Source: Lophium mytilinum (lineage: Eukaryota). From it: DNA of 64,000 bases. This document shows positions 1 to 64,000 of the stretch, one piece after another (position 1 is the first letter of the stretch; each line of letters starts with the position of its first letter). The position numbers and the translations under genes were made by a program. A model generated the notes under the pieces. The model made no database searches. It had not been told where the DNA came from and saw nothing but the letters and a program-made list of their open reading frames with translations. The stretch covers positions 1,798,001 through 1,862,000 of the forward strand of contig MU004181.1 in assembly GCA_010093605.1 (NCBI GenBank). Reading direction: 5' to 3'.

Positions 1-2536
1 GGGCCTACATGTTACATTCAAATCACTCGAAAAAGTAGAAGAAGAGAATCCACTAATCGCGCCTCCTATATCAGTTTGTTCGGCACACACCAAGCATGCA
101 TTAGAGGCTCTACATCCCAACATTGCCGTCTTCCGCCACCCCGACCATCTACCTGACCGTCAGAATCTCACATCATCTTTCGTTTCATCCCTGCAAAGCA
201 TGAACTTCTCTACTGCATCACTATCGAAGCTGCCCGTGGATAGCTTGAAAGCGATATACGGCATGAATGACGATGCTGTTCTTTACTGGGCCCATCACGA
301 AAAGCTTTGCCTAGTCGATGGACAAATTGCCTTCATGGGCGGTCTAGATCTCTGCTATGGCCGATGGGATACCAATCAACATTCCATTGCCGATGCCCAC
401 CCAGGAAACCTTGACGATATTGTCTTCCCCGGACAAGACTACAACAATGCGAGAATAATGGACTTCCAGGATGTCTATCACTGGCAGAACAACAAATTGG
501 ATAGGACGACAAGCTCTCGAATGGGCTGGTCAGACGTCTCGCTCTCACTTAGCGGCCCAGTAGTTAGGGACTTGCAGACTCATTTCACTCAGCGGTGGAA
601 CTTCATCTACGATGAGAAGTACACAGTCCGAAAAGACGCCAGATATCATAAGTTTCCCGTCACCGGAGATCTCTCAACTGCTGGATATCCACCTTCGCAG
701 CCTTCGAGAGGCATCGATGACGACGAACGTGGACTAGAGTATGGGGAGGAAGGAGATCGCGGATTCTCTGGTGGTCGCGACGGCGCTGAGTCAGGCGGGT
801 TTCGACACAGGTTCCTCGACAAGGTTGGCGAAGGAATGCAACGACTTGATCAGCGATACGGCCAGCACGGCAGCTACCAAGACCAACAAAGCTATCAAGG
901 TGCTCAACAAGGTGGTGTTTCTTGTCAGCTCACCAGAAGCTGTGCTAAGTGGAGTCACGGCGTTGCTGTTGAAGTAAGTACTAAAGCTCATCCGTCACGA
1001 TACAGAACCGTGCTAACATCTACAGCACTCGATCGCCAACGCTTATATTGAGGTTATAAGAAACAGCCAGCACTTCGTTTACATCGAGAATCAGTTCTTC
1101 ATCACCGCCACTGTCGATAACCAGAAACCAATCAAGAACAAAATCGCCGCTGCTATTGTCGAGCGCATCGTTCGTGCAGCAAGAAACGGCGAGAATTACA
1201 AGATGATGGTCATGATACCGGCCATCCCAGCTTTCGCAGGCGATCTGAAGACAGATGAAGCACTGAGCACTCGCGCTATCATGGAGTTCCAGTACGATTC
1301 TATCAACCGGGGTGGACACAGCATCTACGAGAGCATTGCCCGCGAAGGTTTCAACCCCATGGACTACATTCGCTTTTACAATCTACGCAGCTATGACCGT
1401 ATCAACGCTAGCGGTGCCATGCGCGAAGCAGAGAAGCAGAGTGGAGTATCTTACGAGGAGGCCCGTAGTCAGCATGACGTCGCGGTTGGTGGTGTATATG
1501 ACGGTGGAAGTAATCCGGAATATCAAGCCTACCAACCCCCTGGATCCCAGCCCCCACCACCATTACCAGTCTACGAGATGGATGCTGGCTATGGCCAGCC
1601 CCCGGCACCAATTCCCACTGCTGCCTACCAGCAATACCAGCAACAAGGAGCCGCCAAGGTCGGTGGGCCCATGGGAAGTGGTCGCTGGGACTCTGTCAGC
1701 GAATGCTACATGCTCGGCGGCGAAGACATCAGGAACGTGCCTTGGGAAGGCGGCGGAGTGGACGAGATCGACGCTTTCGTCAGCGAAGAACTCTATATAC
1801 ACAGCAAAGTAAGCCTCCCCTCCTGATCTCCCAACCCCTCATCCCGCTAATATCTCCCAAGCTCCTCATCGCTGACGACCGCATCGTAATCTGCGGTTCC
1901 GCCAACCTAAACGACCGTTCTCAGCTCGGTGACCACGACTCCGAAATCGCCCTCATCATTGAAGACCCCGCGCCTCTCGACTCCTACATGGGCGGCCAGC
2001 CCTTCCGCGCCTCTAGATTCGCCTCGTCGCTCCGCCGCCAGCTCTTCCGCAAGCATCTCGGCCTCTTGAAACCCCAGGTCATCGACCAGCCCGACGCGAA
2101 TTTCGAGCCCATCGGCGTGCCGAACGCCTACGACTGGGGCTCGCCCGAAGACATCCAGGTCATCGACCCTATCTCGGAGGATTTCCAGGCAACTTGGAAC
2201 TACCGCGCGAAGACGAACACGGATGCGTTTGCGCGCCTGTTCCACCCGGTGCCGTTTGATGGAGTGAAGAACTGGAAGCAGTATGATGACTACTACGAGC
2301 GCTTTTTCGCACAGGACGCGAAGGAGAAGGAGAAGAAGAAGCCGTCGCTGTATAAGTGGGGGCATGTGGTTGCGGAGGAGTTTTCGCCTGGTGAGCAGGG
2401 GCTGCGGGAGGTGAAGGATGTGTTGAGTACGATTAAGGGAACGTTGGTGGAAATGCCCTTGTTGTTTTTAAAGGAAGAGGATATTGCGAAAGAGGGATTG
2501 GGGCTGAATGCTTTCACAGAGGAAGTGTACACTTGA
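1..2536 (+). CDS. Phospholipase D (two HKD motifs), 5' end outside window, multi-exon
   Basis: First motif HHEKLCLVD...GGLDLCYGRWD; YIENQFF; second motif YIHSK|LLIADD...GSANLNDRSQLGDHDSE. Introns: one ending at 74, 974-1025 and 1809-1861. Stop TGA 2534-2536. Confidence 0.93.
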
Positions 2537-2632
2537 TGCTTTGGCTGATGTTTTGAATATGGCTTTGGAAGTTCTGGGTTGTAAACAACAAATATCATGC
2601 GATTACCAGCGGCTCGAACGTGGCTTTTGTGT

Positions 2633-5494
2633 TCAACTACTGTAATACGGGCTCATCTCCAACAACACGAGAAGCCGATCGATCGTGTTCTCCTCACTCG
2701 TCCCTTTCCCTTTCCCGTACCCCCGTTTTCCGGCCAGTCCTCTGCACACACTGATGAAGACTCGGACTTTCCCCTTGAAGAGGGCGTACAGGTCCTCAGG
2801 ACTTGCTTCGCTCTTCTGCTGCTTCCCGTCCTTCGACGATGCAATAGATCTGTCATCAATCTGCAACTTTGAAAACGACAGGATCGCATCGAACGTATCT
2901 TCTAGCAGCGTCAAAACCTGTTTCTGCCTCCGCCTCAACAATAACGAGAACATGATCCGATCCAAACACTGGTCATGAGCCTTCTTCAGGCTCTCAAGGC
3001 CCTCCCTTACGAGAACGCCCATAATGCCCGCTTTGTCTTCTTTCGCCAACCGTGCTTCGACTGAATCAAGGAAGTCCTCAAATGCGGCCCAGTGATCGCT
3101 AATCCCTGTCTGGAAAATGTAAGAGCTCACCGCCGAAACAAAATGATGTGCCTCATGTCTGAATCGTCGAGATGCAGGAGTTGTGTACGTGCGTGGGAGA
3201 TGCGAGACCACGAACATCATGCGGGTAAGTCGAAGGAGGAACTTAAAGATGAGGTCGTATTTCTCCAGCGAAGCGGATGTGATGACGAGATGAAGAGGGG
3301 AGGGAGGAATGTATTGTAGGCGGAGAAAGTCGAGCGCGTAGAGGGATTGTGGGTCCATGATCTTTTCCATTTCGGATTCGGGAAGAGTTCGGATTGCGAA
3401 ATTGAGCTGTCCGGGAAGCTCTTCGCGGTCGTTCTTCAGCCGGTAGTCTGGCTTCGATTTGTGTTTGATAGAGGATAGGTAGAGATGGGAAGAGTGGAAG
3501 CTTTCACTTAATACACCCATCAAAGCGAGCCTTAGTTCTGAGCTTGCAGGTGGCCATGTTGTGCGGGAACCTAATTTGAGACCCATGTGAACGCCACTGC
3601 GAACGGTACCCTTCTGGCGTTCCGCTGCTTCTAATTCAGGGCTGAACAGAGCGGAGGAAAGACGGGACAAGAATACGCCGTCGCCCAGTAAATGATACTG
3701 TCGTTGAAGAGAGAAATGTAGGCGAAGTTGATGTGATCGGAAAAACAGTCGGAGAGTAGTAGCGTTGACCATACGCGCTTGGGCAGCTAAGATTGGAATG
3801 AAGGAGAGGTACGGGGTCAACGACAGCGGAGGTGCAAAGTCCGAATCATTCAGGCTTTCAATCCGAGATTTCGGTGATATCGCTTTCAATACTAGCTCCT
3901 GAAGTTCGTCTGATAATGTACTTAGATCCTGCGTAGGAACTGCGTCGAATGCCTGAGCAGACTCTACAAGGTAGTCTTCGAAATTTTGACTCGGTCCCTC
4001 ATCTGATGCTCGATGATCGCTGGTGTCAGCCTCTAGATGCGTTGCAAAGGCATCTGGAGCCCTTCTGAGTTCCTGAATAGCACTCATGACTTCCATCTCG
4101 TACACCTTGGCCTTCTCGGACACTAGCTCGAGATCTGCCCACGAAAACTTCCACTCCAGATTTGGAGCTTTAATGTTGAACTTTCCGGGTATAGTTAGTG
4201 GATGTTCCGGATGATGTGATTTCAAGAAACGAAGACTGTGCCCGGTCTCGAAAATTGCTCCTCCATCTTCATCCGTAATGAAATCGGGCATCATTTCAGA
4301 GTTGTAAACGAACTCGGGTACCTCAGAGTCTGCTGTACCGTCCGCAATTTCAACGAAGGTTTTTCTCTCTGCACTAAAGCTAGTGACAAGTTCTGCGTGA
4401 GTCCCTGTCCATTCCCCGACTAGTTCAAGAAATGGATGAGCCACAGTAGAGAGGATCCGGGCTGCAATATGACGGACCCCATCGTCTCCTTGATCTGAGG
4501 ACTGTATTCTATGGTACAACATCGACACCACCTCTTCATTCGTCTGAGCAGGTTTTATCGTATCTACCATGCTTTTGAGATGCATCAGTATTTCTTGTGG
4601 CTTTTCGAACACCTGCTGCAGCTGCAGCATAGATTCGATTTTATGTGATTGCTCCCCAAGATAGGTCTCGAACGTCGTAAGTATAGTCGAAACCGCATTC
4701 GCCAAAGCTACTCGTGCAGGAAGAGCATCACTGGACGTGTAGGTATGTTCCATGAAAGACCTTAGCTGTCGAAAAGTGGTACCGTTGGTCAAGAAGCGTC
4801 TTATAAAGTTTTGAGATGAAATGAGACTACAGCCGGGTATTCGACCATCTCCGAGAGCTTGAATACAGCGATTGGGGTCCTCTCCAAAGGTGAACAAGAC
4901 TGAAGACCGGCCGAGTCCTAGATTCACTAAAGATTTGAGAAGTACATTAGGTTTTACGACTCTTCCAGCACCTTTACGCCCTCCATCTTCCTGTGGCAGC
5001 TCCTGAAGCGCTGCATCGAACGCATCTGTGCTGGACTCGGAAATATAAGCCGAACGAGGCTCAGAGCGTTCAGGGTTCTCAAAGGATTCCCATGTATAGA
5101 AAGCAATATCCTTGTCCGCGGGTCCCAAATCGAATGCAATCTTCCATATATCCTCTTCCTCCTCTTGGAGCTCGGTATCAGGTTGGGTTGTAGACTCATC
5201 GGGTATACTGGGGTCTGGGAGGGGCCCAAACTGGAAGGTCTCTAAATCTGGAAGACGAAGAGCTTGATCGAGGGTCCCCTTGGGCGCATATGGGTTTTCT
5301 AGCTGCAAAGTCGGAACTGTTATGCGATTAGTTATTTCACGACGCGTGGTTGAAAAGGACGCGACAAACGCACTGTCCAATGCTATGGCCGAAAACAACG
5401 AGGACTCGTAGGTCGACTCCTTCTCGAAATACGCGGAGGGCCTCCAGAGGTTGACAGATGTGAAGACATCCTCCAGCTCGTGGTGGGCGTCCAT
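2633..5494 (-). CDS. GCP6: Gamma-tubulin complex component (Spc97/Spc98 family, GCP6-like)
   Basis: ~930-aa ORF with GCP-type C-terminal motifs (YHLLGDGVF, WPPASSELRLAL, LDFLRLQYIPPSPLHLVIT, KYDLIFKFLLRL). Probable start MDAHH at 5494 and probable 57-nt intron 5317-5373. The GCP6 subfamily assignment is inference. Confidence 0.8.
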   Translation of the reverse strand: MDAHHELEDVFTSVNLWRPSAYFEKESTYESSLFSAIALDSAFVASFSTTRREITNRITVPTLQLENPYAPKGTLDQALRLPDLETFQFGPLPDPSIPDESTTQPDTELQEEEEDIWKIAFDLGPADKDIAFYTWESFENPERSEPRSAYISESSTDAFDAALQELPQEDGGRKGAGRVVKPNVLLKSLVNLGLGRSSVLFTFGEDPNRCIQALGDGRIPGCSLISSQNFIRRFLTNGTTFRQLRSFMEHTYTSSDALPARVALANAVSTILTTFETYLGEQSHKIESMLQLQQVFEKPQEILMHLKSMVDTIKPAQTNEEVVSMLYHRIQSSDQGDDGVRHIAARILSTVAHPFLELVGEWTGTHAELVTSFSAERKTFVEIADGTADSEVPEFVYNSEMMPDFITDEDGGAIFETGHSLRFLKSHHPEHPLTIPGKFNIKAPNLEWKFSWADLELVSEKAKVYEMEVMSAIQELRRAPDAFATHLEADTSDHRASDEGPSQNFEDYLVESAQAFDAVPTQDLSTLSDELQELVLKAISPKSRIESLNDSDFAPPLSLTPYLSFIPILAAQARMVNATTLRLFFRSHQLRLHFSLQRQYHLLGDGVFLSRLSSALFSPELEAAERQKGTVRSGVHMGLKLGSRTTWPPASSELRLALMGVLSESFHSSHLYLSSIKHKSKPDYRLKNDREELPGQLNFAIRTLPESEMEKIMDPQSLYALDFLRLQYIPPSPLHLVITSASLEKYDLIFKFLLRLTRMMFVVSHLPRTYTTPASRRFRHEAHHFVSAVSSYIFQTGISDHWAAFEDFLDSVEARLAKEDKAGIMGVLVREGLESLKKAHDQCLDRIMFSLLLRRRQKQVLTLLEDTFDAILSFSKLQIDDRSIASSKDGKQQKSEASPEDLYALFKGKVRVFISVCRGLAGKRGYGKGKGTSEENTIDRLLVLLEMSPYYSS

Positions 5495-5691
5495 GGCATG
5501 TTGTGTGGTGTTGAGTTTGAAAGACGTCCCCTGTTCCCCACTTCCTCGACACCAGGAACGCGATGACATTTATGCACACTTATCTCAGCCCTACGCTCCA
5601 CCTCACTCCCGCATCCAACCACACCACCTCCACTGTTCACCAAGAATCCACGACTATACAATCGGTACTGCCTCTTCAGTCTCTATCCACA

Positions 5692-6643
5692 ATGCCTCCC
5701 CGAAAACGCGCCAAAGTCAGCGCCGCATCCACTCCCCTCGCCGAATCTCAACCCAAGACCCCCGTAGAGAGCGGACCAACGGCCGCATCGCAAGACCGCT
5801 CCCCCCAAAACGAGAACCTCCTAAACGACCCATGGACAGACGGGCAAGAAACCCAGCTGTTCAAGAGCATGATCAGATGGAAACCCACCGGTATGCCCAA
5901 CAATCCCCATCAATCCCAGCTCGCGGCCAAACCCGTATTCACCGTTGAACAAAACTGATATATGTTTGTTCGTTTGTATAGGGATACACAAACATTTCCG
6001 CATGCTCAGCATCCACAACTCCCTCTCCACCCACGGCTTCGCATCCCCCAACGCACCCCATACGCGCATCCCAGGCATCTGGACCAAGCTACACACGCTC
6101 TACGACCTCGCCGCCCTCGACGAGCGCGAGAACGCGCATACCTTCAACACATACCGAGACAGTCCTGATGGCGCTGAGGAACCGCTCCCGTTCTTTAAGC
6201 TTCCCGAGGATGAATTCGGGGAAGAGATGTGGGGTCGGAGGTTTGCGGGCCCCGACGACGAGGGCGCTGAGTCGCCCCCCGAATTTCTACCGATCGAGGA
6301 GGATAAGAAGCTGTACCGGCCCGGCATAGGGCTTCTGAGTGATTTACATGATTCCGTAAGGGATCGAGAGAAAGAGGAGAGTCACGCAAGCCCGTCGACG
6401 CGGCCGAGGGCGGGTACGAGAGGTGGGAGGGGCGCGGCGAAGGGCAGGGCGGCGAAGGTGGTGCAGGTGGCAAAGAGTACAAAGGCGCAGAGTGCGGTGT
6501 CGGAGAGTGCAGAGGATGAAGAGGAGGAAGAGGAGAGTAGTGAGGAGGCTAGCGAAGAGTCAGAGTCGGAGGAGGCGGCGCCAACGAAGGGGGCGAGGGG
6601 CGGACGGAGAGGAAGACCGAGTAGGAGGGGGAGGAAACGATGA
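5692..6643 (+). CDS. EAF7: NuA4 histone acetyltransferase subunit Eaf7 (CT20/MRGBP family)
   Basis: WTDGQETQLFKSMIRWKPTG|IHKHFRM...IWTKLHTLYDLAALDERE after removing intron 5891-5981 (GTATGC...TAG); acidic/basic disordered tail. Confidence 0.88.
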
Positions 6644-6914
6644 GGAAATATAGAGATCTCCCTGCTTGTTTTTGTGGGTGGTGTTTTTGCGAGTCCTATA
6701 TACCCATATGCTTTTCTTGGAGAGCAAGAGCTGCCTTCTTGGAATAGGGCCTGATTTCACAACACGTATGAAGCTCATGACTCAAAGATTCTTGGTTCAA
6801 GCAGTACATTAGCCTCATTTTCCATCATACTCAGAAAAATGCTGAATCACTTCTTAACAGCCGATTTCGAACTCCCGAGTTCCGTCTCCCACAAACTCAG
6901 TAACAACGCCATAG

Positions 6915-7526
6915 TCACTGTCCATCCTCATCGCAGTCAGAGTCCCTATCAATAAAGAATATACCACCCTCATGGCTCCATCCTTTCTCATCCTGAGATT
7001 GAGAGCCGGAACACCCAATCTGGGGGTTTGCTTCCTTCTCTTGTGTACTAGGCAGAGGTTTGGCGGTCAATTCTACATGTTGGAAGACCAGCGAAGGAAG
7101 GGACGGTGCGACAGCTCCACCACCCGCAGTCTTGAGTCCTGACGAGACTTTGCGTGGTCCAGCACCCTTCCCAGACAGCGCTGATGGGGCTTCGTCTTCT
7201 TCGGGCTTGTCGAGACGGCTAGAAGAGCACAAACTGTCAACGGCTTTAGAAAGTGTGACTCTTCCAGGATATCTGGACGCTCGTGCTTGGTTGCTGGGAT
7301 GGCTCGTAGGGAGACTCAAACGGGTTTTGAGCAATGGCGCGTGGAAGCGGTCCTTCAGAGTTCTGGCTGCGGTTTGTTCGTTGTTGACGGACTCTGTGTG
7401 GATCTCGGGTATTTTGCTCGAGGAGCCCGCAATGCTTAGGTTCTCTTTGTGGGCTGAGGAGGGGCCATGAGAGGTCAACTTCTGGGATGGCTGTCCGTCA
7501 GCTTTCGGGGATGCGTGTTGAGGCAT
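6915..7526 (-). CDS. Orphan disordered protein (~203 aa), member 1 of a three-gene tandem family
   Basis: ATG at 7526 (MPQHASPK) downstream of TATA-like and TGAGTCA elements; contains GSSSKIPEIHTE, shared with the two neighbours. Confidence 0.55.
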   Translation of the reverse strand: MPQHASPKADGQPSQKLTSHGPSSAHKENLSIAGSSSKIPEIHTESVNNEQTAARTLKDRFHAPLLKTRLSLPTSHPSNQARASRYPGRVTLSKAVDSLCSSSRLDKPEEDEAPSALSGKGAGPRKVSSGLKTAGGGAVAPSLPSLVFQHVELTAKPLPSTQEKEANPQIGCSGSQSQDEKGWSHEGGIFFIDRDSDCDEDGQ

Positions 7527-7671
7527 CTTGATGATTTGAGAGTGATAGAAACCACGAATGGTCTGATTCTGATTGGGAAATATGTGGAGAGCGTTGTTTG
7601 GAGAAGAAGAAGTGTTGGTCGGTATTTGCTTAGGGTTTGGTGAAGGGATGTATAAAGAGAGGGCAGGTCTT

Positions 7672-7703
7672 TGAATATATGATGGGAGGACGCAGTGACT
7701 CAA
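7672..7703 (-). promoter_or_regulatory. TGAGTCA (AP-1/Gcn4-CpcA consensus) + TCCC + TATA-like module
   Basis: Minus strand TTGAGTCActgcgtcctcccatCATATAT; heptamer at 7696-7702. Confidence 0.5.
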
Positions 7704-8167
7704 GGTTCAGAGTTTCCAACGTATGATCATCGAGCCTCTGACAAGAAATAGATTCAGAACGGAGAAAACAGAGTCACTACGATCGGTGGTTGAAAGATGA
7801 CTTTTTAGGGTTTGACGAGTGTCTTAGTCCACACCATTGCCGCGATACGTACTGTAAACTATACGAAGAGAGCCCCAAGTAGATGCTAGCTGAAAGCTTC
7901 AGTATCCACCTGACATCGTCGCCTTTACAAGAGACCGTATCTCATATACACTCCCACTCGCAAGTACTGTGAGAAGTTTATAAATTTGTATTATAATATA
8001 AACAAGATAAGAAAGCACATATTTCTACACCACCCCCATGAGCCGCAGTAACATATTTACGTAGCTCTTCCATATAGAGCTCAAGGTCACCGGATGAATC
8101 TGCCTATTTTCATTTCCATACAGGCCTACAACTCTCCCCCTCACGTCCTCCTTCACTTTAGGATTTT

Positions 8168-8757
8168 CTAAGGCCATCTTTCGTCTCCTTTGAAATCATC
8201 TCGGCGGCGCCAGATGTGCTCTCGCCTTTTTATCCACCTTGCCAATAGTCCTCGCCAATGGCTCTTGTCAACCATATAGAGTTCATAGCATTCGGACTTA
8301 AGGATTAGCGGCACTTCTAGACTCTCGTAGTCGCTGGTTGTGTTAGGGAGGAGTGCTGTAGGCGTGTCAGGCAGGTGTACCTAGGTATATATCCTTACCT
8401 TCCTCCAGACTTCTCACTCTCATTTACGTCTCTATTGAACTCAGCAAGTACATCGTCTACAAGTTGTCTTGTTCTGCGACATGTTGCTTCGGCGGCGTGG
8501 AAGTTGAAGTCCTTGACAGGTTCTTGATCGCCGTTCGGGTGTTGAAGGATGATCTCAGGTATCTTCATCGACGATGCCGAACCATTGGGGGCTGTTTGGT
8601 CTTTCGAGCGCATACTGAAAGATCCTGGGCGGCAGGAAGCACCTTCCCTGAGTTGAGGCGCCGAACAGACCTCGTGGTTTTCGAGCCGTCGAGGAGTAGC
8701 GCTTTGATCCATGTTGGGTTTTCGGTGGTAGATGAAGAGAGGGATGATATCGTCCAT
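8168..8757 (-). CDS. Orphan protein, member 2 of tandem family; two exons
   Basis: ORF contains GSASSMKIPEIILQ. Intron ~8335-8398 (GTAAGG...CTAAC...CAG) joins in frame to a second exon SDYESLEVPLILKSECYELY...ERWP*. Start at 8757 or 8712. Confidence 0.55.
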
Positions 8758-8847
8758 ATAGGTACTAGGAAGAATGGCTTCAGTGGTAATAAAGACGAGT
8801 ATTGAGTCTGCTTGGGGTTTGTTGAAGGCTGTAGAAGCAGTGCAAGG

Positions 8848-8883
8848 TATTTATGCTAAAATGGGAAGCCCGAAGTGACTCAA
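8848..8883 (-). promoter_or_regulatory. TGAGTCA + TTCCC + CATAAATA module
   Basis: Minus strand TTGAGTCActtcgggcttcccattttagCATAAATA; heptamer at 8876-8882. Confidence 0.5.
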
Positions 8884-9293
8884 GCAATTGCGAGTCTTGA
8901 AGAAGTGGTCATTGACATGAACACTGCGGGAGTCTTCGAAGAAAGGTAGAGTCAACATGATCAAAAGGGAGTAATCTAAATAGAAAATGGTTTGATTACA
9001 TGAAAGTAGGAGAACGCGTGTCACGCACTTTCAAAAGGTGCCCCAAATTGCTGCCCGCCAAACAATACAATTTCCACGTGACAGCCGCGCTTCACAAGCA
9101 GTCTAATTGCTCACAAAATCCCATATACAAATCGACAGAAACAAACAACACATGAAACACATTCTGTCAAAACAAGAAAGCATTCTCCCTAAAGTGATCT
9201 TGAGACCCACCGCGCTGACCCCATCCCCAGCTCTTCCATGTCAGACTCCTAAGCAATATCCTTTCCGCTCAGAACTTTCTCTTAAACGTCGTC

Positions 9294-9563
9294 TCACATG
9301 TCAGGCCTCTGTTTCTCTGCATCTCGATCCACGACGGCTTCAGACTCGCAAGTGCTGTCGTCTTTCTGCTTCTTCAAGAAGCCCGAGTTCTCGAGTGACT
9401 GTGCTTTGCTAACTGCGAGTGCCATGATGGAAGCGGCCTTGAACCTTGAGATTCCGGCTTTTTTGATCGAGGAGTTGTTTGAGGGCACATTTTCGCTAGC
9501 GTTTCCCTCGTCATCCACGTGCGAGATACGAATCTCGGAGGTGCTGCTTGACGAGCCCGACAT
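9294..9563 (-). CDS. Orphan small protein, member 3 of tandem family
   Basis: First ATG at 9563 gives MSGSSSSTSEIRISHVDDE; same promoter module upstream. The 3' end may be spliced further (GTGAGA near 9299). Confidence 0.45.
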   Translation of the reverse strand: MSGSSSSTSEIRISHVDDEGNASENVPSNNSSIKKAGISRFKAASIMALAVSKAQSLENSGFLKKQKDDSTCESEAVVDRDAEKQRPDM

Positions 9564-9845
9564 GTTGATCTTCGACTGACTGGCGAAAGATTCTGAGCGG
9601 TGGTAAGGTTGTTCGTCAGGTCGATGTTCTTCAGACACGTCGTGGTCTTTTGGGGCGTCGAGACCTGTTGCTTCGTTCTTTGTTGGCTTTGTGGAGAGAG
9701 ATAAAGATGATGAATAATATGGTTGGTATGGGTATGTGAAGGGTTGATCGTAGTTTGCTGAGGTGTGAAATCGTGTTTGCTTTGAGATTTGCTTTAGGAG
9801 TTGCTTTGAGGTTTGTTGTAGATGTACAGGTGTGGAATGAACGTT

Positions 9846-9880
9846 CTTTATACTTTGGTAGGGAAAACTAAATGACTCAA
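9846..9880 (-). promoter_or_regulatory. TGAGTCA + TTCCC + TATAAAG module
   Basis: Minus strand TTGAGTCAtttagttttccctaccaaagTATAAAG; heptamer at 9873-9879. Confidence 0.5.
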
Positions 9881-10096
9881 AGAAGTTGGGAATTATGCGC
9901 GTGCGGTCGTGAAACTTAAGGGCTCGAAACGACTCCGCAAGAACCGAGTCAAAACGAGGATATAAGATGAGGAGTCAAAACGGAGAGCCAAAACGAAAGG
10001 TCAGGTCACCGTAAAGGACGATTCAAAAGGTTAGCCTTTTGGGTTCTAGGGAGCTTTAATAGCTAGTACGATCGTCGACATAACCCCACCGAAGCA

Positions 10097-12307
10097 TTAC
10101 TCTCCATCCGGTGTCCTAGCCTTGACGAAATCAACCAAATCAAAGAAGCTCTTCTTATACCTCCTCTCCTGCGTTGTGCGATTCACGGTCTGCAATCCAA
10201 AACGCGCGTCATAGTCCCCAAACTCCCAATTGTCAGCGAATGACCATGCGAGTGCGCCAACGACATGGACACCATCCTATGACTCAGTCAGTTTCATACT
10301 TGCCCAAGCTCACCAGCCCCTCAAATTTCTCATCAGGAGGACATAGACTCACCTCCCAGATACTTTTCAGAATTTCACTCATAAATGACTGATAATACAC
10401 GCTTCTCGGCGAGTCAAATAGCATGTCCTCAAGCACGGCCTTCTCTGCTTCCGCAAAAACCGGGAATCCGAATTCTGTGACAAACACGGGAGTGTGCCAG
10501 GTGTTGTACAGATAGCTGAGGTACTCGCGGAGATAAGTCGGGGTGATGTAGACGTATGAGTAACTGCGGTACCCGATGTTCCAGCCATTCGTCGTGATGG
10601 TTGATTGGTTGACGCAATAGGGGAAGAAGGGATCCGACGTGTTAGCGGCACATGCTTGGATACCGTAGCTGGGTGCTGAGACTACTGTCGCTGTATACGG
10701 ATCGATGCCTAGGAAATCGGCCGTGCCGTTGAGGTAGGCGAGGTCCTCAGTGGAGAGCGGGACGTAATCGGGAATTGTGGTCTTGTAGGATTCGGGATAG
10801 TCGATACCAAGCATCAGTGGATTGCAGAATGTACCGAGCCTATGATTAGGTTAGCAAGTTGTGCTGTGATAGACCATCAACTAGTAATGCTTACTGAAAC
10901 TCATTAAACCAATTTGTAGCATAAACATCACTCTCATTCTTAGGATCCCGAGGCACGCCGAAGTTGTCGTTGAACTTGATACCAAACTTTCCTGTTCCTT
11001 GCAGGTCTTCGTGATAGAAGTGCCACAGTCGAGCGTGAGCTTTGACGACTGAGTCGATGCTTTTGCCGTTATCGGAATAGAGAAGAGGTTCGTTGAAGCT
11101 AGGAGGGTCAATTCGAGATGCGCGAGTCGTCTCTAGGTCAACATACCTCATCCAGAAAGGAATTCGATCGGCATAGTGAGTAAGCACGATTTTTCCATAG
11201 TTTACAAAAGCGTCCTGGAAGGTCTCATTCTGATAACCACCATTAACATAGCCAATGAGGGCATCATCATAGACGGTGGTCAAGTTTCCGAAGAACTGTA
11301 ATGGAGTATCGAAATGGAACAATGTCACTATAGGAATCATCCCCTTTTCCAAAATGAAGTCGATCAGGTCGTTGTAGTGCTGAATGCCTTCCTGGTTGAC
11401 TGGCGTCCCCGGGAGAGCGAATGGGAGAATCCGAGTCCAAGCGACGGAGAAGGAATAGTACTTGACTCCCATACTTGCAAGCCTTTCAATATCTTGTTTG
11501 TACAGATAGTAGTTCTCGTTCGTGATCTATGGGCAACCATATGTTAGGCTTTGATATTGAGAGAGTTTGAGTAACACACATAATCGCGAGCTTTATCTCC
11601 AGTTTCGAGGACTTCCATTAAGGTTGGACCTCGACCTTCTTGCGCAACCGCTCCTAGAGCTATTTAGTCCCAGTACACTAACAGTCTGTAAGGTACTTAC
11701 CCTCTATTTGAGAAGCAGACCCTGCAACTCCGAATACAAATTCCTCTGGAAAGCTGTAGCAATCCGTGGGCCCAAAGTACTCCGGCGGCGGTAGGACAAG
11801 TTCGCTGGACGCTACCGGTGTGGGGCTAACTGTGGTAGTATAAATCCCGGTCTGCGTAAGATTAGTCACTGTATCCTGATTTGATATATTGGGGATATGG
11901 TGCCATCTACTTACAGCTGTGAAGTTCGTGAGATTTGCCCCGTTCCACAAGGCACTCCACGCCGCAGTGCCATATGCATCGGCTGTATCAGTGGCGGTTG
12001 CTGTGTCATTAGGGTTCCAGCTTCCCCACGTGGTCGTCGAGACATTGGGGACAAGATGACTGAGGGATTCATATGGCTGTGCATATGTAAAGGTAGTGGT
12101 AGGATTTGCTACAGAAGTCGCCGTCCTCAACGTCTCATTCAGCGTAAAGGAAAAAGCTGAGAATCGATACGTGGGCTCGGACGGAGCTGGTTTTGATGAA
12201 CAAAAGGGGCGAGCCGCAGGACCTTGCACCGGGATATAAATTTGCTGAGAACACACGCTGTTCAGTGTCCAGAACACGACGCATAACCGTAATGCCGTGG
12301 TGAACAT
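10097..12307 (-). CDS. Secreted glycoside hydrolase family 1 (beta-glucosidase-like), multi-exon
   Basis: Signal peptide, Ser/Thr-rich N-terminus, FVFGVAGSASQIEG, YSFSVAWTRILP, TLFHFDTP, acid/base SFNEP, nucleophile VTEFG; last exon WSFADNWEFG...RFG ends at TAA 10097-10099. Confidence 0.92.
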
Positions 12308-13494
12308 GATGGAAACGAAGAAGACTCTTTTCTACAGTAGGTTCTACATCTCGTACCCTTCTATTTAAACTCGTATGACTAGTGAAAACTTGAATCATCA
12401 CTGGGACGAAGCGTGACCACAGTTAAGCTCGAATGAGCAATTGCACGCGTAAAATATGGGGTATCTTTGTACCGCGGCCTGGAATTCTTTCTCCCGAAAG
12501 CCCTGGACGTCATCTTGTGGGGAAGAGATTGGATGGAGATTCGTTCCTGGAAGAAAGTTGAAGGCGGGGAAGCTTGGCGGCCTTGGCATTCCTCGTCGTT
12601 CGGAGGAAATTCGGCCCGAAACGACGGCATTTCTGACGGCGATTGCGAATGTCGCCTGCTCACTGCATATATATAATGCTAACTTCCATTAATGCTGTCC
12701 TACATCAGCCTTCTGTGCGAGATTGTTTTTTCGCGTCATCCAGATGGAATTATGGGTCTTGCTCGTGACGACTCCCACTGACATTTCAATATTCTGGAAG
12801 GCATCAATGCATCGCTGCTCGGCTTTCTGTCCCATCTTCGTAAAATTCTATTCGATGGTTGATTCATGCCGCCGTCGGCGTTGACAGTCCCGCCGACGAC
12901 GCCCGAAAGCCGTCATGATGTCTGGATTGAGACACGAGGCTTTACGACAGCCTTGGAAAGCACCTGTTGATTAATCATCTTACCAGTGCCCACACCGCTT
13001 TTGCTACAAAGACTCAGCGTGGATGGCGAAATAGGGTCAGTTACATGCCACAACAGGAAGTCTACTCTTAGGGTCTACCTAGGTACGACCTATTGCTAAT
13101 CAGACAGCCTGCTCCTTCACCTGTAGGCAGGGATTTGAGGAACTCGACCAGTGGCATGGATGGACTGCACTTGCAAGCAATAACAACAACCCGACATGTG
13201 TAGTGCTAGCTGCAGGAAAGTATAGCCTCGAGATTCTATTGGATATTCTCAGCCACTGCGCTACTAGCACATGTATCAGCTCAGTGATTACAAACCCGAC
13301 TCGCCAGTTCTCAAGCTGTGAGCCTTGGAAATCTGGGAGACCAAGCTGCGTATAAAAGAGAGACAGAATCTTCTTTTAGGAGGCAGACATCAGCTTGAAA
13401 TCTCCCAAAAAGCACTTCGTTCCAATACCTCCAACTTTCCAAGTCCCCTCAGGAATCCTTCCATTAACTCATTTTCTCTGTCCCAACCGCAAGT

Positions 13495-14007
13495 ATGGGT
13501 GTCCCATTCTACAACCTCACTGTGCCTGTCTTCGTCCGCGCCTTCGCCAATCTCTCCGCCATCCTCAAAATCGCCGAAGCCCACGCCAAAACCAACAATA
13601 TCGACCCCTCAACGCTCCTTGAAGCACGCCTCTACCCAGACATGGCCTCGCTCCCCTTCCAGATCCAGCGCTGCAGCGACTCCGCCAAACTCGCGGCCGT
13701 CCGCCTTTCAGGCGCCGAGAACGTGTCCATGGCCGACACTGAAACCACATTTGAACAGCTTCATGAGCGCATCCAGAAGACAGTCGACTTTCTGCAGGCT
13801 ACAGATGAGAAGGCATGGGAGGGGAAGGAGACGTTTCTGGTGAACTTCAGAATGGGTCCAATCGAGAAGACGTATTCAGGAGAGAGATATATGCTGGAGT
13901 TTGCTCTTCCGAACTTTTTCTTCCATGTGACGACGGCGTACGATATCTTGAGGAGCAAGGGCGTGCCGATTGGGAAGATGCAGTATTTGGCTGGAGGATT
14001 CATGTGA
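13495..14007 (+). CDS. DUF1993 family protein (DinB-like fold)
   Basis: ARLYPDMASLPFQIQ, ETTFEQLHERIQKT, ALPNFFFHVTTAYDILRSKGVPIGK; intronless. Confidence 0.88.
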   Translation: MGVPFYNLTVPVFVRAFANLSAILKIAEAHAKTNNIDPSTLLEARLYPDMASLPFQIQRCSDSAKLAAVRLSGAENVSMADTETTFEQLHERIQKTVDFLQATDEKAWEGKETFLVNFRMGPIEKTYSGERYMLEFALPNFFFHVTTAYDILRSKGVPIGKMQYLAGGFM

Positions 14008-14378
14008 GGGGACTACGTAGCGTTGTCGTGATGGTCACGGGGTGAGAGTTGCATCACTGAAAAGGGCGAGTTTCCGGTATCGTTCTTTCAAGGTAGCAAA
14101 GCATAGAAGGCCTTAAAATCTACTGTTTTCGACCATCTGAGCGAACGGAAGAATCCTACAAATGCAAGACAATACGTTAGCCAAAACAAGCTGCCAGTAC
14201 CCCTGACCCGCACTTTCTATGATAACTAATTTTTCCTCAAATGTACTTTTATCGACCATCTAAGCAGTCGAAAGAAGGTAATGCGATTCATGCAAACCAA
14301 GCCACTGCTCTAACCAAAACAGGCTTCCAGTACCCTTGCACTCACTTTTCCACGATGACCAATTCCAAAGCCCCTGAC

Positions 14379-15566
14379 TCAATGCACAACAACCGCAGCC
14401 ACAAGGGCATCCATCGCCGAACAATGCGTCGACGCATTAACGGGATCTACGAACGGGCCCGCCCAGTTCACGCTCAGCATATCCCCTTGATTCCGATCAT
14501 TCTTCCATATGCTATTCGCAGACGCCTGAATGACTCTGACATACTCCTGGTGCGGCGCAACGCTATGCAGCGCTTGCAGATTCCTCACAAAGATGCCCTT
14601 GAATTGCGTCCCGTCCGGCGCACAATTGGGTTCGCATCCATAGTCATGAACGACGCCATTCGTGTCTGTCAAGGCAGAAATCGCGGCCGCGGCGATTTTT
14701 GCTGCGGCAAGCAGGTAGCTGGAATCCGGGGCGGCTTTGTTGAGTTCGACGAGGCCGCCGAGGACAACGCCTTGGTTGTAAGTCCACACGGTCTGACCGT
14801 TGTTCTTGCAATCGAGGGTGAGGCCGTCGTTGATAGTGTTGTTGGCATTTATCATGCCGCTAGCTTTGAACCATTTCCATTCTTTTTGCGCCCAGTTCAC
14901 GTAGTAGGCTTTGTTGGGCACGCGGTTGGCTAAATGAGCGGCTACGCTGAGGAAGAGCTCGTTTGCAATTGCGTTTGCATAGTCGTGTTTGTAGGACCAC
15001 CATATGCCCCCGTTAATGCAGTTGGTGGGCCAGCCAGCCGTCATGCCCTCGAAGATACCGATGGCTGTCTGCAGGTAGTCTTGGTTCTTGGTGATGTCGT
15101 ATGCAGCAATCCAAGCAAGCGCCCACCAGCCGTCGTCATCATAGTAGCCGTCTAGCCATTCTGAAGCGTTGACTTGGCCTGGATGACCATAATGTCCGGG
15201 AGGCCAGTGGTGCGGCCAGGACGGCGGGTAGTACGTGTGTGGCTCGCCATTGGTGTTGACTTTCTCGATTCCTGGAGCTGGATTCACGGCTGGCGCGACG
15301 ACGTAGGTGTTGTTGAAGACATGTGTAGCTAAGGGGACAACCGATTTATCGATCGCCGCAAAGTCTGCGAGCATAGTCAGGCAATTCGCTCCATTCCACC
15401 ATCCTGCTGTGTCCCAGATGCCGCTCGTCTCATTGTACCATGCAGCCTGTAGAGTATTGAGGGAAGTAGTTGCCTTGGACTCGGCAGACTGAGCAAAGAC
15501 TTGTGTGTTTTTTGCAAGCAATAGAAGGAAGGAAGCGGACACGGAGGTTAAGAAGTGAAGAAGCAT
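14379..15566 (-). CDS. Secreted glycoside hydrolase family 76 (alpha-1,6-mannanase-like)
   Basis: Signal peptide from MLLHFL (15566); catalytic YYDDDGWW, GGIWW, NAIANELF, WTYNQG, FKGIFVRNL. Confidence 0.92.
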   Translation of the reverse strand: MLLHFLTSVSASFLLLLAKNTQVFAQSAESKATTSLNTLQAAWYNETSGIWDTAGWWNGANCLTMLADFAAIDKSVVPLATHVFNNTYVVAPAVNPAPGIEKVNTNGEPHTYYPPSWPHHWPPGHYGHPGQVNASEWLDGYYDDDGWWALAWIAAYDITKNQDYLQTAIGIFEGMTAGWPTNCINGGIWWSYKHDYANAIANELFLSVAAHLANRVPNKAYYVNWAQKEWKWFKASGMINANNTINDGLTLDCKNNGQTVWTYNQGVVLGGLVELNKAAPDSSYLLAAAKIAAAAISALTDTNGVVHDYGCEPNCAPDGTQFKGIFVRNLQALHSVAPHQEYVRVIQASANSIWKNDRNQGDMLSVNWAGPFVDPVNASTHCSAMDALVAAVVVH

Positions 15567-16592
15567 GTTGGCCCAGGGCTCGGGCTGCTGGCCACAGTTC
15601 TGGGGTATCGTGCCGTCTAATGGACATGATGGAACCATCTTGTGACCCTGTGGCATTCTATATTTGGTGAGAAGACCCAGAATAGTCCCTGCTGTACCTA
15701 GTCGGGCGGGGAAGGGACATGGGGTGATGGAGGATTCGGCCCTAGTTGTCACGAGAATCAAAGTCGTGTCCTCCCCTGCCTCCAGCAGTAAAGTAGCGAG
15801 GATATGAGAACCAATCGTCAGCCCGGCGTGTCCGAGACCGGTACTCTTCATGTGTCTGAGAGGAAATGGTCGGGTTCAAAGTCAGGCCGTCAGCTGCAGA
15901 TCATCCTAGAGAGATGATCCTTGGAAGGTTGGACGTCACTGTAGGGGGGGGGCGTTATTTAACTCGACTCGGATTACGATGTCTGGTGCTACAAGGTAGA
16001 ACACTCAATGAAGAACGCGTAAGCATCCCTTTGACGCGTTGAACATGTCCTGGGAAGACAACGAAGAAGCAGTGTTGTTGGGAGGTGATCGTGCTCAGTT
16101 GCACGCCCAAGATGCGGTGTTCACGCGAAGTCTCCGGCGCTTTGGGGCGGTAAATGTTCAGGCAAATTGAAAGAGATGACAGGCTTTATTTATGCTTTCA
16201 TAGGTGAGTCAAGGCTATTCGAGCAGTGACAGGCACGTTCATATTCTGCGGACGTAGTCAATAGTCTTAAGTTACTCTGCAAGGCGAGTGTAAAAACACC
16301 AGAATGCTCTACCGCAGCCAGGGAATCATGCTCATGTTTTGTAGTGGACAAGTTCTTGAGCCATGCAGAACTTAGACAATTACAGTCGGCTATCTACTAT
16401 ATACAAACGTACACAATGTCTCCATGTTTTCAGCGCAACCATTTCGTTTGTAGTCTGGTTGCTCGTGACGTCCATGGTTATCTAAAGGTCATTATAATGC
16501 CCATCCCTCCTATCAATAGCATCCAGTTTTCATAATTTGCATCCGCAAAATCGGGTATATCCAAGGGTATCATCTACGACATTATCCCTCCC

Positions 16593-17471
16593 TCACATAA
16601 CCACACAGCATCCGCGTAGGGCCCTTATGCAACCAGGCAGGACCTTCTTGACCACTTGCTCAATCTCTTCGTTCTGGTTCTGCTGCTGATTCTGGTTCTG
16701 GTTCTGGTGTTGGCCTCCATGCTGCTGCTGTTGCCCACCGTGAGATTGTCCCTGTCCACCATGGTACTGTCCCTGTCCGCCATGCTGTTGTCCACCACCG
16801 TAATGCGGTGCAGGAGGCATCACCGCAGCTCCACCTTGCAAATTGATATACATCCGACCCTCGTTCTCCTCAGTGGCATATTGTAAACCGAGTTCTTGGC
16901 ACACTTGCTCAACGCGAGGCTTAATTTTCTGGACGTGATTTCGCGAGTGGTTTCCTTTGCCTACAATGCTACAGGTCGAATTAGCTAACACAATCTACCA
17001 AGCAGCAGTCGTAATTAGATGGTAGAGACTCACACATGCAAATGCGTCTGCCCATTCTGTTGCGCGTATCGAATCCTTTGCTCCAGAATCTCTTCTGCCT
17101 CCTCAACAAACTGCCCGTGAAGGTCAATGGTGTCGCCACCCACTCTACCAACAGCATTGTTCTCCCTGAATATATAGTCGGAGGCCTGTTTGTTGTACTG
17201 ATCCATCTGCGCCGCATGTTGTTTCCCTTCCTCAGACAGTTGATGCGCTAGACCGCCATTCCCAGACTCGTAAGCTTGATGTGCGCGGTCGAAGCATGAG
17301 CTACGTTTCGCGGCTTCTTGGCGCGCCGCATCGCGAAGGCGGTCATATTCGGCTTCTGCGCCAGAATTGTCGTGGTTGAGGGCTACCGTTGAGGTGAGTG
17401 GCTGGCAGATCGCGTCAAGGTAGAGTTTGGCGCTTACCACGACCGCCTAGTCTTGTCATTGGAATTGCCAT
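16593..17471 (-). CDS. DUF1771 + Smr-domain protein with Gly/Gln/His repeats and C-terminal CaaX
   Basis: Three exons (introns ~17383-17437 and ~16970-17034); IDLHGQFVEEA and IVGKGNHS Smr motifs; ends CCVVM*. Confidence 0.88.
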
Positions 17472-18559
17472 TATAGATGTATTCGAGGAAGAATGTTATT
17501 AATAAAGGAATATTGGCGACGCAGGTACAATGTTGATTTGAGACCGGGGTGTTGCTGTGAAGGGTGAGGCTGTAATGCAGGCGCGGGCCGAGGATCCATC
17601 GAGATCGCCGCCAAGAGACCTTAGCCCATTCCGCACATAGACGTCTCACGTTCAGCAACCTCGACGAGATTGCATACAACATAACCAGTTTTTATCGTAG
17701 CTCCCTGGATTATATTCTGTCCAAACATGTCACATACGTCTACCTTCGTACGATGCCTTTTCGCCCATAGGGTAATTTTTAAGCTTTTCATGTCACTCCG
17801 CACATAAAAGTCTCAAAACTCTAGTCCATATGGACGCGTCTCACTGCGGATAGTTTACCGAGAAAGTTGCACGAAAGACTCGAGGAGTCAGTAGCTGATC
17901 TAATAAGGGCGATCTCAAATCGTTGCGGCTAGCTAGTAAGATGACACCGGAATTGGGGCATGGCGCGAGCAACCTTGATGAAACCGGTTTCATCACAACT
18001 GGCCTTGATAGCTGATTTTTAAGTCTTGAAGTACTTAGACATGCTACGTAAGGTTGCTCTAATTGATATTCGTTTGCCAAGCCTAAAATGTCGGAAGCTC
18101 GCAAATCACTGTAAAATCGCATCTGCTCTGGTTCCCTCTGAGTTACGTACACGAAAATCAAGTTTGGCTTGCTTACTAGACATGCAAGAGTCTTGACCCA
18201 TTCAGAGACAGACCTAGAACCTAGGGCAATTGATACACGAAGATAGTCTCAGCTACCTTCTGCGATTCAGTGTACAAGAAGCTCACGCAACCTACTCCTC
18301 AGCACGATTGCAGTACTAGGAAGTCGTACTCGTTGTAAGTAACCAATACCTTGTCAAGCTCGCTGTTATATGGTGGAAGCCTATCCGTCGAAAAGAAATC
18401 CTCCGCTCCAGTCGGACATCACTTAAGGGTACCCGAAAAGGCGACATGACTTTTTGAGGGTGTGGGACGTTTCAAGTTTTTCGAGGTTGGCAACCAATGA
18501 AGCTTGACGAGGCTTGCCAACTAAGCAGCAAGCCGCTTGAAAACTCTTCGCCGATCATC

Positions 18560-19499
18560 GTCCTCGAACAATCACACACCTACCTGTCTTCGTTCTCACA
18601 ACTCCGATGACACGTTCCAAACTTCATTCGCGCTTTGTCGAAGTCTCTTAACGCGTTCCCATCGACGTGTTCACAAGCTTGCTGCCTTGTATCGCCCTAT
18701 GAGCCTTATCTGAACGGACTTTTCGTTATCAGGGCTGCTCCAGAATTGCCACTTCCAACCGGACCTTCTCGTTGACACTGCCATCATGGAACAGCCAGCG
18801 AACGGCCTGTTGAAGTCTATCATCGAGTTCTCGAAGCCGACGCCCGCCCTAAAGGACATTCGCGTAAAGTGCGACGGAATGCTCGTCCTGTCCACGTATG
18901 AGTCCTACATCAACGAAGGTCGGAGATCAGTAGAAGCCACTGCACAAACACAGACCCTCAACATGGAGGTGTCATCTATCAGCGGCGATGAAATCGCACT
19001 TTCAAGAGCGGTTGCACGAGTCGTGGTTAAAGCAAGTGATCTCGAGGTTCTCCAACTCCAGTGGCGCGATAACTCGATACCACTCTGATCCTGTGTCTCG
19101 AATGGCCACAATCCCCTCAGCTTCCTAATGGACTCATCGTGCCCAAAACTACGAGAGTTATCGTTGACTAGAACAATCGTCGAAGGATTAGTGTTTCTAG
19201 ACTTCTTGGAATCACACGCACGAAGTCTTCGCAGCGTGTCCTTGGTGGACATCTATCTTCAGCCAACTAGGCGGTGGAAAGAAATCATTCGACACATTCC
19301 GAGCATATTGTTGCTAGAGACAATCCACCTTCGAAACCTTTGGGATGCGGACACGGATAATACTCGGGGCCTGTTGTTGGATGGATTTGATGGCGTTCAC
19401 GACGCGTCAATCATGGACTTTTGTTTAGGCAAAAGCAAGTCTCTAGTGATGGATCATGAAGAATGGCTTCGAACGTGCGTGATAACTCTCATTTTGTAA
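18560..19499 (+). pseudogene. Decayed LRR/RNI-like (F-box-associated type) gene, copy 1
   Basis: One reading frame interrupted by TGA at 18711 and 19086; LEVLQLQW, PKLRELSL, SLRSVSLVDIYL, LETIHLRNLW repeats; paralogous to 20846-21541. 5' boundary approximate. Confidence 0.55.
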
Positions 19500-20053
19500 C
19501 TTGCTCTTACCATCGCTCGACGCGGCTCAACAGGTCGTCAACGGCCTAGCTGCTATCTAAACTTACTACGACCTAAGGTTCGACTTGGTTTTGTGGCATT
19601 CTTGATGGACAAGAGCGACACGGAAGTAGTGGTGGACTATCGGTCAAGATCTAGTACACATTCTGACACAATGATCTAGCAACCGTCCTGCATCTACAGA
19701 GACGAACACAGAACCGCAAGGTGTCGATATGCATGATTCGCCCGCTGCTCGTAGTGCCTCGTCTTCGGTCAGGTCGGTGTCTCGTCCTCCGCGCCTCGGG
19801 AATGGCAAGGTCAAGGTTGCCAACTCAAATCCTCGTGCATCTGGGATGTCAACTAGAGCTGCCCCGTCTCCCCCTGCTGACTCGGCACCGGGGTCGTCTG
19901 CCTCAAACCGTCTAAGCAACTATGAGGCATTCGAGTGTGCCGATAAGCTCCGCATACCGTGGGTGCGGAGTAATACCAAGTCACGGGTGTCGTACATCAT
20001 GACAGGTATTGGCAAATGATGGTATTTGTCCCCAGACGAAGTAACAGCACGGA

Positions 20054-20395
20054 GTGCGAAAAGACGAGGGCACTGTGGGGCACATTGCTCGTATAATGGA
20101 GACAGAGCTTGGGGAACAGTTTCTTGGAGATGATAAATGCACTCAGTGCAAGCGGAGAGGGTTTGAATGCTGGGCATACTCCAAAGAGGCCCTAGGGCAA
20201 GTGAACCGAGGTGGAGTGGCCTGCGCTCGTTGTCGTCACAGCCCCATCAGCAGATGCAGCCTCTCCCCATATCCGGGACGTGGGAAAAGAGGCAGGCGGA
20301 CGAGGAGCGAGGCATTAGCCATTGTTGATCTGGGTAGTGGGAGTCCTGATGAGGTTTCTGATGAGTGGAATAACCCGGATGATGAGAGCGAGTGA
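20054..20395 (+). pseudogene. Zn(II)2Cys6-like Cys-cluster fragment, copy 1
   Basis: CTQC-x6-C...CARC-x7-C; separated from upstream ORF 19729-20019 by a stop and a frame change. Confidence 0.45.
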
Positions 20396-20845
20396 GTCTT
20401 GTGAGAGCTACTCATGTAGGGTAAGTTTTAACAGTAGCGAGTTATTCACAAGAGGCCGGGGACTTCATTCAGCTACTGAGGTTATGATAAGATCTGACAA
20501 CGTTCAGATAAGGCAGTTGACCGCTGGGGTCATCAGGCGGTTATCTCTCCTCTTCTTCGTAGCTATTCAGATCAATAATTCGGAAGGAATTATGGAAGCT
20601 GTGGAAGGTCTAGCCTCAGCTCTTGCCGTCGGTCGAGTCACGATTCCTTACTGCAAACCGCTCCGTCAGATCTTCAGCTTCTTGACCACTCCCGCCATCG
20701 ACACTCTACTCTCGGTATCCACTATTCGTTGACATTTCACTCTCGATTACCACTAATCGCTTGTATTTCACTGCTGGCATTCTGATCGACTCAATAAACG
20801 CCCTCTCCACGTTGCTAGACCGCGACAGACGCCTTTCATCAAGAC

Positions 20846-21541
20846 ATGGACAGCACGAACCGGACAGCTCTGTATCTGCGCGAACAAATCGTCGCAGTCT
20901 GCAGGTTTCCAGGCTTGAAGAGACTCCAGTTGGCTTGCAATGACATAAGCATCGTGCCATTGACTCACAATGCCTATACTGCGGATGACGAGCGGTGGAC
21001 AACCGCGATCACCCACATAAAACAACTCGACTTACGAGTGATGTACTCTAGCGGTCAAGACACAAGTCAACTTGCGAAATCAATCGCTATCTTCATCTCC
21101 AGTGCAAACGAACTCGAGGTTCTCCATCTGCGATGGACGCAAGATTCTGAAGATGAAGAAGGCTGCCACGATATCTTAAAGAATCTGGAACAGCGAATAT
21201 TTCCAAGCCTCCAAGAAGTCTCGTTATCAAAATCGTTCACAACGGCCCAGAGTCTCTACGACTTGCTCCACCGACACAAGTCGAGTATCCGCAGCATTTC
21301 CTTGCGTGACATGTATATGCGGCCATCGATTGGGTCTGGAGATTGGAATTCGGTTTTGCGAGAACTCCCAGGTATTGTGGACTTGGAGAAGATATCCCTT
21401 TGGAACCTCTGGGAGATCTACAGAGATTCTAAAACAAGGGTCACTGAACTGGAAATGTATGAGCCATGGATTCTTGCATGCTGTCAGAGTAAGAGAGATG
21501 GACTTTCAATGCCGGTCTATTCGGAATGGCTCCAAAAGTAA
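20846..21541 (+). CDS. LRR/RNI-like protein or N-truncated remnant, copy 2
   Basis: LKRLQL, LEVLHLRW, FPSLQEVSL, SIRSISLRDMYM, LEKISLWNLW; in-frame TAG at 20816 just upstream. Confidence 0.5.
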   Translation: MDSTNRTALYLREQIVAVCRFPGLKRLQLACNDISIVPLTHNAYTADDERWTTAITHIKQLDLRVMYSSGQDTSQLAKSIAIFISSANELEVLHLRWTQDSEDEEGCHDILKNLEQRIFPSLQEVSLSKSFTTAQSLYDLLHRHKSSIRSISLRDMYMRPSIGSGDWNSVLRELPGIVDLEKISLWNLWEIYRDSKTRVTELEMYEPWILACCQSKRDGLSMPVYSEWLQK

Positions 21542-21814
21542 GAGACCCCAATATCGTATAACTGTAGTCGGGACACTGACATAACATAGTCATAGGGCCA
21601 CTAATGACACCGCCTCTGATCCTACTGCTCCGACTACTCCTCCAGGAAAAGACTAGGTACGCGAACGGGTCTTCTCTTGGTAGTCCTATGTCTAAGGTAT
21701 CAGCCCTTCTCTTTACAAATGTCCGAGATCCCGACAAGCTTTCGTAGTGCGCTAACGCTTTCATAGCATAGGAGCAAAGACTGACCCACGATACATTCCT
21801 ACTGCTGTCGATAA

Positions 21815-22060
21815 GTGGGGGTTTCGGTGGATACCAAGATGCCGGAACCCTTCTCTACGATCGCAAAGCGGTATTGGAGTCACCTTACCCGAGTCATGAA
21901 GACAGAACTAGGAGAACACTTTTTTGGGACGGATAGATGTAAACTTTGTGGGCGCGATGGTCGAGAATGCTGGGTATGCTCTAGTAGGGGCATATGTCTA
22001 CATTATTCTGACACTGCTTGAGGTGTGTTAGAGTAATTCCAAGAATAAAATTAGACGGCA
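21815..22060 (+). pseudogene. Cys-cluster fragment, copy 2
   Basis: LTRVMKTELGEHFFGTDRCKLC-x6-CW aligns with IARIMETELGEQFLGDDKCTQC-x6-CW; the second CxxC (CLRC) falls in a shifted frame near 22015. Confidence 0.45.
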
Positions 22061-22411
22061 GTCTAGCATATCGAGCGTCCAGTAGACCCGTGAGGCAACC
22101 CATGAGGCAACCTCTGGCAGCGGCAGGAGTGGACGCGAGATTGAAGCGCAACTGGCTACTCTACTTATCAGTTAGTACATTGAAGACTATGCGCGGGTAT
22201 GGTGGGGGGGCACTGTACATCACCTTTTAGTGGCCTAAATAATAGAGTTAGAATAGATGAAACCCCGAGAACGTTTCCCACTTTTACAAGAGGTAGACAT
22301 GATACATTAAGGGTTGGATATTAGCAGCTATAGTAACTCATACACCCCTATATTGAAAACACATCATGATTCATACATCAATACTTATCGAGCCCAATTC
22401 CGCCAAAAGAG

Positions 22412-24731
22412 CTATAGCGGACTAGCCTCTAGCCGTTTCCGCTCTTCTTCCGCTTCCTCCAGATCCTTCAAAATTTCCGGAAGCATATCCTCTATCTCCT
22501 CCTCTCTGATATTCAACGCGCCTTTAATGAGCCGCTTGTACTCGATCTGCCGCTCGCTCATACCCGCTACGCTGATATTCTGCACCACCTCTGGCACGAG
22601 CATCCTCCGCTCCGCCTGCGCTCGACACAATAGGAACGCCAGCTGTAGCTTGTCGCGCAGAGCGGCATCGCTGCCGTCGGCTTCCTTTCCGCCGTGGTTC
22701 TGTTTCTGCGACTGCGCGGTCATACTTATCTGTCTCAACTCAAGCCTCTGTTCGACCTCTAATAACACTTCTGCTTCGCGAACTAAACTAGCCAGCTCCT
22801 CCTCCTGCGCTTGGTCGAGCTCCGGGTCGTCGTCGCTTGATAATAGAGCCAGCTCTCTGCGTATTGAGTCGAGTTCCTGTTGGCGTTTGCGAGCCACCCG
22901 CTCCGCTTCTTCATACTCCTCTTCCTTTTCTTTGAGCTCATCTTCGTACGCGATGGCTAGCTCTTCACACTTCTGGTGCAGAGTAGGAACGATCTTGGTC
23001 ATGAGGTGTGAGGCAGTTGAGGAGTGAAATTGCACTGCCGTGGGTATGCTGGTGGCAAGGGAGGTCTGGAAGGGGTGTGGCACTAGGTCGCCGTTCATGC
23101 GCGGATCCGGACCAAATGGCGAGGAGGACGCCTGGCGAGGGCGACCGGCTTGACGGCGGCGCAAGTTTAGCTCGTGAAACAGGTCGTCTGCGGTTTCGCC
23201 TTTGTTATTCGGTATGTCTGTGGTAACGAAGCGGCCGAGGAAGGAGCGCACGCATTTTCTTGCGCCATTACGCGCAGCAATCATGATCGCCGTGTCGCCA
23301 TTCTTGTCTTGGATGTTAAGAAGTCGCGTGACTTCTTCCGGAACCCAGGTTTCCAGTAGCTTGTTAATGATGCAATCGAGGTAGTAGCGTGCGCAGACAT
23401 ATTTATTTGTTGAGGAGGTAGTTGCGGCAATGTGGTGGAACACAGTCGACCCGAACCAGTCGGTGCGGACAACGGTCTGCTGAAAAATCTTCACCATGCT
23501 TGGCATGGTGTTCTTGTCGAAGTTGTTTGTGAACATGACGGCTCGCATCAAAGGTGTCTCGAGGTTGTTGGAGAGGCAGTCTATCCGTGCACCTCGACGC
23601 ATGAGCTCCTTGACCACTTCAACGTCACCCATAGCGGCTGCCCAGTGCATAGCTGAGTGGCCCTTCTCGTCAATAGGCCGATCGAGGTTGACGTTGGCAG
23701 GCGGCTCCGGTGGTGCAGGGAAGCGGTCGTCGGATTCGAGGAGCATGAAATAGTCGAGCAAGGCGTCGGCCCATATCTGGTGCTGCTGGTCTTGAAGAGC
23801 CATCTGATCAGCGCCTCGCTTCCTTTTCCTTGATGAAGCAGAGTATTGAGACACCCCAAGCATATCTTGATCCCCGAGCATGGACTCTGAGACCACCGTC
23901 TCGTTGTCGGGGGTGTCTTCTTTAGCAAACTGTACGCTACCATTGTCAAACTGCTCTTCGCTAATTTGGCTCTGGCTAGCGGTCTGGAAAGCTGCTACGA
24001 CTAATCAGCATGCGTCTATGGAAGCCCCATACAGTGAAGGTATATCATTAGCACTAAGCGCGTGGACTATTGGCTCCACTTTGAGACGCATGAGGGTGTA
24101 AGAAAAAAGTAATGTTCACTCTTCTTACCGTTCCTCCTCGCCGCTGCACTCTGCCTCGGCACCTTTGGCCTGTTTGAAGCAGCAGTCGCATGCTTCGGGG
24201 CAGGAGGAGGGCTGCGGTCTCCTGGTTTATAGTCAAATATTGGGAGCAGTTTTTCCAAGACGCCGTTGCGCTCTGCCAGAATTCGCCCGTCGTGAAGCGG
24301 CACCCATGTTCCTATATTCAAGACGTCGTCAGCCACCGCATATAGAAGCTTGTCTGCATGTTCTGACCTTGGTATTTGCCGTATCCGCCCTGGACTTTCT
24401 CATGCACGCCCTTCTGGACCTCGCGCTCTAGGATACGGGTTCGGGCGGGCTTGTCGAAGTCGGCTACCTTGAGGATATGAGTCGCATTAATCCAGTCGTC
24501 AGCGCGTCGACGCATAACATGGTTACCGGCGATATTGTACTCGAAGACAGGGACCTAGAACATTTAGCAGTTGCTTCTGTACTGTGTGGAGAAGTGGTGG
24601 ATATGGCATGGGAAGTTTGATTGATCTGGTGAGCCAGAGGGATGCGCCGGGCGAAGTGACGAGCACAGCGCGAGGATACTTACATTACTGTACGTCGCAG
24701 AGTAGATCTTGGTATTCGCATCAGACGGCAT
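22412..24731 (-). CDS. MBP1: APSES/ankyrin cell-cycle transcription factor (Mbp1/Res2)
   Basis: [43 protein letters not shown]; ankyrin repeats ([29 protein letters not shown]); C-terminal coiled coil; three introns. Confidence 0.92.
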
Positions 24732-24945
24732 GATGGCGATAGGGTTGCTTGGATCGTCAGTGAATGCTCTAATCTACACGGTCGGGAGGAGACGCGCCTT
24801 CGCGTCGCAGTGCGGTCGGTCCTGCGAGTTCTGCCACCGCCTTCACCACCTGCACGAGCTCCATCTTCGCCCGATGGCCGAGCTCTCCACCACCACCAAT
24901 TCGACAAACGCCTGGTGTCAAGCCTGCTCCACGCCGCCCGCCAGC

Positions 24946-25366
24946 ATGACAATCACCGAGTCTATCAAGGAGGCGGTCGGCCTGAACAATGCCTCCTCAG
25001 GCCGTGAGTGACGTGTCCCTGGCCTTTCAATTGGCGCAGCTGCAGGAACACATCACGACTGACACGACAACAGAAGCCACACGAGAGGAGATGTCCGCGG
25101 CGAAGTTGCCAATTCAGTACAGGGACTCGTGTGCCCATCTGCTCATTCCCCTCAACCGCTGTCGAGTGGAGGAATACTATCTGCCGTGGAAGTGCGAGGT
25201 ACGCATTGGCGTTGTAGCCGCGACGTCCGGCCCCCGAAACAAGAGCTAAGAGGAGCCTTAGAACGAGCGACATTCATACGAGAAGTGCCAGTACGTGGAG
25301 TTCAAGAAGCGGGTGGCCAAGATGGACGAGCTGAGGGCAGCCAAGGACGGAGCGCGGAGCAATTGA
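24946..25366 (+). CDS. NDUFB7: NADH:ubiquinone oxidoreductase B18 subunit
   Basis: ATREEMSAAKLPIQYRDSCAHLLIPLNRCR...PWKCE|NERHSYEKCQYVEFKKR (twin Cx9C); two introns. Confidence 0.92.
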
Positions 25367-25565
25367 TATCAACGGGCATAACGAAGGCATTCCGCAGGTC
25401 ACAGGTCGAAAAGCTGCATCTGTATATAGCCGCAGCATCGACAGCATGTAACAATTATGTTGGCAAGTCCGAGAAAACTCGGGGCGTTTTATTCACATCA
25501 CGCATCACCGTGGATCTTGAACAGATAACTACTTTTACAGCATTTGACGCCTATACGGTTGTGTC

Positions 25566-27514
25566 TCACAGTTTCGATTTTCGACGTTCCGAATCACCCC
25601 CTTCAGCTTTTGCCTGTTCACGAAGCACCTTTCTCAGTATTTTCCCGGACTAAATTATCATCAGTCACCAGTCCGACCGCACAGACGGGAAAGAGACTTA
25701 CAGGAATCCTCGGTATAGCTGCGACGAAACGCACCCCTCCGGTCAGCCTTTTGAAGCGGGAAACTCTTTCGGCTGTCCAATCTTGAATTTCTTGGGCCGT
25801 CACCATTGAGCCCTGCTGTAATACAGCATAGGCTCGTGGTGCCTCCTCTCCTTTCCTGCGGTACGTTAGCACGTTTTATTTCGACCGCCTCGATATCCTT
25901 ACACAATCACTCCTATTACTGCCACATCTGCTATATTAGGGTGCTCTAACAGTAGAGCTTCGATCTCTGCTGGCGCAACTTGAAGGCCTTTGACCTTGAT
26001 TAAATCCTGGTCATCATCTGTTAGTATCTTCAAACGCCCGTCTTTGTGAATGAGTAGACTTGCCTTTTTCCGATCCACTATGTAAAGGTAGTTTGTCTCG
26101 TCAAAACGCCCAATGTCCCCAGTTTTGAGCCATCCGTCACTCGTGATAGCTTCCTTCGTCACTTCCGGCAGCCTCCAGTAGCCCTTCATTACGCTTGGCG
26201 CGCGGAACCATACTTCGCCTCGTTCGCCATGGCTCACCTCTTGTAGCCCGTCATCGCTAACAATCTTAATTTCACAGTTCGGTGCCAGCTCTCCGACAGC
26301 ATTTGACGTGGAGATCGCCTTTGGATGGAATATGCAACCCGTCAGGGTCAGCCTGCCGCAAATCAGAAAAGCCCGGCAATGTAAAAATGTCCAAACTTCA
26401 ACTCACTCTGTCATTCCCCACGCCTGCTTCACATTGACCCCTCCATCCTCCCAAAGCTTTTCAAATTCGTCGCAAACCTCTCTTCCCAACGGCGCTGCAG
26501 CACTGATGACGCGCTCAACAGCACTAAGATCAAACTTGGGCGTCGCAGGATGTTTCGCCATGCCGACTACGATGGGCGGCACGATGATCAGATCTGTAAT
26601 CCGGAACCTCTGCGTCGCCTCAAGCATGGCAACCAGATCGAATTTCGGCATTATGAAGATCGGAACCCGCTGGACAGGGCCTTGGAAGCAGAACAGCACC
26701 TGTCCCATTGCATGGTACATCTAGGAGTATCAGCATCGCAAATGCCGGAATTCGTGCATACGGTACTTACGGGCAAAGCACAAAGGTACCGGCTTCTTGC
26801 AATCTTTGCTTTATACTCCGGATCTAGGGATACGACGTGGACGCTTTGGACGCAATTGGAGACATAGTTACGGTGGGTTATCATGACTCCTTTCGGCACA
26901 CCTGTAGTTCCCGAGGAGTAGTTCAAGACGATAGTCTGATTGAGGAAATCGTCCGTATCACGGTTCTCCCATTCGAATGGCCGCCCGTCATCGTCGGACG
27001 CCAATAGAGTCGTCCAGTGCCGGATGTTCCCTCTACTCTTGCCTCGCCCTTCGAAACTTGCGGCCCCATCATCGAAGGCAAAGATTCGATCCTCGCCCAT
27101 TCCTACTAACTTCGCAGCTTCGATCCCTGTAGCCAGACTACCCTCCGAGCAGATCAGAAAACTGGCCCCGCTGTCTTGGAGTTGATAAGCTAGTTCTCGG
27201 ACGACGTATGACGGATTGGCGCCGGTAAAGATCCCGCCAGCCATGACGATGCCCATGAGTACGACGGGAAAGAACACAGAGTTGCCTGAGAAGAGCAGCA
27301 CGCGACCTCCCTGTGCGAGCCCGGCTCGTTGAAGACCAAGCGCCAACCGTTGGGACCATAGACGGTAGCCGGCATGGCTTAGGAAATGCTTGTCGGGGCT
27401 TGTGGTTGAGATGAGAGCGGGAGTTGTGGGGAGAGGCGCGGTGGGTGAATCAAAGAGATAGGTAGGAAGTGAGATGCGAGGGACTTCAATCTGCCATCGC
27501 GATCTTGTAGGCAT
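25566..27514 (-). CDS. Peroxisomal 4-coumarate/phenylacetate-CoA ligase-like AMP-binding enzyme
   Basis: YSSGTTGVPKGV, QAWGMTE, GWLKTGD, IKVKGLQVAPAEIE, SGKILRK; spliced last exon ends RRKSKL* (PTS1). Confidence 0.9.
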
Positions 27515-29019
27515 GTTTGAGGAATTTGATAGAGCAGGTGGATTGGTTGAAGCTTGAGATTGTGAGACGGTTTGGGGATGTAGTCTGCAGGATCGTTTGA
27601 TGCCCGGGTAACGTCCTGTTGCTGTTGAACCCTGTCGATATCTTCCCGAAAGCACAATACAGCCGCTGGGTATACAGAGACATCCACTTCGGCCGTAATT
27701 TTATGCGGTATTCGGATGGTGTGACAGACCCAATACCCAATCCGAGACCTCTCTGATGCCGAACTCCTACTGACGCCAGCGCTTGGAGCCAAGGCCTCCG
27801 CGGCAGAAACCACCAGATAGCCCACAAAGACTTCCAACAACAAAGTCAGAGTACAGCAAGACCTTACCAATCCTGAAAACACCTTGGCACAAACGAAAAC
27901 GCAAACGCATCAAAAGACTCGACGCACAGAACCAAGAGCGCCGTCGTTGCTTTATCAGCCTCCAGCCGCTTCCGACGCACCACGCGGCGTCCCGTGCCCG
28001 TTGATGCAGACCAAGAGTTTTTATATCCTCAGCATTTCTGTGAATGGCCCAGAGGCGAGTTTTCCAAGGCGTACGACCCGCATTCATCGGTGCCCCGCAA
28101 GCAGGGGCAGGCGAGGGCTGGGTGAAGCGAGCGTGGCGCTTGGGCTGGCCGGTGGAGATGCCGCGGTTGGGGGTGCTTGGAGGAGGCACTAGTGGGGGGT
28201 TGCTTGGTTTTGTGGGTTGATTGGAGAGAGTGTTGATATTCGGGTGTAGGAGGGGATGCGATGCATGGATTGGTGAGGCTAGTAAGCTTCATGTTCCTTC
28301 GAGAACTTCATGTCGCCAATTTGTGGGCGGTAGCCTAGGGATCTGCATCGGAAGATACATGCAGGGATAGTTTGTAATAGGCTGTTCATGAGAAAAAGTA
28401 CATTTGGCATAGAAATGCTCAGGTTGGGTTTCAAGCCATGCTCTGTAGCGAGTATATCTCCGAAGTCGTGGAGAATAACGGCGGACATGTTTACTTAAAG
28501 CTTTCTGACACCGCTTATGTTATCCCAAGGCGGTAATACTTAGTTGAAGCAACGGATCACAAGAGCAACGTATCATAGGCCTTATCTAATACTGTGTACA
28601 CCTTTCTACTGCCACGTGAGGAAGGTCGGCAAGGTTTCGGGCAAATCAAATGGACACATTCTTTCCATTCGCTCCCTCCTGACTATGCACACCAACGAGA
28701 TCTCACTTAGTATTTTAGACTCATCCGCCAAACGACGATAGCACACTAGACGTACGATCTCGTACTATGTGGCGCCTAGTCCTCCCTCCACGACACGAAA
28801 AATACAAGGACGCAAACCGAGACTAGGCTAGTCGGTGCCAGCAACTTCAATGGGCAAGTTTCCTCCGCTCATCGAACTCAAATACCGTCCAGAAAGTTCC
28901 ATCTATAAAGCCGCCGCATTAACAGTCCTCTCAAGCACCACGTGAACTCACACAGCTCTGCCCTTAGAAATTACGCTCACTTAAACTGCGAACATTCACC
29001 CCAGTTTCCCCAACGTCAA

Positions 29020-29398
29020 ATGGCCACGAAAGAAAGTTTCGTGGAGATACAAGCGTTAAAACAGCTCATCAGCGGCAAGTAGTCATTAATGGCCCTCCTG
29101 ACAACGCTAAACTGTATCTCTAGAAAGCGCCCAGCTGCAGTGGCCTGAAAGTAAGATCAATGCTGTAAAGATATACAAAAAGCCCAGGGAGCGGGTCTGG
29201 CTTGCAGTTGTAAAACGGAAGACCAAAAATACTACGAGCGGTCAATGGGAGGATATAATCTTGACCAGTAGCGCTGCTACTCGGGATCGGCTTGGGACAT
29301 TGCGCCTATTGTTAGTTGCTGTTGAGGAGGAGGGCGGCAAAGATATCATGGCGCATATCTCTTCTTTTCGGCGTAAGCTGATGTTGAACGTGCGGTGA
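29020..29398 (+). CDS. Orphan 109-aa protein, paralog A, with GC-AG intron 29075-29123 (absent from ORF track)
   Basis: Exon 1 MATKESFVEIQALKQLIS, GCAAGT donor, TAG acceptor at 29123, open exon 2 to TGA 29396-29398; aligns end to end with paralog B; TATAAAG ~115 nt upstream. Confidence 0.72.
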
Positions 29399-29723
29399 GA
29401 GACCGAGTCAGCCACATAGCCACTTGAATGGGTAGTTTGGAGCTGAACAATGAAATCCCATTGAAACCATGTGAAGCAAGCCAAAGGCAGAGTATTGGTG
29501 CCCAGCGAGTTTTGTTCACCGTGTCTATGGCTAGCGAGTTTGCGAGTTTGCGACTATTTGGTTTGACATCATTATATATTCCAAAACATAAGACAAACGC
29601 GATATAATAACAATAAACGGCTTGGATATAAAGGGACTCCACTCACTGCTACCCAGAGCCCATCTAGGACAGCTGGCCGATCGTGATCGAGAGAACCTCC
29701 ACGCCCCGATTCCACGTCACAAA

Positions 29724-30109
29724 ATGCCACCAACCGAAAGCTTCCAGGAGATCCAAGCCTTGAAACAGCTCATCCGCGGCAAGTGATCCCAATATACAGA
29801 AGGCCTTGCAAACGTTCCACTCCGCTAAGACTTTTATTAGACACCCCTAAACTAAGAGGCCAAAATGTCAGGAACCCCGTGATTAGGACCTACAAGCACC
29901 CCGGACTTCCAGTGTGGCTCGCAGAGGTGACGAACGAACCCGAGGACGCTCTACACATCACTAGTCCCCGCGCTGGGAGTCGAATGGAGACTTTGCAATG
30001 TCTACTATGTCTTATCGAGGAGATCAGTAGTCGTGAGATCATGGCGAACCGCTCGTCGTGTCGGCGGCGTCTCTTAGAGTTGGGAGCTGAGAGACTATCA
30101 AGACATTAA
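29724..30109 (+). CDS. Orphan 107-aa protein, paralog B, with GC-AG intron 29779-29840
   Basis: Exon 1 MPPTESFQEIQALKQLIR, GCAAGT donor, GCTAAG branch-like site, TAG acceptor at 29840, in-frame exon 2 to TAA 30107-30109; TATAAAG ~95 nt upstream. Confidence 0.72.
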
Positions 30110-30425
30110 ATTAGTGCCGACAGATCGGTCCCTTTGACGTGGAGGAGATATGAAATGCTGTTTGCAGTTGCAAAAGAATATCGATTGATGATGTGTATTA
30201 TCTGGGAGTAAGCTTTTGCGTGTCCTCGCTTTACCCTAGTACTCACGGACTGCCGGTGCATTTTCCGTCGTAGTTGCCCATACACTTTCCTGTCAGTGCC
30301 TTAGGGCATCCCAGATCTCTGAGTCGGAAGGAACTTCAGGAATCTGGGCAAGTGATGTAGTTATGAAGCGACCCTGGATAGAGGCAGAGGGGTTTACACA
30401 CTAGCTAGGCACTACAATGCCACCA

Positions 30426-32707
30426 CTAGAATCCCAAAAATACCGCAGCAATTGAAACAGCGGTGCAAATGACCCAGCCGTACCCTAATTGTGCCGCCGT
30501 GTTAGGAACTGGCAGAGGCGGCATACTCGAGCTCGTCCCTGGTGTGAACGCGTTGACCTCTAATGATTGCACACCTCCTTTCACACTTTCCAACGGAGCG
30601 ACGAAAGCCATCTGGCTCCAGCTAAACAGTTTATTCCGGCCTCCAAACACGAACACCTCAAAACGCCCCACAAAAGTCCCGTTAATCCACACTCTTGACC
30701 CTCCTATCACGTCACCGGTAACGACGACATCGGCTGGGACGGCCACAGTGACCGGCTTGTGCGTCGAGCTGGTAAGATTCGTCCAAATGCGCCCAGGCAT
30801 GCCCGGATCAAAGCCATCGGCAATATCGGTGGAGCGGAGCGGATAATCCCATCCATCGGAAGTGGTGAAAACCAGCGTCCCATTTCCAGATAGTGAGAGA
30901 GTCGTGTCAGGGCCCGATAAAGTGAAGGGGCCAGTGACGGAGAGCGAGAGGGAGTAGTTCATGCCTTTGCTACCCTGTCCAAGCGCCACCGATCCATTGT
31001 CAGAAGCCGACCGGGCCCACGAAAAGAGAGAGGTGGAGGCACTGTTTTCGCCAGGGAGCTTTCTATCGAGATTCTGGCCAGGGGCGTGAGAAGAGAGGAA
31101 CTCAATCGAGGCGTCTGAAGTCACTGGAATAATTGCCGGCCCTCGTGATCCTGACCAAGCCTTTGCTCCTACAATTGGGATACCCTTACGTAGGGCGTAA
31201 TATGCCTCCAGCTGGGTGGTAGCGTCTGCGCCGTTGTCATTCCACGCGGCCATGATGGCACCTTTGTTTCCCGATGCAGTGCTTGAAAGCTGCTCTGTCG
31301 TGTTGACGTAGTTGAATAAGGCGGGATTCCACTGCAAGTCTCGCTCGTTCGCAAAGTTCAAGACGCGGGATACGTTATAAAACTGTGGATATGGAGCGGG
31401 GTTGATGGGCGTGTGGTCATTCTTGAGGGACATGTAGGCCCACCAATCTTCGGAATTGATGAGTTGATATCCGTCGTTCTGCAGCTCAACAGGATCCGAC
31501 TCTCCGTATTGCCAATGCTGTATAATGATGTCTTGTGAGATGGTTACGTTTTTCGAGGGTTCGTTGGTGCCCCAAATCCGGATCTTCTTGCCAGATGTAG
31601 AGTTGACGAAATCAGACATTTCATTTACGAATCGAATGTAGTCATCTGCGAGTGTGGAGTCGTACTCGTCAGCACCAATATGGACCTCCTTCATTTGGAA
31701 CCATGGAAGAAACTCGGCCCATAGGCTCTTGACTGTGGGAATACTTTCGGGGTGCGTTAGATTAAGGAGATCTTTTGACGCCAACGCAAGTTCTGGCTTC
31801 CATTTGGTGATGGAAAGGCAGTGACCAGGAGCTTCAATCTCTGGTATAACGGTCACACCTCTTTGCGCACAATGCTTTTGGAAATCTTCAAACTCAGCCC
31901 GGGAGAGAGTTTCATTTGGTCTCTGCACGATCCCTTGAAGGTCAGGGTTTTCTGGGTATAACGACTGCACGCGAGGGTACAACATTAGTAATGTTGGAGC
32001 AAGTGGAAGTTGACACATACGAATTGACTGTAAACTAAGTTCCACGTCTCGTTGTGGCCGCGATTTAATGGGTAGTTGTCACTGGCGTGATAGTGGAATT
32101 CTGACATCTTAAAGAATGATGCATATGTGCATAGGTCCTTCAAAAAGGACGGCGCGTACCATTTCCTTCCCGCATCTAGCATGAATCCTCTAGTCGAGTA
32201 CGCAGGAGCGTCGGAGATCTTTCCAGCCGGAATCGAAGACCCATTCGCAAGGAGAATCTGCTGGAGGAGCGTTCGCGTTCCCCACCACATCCCACGAGCG
32301 CCTTGTCCTCTTATGAAGACGCTAGAGCCTTGCACTTCGAGCTCGTATCCTTCCTCGGTGACAACTCCATTCTCATAAGTCAAGCCAGAAAAATTTCCCC
32401 CAAGTGAGCCGAGGTATATCCCAGATCCATTCGTGGGCAGCACTCCAATGCGTTGAAGGGTCCAGTTCGTCCCGGTAATCTGCTCGAGGTCTTCGAGGAA
32501 CGTCTCTGCAAACTCGTAGGCGGAAGGCGGAATAAGTGTCAAGCCTCCGGTATCAACATGAGAGGCAAATGTGCTCTCGATATAGATAGTTTTAGCTGAT
32601 GAAGCGATAGAGAAGGCGCCAGTCGAAGCGTTGCGGCTCCATTGAACTGGCGACAGGGCCTGCAGAGCAGATACGGCGGAAACAAGGACCGAGAGAATCA
32701 GCAGCAT
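30426..32707 (-). CDS. Secreted glycoside hydrolase family 20 (beta-hexosaminidase-like) with hydrophobic, GPI-like C-terminus
   Basis: Signal peptide, RGFMLDAGR, VIPEIEAPGH, catalytic HIGADE; intron 31965-32020. Confidence 0.92.
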
Positions 32708-33557
32708 GATGGTGTGACAAAGTATTCGAAGGTGGGCGAAACCTGCACTTTATCATGGTGATAGTGATATTGGGGTGCATCGTCTTAGATTCTGAGGCCA
32801 CGATAAAGGGCTACACAATATTGTAACCGGGACATTGGGACGATCTGCGGTCCGAGGTGGTAAAGCACCTTATCAAGTGCGGAGCATACTTATCTCCAGG
32901 TTCCCCTCCAGCGGGATGTAACCTTTCAGAGAGCCAAGAGATTGTGGGAAGGCATCGCGAAAGAAAACAATACTTACTCGCGAAGAGTGGGATAGCAGTC
33001 AGTAGCTCCATCTGGGGAGTCAACAGTTACATCGCTCTCCTATGGCCGTCTCTTGCCTCGGGTAGCAGCATCCTCGATCATAGACGACCACGGATGCTAC
33101 TCGCGAGGGAGACGATGCATGTCAGTCATGTCGCCGACAGATGTGTAGCGGCGATGCTGATGCAAAGCGGCATGGATTTGTATCAGCGAACGTACACGGC
33201 CGCTCCGGGGATGCGAGAAAGCGCCATGAGCACGGACCGAAGATCAGTGATGCGAGTCACGTGACATGTACAAAAGAGTCACCCGGAGCATAGAGTATCT
33301 ATGTAACCCTATCCATGCTTTTCTGCTATTCTGGATGGTACCTTGAAGGTGCCTCGAGAGATCAGACGCGAAATGTTATTGGTTCGAAATCAATATGCGC
33401 TGACGTTCACCAGCACTTGAAACAGTGTAATATTTCACAACCTCTCTCCCATGTTACAAGATAAGTTGGCATCTCGGAAAGCTAATAGCACAAATCATAT
33501 TCAGACAGCCATGTCCTAGAAATTTCACGCCAACAACTAATCTGTAGCGGTGCTAAT

Positions 33558-34540
33558 TCAACCGCTCTCCTTGATGACCTGATCCATCGTTTTCACATAC
33601 TCTTCCACTTCCTTCGCTCCCTGTAACGTAAAATCTCTCCTCCTTCCCTCAAAGACTATATACGGCACCGAATCAACCCCATTTCCAGTCTGCTCTCTTA
33701 TCAACATCTTAACATCCTGCAAGCCCTCATACTCATCCTCCACAAACGCCTTCGCCTCAGCCTCATCAACCCCAGCCGCAGCAGCCGCAGCAAGAAGCGT
33801 CTTCTCCTCCGAAGGATGCCGCTCCTGTTCAAAGTACTGGCTATAAAGCGCTATCTCTCCCCTCATCAGCCCCGTTCCACCACATCCATCTTGCCCCACT
33901 CCCGCTGGGGGGGGCGCACTCACATTCAACAGCCTTCCTAGCCGCCTCCTCGCCCTTAGTCTCCTGCACCCACTGTACCACCCTATGCGCATCGATCGTG
34001 TTGGCCACGGTCCCGCCAAATTTGAACTCGATGCCACTACTCTTCCCGTACGCGCTCATCACGCTCGTGTACATCTTCATCTTCTCCTCTGAGTCGCCGT
34101 ATTTGCTCTTCTTGTACCATTCGTACTTGTCCTCGCCCGCCTTTGAGGCCTCGGGGTAGAGTTGGTATGGGAAGATTTTTAGTGTGAAATTGACGGGGGG
34201 AGGCGGGGAGCGGGAGCGGAGTTGGTCCAGGGCAGTGGTTAGACGGCGGAGGGCTAGGTATGTCCTGGACAGCTGTTAGATGGGCGGGAAGGATGTGACG
34301 TTGGGGGGGAGGGGGGGGGGTTTATGGAGCGTTTGTGTAGACAGGAATTTGCAGGAGATGACTTGAATCAGATGCCACTAAGGAGAAGTTCGTGGAAAGT
34401 GGATGCATCTACTGAGTGAAGCGCGTCCAGAGAGCTAGGTCTCCGCAAGGGGCAGACCGCAAATAAAACGGGGCTATGGGGTTCAATTACCAAGGACATA
34501 TTGTATCCAGCGTGAAAGAGATTTGAGAGTCGTAAGTCAT
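33558..34540 (-). CDS. DSBA-like thioredoxin-fold protein (FrnE/GST-kappa-like)
   Basis: DTICPW|TYLA, FPYQLYP, NTIDAHR, GVDSVPY, LQGAKE; two introns. Confidence 0.85.
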
Positions 34541-35154
34541 GACGATTGAATGCAGAGAGGGAACGTGAACTGTGGAGTATAACTTTTTATTGACCTTGGA
34601 CTACAAGGAGTCAATTACAGACCAAGTGTGACTGGGTTGAACATCCTTGAGGAACTTCTTTGATCTGGACCCCGCAGCGGACCTGCGGCTCTTTCGTCAC
34701 ATGCGGGGTTGGCATTTGATATGCGCTAGTCCACAATGTTTACTTTTTTCAATTACTTGCCCCATCTTATTGGTGGGCTCCTTACTTTATTTGAACTTCC
34801 AATCAGTATACCTTAGTTCCACGACTTCAAGTGCCTCATTTGTTGTTGTGAGCGTCAGCGACTTCTGAGACTGAGACCGAGTAACACATCGAAATGCTTT
34901 CTAATTGGTTGAGTGAGTGGTAGCACGTGACATCTGCAGATGTGTCTGTGGAGCTTCAGTGAGTTCTGAAACATTTGAATAAAATTAAAGTCCATTGTTT
35001 GGAGCAGCTGTTAAACTCGAAAGGCGACTTCAGATAATGTCAGGGGGGTGTAGGTGGTTTCCTAGCGCCGAACGACACGCTTGAACTCTTATGCTTAGTC
35101 TATTCGGAGCCTAGCAGCTATCCTCAACAATCAAATACCAGCCCGAGTAGTAGA

Positions 35155-36847
35155 TCAGCGACCTGTATACTTCTTCTCCACGACCCTCGCCACAGGATAC
35201 ACGATCAACGTAAACACCGCGCTTAGATAGATGCCCACATCGCCTCCAAACCCACCGAACTTAGCCGCAATAGGACCAATGTACCAAGTTTGAGCCTATG
35301 CACAATATTAGCCCAGTCATTACTAATGTTCGTATGCTTGAACTTAATAAATCCTTGAACCTACCATTCCAGTGACACCGCCCGCAAGATACCCAGTCAA
35401 CAGCGCAAGCACCGCGGCAGCGCCCCATGGCAGCCCCTGCGGCTTATCCCACACGGTGAGGTCGTAGCCAGAGCGTTTACGGAAGAATTGGTCTTCAATA
35501 AGGAGGATAATCGTGAAGCTGACTGTCCAGTAACCGAGCAAGCTGACGAAGTTCGAGACGATGGTGGAGAGGTGCTCCTGGCCGGCAATGGCGAGGACGG
35601 CGATTACGATGACGAATAGCAGCGACCAGATCAGCCGCGGCACGGCGTGGAAATAGTGGCCGAGGAGTTGGAGCGAGAGACCCGAGGAATAGTTGATGGC
35701 GATGTTGTTGCCAAGCACGGAGAAGGTGAGCATAACGAGGCAGAACTTGGACCAGCCAACGGGGTGGTAGATTTCATAGATCAAGCCACCGAGACCGTGG
35801 TTGCCATAAGCATCGGCGTAAGGGGGATACGCGGCGGATATCGCCGCGTTACCGAGACAGCAGCCTATGACCACAGAGAAGGAGGTGGGAAGGACAATGC
35901 CCCACCAGGTAAGGGTGAAGACTTTCCATGTCGGGGTGTCAGCGGGAAAGTTGCAGTAGTAGTCGGCTGCTATACTGCACCAACCAGAGGCGTTGGAGAA
36001 GTTGATAGACAGGATAGTCAAGAAATTGGCGGCGAATGCGGTACCAGAGCTGCCATCTAGTCCTGGGATGCTGGGATCAACATGCGGCGCTGCTTGGCCG
36101 ATGAGCACGCAAAGGAGGATGAAGGTTCCAATCCATGAGTACTTCTCAAACGAGTGGATGACTTTGAATCCAAAAACGCAAAGAACGTAGGAGATGACTG
36201 CTATGATCACGATGCCGACCGTGATAGACATAGTGTAGTCGCTCACTGCGTTGAGGATCTGACCAACGACGACATAGTTGACAACAGCGAAGCCGCCTCC
36301 GACGACGACATTGAGGACGGAGCAGAGCTTTGCGCCCCAGAAGCCGAAGGAGTAGCGGGAGGTTGCGATTTGACGGAGGCCAAGCTATCCATATACAATT
36401 AGTGCATCGTCCGGGCTAGCGTTTGGATGTTGTAACTACCTTTGGGCCCAAGGTTCCGGTGAAGGCAGTGCACAGTGCTCCAAGCATAGTTCCCACTACG
36501 CTGGCAGCAATGGACTGATTGAGCGACAGGCCGAACTCAGGGCCGAGCAGCCCCAATGGAACAACTCCGACGTGAACATTGAGCGACCACCACATCAAGA
36601 AGATGTTCCAGATGGAGGGAGGCTGCTTCTTTTCCTCTGGGATACGGTCCACGCCCTGTGTCTCAATGCCCATCTTGTTGTCGAGCCACTCCTCTCCCTT
36701 TTTCAGGGCTCGAAGAACGGGGTTGCGACTCTGGATCTCCTTTGCACGGCGTATCTCTTCGATAGATGCATCGTCAAATTCGGGCGCGCTCACAACTGCG
36801 GGCCCTTTGGCAGCTTCTGCATCGAGGTTCTCCTTTTCGTAATCCAT
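35155..36847 (-). CDS. NCS1 family purine-cytosine/vitamin B6 permease (Fcy2/Tpn1-like)
   Basis: GIETQGVDRIPE, GPK|LGLRQ...RYSFGFWG, multiple TM segments, WYIGPIAAKFGGFGGDVG; two introns. Confidence 0.9.
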
Positions 36848-37973
36848 CTTCCAAGAGAGCAAATGGCGATGGCAGAGGTTGTTCAATGTCTCTGACGCGT
36901 ATTGGAGGGGTAGAGGCGAGGATTAAAGTGTGCAGCCGAGCGAGCTGATAACGATACACTGCTGGAGGTTCGATGGGGTCGCTTGGAGGGCTGAAATGGT
37001 GAATGTCTCCACTTGCGAATCCTCTCCCTTGCGGCTAATCGCACAGTGTCGATGAGATGGATGATCCGGCAAGAAAGGACAACGGGAGAAGCAACAGTGG
37101 AATGCGCCTCAGCGTAATTGAAGTATGAGCTTGCACCTACAGCTAATCTTCCCAGAGACGGAGGTGGCCGTACTTATCAACCGGCAACCGCGAAGGGCAG
37201 ATAACGAGGGCACGCATGTTTGGGTGAGCGACCTTCTGGAACGCTTTCCAACATTCCGCTGCAGTGCTAGCGCGTAGGGGACTGCGAGATCAACCTGGGC
37301 ACCTTCTTGTTTGAGCAGGGTTCCGTCGAGGATCACGGTGGGAGATACCGGGTGATTGGTACGGGGATGCAGACGCCCCACGATACGGCCCTGGTGCCCT
37401 TGGGGCCATCAAGCGGGAAGCTGGAGAAGGAAGCTGGCGAGGGACAAGCTCGGTGCCACGCTCGCTAAGCTTCCTTAAGAAGCTTGCATGGGGCAAAGGC
37501 AAATCATCTCGGGCAGAGCATGCTTGGAGCCGCCGATGGGGCGCTTGGCTGAGGCTTGTAGATTGCGAGTGGGGGCAAACAGACGATTTGTGTACTAAGT
37601 CCGTGCGCGTTTCGAGGCCACCTATGCCTTCAGAGCTTGGGCTTGAAGTGGTGGATACCGGAACTGCCGATGGCTACGCTGAGGAAAACGTCAGTCTTTC
37701 CTGGGGCGCGTAGAATACCCTCAGTTTGGAACGCGCAACATCACTCATTCATCACAGATACATAACCCATGTGTTGGTTTTCTCCGTCACTGCAGCACAG
37801 CAAGAAGAGGTTTCTAGAGTAACGTTATACATAGTAACAGGTTCCGATCACATGTTGCCGCTATCAGGGTATATTCCAGAACTGTGACAAATTCCCCTTC
37901 CTTTTAACACCATGCCAAATCTCACAACGTCAATTCTTTGTCCACGTCAATAGTTCTGCCAAATTCAATTCCA

Positions 37974-39440
37974 TCAATGCCTATCCTCTCGACCTATAAG
38001 ATCCCCGACTAATCTATGAACAGAGCTGTCATCAGGAAGATACCCCCTAATCTGCCGTAGCAACATCGTCGCCGAGCCTTTCAAGAACCAGCAGTGACGC
38101 TCAGCTCTTTCGACCAATAACAACCAATGAGCGAATACGATAAGCGCAGCGGGATTCCTGTGCCACACCATCTGGTTGAAGTGATCCGATAGCCTTCGGG
38201 GCCTTGACCACGACGCCATCCCCGTCCATACCGCCTCCACATCATCGGACGCGTAGCTCAAGGAGCAGCATTCGACGAGTGCATCGATAGCCGAAAGTGT
38301 TGCAAAGAAGTCCAGGGCATTGTCTGGCTTTTCTAGTGCCTCTGCCATGCGGTATGGGAGAGCACGGAAGCGATCTAGTAGCGCTGAGGGCACATTACCG
38401 GAGACTGCAGCATCTGAGCTTCCCTCGGGCATGTCATCGCTGCTGAATGCGGAGTGTAGAGCGAGGTTGGGGTCAGCACAGCCTTGAACAGTCGTCGTGA
38501 ATGACTGCAAATCAAAAGCCGTTGGCTCCGGGATCAATCCTTGACTGAGCGCTGGTATTTCAGATGTCCAGTGGCAGCAACGTTGAATGCAAATCATCTG
38601 CGCGCCCGCTGACTTCGCTTCCTCGAGTCCGGCCACACTAGGACTCTGTAGTACATCTCCCCATCCAGCATAGAATTCCTGAAGAAACCACTCTGAGCGC
38701 TCCCGGTGCACTTGCTTGGTCGTCTCGTCGCTTGGAAGCACCGCTAGATGACTTGCAGAGATAGCCAGCAGACCGCACATCAGCCAACGCTGTTGCAGAG
38801 CACGGGCAACCACGTCTAACTGCCAATACATCGCAGGCTCGTGATTTCCGGTGGGAAGCGTGAGACTCGTCGCGGTCGTAAAATGATGAAAGTATTTCAG
38901 CGTCTCTAGGTCCAGATCGTACCGAGGGCCTGGAGGGGGTACGGACGCCGGTGTAGGAACGAGGTCAAGATCATGCCGTTGCGCAACCATTCCTTCGCCA
39001 GTGACCAGCGGCTCGGGTGACGCGACCTCGAAATACTTGACTTTAGTTCCGCGGAAGAACGTCTGAAGGTTGACGGAACGGGCACAGGAATCGGGAGGGT
39101 CGCTCACGCCGTGACTCTCGCTCCAATGACGTCTCATCCGCTTAGAGCTGGCACAGAGACTTTCACAGCCCGTGGCTGTACATCTGTAGCCCGAGATGAC
39201 GGGAAGTCCTGCAACGGGCGGAAAACCCGCTGGCGGAAGCTGCACATCGTCCGGTTCTACAAGCTGGAGTTCAGCGATGGAGGATAGCAAGCGCTGTCTT
39301 TCTCTGCGGTAGATCTTGTGCCGGAGTAGATGGCTTCCCAAGGCGCTTTTCTGAATCGCGTACTTGCATTCTCGACAGATTAGCACACTGTGCTTTGCAT
39401 CATATTCGAGTAGATCATTTGTCCCGAACGTTACGGCCAT
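37974..39440 (-). CDS. Putative transcription factor: DUF3505/C2H2-like N-terminus plus Upc2/Ecm22-like C-terminal region
   Basis: CRECKYA...HLLRH, C..C...MRRHWSESH, QTFFRG; then YFHHFTTATSLTL, LMCGLLAISASHLA, PAALIVFAHW; intronless. Confidence 0.7.
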   Translation of the reverse strand: MAVTFGTNDLLEYDAKHSVLICRECKYAIQKSALGSHLLRHKIYRRERQRLLSSIAELQLVEPDDVQLPPAGFPPVAGLPVISGYRCTATGCESLCASSKRMRRHWSESHGVSDPPDSCARSVNLQTFFRGTKVKYFEVASPEPLVTGEGMVAQRHDLDLVPTPASVPPPGPRYDLDLETLKYFHHFTTATSLTLPTGNHEPAMYWQLDVVARALQQRWLMCGLLAISASHLAVLPSDETTKQVHRERSEWFLQEFYAGWGDVLQSPSVAGLEEAKSAGAQMICIQRCCHWTSEIPALSQGLIPEPTAFDLQSFTTTVQGCADPNLALHSAFSSDDMPEGSSDAAVSGNVPSALLDRFRALPYRMAEALEKPDNALDFFATLSAIDALVECCSLSYASDDVEAVWTGMASWSRPRRLSDHFNQMVWHRNPAALIVFAHWLLLVERAERHCWFLKGSATMLLRQIRGYLPDDSSVHRLVGDLIGREDRH

Positions 39441-40118
39441 GTTGCGTGGTAGGTTGCGTTGAACATAGAGTATTTCAACACCGTCTGAGGTGGCCCGGAA
39501 AGCTATCAGACTTGCTAGAATTGTTGTGATACAGCTTAAAACAGCGTACCAGAGGACCTCATACGATGCTTGGAGAGAGTACGGTAGCCCAAAGAGAGGA
39601 CGTGCTGCAGGATGTGAAATTTGGACCGGACTGCGTCTTTATATTCAACAGACCCTGTGAATGCTGCAAAAGGTGCATCCAAAGCTTAACGTGAGTATGC
39701 CGGCCATGAGAAGTAGGAAAAACTTGTGGTGTAAGGAGGATGGGTGAGAAAGAGACGTAGATGATGTTGGAGGACTGAAGGAATTGAGACGACTTCTGAT
39801 TGGCTGCAAGCCCTTAGTCTAAGGCACTCCGCGTGTTATAAAGCATCCCCGAGGTCGCTTAAATACACGATATGAGGTTCTGAGTACCTCACAATGCCAT
39901 TGCCTCAACAGTTACAAATAGGAGCAATTTTCGGTCGGCTTTGAAATCCTACTGTTGCGGCAACCATGCTGCAAAAGCCGAAGTTAGCCTCTCTATTGAG
40001 GACATTTCTAGATATATAAAGAGGTACCGGTCTTCTCTGCTGTTTCCTTACTACATCTTCTCTGTTGAAAATCATTTCTCTATCTATTCTCCAATTACGT
40101 CCGAAACCAACACTGAGA

Positions 40119-41233
40119 ATGGTATCAAACCAAGCGGCATGGCTCCACAAAGCCAACACTTCTCTGGTGGTGGGCGAAGCACCAATGCCGACCGCTGGTC
40201 CCGACGAACTCGTCGTTAAGAACGCTGCTGTTGCCATCAATCCCCTGGACTGCCACATGCAGAAGGCCGGTGTCTTCGTCCAGCAATGGCCCGCTATATT
40301 CGGTTGCGACGTAGCCGGCGAAGTCCATGAAGTCGGATCAGAGGTGCAGGGACGCTTCAAGAAAGGGGATCGCGTCATTGGGTGAGGCCCCCTCCACGGC
40401 TTCCTGCCCTTAAATGATACACGCAGACTAATGAAGCTATTATAAATAGACACGCGATCAACCTAGTCAGTGGCCGACCTCAGGACGGGGCGTACGCTCT
40501 ATACACAGTCGTGCCGGCGAACAAAGCCGCCATCCTCCCCGATGCTATCTCGTTCACAGACGGAGTCGTGGTGCCCTTCGCCTTGGAAGCAGCTGTATGC
40601 ACGCTCTCGCTCAAACAGCCCGGCATCGCAATGCCCGGCGTGGCCACACCTGCTCTCGGCCTGCCCTACCCCTCGCTAGAGCCCACCTTGTCGTCGAACA
40701 AAACGCTCGTCGTATACGGCGGCTCTTCTTCAGTCGGCTCCATGACGACCCAGCTAGCAACAGCAGCAGGTATCAAAGTCATCTCCATCACCAGCGCGCG
40801 CAACTTCGAGATGTGTAAGAGCTGCGGCGCGGCCGAGGTCTTCGACTACCACGACCCCTCGTTCGCTCAGAACGTCGTCGAAGCAGTCACCAAGTCCGGT
40901 CAAGAATTCGTTGGCATCTTCGACGCTATCTCCACGCCAACGACGTATGCGGACGACCTTGCTATCCTCGCCAAACTAGGCGGAGGCCATCTTGCCTGCG
41001 TGCATCCCCCGCCCGACAGCATTCCGGAGAATGTAACAGCGGGCATGATTTTCGCCGTGGACGACATCGCTACTCCCGTTTGGAGGGACTATGTAACGCC
41101 CGCGTTGCAGGTGGGGAAGCTGAAGTGCCTTCCGCCCACGTTTGTCGTCGGGAAGGGCTTGGAGATTATTCAGGAGGCGCTAAAGAAGTGCGAAGCTGGT
41201 GTCAGTGCCACTAAACTGGTAGTAGAGCTGTAA
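40119..41233 (+). CDS. Zinc-binding dehydrogenase superfamily enoyl reductase (CipB/ToxD-like)
   Basis: AVAINPLD, GCDVAGEV, FKKGDRVIG, VYGGSSSVG, GVSATKLVV; intron 40382-40449. Confidence 0.9.
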
Positions 41234-41405
41234 ATACCGATTTAGCCTCGCTCGAGGTGCCTTCACCCAGCTTACCGGTGATTCAACATGCTAGAAGGCG
41301 GGATTTGATAAGAAAGAGAGGGACAACCTCACGCAATGGCAGGAAGGATAATTGGGTATATGTTGTTTGCTTCATTGGAGCATGTCTAACTTATTCTTCA
41401 AAGAA

Positions 41406-43818
41406 TCAAACCTCGGTCACCATGCTCCTAGTCTCCCGCAAGGCAATGAGCTTCTGAATAGCCTCATCAAGGGGTAGAACCGTCAGAGCCCCAGTAGAAT
41501 CCCGAATGCGAATGCTCACTGAGCGATTCTCCATCTCCTGCGCACCCAGAACTGTGAATTTCAAAATTAGCTCAGCCCTTGATCTCACTATAGATCTAGT
41601 ATTCTTACCGAAGATGAAGTTGTATTGCAACAGTTGACCCGTGCGGACCTTCTTGTTCAACGTGTTCGCTCCGAGATCAACGTCGGCATGTATCTCATGC
41701 GATCTCAGGATCGCGTGAACCTCTTTTACGTAGTCTGAAGCCGAAGACATGACAGGGATAATCAGGACTTGCCGAGGACTCAACCAGAATGGCCATTTCC
41801 CGCCGAAATGCTCGGTGAGAATGGCGATGAAGCGTTCAAAACTTCCATAGATAGCTCGATGAATCATGACTGGACGAGCATAACCTGCGGCAGGGTCATT
41901 TGTGGTAGTAGACTGCACTGCTGAATCCGCGGCCGGAGCGGTAGTCGCTTCAGCACTCGCATCTGCTTCTTCTACCTTTGGTTTTGCCGTGACCTCCGAG
42001 GTCATGTACTCAAGCTTGAATTGCTGAGGTAGCTGGAAGTCGAGCTGGATAGTGGCGCACTGTCGGAACGTCAATAAGAGTGTACACTTTTATGGCAACT
42101 TAGACTCACCTGGAACTGACGCTTGAGGGCGTCCATGATTGTGATGTCGATCTTGGGGCCGTAGAAAGCGCCGTCACCGGGATTCAGCTCCCACTTGGCG
42201 TTTCCTTTGGCAGTGAACTCATCCAGGGCGTCAGTCAATCGTTTTTCGGCCAGATCCCACGTCTTAATGTCTCCCAGGAACTTGTCTGGCCTGGTTGACA
42301 GTTTCATCTTGAAGAGGAATCCGAAATTGCCGTAGACGGCTTGCAGGAAATCAAAAAGTCCGGTGATCTCTTCGCTGATCTGAGCCTGAGTACAGAAGAT
42401 ATGAGTGTCGTCTTGCTGAAAACGTCTCACTCGTGTGAGGCCCCCAAGAGCCCCAGAAGCTTCATTCCTATGCAAGATCCCAAAGTCCGCCATGCGTATG
42501 GGTAGCTCACGATAGCTGCGTTCCCGAAATCCGAATATCAAGCAATGACCTGGACAGTTCATAGGCTTCAGACCCCATTGATCCTTCTCGACTTCGAAGG
42601 TGAACATATCGTCCTTGTAATCTAGAACATGTTAGTGCGAGACTTATAGCCTGTGGCCAATATGCAGTCTAATCACTTACGTTGCCAATGCCCTGACTTC
42701 TTCCACAGCTCAGAATTGAACATGTTGGGAGATATGACCTCTTGGTATCCGCGTTTCCAGTACTCTGACCGCATAAATTTCTGAAGGGTGTTATAAATGA
42801 TAGTCCCATGAGGGAGGAAGAAGGAAGAGCCCGGCGACATCTCATGGAAGAAGAAGAGCTCCTGCTCCTTTCCAATTTTGCGATGATCTCTCTTAGCAGC
42901 CTCTTCAAGATATTTGAGGTGCTCTGTAAGTAGCTTTTTGTCTGGGAAGGATATGCCATAGATCCGCTGGAGAGAAGGTCCTTTCGGGTCTCCCAGAAAG
43001 TATGATGCCGAGTGCTTCATAACCTGGAAAGCCTTTATTCTCCCAGTGTCAGGAACGTGAGGACCTCGGCAAAGATCGATCAACGGACCACAGCGATAGA
43101 CTGTGGTGGATGTACCGTCTGGGATCTTATCCTTGATGATGTGCTGCTTGAAGGGATTCGACTGAAACATCTCTAGAAGGGCTTCCTTGGTAAGAACAAG
43201 TCGCTCGAACTTCTGTCGTTCCTTGATAATTGACAAGGAAAGGGCAGTAAGTGGCTCCCTATCATCGTTATGTACAGCCGCCTTCTCGGGCAACTCCATC
43301 TCATAGTAGAAGCCCTCGTCCGTGGGTGGGCCAATGCAGAGGTGACAACCGAATCGTCGCTCAGCAGCTTCTCCCAAGATGTGTGCCGACGAGTGCCAAA
43401 AGACCTTCTTTCCTTCCTCGTTGTCGAAGTCGAGGAACTCGAGCGAGGAATCGGTCTCAAGTGGCCGCAGTATGTCCCATAGCTCGCCATTGACCTTCGA
43501 AATGACGGTACGATCGAGCAGCGACTTGCTCAACGACTTCGCGATCATTGCTGGTGTGGTCTCCCAGGACTTTCCAATCTCAATTCGACCATCTGGCAGG
43601 GTGATCTTGATCGATTCGCGAGGCTTTTTGGAAACTTCGTCGTCATATTGGGCTTTGAGTTTCTCGAAGATGGCGATGCGGTGGTCGAAATATGGCGGGG
43701 GAGGGCTAAGCTCGAGGGACTTGGATGCACCGCTAGGAGCCTTCTTTGCCTTTTTTTTCTGGGCAAGCGCAGCAGCCGGAGCCGGTGGCTGCTCGGCACT
43801 GCGGTGAGGGAGGTCCAT
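41406..43818 (-). CDS. THS1: Cytosolic threonyl-tRNA synthetase
   Basis: TGS domain, editing motifs HSSAH and [39 protein letters not shown], anticodon domain; three introns. Confidence 0.95.
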
Positions 43819-43869
43819 GGTGTTGCTGGTTCAATTGCTCCAGCGGGCTCAAACTAAATATCGCGAGCT

Positions 43870-44070
43870 TGAGTCACCCGTGTTGGAGACAGCCTTGGTG
43901 GGGTATTTTGAAACGGGATGACTCAGCCGCATCCGCCACTGTATCTTTCCGTCTAAGCGGGCTGGTCGCTCTCACGTTATCATTCATTGACCGCAAGGTT
44001 CGATTTGGGGGAGTTAAGGCCGGACGTGTAGAGTCATAGACACGCACATAAACAGGTAGAGTCATAGACA
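43870..44070. promoter_or_regulatory. Cluster of Gcn4/CpcA-type elements upstream of ThrRS
   Basis: TGAGTCA 43870-43876, TGACTCA 43919-43925, plus AGAGTCA inside a 15-bp direct repeat (44028-44042, 44056-44070). Confidence 0.6.
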
Positions 44071-44239
44071 GGCAGAGCACAGCACAGCATGTAAAACATG
44101 TCTATATCGAATTATGCAAGTTGCATCCTATTACTAGGAATGACATCTCTGTTCACCAGGTCCAAGAGCAGTCTTCTCAACGCCCAATGCTAAAGTTACG
44201 AATGAAAGAGCCATTGATGCTCGACCGGCAATCGCTTCC

Positions 44240-45836
44240 CTATGAATTCAGGCGTACGTAGTTTCCTAAGAGCTAGTCAGAATATTCACTCTTCACCGCA
44301 GATAATAATAGTATTACCTGGAAATTGACCTTGCCGTCCATTGACCCTCCCAGTCCACCATTCTTGATCGTTTGAGGTCCTTGTGATGATTTCGATAACA
44401 TCTCCGGTGGTGAAGCTCAGGTCACCCTCAGCTTGCGCCTCGTAATCGTACAGAGCAGTCACCGTCTCCACGGCAGGGACGCCACTAAGCCGCGAGGGCT
44501 TGGGCTTTGGTGGAGGCGGCGCCGCACCCTTGGACTTCGCTGCGGCACCCCAAGAGCTACCGGTGCTGTTTGCACGACCGACTCCGAATGTTCCAGCTGC
44601 TAGGGCAGGTGATAGTGCGTTCTTTTCGGGATTTGGGCTGTATGGCGGGGGCGGAGTTTCTGTTGAATCTAGAGTTGACCGCCGTTGAGGGGCGGTTTTC
44701 CCTTCAATGGCTAGTTTGTTGCCATACTTCAGTTGCCCGGGTTTCCGGCCGCCTGTAGTCTTGTATTTGGTGATAGAGATAGCTTCCGCCTGATCCTGGA
44801 CGTCGCCCCGCTTCTTTTCGAAGGCTGCCTCGATATCAAGCGTCAAATCGAAGTACCCGATATCAATGCTTTGCATCTTCTCGTGCAATGTGTAGAACAC
44901 GTTTAGCTGCATGTAGTAGAATGACTGGAAAAGGGGTCGAATAAACTCTCTTTCCAGCCGGAAAAGTTTGGGTAGTTCGTCCTTCAGCAAGTCGTTGAAG
45001 TAATTGAACTCCTGAGTAGCCTGTTCGACGTCGTTCTCGGCCCTGTACATTGCTTTTTCGTCTTTCAGGGTCTTCTCTTTTTTGTCCTGCAACTTCTTCT
45101 GCGTCGCCCTATGGCGATCGTAGTCGAGCTGCTTGTGGTCACGTTTCACTGCCACCTTTCGAATAACCTTGATGATCTCCAAGAGTTCGTCCGCAGGTCG
45201 AATTACCCGAGTCTCGATCATCTCTAGTTCGGGCTGGAGAGTAGCTTGCAGGTCGTGGACAATGGCCTCGTATTCCTCGCACGCTCTTATTCCCTCAGGG
45301 TTCCCCTCCTGCACGAACGAGTCTGGATCCGACATGCGGCCGGAGATGGGCTGGTAGATTTCGGCGCATGCCTTGGAGAACTCAATCTGGTGCGTGAGCA
45401 TTCCTAGTAGTAAGGTCAGAATTGTAGGAGAGCGCGAAGTTGGGGTACGGACCATTTATGGCGTCGAAGTACCTGGGATATGTTAGAGCACGTAGACTAC
45501 TACCACCATGTTCGGAGGCTCACTTTTTCGATTCATCGTGCAGTCTCTTCGTCTCCTTCTCCAGCTCTTGGAACCGTCTCTCGGCATCCGAGTAGACTGC
45601 ATCCTTTGTGTTGTCGCCCTACCCCACGTTCACGATCAGCTGAGGCTCAACTGGCGATACCGGATGTCGTCGCGATACGCAACGACAGCAGAGGGAGGCG
45701 ATCATACAAGATTAAAGCGCTGCTTGATGGTTTGAGGCGCCTGCGAAACATGAGTTAGCGAGCGTCCGCAAGAGTTGCGGTCTCCAAGCAGAGTACGGAC
45801 CCGAGTGACGCTCTTCGTGAGGCCTTTCCAACTCAT
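44240..45836 (-). CDS. RVS167: Amphiphysin-like BAR-SH3 protein
   Basis: MSWKGLTKSVTR|APQ, BAR domain (KRDHKQLDYDRHR), SH3 (ALYDYEAQAEGDLSF...WWTG...FP|GNYV); several introns including a 20-nt microexon. Confidence 0.92.
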
Positions 45837-46369
45837 TGGTCCTTTGTGGGTGTCGCAGCGACAGCAGATTGGATATAGCGGCAAGCTGAATATGCTGGGA
45901 ACTGTGGATAAAGGGGGTGTGAAGTGCTATATGGGAGTCGTGGGCGAGGTTTGCGCAAGTCCGGGGCTCTTTGAAGCCGTCTATGACATATGACGAAGGC
46001 AGATGTGGCTTAGCACAAGTTACCCAAACGCGAGGACAAACTGGAATTTATGCAGGGCGGCGGCTGGGCAGCGGCAAGCGTGTTGCTTTTTCTTCACTAA
46101 CGCAACAGCTGTGAATGAATCTAGGCAGCTTGAAAGCGAACATTTGCCAGATACGTGTGTACGAGCCCGTAGCCTGCAGACAGCGATCTGGCGCAAGGTT
46201 GGCCCTCATTCGTGTTCGGATATCCTTCGTCCTGTTTGCGGAGATGTCGGCGAGCCGCCCGCCGCGCTAAGCAAATCTCCATATCTGATAATCAGACCCG
46301 ACCGAGGAGGCAAATCCACCACCACTACTCCTCCATCAACCACCCTCGTCCGGGTCTCTTCCCTTCATC

Positions 46370-48157
46370 ATGTCTAATATTGCGCCATCAGCAGCGAGGC
46401 AGGCCCTCCGTGTCTGCTCACGGCGATACCCATCGAACTCGCTCTCCCGCTTCGCACACCGCGCCGCGGCCACTGGATGCCATGGACGAAGCTATGTCAC
46501 AGAGACGAAGCCGGTTAATGCCACCATCAACGTGGACACGACCATCAAGGCGGAACGGGAGGCCTTCATGAAGGAAACGGGGAGCAGCCCGGCCCGTGAG
46601 ATCATGCCCACCACTGGGCTCAGCGCGGACGTGATGATGAGTCCCACGGCAGGTATATTTTCTCCACCCTGGCTCGGTTAAGAATTGTCGGTAGCTAATC
46701 CAGCACAGGTATCTTGAAACAAGCAACTATCATGGACGAAGGCACTCGCCCTATTTATCTAGACATGCAAGCAACGACTCCGATGGACCCCCGAGTAGTC
46801 GATGCAATGCTGCCATACATGACGGGCATGTACGGCAATCCTCACTCGAGGACCCATGCGTACGGATGGGAGGTTGACAAGGCGATTGAGCAAGCACGAG
46901 AGCACATTGCTGGCCTCATTGGTGCCGACCCGAAAGAAATAATATTTACCAGTGGCGCAACGGAGAGCAACAACATGAGCATCAAAGGCCTGGTAAGATT
47001 CTTCATGCGAAATGGCAAGAAGAAGCACGTCATCACTTGCCAGACGGAGCACAAATGCGTTCTCGATAGTTGTCGCCATTTGCAGGACGACGGCATTGAC
47101 GTAACATACTTGCCCGTGCAGAGCAACGGTCTAGTCGACATGACACAGCTAGAAGCCGCGATACGACCAGATACCTGTCTGGTCAGCATAATGACCGTAA
47201 ACAACGAAATCGGCGTGGTCCAGCCCATTGACGAGATTGGGGCGCTTTGCCGGTCTAAGAAGGTCTTCTTCCACACGGATGCCGCACAAGCTGTCGGAAA
47301 GATTCCACTCGATGTGAACAAGTCGAAGATAGACCTGATGTCGATCTCCGGGCATAAGATATATGGACCTAAAGGTATTGGCGCATGCTATGTTCGCAGG
47401 AGACCACGAGTCAGACTCGATCCAATCATCAGTGGAGGTGGCCAAGAGCGCGGGCTGAGAAGCGGAACTTTAGCTCCGTCACTAGCCATTGGGTTCGGCG
47501 AGGCTGCTCGAATTTGCAAAGAAGAGATGGCAGTAAGTTCGACCATTCCGTTGCCCCTCAAATCCTATATGATTATTCGCTTTTACACATGCATGGCTTT
47601 CTGAGCGCCTGGATGCGAGCTACAATGGCCGTCTGGGCGCGATAATGTCACACAGCAAGACCTATGAACTGGAGATACTTTTCCTGGACGAAATAAATTC
47701 GAGAACATCGCAGTCAGACGCTGACTAGAACTAGTACGATACGAAACGTATTGCCGCGCTATCTAAGCGGCTCCTAAGCGGTCTTCTCTCTCTTGAACAT
47801 ACGAGTCTGAATGGAGATGCTACGCGCCATTATCCCGGCTGCGTTAATGTCTCATTCGCCTATGTCGAAGGAGAGTCGCTGCTCATGGCTTTGAAAGATA
47901 TTGCCCTTTCATCAGGAAGCGCATGTACATCAGCCTCGCTCGAGCCGAGCTATGTTCTGAGAGCCCTCGGAAGCAGTGATGAGAGCGCCCACAGTAGCAT
48001 TCGCTTTGGTATTGGCCGATTCACCACCGAGGCCGAGATCGACTATGTGCTCAAGGCTGTGAGCGAAAGAGTCAGCTTCTTGAGGGAGCTTAGCCCGCTA
48101 TGGGAATTGGTTCAGGAGGGTGTCGATCTCAACACCATTGAATGGAGCCAGCACTAG
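46370..48157 (+). CDS. NFS1: Mitochondrial cysteine desulfurase
   Basis: Presequence-like N-terminus, [13 protein letters not shown]-lysine motif [18 protein letters not shown]; introns ~46653-46708 and 47533-47734. Confidence 0.96.
47565..47640 (+). ncRNA. Candidate intronic box C/D snoRNA (guide for 18S rRNA 5' region)
   Basis: C-like ATGATTA 47569-47575; ACATGCATGGCTT 47587-47599 is the reverse complement of conserved 18S AAGCCAUGCAUGU; CTGA at 47601-47604. The 3' boundary and terminal D box are uncertain. Confidence 0.6.
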
Positions 48158-48757
48158 GGATGCCGAAGTACTTCTAACGAACTGGCGTGTTTTGGGCTTG
48201 GATTTTTGGTTTGCGTGGGAGCTCCCAGGCGAAATGGACGCTCGGAATCCCAATTGTGTATACTATCGCTCTTTACTATCATTCGCTGAAACTATATGGT
48301 TACGCGATGGAGCAAATAATAGGCTACCTTTGTAGTTCCCACCTTTGGGGACCATAGGAAGACATCTACTCTTTACAACCCCAGATTCTTGCGTCTCGTG
48401 AACTCCTTAGTGAAGTAATAGTATTTGTAGTGTATTGAAAGGACAACACGATTATAGGTCGCGTGTTTTCTTGAAATAAAGTCGAACGGTCCGTGCAGGT
48501 GACGATGCTTCGCCGAAATGCTCGGCGGAGGTGGGGAACCTCAACCACTCCATCCATCTGGGACACGACCACATTATTTTCCGTGCAAGCCAGCACGACG
48601 AAGAGAGACCCTAGCCCTTGCGACCTTAACATAAGAGCTGATCCTCCTTTTATCCCGGAATTCCGCGTGATTGTCATGGCTCGATGACTTGTGAAGTTCC
48701 CTTATGGACCGTCGAACCTCACTCGCGATATAGTCGTTCCAGAGCTTGGGTCGCAAC

Positions 48758-50756
48758 ATGGCTCCCGTGCCAGAGAAGGTCCTGAACTGGCTGTACAGTG
48801 TACTTCCTAGTGTAAGCTTGCCGTGGGTCTGCTATGTCTTATAATGGCGCAGTTCTAATCGATCCCCGCAGGAATACCTAGATGCCAATCGTACCTACTC
48901 CGACGTCGCTGAGACCCTCTCGCACTATCCTTCCCTGTCTCCAAGAACGGAGGTCTACAGTATGCAATACACTCGAACCCAACTTCAAGCGGTCATATAC
49001 AAGGACTCAGGCTCACTTCTGTGGCAGCCTACGAAAATGGAGCATCAGCCCTGCTCCTACAACTTAGCGGAACACTTCCAGTGATCTTTCGAGGTGCCAC
49101 ATACGGGTTTCCTATACATCTATGGGTGCCTCATCGATATCCACAAGAGGCCCCCATGGTATACGTCGTGCCCTCCCAAGACATGCTTGTGAGGCCCGGC
49201 CAGCACGTCAGTGGAGATGGAAGGGTATATCACCCATACCTAGCACAATGGGGCAAATACTGGGACGTAAGTTAGAGATGCTGTTGTCCCGAACACTTTC
49301 TCTGCTTCCTGAACTCGTTCAAATGGATCGTACTGAAATATTACTTCCAACAGAAATCCACAATTTTCGACTTCCTCGCAGTCTTGCGCGGCGTATTCAC
49401 CAAAGAACCCCCAGTCCGCTCGAAACAACAAGCACAATTCAACTCTGCTAATACAGCTTCGGTACCTCCACCAGTACCACCTACACCAGAGGAATGGCGA
49501 CGGTCAATGCAAGGCTCCCCTGCTCCTTCCCCAGCTCCTGCCCAACGACCTCAACCACCACCCAAGCCACCGAAACCGTACGAGCGCCCTCCAAACAGGC
49601 CACTCCAACAGCCAGAGACGCAGTACGATAGGACAGGACCCCCCTCAAATGCAACATATGCACCACAAATACCTGCAAAACCATATGGCCGAACAGATGG
49701 CTGGCAACAGCCGGCAGGACAACCTCAGATATTACCTCAACGGCAATCAAGTTATGACACAAACCCTCCAACTCCATTGGGACGTCCTCTGAGGCCACAT
49801 ATCCAATCACAGGGGCCACAGCAGCCCTTTCAGATTGCTTCGCATGAGTTGGGGAGCCCTGTTAGCCCCATCACTCCGGAGGGACAGCCAAGGAACTCGA
49901 CGTCTCAATACCAGCAGCCTTTGCTTACTCAACGGGTCCCTACAAGTCATCCGTATCCTCCCCCATCACAGCAACGTGGGAACTATCCCCAAGTCCAGTT
50001 TCAGCAACCACCTCTCAACATGTACCCTCCGTCTCAGCGACACCAGCCCATGATCCCTCCCATCTCACAATTACCCCTCAAGCCGAAACAGCCCATCCTG
50101 GACTTGTTAGACTCCCCCTTAGACGTGACACTGCCATCTCAGAGCGGCCTATCAGCTCCGATTCCAGCGCCGCCTATACCCCCAAATCCAGAGAAGGACG
50201 CTCTTCTCACAGCGCTCTCTTCCACTTTAGTCGCCCAGCTTCGGCAGAACATCACCGATAACACTAATGCTATTGCTCCACTGCAGGCACAACAACAGGC
50301 GCTCCGGGAAGCACACTCTCGGCTACAGTCAGAACTCGATCAGCTGCAGCAATTAGACGCTGCTTTAGCATCAAACGAGCATATCCTCCGTGACGCGATG
50401 GTCGAAGCGGACCGTGTCATGGAAGATGCACGCACCCGCAAGGTGCCAGACGTCGACGACGTGCTAGTCGCGCCATTCGTCGTAGGGGGGCAATTGTACA
50501 CCCTTTGCGCCGAGGAGCGGGCATGTGCCGACGCCCTGTTCGTTCTGGGTCGAGCGCTGGATAAAGGTCGCGTAGGCGCCGACGTCTTCATCAAGGTCAG
50601 GCCTATCCCCTCTCTCTTCCCGTAGATGTCCGAATGACGACGTGCTGACGAGTGCTACAGCAAACACGAAGTTTGGCCCGCGAGCAATTCTTGAAGAAGG
50701 CCCTAATCAAGAAAATTTCCAAAGGCATGGCCTTGGACGAGTATCAGATGCGGTGA
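48758..50756 (+). CDS. VPS23: ESCRT-I subunit Vps23/TSG101
   Basis: UEV domain (LLLQLSGTLPVIFRGATYGFP...YHPYL), Pro/Gln-rich linker, coiled coil, steadiness box (FIK|QTRSLAREQF); multi-exon. Confidence 0.9.
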
Positions 50757-51671
50757 GTTGCATGGGTAGCGGAGATGCCGCCGGCTCCGTCTAGGGTGCT
50801 CCCATCGATGCGGTCTGGAGCGCACCATAAGCATCAAGACAGGCTTCCTGAACAAACTCCCTGTAGATATATGCAATGAACGACGGGTCCTCAGCTGCTG
50901 ACCTCATAAATCAACTCGACCCTGCACTCGCCTGTCAAGGTGACCGGGGCTTCTGCGACGTTACTCGCAGAATGAACATGATAGTCGTTGCATCTGAGCT
51001 TACGCTCCTAGGGTATCAATAAACTCTTTAGCTGACTGTATGCCACCTACGACATCGTCCTCGCTAACGTACATCGTCTCGCTAACCCTTCATGTCGGAG
51101 ATACTCCGAACGAGCATGGTGCAAGGTTTGTTTCGATCTCATTGCTGATGATTGGTTTATCACAACGACTGTTTTCCTTCCCGTCTGGTCACATACGACA
51201 CATCTCACAACATATCAGAATCAAACACAGGCAAGAACAGTTTTGCAAGGAGTAGAAAGCGCACAAGGCGTGATCCATTATGTCCGACTCAAACTACCGA
51301 GAGAGTACATCCATGAATGAAAAACAAACGACCAATCCAGTCCCATCAACCGAACCGACTGTTTAGTGAACGATCTTGTTGCTTTCTTTGCTGTGTACTC
51401 CTATGAGGAAAGCACTGTTTGCCAGGAAAACAAAATGCTAGATCTTGTTATCAGGATCTATCGTGCAGAGCGTGTGGCGCTTTAGTATTGGGGTGCACGC
51501 CGCCATTGGGATATCGTAATGAGAACAGGCAAGGAAAGCGAACACCAGTAACAATGTGAACGGAAAAAGAAAGAGAAACAAGAGTTTTAAAACGCCGTGG
51601 CCAAATGCTGGGTCTGGATCTTGCCAGATAGTGTGTGCTCAAGAAGGTAAGAAGTTTCGTTCGGGGGAGGC

Positions 51672-53013
51672 CTACTCCTCAATGGCGTGGGCAAGCTCGG
51701 GCAGGTCCAGGCTCGCCTTCAAGGCTTTCCTGTACTCGCGCTCGATGCCGTGCTTGACGGCGTCGAGGACGGTGTCGACGGTGGCCTTGGGTGTGAAGCG
51801 CGGCTTAGTGCCAGCCTCGAACACGCCCGTCTTGACGAGGATCGAGTACCAGTTGTTCTCGCTGTGCTGGTCGTACTCGTTGGTGCCGCGGATGTCCGAC
51901 TCCGGTGTGTCGCCGACAAAGTAGACGGTGTCGGGTGGCGAGTCGATGCCGTGTGTGTCCTTCCGCCACTGTTGTAGCAGACGGGTGGCGAACTGGAATG
52001 TGCCGATCTGGGGCTTGCCGAAGGCAGTTGTCTCGAGGTTCTTGCCTGTCACGGCCTTGAACATGGCCTCCAGCGACACGCGGAGCGCGCCCATGCCGAT
52101 GCGGGTGAGGTCGTGCGAGGCGCTCCAGACGACGTCGTTGTGGGAGAAGAAGACTGGTGGGCCCTCGTCGAAGGTCTCAGAGCGGGTACCAAGTCGTCCA
52201 TTCTTGGACATCAAGAGGTCGAGGATGATCTGCTGGTCGCAGGCCCAGTCACGGGAATCGGCAAACACGAAGATGGCCTCGATCTCGACTTCGGCGAAGT
52301 TGCGGGCGCGCGAGTTCTCGTACTCCTCCTTGGTCAGCTTCCGGAAGGGCGTCGTGTCCTGGTTGTCTTTGATGATGTCGCCAGGAGTGACCACGTCCTT
52401 GAAACCGTAGCCTTCAGCGACCTGTCGGCACTTCTCGCCCTCGCCGCCAACGACGAGGACGGTCTTGTACTGCTCGGCCATTTCCCGCATTGGGGTGTGG
52501 CCGCAGATGAACTGGCCAGGCGAGATCTCCATCTCGAGCTGCTTACTTAGCTGGATGCACCGCTCCTGCTCAGTCTTGCCGCCGCCGTTGGTGACGAAGA
52601 TGTAGGGGCTAGGAATCGTTAGTTCTGCTCTTCTAAGAGATGAGGGTTGCTACTTACACCTTGACGCCATAGGGGTTCTCGCCATTTAGCCACTTCATGG
52701 CCTCGATGGCCTCTGGGATCGGCCTGCCGCCGCGGATGAGGACACCATCGATATCGAAGGCGTAGGCGTACTTGTCAGTAACGGTAGTCTCAGGCGGTGT
52801 CGGCGGTGTGCCGGGGATCTGTGCAGCTTCAATCTCGTGGCGTGCTGTTTCGAAGGCCTGGGCGACCTCATTCGCCCCTGAGGGAGCCATGAGGTGCTTC
52901 GGGGGGACAACGACCACGGGACCCTTGGAGAGCTTCTCTGCCGAGGCAGCGTTTGAGCTGAGGCGGCGCATGAAGCGGCCCTCGTTGGGAATGATGAGTG
53001 ATGCAGGAGCCAT
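51672..53013 (-). CDS. HAD-superfamily class IIA hydrolase (CECR5/HDHD5-like)
   Basis: FDIDGVL, FVTNGGG, FGKP, YFVGDTPESDIRG, ILVKTG; one intron ~52609-52657. Confidence 0.9.
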
Positions 53014-54252
53014 GATGACGTTGGAGGGTTGATTTATATGAGAGATGATGGAGTTGATGGAGGAGACGTGTGCAGAAAGCACTGTTTAAGTAGGGTCGGA
53101 CCGGTCTTTGGAGTGAGTCTGCGGGATACACAGCCTGGGTTTGCGGGGTGATAAGTGGGTATAGTGGAGAATGAGGAGAGAGTCGGCTGCTTCACGTTTA
53201 TGGTAGGATAATGCTCGCATCCAAGGAGGCCGTGGGCGGTTATATAGTTTCGGACGCGGCAATGCTGCCACCTGGTCCAGCCGGGCGAGCAGTTCGTCAT
53301 GACCCAGAGCAGGCTAAGGGATGACTCGGACAGGGTACATTACAGTGCATATGATTTGGGCGTCGAAGGTTGGAGGAGCGGGTGGCCATGGCGACCTCAC
53401 TTGGACCCTGAAACGCTGCTTTGCTAGCGCGGTGAGCTTATCATTGAGGCAAGCGGGTGGGCCGTTTGGCGTCATTGTGCTGAGCGCTGCAGGCGGTTGG
53501 GAAGGGGTCCGCGCCGGCATGACGATCGCGGTGAAAAGGTTTTTGGTGTGAGATCTCGGCCATCTGGCATGTGCGTGGTGTTGTGCGCGCACCCGCGGCC
53601 GTGATTCGCTGTCTATCCAGACGGACCACTCCGTTGTCGAAGCGGCCTCTCTGGACGAGGCATCTCAGCATGGCGGGGTTGTGCAACGCCTCCAGCGCTG
53701 TCATTTCCCATATCGGCCTCTCAGTATGAAATCCATGGCATCCCGCCGCATTTCGCTAGGCGGCTAGGAGAGGCCCGCCGCGTGCTGTTGCACCACCAGC
53801 CGCCACAGCCCTGGACGATGGCAACAGCAGCGGGACAGGGCGGTGCGACTCCGGCACAAGGGCATATTGGACGAAAGCTCTGCCGACAATGAAGTCATCC
53901 TCCTTCGCCTCGATGCCTGCTTCGGTGCCAGCGCCGGTCGCGGGCAAATCATAGCGCGCACACAGGACTACAGGTATCCATCAAAATGCCGCTCTCCACA
54001 AATCCTGCCCCTCCATCGCTGTTTCGCTGTGCCTCGACACGGATCGCCGATAGTCCTGCCGCTTTCCATGACTGCCTCGAGAAGTTCCCGGGCTGGCTTC
54101 TGGGACGCGCGCATCGTTCGGCCTCTTCCGAAGACCCTTTCATTGCCAATCGTTACTCCGTCTTGATGTCAATCTGCGGCTCAACCGCTCTCGTCTCCAT
54201 GTGCCAACCACGGCTCGTCTCGACCGGGCACATGGCTATTGCCAGCACTATG

Positions 54253-54295
54253 CCAGCCTCCAGCCTCCAGCCTCCAGCCTCCATCCATCCATCCA
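54253..54295 (+). repeat. Short tandem repeat (CCAGCCT)x4 followed by (CCAT)n
   Basis: ccagcctccagcctccagcctccagcctccatccatccatcc; related units recur at ~54323-54345. Confidence 0.8.
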
Positions 54296-56363
54296 GGGAC
54301 GCTGTTCTCATCCACGGCCGGGAGCCTCCAGCCTGGCCTCCAGCCCGCCGCACAGCCCAAAACTGCAGACTTTTGGAGTTGGGTCGGGTATGACAGCAGC
54401 GGGTGGCTTGCTCCATGCGGGAGCCGTGCCACCATCATCACTCCAGCCATACGCGCCATGCCGCATCCTGCGCCTGTCCGAGGCCTGCTGAGCTGCCTGA
54501 CGCTGTCAGACGTCCTTATCGCAGCACTTCACATGTTTTGCCCGCGCCCGCAGCGCTATTCGTAATTCCAGCGCGTTCCAGCCGCTCGCCCATGCCGCCG
54601 GAGTATGGAGTGCAGCCTGGTTGCAGCAACCTCGATAGCTTCGTTGGTGGTGCAAGCAGGAACAATCCCTACTCTGATATTCCGCCGGGCCCGTCAGCGT
54701 GGAATCGACATCATCGTGCATTATCAAATCACATCAGCCCTAGCCATGTCGTGTCACGCTTCCACGAGTTGAGTGCAGATCGCACCCGTCCAGCTCTGCA
54801 GCTCTGCAACTCTGCCCGTTTTGGAACATTATACATCGAGTGCTACGTCGGAGTGCAGCGTGAATTGTTTGATCGTGTCCCTTGTCCCAGGTTGTCGCAG
54901 ATTGCCCCAGATTGACGACACTCAGGCCTGCATGAGGGCGTCCTTGCAGCACCGTTGGCCCCTTCGTCCGAATGTGGTGATATCCCCAGACTATCCCCTT
55001 CCTGCCTCAAGCCGCATGTCAGGTATGTATGGCGGGGATATTCTCTGTTTCTCGGGCTCCGGAAAGGTTACAATGGAGTCGTCTTCTTAGTTGCGCCGAA
55101 CAATTGGAGTATTCAGTGGGCCCAGGGCGTCTACACCGCTCGGCTGCCCCGGCAGATGAACAGGACATTCCAACGAGGCAGTCCATGTGATTGTGCAATA
55201 AATAGATGCCCTCCGGATATCTAGAGGATACTGCCGTGTCGTCTCGAAACGCAAAGGAAGAGCGCTTAGCCAGTTGGAGGCAAAAAGGTTTACATGCGTA
55301 GTTGATAGAAGCATAGCGATCTTCACTTCTTACTTCGGTCTTGCAGAGTAAAGCTTGCAGTATTGACATCTTTCGATCGTATGGAGCCATCGCTCGTGAC
55401 TTGATCCTCCGGTATCATCACCGTAAGACCCATCTTTCTTTGCGGTGCTAATGGAGGCGTGAAGTCTAGCAACCCTCTACACTAACGTTAGCCGGCAGCA
55501 TCCTCGAGGTTAGGAGCGCCGTATCCGCTGGGATGTTAGAAGAATGCCAAAGTGAAGGAGGCGGAGCACCGCAGGACGGCTGCGCACCTCTTGGACATGC
55601 AGCTTACAGCTGCAACTGCTGATTGCCCGAGGATCTCGTACCTACACGGTAGAGAGGAGAACATGTGAGGTAAGATGCCATCCAACGCTGAACCACGTGG
55701 TAGCTTTTGCGGTGAGTTACTCGGCCGGTTGCTGCAATCATGTTCCCTTACGCTTACTTTCGATCCACTTCCTTATCCAAACGATGTTTTGCCGAGAGGC
55801 AGTACTTTACTAGGGAATTATCGGCAAGCGCGCGTGAGGCAAAGGGCAGGCCTGACAAGATGGAGTGGGCCAATGATGCATAGCGTTGAGCATGCAGGGC
55901 AAAACAGGTGGAGAAGCGAGCGTAGAGAACCGGACGACAGCCTCCGTTCCGACGAGAAAGTGAGGTACTTCCAAACTCCCAGCGTTTGACAAGGTTCCCC
56001 TTTTTCCGGCAGATATGCAATAAGACGAAAAGAGACAGCCGACAGCACATTCTTTCGTCGGAAATTGCACTGCTGAGCTGGTTGTATTCTCAGGCTTAGG
56101 GACCTGACAACTCCCACCTTGAGTGACACAGCGCGATAGAGCCACGCTCGCCACCGTAGAGTAAGAACCAGAAACATGAATTGAGATATAGTGAGTTGAA
56201 TGGAACAATGTCTGGGAGGATTTGCGTCCAGTGTAGATGGGTGAGAAAAAGTCACGGGGCGTTCGCCGGCGACGGAAGGCGCGATGCCCTCCACGACACC
56301 TCTTCATTCTATCACCACAACCCACCGTCTTCAACGCCCGATGCACCAGCAGCACGAGACAAG

Positions 56364-58344
56364 ATGAACTGGACAGGCGGTCGCCTGCAGAGACATTCGA
56401 AGAATGCTGGCGGCGGTGTGGCTAGCCGTCAGAAACAGCATTTCGCAAAGATTCGAACTCAGCTTCAGAATGGAGTTGCTTCCGGGCAGCTACCTTTTAG
56501 ACCAAGCTTCTTGCGAGACGACGAAGCTAGCTTTGGTGGCATGCTGCCGCCTTTCACCGATAGGACTTCACGACACGTCGGCCACTCCAGGAAACATCAG
56601 AGGAGGGCCCATAGAGATCCAGCGAGTGATGCCGGGGAAATCGTTGAAGCAAGAAACCCAGGCTCCATCACATCGCTAGCTGTTAGATATGTCTCCAATG
56701 CAGTTGATGGTATGTATATTCGAAGGAGAAATGAAATCGATCGGCTGTAGCTCACATGTTCAAGGCGGCTCAGCGGAGAAGGGAAAGACAAAGATGAAAC
56801 GACGATCTTCGCATACGCTGCTCGAGGACGATCGACTAGAGACTAGCAGGAAAGGGCTACTCGCACGGCGGGATTGGCTTGGACTCGAGTCGTCGCATCC
56901 GGTCCACATGAAATTTCGAACACGCGCAGAGAAGGCTAAGATTGGGAAACGACGGAAGATTGCTGGCGTCTCCCCGAGCAACGTTCTACCACCTCTTGAA
57001 GGACTGAGGGATGGACATGGTAGACTCGAAATGGCGCCTGCCCACAGTGCACTCGGCGATCATCTTCGAGTGCGTATTGGCACCGATGCTTTTGTCAGCC
57101 AAAGATCATCGACTCATGTTCGAGATCCCCCACGACGAGAGTCATCTGACACCATGCTGTTTGATATTGCAGTGGACGCAGACACGGCCCTAGCGGTGGA
57201 GGGATCGCGAGAGCCCTCATTTGAGCAGCACAGACTTGCTGGATCGGGCTACAATAAAGAAGACGAAACGGCTTTGGAGCAGGACGACCATCAATCCGTG
57301 CCTGAATTGGTTGGTTCTCATTCCGCCAGGGAAATCGAGCACGAGACAAGATTCAGCTCTGAATCCATCGAAGAACTCCACGCGCAGGAAGAGAAGGCAG
57401 AAGGTAGTTCATCCGAGCCAGATTGTATAGACGAGAAGCGAACTAGTCATCTCACCGACTTACCTGCACCGGAGGGTCGTCTTATTTTCATGTCAGTCCC
57501 CCCAGCTTCTTCGGGATCCGATCAGCCAGCATCCCACGTGCCGATGGATACGAACGACTATCCTTCCGAGATAACTGCCTCAAATAGGCTCAAGAGTAGA
57601 CTCGGCCAGGATAATGATCCTGTTGATCAAGATCCGCAGGCACGCCAGATCGTCGATGAAACACCTTGGAAACAATTTTTGGGGATCTCAGATGATGAGC
57701 AGAGCCACTCATCTGCAAGTGGTGGATCCGAAAGGGCCTGCCTGCATGAATCTGAAGTATCAACCAGAGGCTGCACCGACGCCAGGAGAAATTCAGCTGC
57801 TGACATGACCGCTTCAAGAGCGGCTCAAATCGGCAACCAACCGGGCGCCGCTACCTGGGTCATCGCACGGCAAATCAATGGCATGACTACGCAAGAATAC
57901 ACGACCTTTACGAAACCTGCGAGAGCTTTCGTAGACGAGGAAAAAGAGAATGACAACCGCCAATGGCAGGATTTTGTCACCGGTAGCCGAAGCAGTTCTG
58001 CGTCTGATAGTGCGGATGATACTATTATGGGCGACAAGCAGCAATCCCCTGTACATTCTGCAAGTGGAACAAGCATGAAGGCTTTGTACTCACCAAAACT
58101 TCATGCTACATCAACTAGCTCGAATTCTGCACTATCAAGGCCAGCCGCTTCACCCCGCTTACGCAATATTGAGGAGGCTAGGCTTCGCCCGGTAGTCTTT
58201 GCCTCAAGTTCGTTATACAATAATGTCTCGATGGGCTCACCGATCGCTGCAGCTTACTCCAAGAGAGGATCAACACATAATGCCAACTCGGATGTGAGCA
58301 TGGCGGAATCTAGCTCAGCCTATGAGACGATGGACAGTAATTGA
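56364..58344 (+). CDS. Largely disordered protein with conserved MNWTGG N-terminus (REDIC1/C12orf40-like motif)
   Basis: Exon 1 MNWTGGRLQRHS...RQKQHFAKIR; intron 56710-56764 (GTATGT...CTCAC...AAG) restores frame into the 551-aa ORF containing LLARRDWLGL. Confidence 0.75.
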
Positions 58345-59365
58345 CGCATCGCGTGGAGTCCCTGTAGCGATAATGGAAGACTGGCATACTAACTAGGTGG
58401 TGGGTTATTGAGATCTGGAAAGATGAGGCTTTCCAACCGCGGCTCGAAAGGCCTCTCAGAGTCTGGACCAGCCATACGACAAGTCGGCTTGCTGCACCTT
58501 CGGCAAGATAAGTCAATTCAGTGTCGGTCCGAAGGATGTGAGATTTTGCGTGGCGTAATAAGGTTCGATTCGAGAAGGGAGAAGTCCAGCATGGTGGCGC
58601 TTTCTACCTACGATCTAAGGGTGGGTATGTTGTGGTCCTCAAGAATGGTAAAATGCCGGGCTTTATTTTCCTTGACTTTCAGGTTCGCCTGGTCTGTAAC
58701 TATACCATTTCCACTAGTTCCGTTTCGAAATCGATCATCGATGATCCTCTTGGACCCTTTTCCCGCGGCGTTTCGTGCATATTGCCTTCCAGTCAGTGCG
58801 TGCCCCCCCGACCCCCCGGGAGTGGATCGCGAGATCCTGTCAGCAATCCTCCACATCCTGCCGTGACTTGTGTGGGAAGCGCGCCTCAGCCGACTCTCGG
58901 CTCCGCACTGGTGCAGTTATGCAAGGAAGAAGGCAACAGCCATCTCAGCTCATGCACGCGGAATTCATTTCGGACAATGCCCTTTATTTTTCATTAGTTC
59001 GCGCATGCCGTGCGTCTCTCGATGGGCTGGCTGTGGCCGTCGCGTTATGTTCCGTTCCGGGAAACCGGGGGATACCGAAGAAATGAGGCTCTCCCAAAGC
59101 GATAACAGTCGACTTGCAGAACGGGCAGATGCAGGGCAGGCCTAGCCGGCAACTTTGTGTTTTTCAGCGTGGCGTGATGAGGCCAGCGCGCTTCCGTCTG
59201 TGCGATGCTGCAAGACATCCGGCGCTTTTTGCTTTTCCAATTTGACAGGACACACTGTGGGAACGTTGAGGCGTTCGCATGAAGGCCTGAGCCACGCAGC
59301 ACGGCACACACTCGCGCCCGCACGCCGCGAAATTTATATCGGGGAAGGTGACACTGGATCACGTA

Positions 59366-59479
59366 CAGTCCCCCCCCCTGCTCGGACTGGACACCACCGT
59401 GCGCAAAACAAGGGTTTTTGTATGTAAAATCCCCTGTTCTACGCACGGTGGTGTCCAGTCCGAGCAGGGGGGGGGACTG
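59366..59479. mobile_element. MITE, Tc1/mariner-type (114 bp, 38-bp perfect TIRs, TA target duplication)
   Basis: TA-CAGTCCCCCCCCCTGCTCGGACTGGACACCACCGTGCG at 59366-59403 with exact reverse complement at 59442-59479, then TA. Confidence 0.8.
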
Positions 59480-62176
59480 TACATGCGGTCGGTTCTGGTC
59501 TGGAGAACCCGGTCGAGCCGGGCGCGTGGCATGCGTGAAACGCGCTGCAGATATCGATTTAGAAGAATGCTCCGATCGAGGATCGAAGGGTGAAAGGTGC
59601 CAGCGCAGAGCAGGGGGTCAAATTGGAGGGTGGCGCAGGACACGGAAGAGGGCTATTGGGATGGTCGTGGAGGACAAGGGCGGCGCTGATATTGGCACGG
59701 GGAGGGATTGTGAATTGGGGGCGACAACGCCGGCACCCGGCATGACCGACGATGGCAAGAGCAAGAACAGAGGCAAAGAAGAGCGCTTCGAGAGAATGCC
59801 AATTGCCAATGTTATTGGCAGTGAGTTATGAAACAGCGTTGTGACTGTCTGAAAGAATACGTGAGATGCCTATTGGTGAGGCGCAGGTGGAAGCAGCCAT
59901 TGGGCGGCTCTCCCTACAGACAACAAAGATATCACACCGCTCCAGAGTCAGCTGACGACGATGTGCTCCCTTCCTTACCACAGCAGAACCAGGCGATGCC
60001 GGGCGCGACAGGATCCCAAGGGGGGCGTTTTCATGCGATTGGGTGGCGGGGCGTGCTTGACTTGAGGAGATTGTGGGGAGCCCGGGGCCTGATTCGCGCG
60101 CACAAGGCTCAGGGGCGCCCAGCTTGCGCTTCTGTCTCTCTTCTGGAAGCCTCGGATGAGGGGTCACCGTCGGGCGTGCGCTGTGATTGTTCACTGAGCG
60201 CTGAGGCACGCGACTGGGTGCATATCGGTGCTGCTGCAGCCGGATGTCTGGCTCTCAGCGGTCGCACAGCACGCAGCACCGCCAGAGATCTCTCTCCGGC
60301 AGCGTGCAGCATCGCAGCTCGGGATCCCCTTTTTGCCCTTGACAGGAAATACGAGAGCTCGTGGCCGGCGGCGTCGTTACTGATGGGCAGATGGGCGCCA
60401 AAGGGCCGAAGAAGGCGCGGCGGCATCCCACCCCTTCCCACCACCCCCGGGAACGGATTCAGACGGCACACGAGCGATCGCGTGGGATGGACAGGGCTGC
60501 CATGGAGATCATCGAGCTAAACCAAACGGGTGGATGTTTCAGGCCAGTGTGCCAGGGCGGTGATGACGAGGTGTCGCTAAGCCGGCCACGTGTGGAATTG
60601 GGCTCCCTGGACTCCCTGGACTGTTGCGGCTGCCGAAGGCCGACGGTATTGGCACTGGACGACTATTGTTAGGACTGGAGAATGCGGTGGAGCCAGGTCG
60701 CATCTCGTTGTGTAGCGGTGTACTGCATTCCGCTGGTGAATACGTGGTGCTGGGGGTGATCTGGCAGTCGAGCACGGCCCGGTGCTCCTTCTGTCCCGAA
60801 GCTGGCGAGGTGGAGATGGTCCGGCAGCAAGGCTGAGGAGCCTGAGCTCAGAGCCCCAATCTCACGGCAGCAGGCCTCCCCCCCGCTGCCTGGCCAGCCC
60901 TGCGAGTGCTGCGAGTGCTGCGAGTCGCGAGGTGCCGGAAGCGTCGGCGGAGGAGAAAGTTGCTCGTTGAGGCGCCGTCTGGCCAATCGCGCACACTGCT
61001 CCGGCCTCGACGTGCGACCTGTCACTTTCCAGGCTCAGGCTGGCTGCGAGGCAGTGTGAGTCGACCGGCTCACCGATCAGTCGATGCTGCGGGCAGGCGG
61101 CCTCAGCTGGTGTTGTTTTGGGCGAGCCGCAGGCGATATCGCGGAGGCGATGGCGATGGGCTCTGCTCAGGCAGCGTGGCGCGTACGAGGTGTGGCAGTT
61201 GCGGTGGATCCCGAGGATTCGAGCATGACGTCTCTGGCCGTTGGACCGTGACTTCCCGCTGGTTTGAAACAAGCGTGTCTGCCCCTTTCGCGGGTCCCAG
61301 AGCGCTGGGTTGGCGTGGACGCCCAAGAATCGGCACGGGCAAGCCATGGCCAGCATCTCTTCAGCACACAGCGGGTCTCCTGCGACTGTCGGGCTGCTGC
61401 CCGCCCTCTCGTGCCCAGCGGTCGGCGTGGTGTGGTGGCCGGCGCAAGGTTGGACGAGGGATGAGTCGTCAGAGCAGCGGGCAGCGGGTATTCCGCCAGG
61501 GATGGGCTCGCAGCTAGGCCGGGGCCCGCTGCGTCGCCGTTGCCGTCTGGGGGGGCATTCGTACTCGCGGCTTGCTAGTCCTTTTTTTCCTCCCAACGCC
61601 CATATTCCCCAAGTACCTCGTACCTCCCGCGGTCCCAATGCGACTCACCTCTGCCTCACTCGACCGCGACGCACACGCTCTCTACGCCTATACCCGCCAG
61701 ACGCTGTGACAGCCCAAGACGGCGTGGCACTCTGCACTTCTGTTTCTTTGACAGCTGGCCCGGCGCTCGTCATCTCCCTCCTTCCCCACGCCCTGCATCG
61801 ACTGCATCGACTGCGCTGCCGCGTTGCCCGAACGAGCACCACTCACTGCGACTTTCCTGCACACCCTCGTCGTCCGAGCCCTGTCGACGCAAACAATCGC
61901 AGGACCCGGCGCATCGTCCATCTTGCCCATCCAGCTGACCGCCTGCATTGTTCCGCGCTTGAGGCGCGCAACTGCCACCGCGGCCCGCCGTCTGCCTTGT
62001 CTAGATCCGACGATGCTCCAGTAAACACACGCCTCGACACGATCCAGCCTGCAGCCGCCCTCTATAACCTCGTGCCCGCCCGACACCAGGCCCCGCGCCC
62101 CTAGAATCCCGTTTGCTCCCCAGGACCATGTCGTTATAGCAGCCGTCCCACTGAGGCCTTGCCTACGCTCACAGCT

Positions 62177-64000
62177 ATGAGTTCCCCGAGTCTCTCCGCA
62201 CGCTCCTCCGAGCTGCACCTCAATGGCGATACCCGCGCGACACGTCCGCGTATCCCCTCTCCCCAGCGTTCCTTTGGCCGCATGTCGTCAAAACACTTCA
62301 TCATCACCTCGATTCCCCTAACAGTCACACCCGCTTCTGCCATAAGCAACTCCTCCTCACGCAACAGCCCGGCCTCCACGCCCTCCCAAATGGCGGCCAA
62401 CAGCTCCCTCCAGTCCACGCCCGAGGGCCTGGTCCCGGTTTCCCAACCCCTCGCGACACCGGCGCCGCTATCCCTCGGAGAATCGTATATGCTTCCTCCA
62501 GCCTCGCCCTCCGCTATGGCCGTAGCCCTCGGCAAAGGGCCCAGCCTGATACGGAGGGTGTCCCGAGGAGCGCAAGGGATACCGAACCGGTTTCGACGGC
62601 ACGGTCACCGTGACAGCAGCTGTGGTCCCGTCATTATGCGGCGCCGTAGCGACAGCAGAGGCGTCGCGGACAACTACATGGACATTTCAGACCTCGAGCT
62701 CGGGGATCTAGATGACGAGGAGGCCGTCGAGGACCTTACACATTCCTCCCAGGACCCACACAACGCGCTTGGAATCACTGCTGGCCGGCCAAGCGTCACC
62801 TCGGCACCCGACCCAGGCGTCGTTGCCCCGATCCGCTCTTCCCTTCTGCAACAAGGTACGACACTCACCAAAGTGCACAAGGGGAAAGAAAAGAAAATCA
62901 AATTTCGAATGGACTTTGAGTCCGCAAAAGTTTGCTGGGATTCCGCGCGGTTGTCAAAACAATTCTACATCGATGATGTTCGAGACTTCCGCATTGGTAA
63001 GGAGGCCCGGAATTACCGCGAAGAAAACGGAATCGCCGAGAAGTACGAGCCCTTGTGGTTCACAATCATCTACTCAGACAGCAGATCAAAAACCCGGCCT
63101 CCCAAGCATCTGCACCTGATAGCGCCTACACCGGGCATCTTTGATCTGTGGATCAACACCCTGGAGTTGGTCTCGCGAAGTCGCCTCAACATGATGGCGG
63201 GGTTGGTTGACGCGACCGAGAAAAGTGCCAAGTCGTTCTGGCGACACGCGATGGATAAAAAGTTTGATAGGAGTGAGCACGCCGAGGAAGACGAGACCAT
63301 GGATTTGCAGGGGGTGTTGAAGCTTTGCCGAAGCCTGCACATCAACACTTCCGAGAACTCTATTCGTAGCCACTTCGACAAAGCCGTCAGTGAGAACTCG
63401 CGTGTTCTGACCCAAGCTCAATTCTTGATGTTTGTGAAAAGGCTCAAGGAGCGCCAAGATATTAAGAAAATCTACAAAGAGATCAAATCGAACAGCCCAA
63501 CTGGCCTCGTCGACAAAAGTGCATTTCTGGCCTTCTTAAAGCACTCTCAAGGAGTCGATGTGCAAGCTGACCTGGAACATTGGACCAACGTCTTCGAGAA
63601 GTACGCCCGCGCGTCGAAACCAAAGGCAACGGCATCACCACAGCTTAGCAGCGAGTCAATGTTTCTCACGATGAGTTCGCAAGCGTTCCAGGCCTTTCTC
63701 TCGTCCACTCACAATTCTACGTATGCGCCTGCTAGTCCGGAACCCAAGTTTGACCGTCCCCTCAATGAATACTTCATATCTAGCTCTCACAACACGTATC
63801 TGCTAGGTCGCCAAGTCGCTGGTGAGTCAAGCACTGAAGCGTACATCACTGCTCTTCAGAAAGGCTGCCGATGCATCGAGGTCGATTGCTGGGATGGTAG
63901 TGACGGCAAGCCCGTTGTTATGCACGGCCGCACCCTTACCAAAAGCATTCCCTTTCTTGATACTATCAAAGTCATCGCCAAGTATGCATTCGTTTCATCT
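62177..64000 (+). CDS. PLC1: Phosphoinositide-specific phospholipase C, 3' end outside window
   Basis: Open frame to the window end: PH-like region (WFTIIYS...LHLIA), EF-hand-like region, X domain RPLNEYFISSSHNTYLLGRQ...GCRCIEVDCWDG...HGRTLT. Confidence 0.92.
   Translation, partial: MSSPSLSARSSELHLNGDTRATRPRIPSPQRSFGRMSSKHFIITSIPLTVTPASAISNSSSRNSPASTPSQMAANSSLQSTPEGLVPVSQPLATPAPLSLGESYMLPPASPSAMAVALGKGPSLIRRVSRGAQGIPNRFRRHGHRDSSCGPVIMRRRSDSRGVADNYMDISDLELGDLDDEEAVEDLTHSSQDPHNALGITAGRPSVTSAPDPGVVAPIRSSLLQQGTTLTKVHKGKEKKIKFRMDFESAKVCWDSARLSKQFYIDDVRDFRIGKEARNYREENGIAEKYEPLWFTIIYSDSRSKTRPPKHLHLIAPTPGIFDLWINTLELVSRSRLNMMAGLVDATEKSAKSFWRHAMDKKFDRSEHAEEDETMDLQGVLKLCRSLHINTSENSIRSHFDKAVSENSRVLTQAQFLMFVKRLKERQDIKKIYKEIKSNSPTGLVDKSAFLAFLKHSQGVDVQADLEHWTNVFEKYARASKPKATASPQLSSESMFLTMSSQAFQAFLSSTHNSTYAPASPEPKFDRPLNEYFISSSHNTYLLGRQVAGESSTEAYITALQKGCRCIEVDCWDGSDGKPVVMHGRTLTKSIPFLDTIKVIAKYAFVSS

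Follow-up and report, generated by a model that had tools for sequence, protein, structure and literature searches.

The best-studied orphan genes of fungi encode small secreted effectors. A second point of comparison for the locus described here is a minor class of introns, those with a GC donor, which in Table 1 of a published survey make up 1.009% of fungal introns (PMC7072748). The same survey states that ab initio gene prediction rarely handles non-canonical splice sites, and that among plant homologues of GC-AG sites 9,830 kept GC-AG and 13,045 aligned to GT-AG (PMC7072748). For the branch site, a further study gives CTRAY as present in 91% of Fusarium introns (PMC5677156). The literature yielded no description of the gene family treated below, which has no name to search by.

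The window, a 64,000-nucleotide stretch of the Lophium mytilinum genome, contains two genes, A and B, both on the plus strand and flanked by genes for an AMP-binding enzyme and a GH20 glycosidase (Table 1). They are probably real protein-coding genes, small, tandem, and anciently duplicated. Splicing would give predicted products of 109 amino acids for A (stop ending at 29398) and 107 for B (stop ending at 30109). The preliminary description had listed the exon 1 sizes, the donors, the intron coordinates, the product lengths, the TATAAAG boxes, and a 20-residue unspliced peptide ending in GK, all of which were reproduced from the sequence. Nearby, the product of a single-exon gene falls into a 90%-identity cluster with one from Mytilinidion resinicola, which places the host, a filamentous ascomycete, near that species in the Dothideomycetes.

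Table 1. Coordinates of genes A and B, their parts, and the flanking features (positions in the window).
Feature	Position	Strand	Remark
AMP-binding enzyme gene	ATG 27514	minus	Flanks the gene pair
Gene A TATA-like box (TATAAAG)	28904..28910	+	116 nt before ATG; present in the sequence, putative promoter element
Gene A coding exon 1	29020..29074	+	55 nt, phase 1
Gene A predicted GC-AG intron	29075..29123	+	49 nt
Gene A coding exon 2, including stop	29124..29398	+	Predicted three-stranded sheet, then three helices
Gene B TATA-like box (TATAAAG)	29627..29633	+	97 nt before ATG; present in the sequence, putative promoter element
RNA-covered stretch over gene B	29647..30425	n/a	Same contig as the convergent GH20 gene
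Gene B coding exon 1	29724..29778	+	55 nt, phase 1
Gene B predicted GC-AG intron	29779..29840	+	62 nt
Gene B coding exon 2, including stop	29841..30109	+	Predicted strand/helix order as in gene A
GH20 glycosidase gene	30426-32707	minus	Convergent with gene B

Both genes have the donor G/GCAAGT, where the slash marks the exon boundary, and the acceptor TAG. The gene A intron carries the canonical branch-site candidate CTGAC (29098-29102) together with GCTAAA (29106-29111), whereas the gene B intron has only the variant GCTAAG (29824-29829) and not the common CTRAY. Retention would bring an in-frame TAG at 29080-29082 into gene A and an in-frame TGA at 29784-29786 into gene B, and the unspliced products are alike, 20 amino acids ending in GK and a stop. 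After the initiating Met, 12 of 17 exon 1 residues in gene B are the same as in gene A, and the four synonymous changes previously reported for this exon were located at codons 6, 10, 12, and 13. Residues 6-18 of gene A form a putative amphipathic helix with a hydrophobic moment of 0.84. The consensus start-codon context has A at position -3; gene A has C there.

Judging from the sequence, in vivo splicing of both introns is likely. The second exons share 26 of 73 residues (36%, E=2e-12). For the proposed pair of frames the local score is 99; none of the other 35 of the 36 frame pairs exceeds 46, and no score above 47 arose in 5000 shuffles. The introns are 49 and 62 nt long, with remainders of 1 and 2 modulo 3, and removing either restores the frame; the 12 RNA-contig joints in the window span 50-226 nt. 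With these unequal intron lengths, the predicted spliced proteins align colinearly and without gaps through codon 48, starting at the ATG; in this register the ungapped score is 35, and each of 16 other shifts gives -10 or less. The motif G/GCAAGT occurs 12 times in the window, counting both strands. At only three of these sites do a branch-like site and a YAG follow within 40-100 nt; two of the three are the donors of genes A and B, where the branch-like sites stand 11-22 nt before YAG. Elsewhere in the window, GCTAAA and GCTAAG occur close to the 3′ end in introns whose splicing is confirmed by RNA contigs. Since the first Met in the exon 2 frame yields just 16 amino acids in A and 41 in B, most of the conserved exon 2 domain is without a start of its own.

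Two alternatives to these introns were rejected. Ribosomal frameshifting in place of splicing would need opposite shifts in A and B, a stop stands at codon 21 in both, and in gene A another stop directly precedes the opening of the exon 2 frame. Alternative in-frame acceptors at 29207 and 29924 are in register, yet their use would lose conserved residues.

The AMP-binding gene contains a GC-AG intron candidate of its own with a G/GCAAGT donor (26063-26007, minus strand, 57 nt), the removal of which gives a continuous enzyme sequence. No joint for it is listed in the RNA contigs, one of which ends at 26008. This candidate (26007-26063) is in frame and stop-free, and to a gene finder it would look like an insertion of 19 residues.

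The likeness of genes A and B at the DNA level was compared with shuffled sequences, of which 4 of 500 reach the observed score for promoter plus leader, 1 of 500 for the intron, and 75 of 500 for the 3′ flank. Between 28990-29080 and 29693-29784, identity is 76.8% over 95 columns. Constraint on regulation, or an old gene conversion, may lie behind this likeness at the 5′ end. Of the 5′ leader, about 30 nt fall within the alike stretch, the word ACGTCA stands just before each ATG, and the 3′ flanks are unalike.

RNA evidence comes from the contigs of one run, from which strand cannot be read and which drop rare variants. The run contains spliced RNA of this organism, with 12 joints in neighboring genes, all GT-AG or CT-AC. 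Among the 8 of 35 contig pieces listed, from this single run and its variant-dropping contigs, there is no joint at either GC donor. Some cover is present in all 30 bins, and the blank at gene A carries no weight as evidence. Contig 4 covers 29647-31964 with 0 gaps, crosses intron B unspliced, and is joined across the GH20 intron. Taken alone, it argues against efficient splicing of gene B in that sample.

A control lies 4 kb away. There, the contig of a small plus-strand gene, presumably one resembling NDUFB7, is unspliced over 25260-26008 and crosses two GT-AG introns of the convergent AMP-binding gene (25902-25856 and 25701-25650) whose removal the frame requires; the upstream introns of that gene are spliced in the same run. 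Because the same geometry hides two obligatory introns at that site, the unspliced contig over gene B is most simply explained by read-through from GH20. Its cover of gene B is probably 3′ read-through of the GH20 transcript, antisense to B. The control weakens the objection to gene B and adds no support for splicing.

Other observations concern the RNA contigs of the surrounding genes. The contig over 25260-26008 overlaps approximately 400 nt of AMP-binding coding sequence. Another contig, 26771-28596, reaches about 1.08 kb upstream of the AMP-binding ATG (27514), and short Met-initiated frames lie under this extension at 28030-28300; the extension may belong to a long leader or represent a separate transcript next to the gene. 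On the minus strand at 23995-24128, an ankyrin-repeat transcription-factor gene, presumably resembling Mbp1, has two donors 9 nt apart, GTGAAC and GTAAGA, that share one acceptor, and both joints are present in RNA contigs. At 24757 and 33792, single contigs carry 255-nt loose ends without a match in 23500-35500, and these are possibly assembly chimeras.

The preliminary description had also proposed that the pair is under purifying selection. A protein-guided alignment of A and B gives a dN of 0.53 and a dS of 3.1, the latter saturated, while exon 1 gives 0.17 and 1.37. As protein-guided alignment can bias dN/dS, the analysis turned to codons 2-48, where the ATG and the splice sites set the register; these codons show a pN of 0.32, a pS of 0.78, and identities of 32, 32, and 18 of 47 at the three codon positions. 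Together with a second ungapped block, they give a pN/pS of 0.48 over 91 codons, a set that omits the C-terminal tails and an indel region of 8 residues. In simulations with matching nucleotide identity, under a simple model with no indels, this value was reached in 0 of 400 runs at an omega of 1, 16 at 0.5, 182 at 0.3, 336 at 0.2, and 392 at 0.1. The divergence therefore fits a dN/dS of roughly 0.2-0.3, a sign of purifying selection as measured between the two paralogs rather than on each copy separately, and the proposal is borne out by the failure of all neutral simulations to reach the observed ratio.

Conservation is higher in exon 1 than in exon 2 (12/17 versus 27/73 identical residues, Fisher p=0.015). 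Codon-usage scores were exceeded by only 1.9% of non-coding samples for A and 5.4% for B; among gene chunks, which were part of the training set, the scores are low, with 7 of 39 (A) and 4 of 39 (B) scoring lower. Both frames are open despite saturated synonymous sites. In simulations of neutral decay, the frame stays intact in about 1% of cases at 0.4 substitutions per site and in 24-48% at 0.05-0.1. A present-day function in both copies is likely.

The survival of open frames at 0.05-0.1 neutral substitutions per site would also suit young pseudogenes, one or both copies having been silenced recently, with B perhaps shut off by antisense GH20 read-through. Such silencing would agree with the GH20-joined contig that crosses all of gene B unspliced and with the missing annotation of both genes. 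It is nonetheless unlikely, given that each copy keeps its TATA box, ATG, donor, branch-like site, acceptor, and open frame, and that the same read-through geometry conceals the obligatory introns of the AMP-binding gene.

The explanation that accounts best for the locus as a whole, and one that is reasonably probable, is that of two real tandem small genes whose GC-AG introns are removed and whose products are binders or adaptors. Each gene would be transcribed from its own TATA promoter, probably under some conditions only, and the inherited GC-AG intron would be removed by the ordinary major spliceosome. Splicing would join the ATG and the conserved N-terminal helix of exon 1 to the conserved exon 2 domain. 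The products would be basic alpha+beta proteins, neither secreted nor membrane-bound, in which the exon 1 helix may pack on the exon 2 sheet or form a binding surface.

The two predicted proteins have isoelectric points of 10.1 (A) and 9.05 (B), 0 and 3 cysteines, and a highest 19-residue hydropathy of 0.65 and 0.87. By composition, with a charged N-terminus and no long hydrophobic stretch, they do not resemble the secreted cysteine-rich type. Secretion or a membrane location is unlikely because long hydrophobic stretches are absent and cysteines are few. Models of exon 2, from which exon 1 is absent, were made separately, for A from the two-sequence alignment and for B alone. Both show three strands and then three helices, at a mean pLDDT of 61 (A) and 54 (B). 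The structure prediction and Foldseek comparison suggested earlier thus returned one arrangement for both proteins, at low confidence, and no significant match, as Foldseek found nothing at E<=0.001 in the PDB or viral libraries and VIA found no Z>=8. On composition and this low-confidence fold, a role as small intracellular non-enzymatic binders or adaptors is slightly favored, and nucleic-acid binding specifically is doubtful.

The best structural neighbor of exon 2 A is HVO_2922 (6q2z; Z 5.2, rmsd 1.7, 53 aligned residues), and the same structure ranks fifth for the low-confidence model of exon 2 B (Z 4.5, rmsd 3.4, 57 aligned). With the search tool used, Z values of 4-5 are common at rank 50, and all neighbors of A and B fall within the range of common arrangements. 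The 6q2z chains presumably belong to the YegP/UPF0339 family (DUF1508, PF07411). Exon 2 of A and B differs from this family in having two extra C-terminal helices and only 2-4% sequence identity to it. The PF07411 profile had no match at E<=1 in the whole genome and none in either exon 2; control searches matched in 5 of 14 genomes.

The fold search also raised the reading that A and B are stand-alone dsRBD-like RNA-binding proteins, for example RNA-silencing cofactors. Chains containing a dsRBD occupy many of the 50 rows for exon 2 A at Z 3.4-4.3, among them 9kby (Z 4.3, rmsd 3.8, 66 aligned) and 2l2n (Z 4.2, rmsd 3.1, 62 aligned). The proteins are basic like dsrm (PF00035), and exon 1, if helical, would complete the helix-three strands-helix topology of that domain. 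These Z values are, however, no higher than the level common at rank 50, and MurC ligase domains do equally well or better, at Z 4.9-5.1. The dsRBD signature is a lysine-rich motif before the last helix; this motif is absent from A and B, which have extra C-terminal helices instead. The PF00035 profile found nothing in either exon 2 and two domains elsewhere in the genome, with control matches in 9 of 14 genomes. Against those two dsRBDs, the spliced A and B proteins did no better than shuffled sequences, 75 to 776 of 1000 shuffles reaching the score. A dsRBD-like identity is accordingly improbable.

Further copies were sought in the 43.4-Mb assembly of 49 contigs, with a genome search that scores the best candidates only. 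Protein searches (two candidates each), a DNA search, and an exon 1 pattern with two mismatches allowed all returned genes A and B alone. A short exon 2 pattern matched the genome 41 times, compared with 52 in a reversed control, and a second pattern matched 5 times in each. When a profile was applied to the loci of 31 of the 42 other places, the best value was E=0.53, and the full profile revealed no third copy across the window. The proposed check for additional copies thus ends with two members in this genome by protein, DNA, pattern, and profile searches.

Searches of annotated proteins with exon 2 found no relative; two hits were long, repeat-rich, unrelated proteins judged spurious on inspection. 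The query in all protein searches was exon 2 alone or a profile built from its two sequences, with which distant relatives could be missed. Pfam, PHROGs, and NCBIfam gave no match for exon 2, and the best among PDB sequences was E=1.5, in line with the earlier remark that no domain was recognized. Pattern matches were confirmed at 0 of 104 places in viral contigs and 0 of 33 in prokaryote contigs. In metagenomes, all 15 of 15 loci found with the exon 1 pattern were without a G/GYAAG donor and exon 2, the best tblastn value being E=0.018, upstream of the match. Top scores in the ESM Atlas, which serve as leads only, were 0.81 for unnamed Ascomycota clusters (94 and 103 amino acids) and 0.87 for unnamed bacterial clusters. 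A non-coding RNA reading found no Rfam match at E<=1 in 27500-30500.

An exact-sequence lookup in a protein collection found 2 of 8 window translations. The six misses comprised two exon 2 fragments, an alternative start of one of the proteins found, and three guesses at two other genes. The gene A and B proteins and their shorter forms are absent from the collection, and because it includes the annotated proteins of this genome, the pair appears to be unannotated. This may be due to the GC donor, to low expression, or to how short the genes are. Of the "unannotated lineage-specific family" put forward in the preliminary description, what stands is a two-member family, apparently unannotated by exact lookup, with no relatives among annotated proteins or metagenome contigs.

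Regulation of A and B through intron retention is possible. The version of this idea that has been spelled out treats the weak GC donor as a switch: retention would lead to a 20-residue helix peptide or to mRNA decay, splicing to the full protein, and the peptide may compete with the full-length product. In both copies the donor has stayed GC even though synonymous sites are nearly saturated, and reading into the intron meets a stop at codon 21 (TAG in A, TGA in B). The better conserved exon is exon 1 (p=0.015), and intron B is crossed by an unspliced contig. The GK ending, however, is dictated by the phase-1 donor and, with its stop, follows largely from the donor consensus: the next codon starts with T, which gives each copy a chance of about 3 in 16 of a stop there. 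For the unspliced contig, GH20 read-through is the better explanation. DNA likeness that spans promoter, leader, and intron means that the shared donor may have been inherited or homogenized. Ordinary inheritance is the simpler account of the shared donor since, in the survey, GC-AG sites are often kept among plant homologs (PMC7072748). The switch is very unlikely, and the intron-retention control raised when the pair was first described is unsupported.

A broader proposal would make A and B members of a new eukaryotic family of stand-alone microproteins with a dsRBD/YegP-like fold, widespread in Dothideomycetes and systematically missed by gene finders. A separate exon, set apart by a weak GC-AG donor, would encode their first helix, retention would switch production to a 20-residue competitor peptide, and B would in addition be gated by GH20 antisense transcription; this combination is hardly to be expected. 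A mobile-element relic or captured viral gene is barely credible, for although cellular relatives are absent, the best weak look-alike is among uncharacterized phage proteins (E=0.066), and TpA/ApT is 1.00 and 0.87 compared with 0.69 for the window, there are only two genome copies, no terminal repeats beyond the paralogous stretches, negative composite RIP indices (-0.22 and -0.11), and predicted spliceosomal introns and TATA boxes.

If the two tandem genes are real, they represent a protein family without a described relative, probably with a stable fold, of which both copies were missed by standard fungal annotation. They would also exemplify how short genes with GC-AG introns drop from annotations and from the protein databases derived from them. 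Only a demonstration of regulated retention or of RNA binding would connect them to a long-standing open question. The pair probably forms a family without detected relatives, of the kind of taxon-restricted small genes with a minor-class donor.

Compared with the best-studied fungal orphans, A and B are without a signal-peptide-like stretch, have few cysteines, and belong to a family found nowhere else among annotated proteins and metagenome contigs. Like other small orphan genes of fungi, they are short, match no family, form a tandem duplicate, show moderate purifying selection, and are missing from annotation while their neighbors are annotated. With U2-type GC-AG introns of fungi they share a GC donor in an otherwise strong G/GCAAGT context, an AG acceptor, a branch-like site, and a typical length. 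Introns of this type are a likely cause of missed genes, as ab initio prediction, according to the survey, rarely handles non-canonical sites (PMC7072748). No mechanistic difference separates the A and B introns from this class, and the particular feature here is a predicted intron common to two paralogs.

Follow-up and report, generated by a model that had tools for sequence, protein, structure and literature searches.

A predicted box C/D snoRNA in an intron of a fungal NFS1 gene, a probable counterpart of Neurospora crassa Nc CD4

The window, by which we mean the whole 64-kb stretch of DNA that was analysed, carries an NFS1 gene with a 202-nt intron. This intron is quite probably the source of a functional box C/D snoRNA of about 105 nt, which is processed from it and corresponds to Nc CD4 of Neurospora crassa. 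A box C/D snoRNA in this intron had been proposed in a preliminary description of the window, and the proposal is supported by the conservation of its boxes and guide, by the match of a sequence model (R1) built from orthologous elements and by the published Nc CD4. The predicted elements follow one another in the textbook order C, guide, D', hairpin, C', guide and D. Their positions in the window are as follows.

47533 to 47734, plus strand: host intron of NFS1, 202 nt, phase 0, GTAAGT...TAG, defined by the sequence, the flanking frames and a spliced joint.
About 47563 to 47673, plus strand: predicted box C/D snoRNA including a short terminal stem; the R1 match covers 47565-47667 and the ends are placed by flank pairing.
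47569 to 47575, plus strand: box C, AUGAUUA, for the consensus RUGAUGA; position 6 is U and not G, a variant common to many orthologues.
47579 to 47581, plus strand: a GCU that follows box C, is conserved and could pair with AGC at 47654-47656 by complementarity, a possible inner helix.
47587 to 47599, plus strand: 13-nt antisense element, complementary to AAGCCAUGCAUGU of 18S rRNA (yeast 46-58).
47601 to 47604, plus strand: box D', CUGA; the fifth base upstream is G47596, opposite 18S C49.
47605 to 47640, plus strand: internal hairpin, stem I of the C'/D' motif, directly after box D'; it includes the CTGG at 47633.
47641 to 47649, plus strand: degenerate box C' region, GAUAAUGUC, of uncertain register, aligning with the YUGA-type C' of the orthologues.
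47650 to 47663, plus strand: ACACAGCAAGACCU, the stretch before box D, where the second guide has diverged and has no conserved target.
47664 to 47667, plus strand: box D, AUGA, for the consensus CUGA; position 1 is A, and the box aligns with box D of all orthologues.
47721 to 47725, plus strand: putative branch site CTGAC, 53 nt past box D, at a CT[AG]A[CT] column that is conserved in the intron alignment.

The reading frames on both flanks of the intron (the upstream one ending in ...ICKEEMA) read as a cysteine desulfurase of the NFS1/IscS type, in agreement with the host gene named at the outset. Position 47532 is joined to 47735 in assembled RNA contigs of the runs X3 and X4, with a GT..AG stretch of 202 nt skipped; the X3 contigs are identical to the window, and X4 is from a close relative. 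Because these RNA contigs join the two exon ends, the NFS1 intron is real and spliced, and the limits first given for it are borne out by the sequence, the reading frames and this RNA junction. The RNA contigs from four public runs are all spliced and lack intron sequence, and they are uninformative on a small RNA.

All the letters on which the proposal was built were found in place: ATGATTA is at 47569, ACATGCATGGCTT occupies 47587-47599 and is separated by one T from CTGA at 47601-47604, and CTGG is at 47633. The reading of the 3' part had to be revised. The terminal D box had been thought missing, with CTGG at 47633 as a near-miss; this CTGG lies inside the internal hairpin, and the predicted box D is the AUGA at 47664-47667. 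Box C begins 36 nt past the 5' splice site (25-54 nt in the orthologues) and box D ends 67 nt short of the 3' splice site, a distance that is 54-80 nt in 28 orthologues, positions which agree with the spacing constraint on intron-processed snoRNAs discussed by Liu et al. (PMC2780460).

The ends of the RNA were placed by a short terminal stem, in which T47563, C47564 and C47565 would pair with G47671, G47672 and A47673, with a closing pair T47568:A47668 (-3.1 kcal/mol). The energy of the window's flank duplex was equalled by 13.6% of non-cognate flank pairs. Over 43 sequences, the mean flank pairing energy was -1.74 kcal/mol for cognate vs -0.64 kcal/mol for non-cognate flanks (p 8e-4). A terminal stem of the box C/D class is weakly indicated by these values, with support that is typical for the class.

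Directly after box D', the hairpin at 47605-47640 reaches -20.7 kcal/mol (RNAfold; z -3.2 vs shuffles) and is the most stable of the set. Its sequence varies between lineages; in 32 of 36 guide-bearing orthologues, vs 48% of shuffles, D' is followed by a helix within 3 nt. Owing to the variable length and misalignment of the hairpin region, RNAalifold predicted no consensus structure on the MAFFT alignment, and therefore the spacers were folded one by one and named pairs were counted in place of consensus folding. The GCU and AGC trinucleotides correspond to columns 22-24 and 147-149 of alignment A2, where the middle pair is GC in 27 rows, AU in 4 and GU in 2. Downstream of the hairpin, the core of the window's C' reads UGU where the orthologues read UGA.

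The 13 nt at 47587-47599 are followed by one spacer U and then by CUGA, so placed that G47596 faces C49 of the yeast 18S text. We take the first C of AAGCC to be position 49, by a count from the preceding probe that assumes one base between the two probes. The complement of the element, AAGCCATGCATGT, is printed in the yeast 18S depletion probe 18S-4 (CAAAGATTAAGCCATGCATGTCTAAG..., PMC8044721). The element would thereby have what is expected of a C/D antisense element, namely at least 10 nt of complementarity beside a D or D' box and a target base at the fifth position upstream. That a D' guide is directed to 18S C49 had been put forward from the start; the fifth-nucleotide register fits this target, and Nc CD4 has been published with the same one.

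Such a pattern could in principle have arisen by chance in a long intron of the ordinary kind, or be a cis-acting structure for the splicing or regulation of NFS1 instead of a trans-acting RNA. A lone 13-mer match to rRNA in 64 kb is, by a rough estimate, not rare. Nor does Rfam recognise the element. With Rfam release 15, the check that had been suggested for it, no family matched the window at gathering thresholds; in E-value mode the intron region gave no match within the intron and two sub-threshold matches on the minus strand inside an exon. Among twenty orthologous loci, the Rfam search returned only a tRNA, and E-value mode on two orthologues gave only generic C/D matches of 9-18 bits (E 0.5-10). 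The 18-nt string of guide plus D' nevertheless has a single occurrence in the 64-kb window, and dinucleotide shuffles gave 0.04 matches to guide plus D' with 2 mismatches (any match in 3 of 100 shuffles), which is also the number of times that the full pattern is expected in the window.

Conservation bears more directly on this alternative. In order to recover orthologous loci, metagenome contigs were scanned with a degenerate eukaryote-type NFS1 motif located about 100 nt downstream of the intron and hence blind to intron content. At least 116 eukaryotic NFS1 loci were obtained, and a tblastn search with the exons on either side located both exon ends in 68 of them (among the matches listed). 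These 68 junction-covering loci fall, among the matches listed, into 22 with no intron, 14 with a gap of 32-72 nt and 32 with an intron of 175-227 nt. ATGCATGG was found at the same relative place in 24 of the 32 long introns (among the matches listed). When 29 distinct long introns, including that of the window, were aligned with MAFFT, box C, the 13-nt element, D', a C'-like TGA, a [C/A]TGA block and the branch and splice sites were conserved, and the rest of the intron was unalignable.

R1 is a sequence-only model derived from alignment A1 of 28 orthologous elements, from which the window was left out. Searched against both strands of the 64-kb window, it had a sole match, at 47565-47667 on the plus strand (38.8 bits, E 2.5e-11). 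It also matched 50 of the 116 loci among the matches listed, 41 of them in L001-L100 and 9 in L101-L116. Each of these matches was in the intron that immediately precedes the YDTKR exon, and 19 of the matched loci (among the matches listed) were absent from training. The 36 loci whose intron is short or missing (among the matches listed) gave zero R1 matches anywhere in the available DNA. Counting L046, a training member that scores under the cut-off, the element is found in 51 loci and 45 distinct sequences, plus the window (among the matches listed). The nearest exon is merely 76% identical at the DNA level, yet the 18S guide is intact in 34 of the 45 parsed distinct sequences (from loci among the matches listed). 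Two further guides are imperfect, with one mismatch in L045 and 10 of 13 nt kept in L105, and L110, outside the parsed set, also carries the guide. Boxes and guide are thus conserved amid drifting surroundings, as is expected of the class. The preliminary description had stated that a lack of conserved boxes and guide in orthologous introns would speak against it; both are conserved, and a model made without the window finds the element.

The chance or cis-acting reading is already contradicted by this conservation, because boxes and spacing recur together in 50 of 116 independent loci (among the matches listed). Moreover, introns at the NFS1 site measure 32-72 nt without the element and 175-227 nt with it (among the matches listed), and the splice sites are otherwise ordinary. 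We therefore regard this reading as extremely unlikely.

The boxes of the window's snoRNA candidate differ from the consensus at two positions that belong together: in the kink-turn, position 6 of box C pairs with position 1 of box D within stem II. For kink-turns of the box C/D type, PMC8413462 describes the boxes, stem II and tandem sheared G.A pairs. In alignment A2 (44 rows), this pair is G:C in 19 rows, U:A in 15, U.C in 6 and gapped in 4, and G at box C position 6 never occurs with A at box D position 1. Read by eye, the four gapped rows (L083, L098, L105 and L110) give four more U:A. The covariation score was 0.217 vs 0.111 +/- 0.015 in 500 shuffles, none of which scored as high, and slid controls all stayed below the true score. 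An independent-pairs test for the change from G:C to U:A had one usable pair on supported branches of the exon tree, which is poorly resolved (420-nt exon, 13 of 57 inner branches starred).

Since the two positions co-vary, with U:A replacing G:C, the window's UGAUUA is compensated by its AUGA. Judged from the alignment, UGAUUA and AUGA are a recurrent compensated pair, found in 15 of 44 aligned sequences. The GA dinucleotides are intact in both box C and box D of the window, and the boxes are accordingly predicted to form the two tandem G.A pairs of the class. A series G:C > U.C > U:A at the stem II pair would show constraint by pairing and not by base identity. The G:C/U:A covariation explains the failure of consensus scanners that seek CUGA, and as a clean natural case at this pair of the box C/D kink-turn it is of some value to specialists.

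These observations also bear on the possibility that the element is a decaying pseudogene, in which the guide survives and RNP assembly has been lost through off-consensus boxes C, C' and D. Such decay would account for UGAUUA in box C, AUGA in box D, UGU in place of UGA in C' and a second guide no longer like the GCAGGGGU that 23 of 45 relatives carry. The first two of these changes are, however, shared by 15 of 44 sequences as a compensated U:A, G is never seen with A, and the GA dinucleotides remain. In addition, the guide matches at 13 of 13 positions, D' reads exactly CUGA, no other internal hairpin in the set is as stable, and box D keeps its usual distance from the 3' splice site. A pseudogene is therefore very unlikely in our view, and the early suggestion that the RNA might be "atypical or decaying" finds no support as far as the 18S guide is concerned.

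Decay is apparent in another part of the predicted snoRNA, directly upstream of box D, where 23 of 45 sequences (among the matches listed) carry GCAGGGGU followed by U or A. Ten of these 23 lack the 18S guide and have the canonical boxes UGAUGA and CUGA. The window lacks the GCAGGGGU guide, which has diverged to GCAAGACCU, and its region upstream of box D, ACAGCAAGACCU, does not have the features of a guide of the U6 Cm62 type. Pairing of GCAGGGGU with U6 would set the third C of CCCC at D+5, on the basis of a 7-nt core, and we take the third C of U6 CCCCUGC to be C62 in human numbering, the target of SNORD94. GCAGGGGU is complementary to the U6 CCCCUGC that is printed for yeast in PMC3177201, and the same CCCCUGC of U6 is printed for C. 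elegans (bioRxiv 10.1101/2023.09.16.558044).

On this comparison, the second guide is decayed in the window's lineage. Because the GCAGGGGU guide has diverged, the window's RNA is left with one guide, which is also how Nc CD4 is listed. The lost guide is probably older than the 18S guide. One tentative history, which we hold to be possible but less likely than not, starts from an old fungal U6 guide for the third C of CCCCUGC, the SNORD94 site; one lineage would have added the guide for 18S C49 at D', and several sub-lineages including that of the window would then have lost the U6 guide. Likewise of some value to specialists is a second guide that is compatible with U6, conserved widely and lost in the window's lineage.

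The conserved guide does not by itself imply methylation. A real snoRNP might act as a chaperone in the folding or processing of the 18S 5' domain, without methylating C49. In favour of this role, D' lacks a GA dinucleotide in 8 of the 34 guide-bearing sequences although the guide is invariant (CUGA in 20, CAGA in 6, CCUA in 4, CUUA in 3 and CCAA in 1), and a measured methyl at C49 was not found in the searchable literature; a search for published methylation data on 18S C49 returned none, and among the top-ranked literature only the N. crassa paper concerned 18S. Degenerate D' and C' boxes are, on the other hand, common in snoRNAs with verified methylation sites: according to PMC8413462, consensus C'/D' motifs occur in only 2 of 43 yeast snoRNAs. 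The guide also ends exactly one nucleotide before D', which is the standard register for methylation.

The distribution of the element argues in the same direction. It is absent from 36 of the 68 junction-covering loci (among the matches listed), and its presence or absence requires at least 9 changes on the poorly resolved tree (among the matches listed); repeated loss of this kind is unlike an essential processing factor. We thus consider a chaperone without methylation very unlikely, and keep a methylation guide as the preferred reading. Because the element is absent in 36 of 68 loci (among the matches listed), it must be dispensable at the NFS1 site, or relocated, in many fungi. The idea that rRNA modification is coupled to NFS1 transcription consequently holds only as a generic result of the intronic location; with 36 of 68 loci lacking the element and at least 9 presence changes (among the matches listed), a functional coupling to NFS1 is not obligatory.

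Expression of a methylation guide from this intron would proceed as follows. The NFS1 pre-mRNA would be spliced, the lariat debranched and the product trimmed by exonucleases back to the snoRNP. RNAs of the box C/D class accumulate as discrete small RNAs with fibrillarin, Nop56, Nop58 and Snu13 bound to them. The snoRNP would assemble on the kink-turn that boxes C (AUGAUUA at 47569) and D (AUGA at 47664) make, with U:A for G:C in stem II. The element at 47587-47599, which precedes box D' (CUGA at 47601), would pair with 18S rRNA 46-58, and fibrillarin would 2'-O-methylate C49, which faces the fifth nucleotide before D'.

Standard annotation would miss this gene, Rfam 15 being without a model; the 45 distinct metagenomic sequences together with the window could seed one. 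A snoRNA list of A. fumigatus does not contain an 18S-C49 guide. For the fungal snoRNAome, sixteen single-sequence target predictions for N. crassa are considered, of which ten are given as confirmed to be conserved (PMC5824354); neither CD4 nor a U6 target at this position is named in the main text of the same paper. In calling the candidate hidden, the preliminary description was right insofar as Rfam has no model; the family itself has already been published as Nc CD4.

Nc CD4 is listed by Liu et al. (2009, BMC Genomics 10:515, PMC2780460, Table 1) as an 81-nt RNA from an intron on chromosome V of Neurospora crassa, detected by cDNA cloning and northern (PMC2780460). Its target is given there as 18S-Cm49, with a match of 13/0 and the guide at D', and no homologue is reported in that paper for S. 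pombe, S. cerevisiae, Arabidopsis or human. C49 is a predicted target of Nc CD4, primer-extension mapping being mentioned in PMC2780460 for other sites only, and the host gene is left unnamed in the main text. The window's candidate shares with Nc CD4, as so described, the predicted 18S-Cm49 target, the perfect 13-nt match, the D' guide, the intronic location and a single functional guide. It differs in size, with 99 nt from box C to box D owing to a longer internal hairpin against 81 nt for Nc CD4, and in its boxes UGAUUA and AUGA; many orthologues span 78-81 nt from box C to box D. A perfect 13-nt D' guide for 18S Cm49 in an intron-encoded RNA is what the published table gives for Nc CD4, and the window's element would on these grounds belong to the Nc CD4 family of 18S-Cm49 guides of Pezizomycotina. 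The element is most likely the orthologue of Nc CD4, an assignment made by function and position and not by alignment.

Human SNORD94 (U94), the U6 Cm62 guide, resembles the GCAGGGGU type of orthologue, since the U6-complementary GCAGGGGU followed by U or A occurs in 23 of 45 orthologues and not in the window; sequence similarity to SNORD94 did not appear in the Rfam searches. With generic intronic C/D guides such as yeast U18, U24 and snR38, the candidate has in common the order C-D'-C'-D, the D'+5 rule, a short terminal stem, one snoRNA per intron and a box D at about 60-75 nt from the 3' splice site. It is unlike them in the U:A that replaces G:C in stem II, in the window and in 14 other aligned sequences, and in a host gene for a mitochondrial Fe-S enzyme that is not translation-related. 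Set against these systems, the element would be an unannotated member of a snoRNA family already published from N. crassa, and hence not new: a piece of ordinary biology, in the form of a lineage-specific guide for rRNA methylation.

Among the metagenomic NFS1 loci, some carry only a short intron at the snoRNA site (L003, L006, L017, L031, L038, L051, L054, L064, L073, L090, L108 and others) or are intronless there (L004, L018, L022, L061 and others), and these are close relatives of snoRNA-bearing NFS1 genes. Within the locus DNA searched, none of them gave a match to R1, the sequence profile built from 28 orthologues without the window. Presence of the element changes at least nine times on a poorly resolved tree; judged from these sequences, the element has been lost or relocated many times. 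A tRNA gene (L033:1140-1234 (-), 47.6 bits) whose anticodon arm region holds a 26-nt insert was detected about 1 kb from NFS1 on a single metagenomic fungal contig.

In A2, the 44-row model-based alignment of the elements, the base pair in stem II of the kink-turn formed by boxes C and D shows natural covariation (columns 14 and 158, window 47574 with 47664). Boxes C and D combine as UGAUGA with CUGA (19 cases), UGAUUA with AUGA (15) and UGAUUA with CUGA (6), and UGAUGA with AUGA does not occur in A2. Scanners that require CUGA would overlook snoRNA genes with an AUGA box D. A UGAUGA...CUGA motif was also noticed on the antisense strand within the NFS1 exon (window 47403-47436 (-)). It is most likely due to chance, because its Rfam scores (sR14, 16.2 bits, E 0.05; SNORD15, 15.6 bits) are far under the gathering scores.

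A short, conserved complementarity links the two sides of the element (A2 columns 21-24 with 147-150):

Window 47579-47581, GCU, a few bases 3' of box C
Window 47654-47656, its AGC partner, at the 5' margin of the D-side guide

A:U replaces G:C in one sequence group (L020, L059, L091, L102), and G.U is found in L042 and L033. This putative pairing would partially mask the D guide.

Among the metagenomic matches listed, 23 of the 45 distinct orthologues carry GCAGGGGU[U/A] immediately 5' of box D, for example:

L035:1733-1833
L009:2199-2300 (-)
L048:1730-1842
L066:779-891 (-)

The corresponding window region (47650-47663) is without GCAGGGGU[U/A]. Since ten of the 23 carriers lack the 18S guide, the D-side guide seems to predate the 18S guide in the NFS1-intron snoRNA, and it seems to have since been lost from the window's lineage. 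Its GCAGGGGU[U/A] is complementary to CCCCUGC of U6 snRNA, as printed for yeast (PMC3177201) and C. elegans (bioRxiv 10.1101/2023.09.16.558044).
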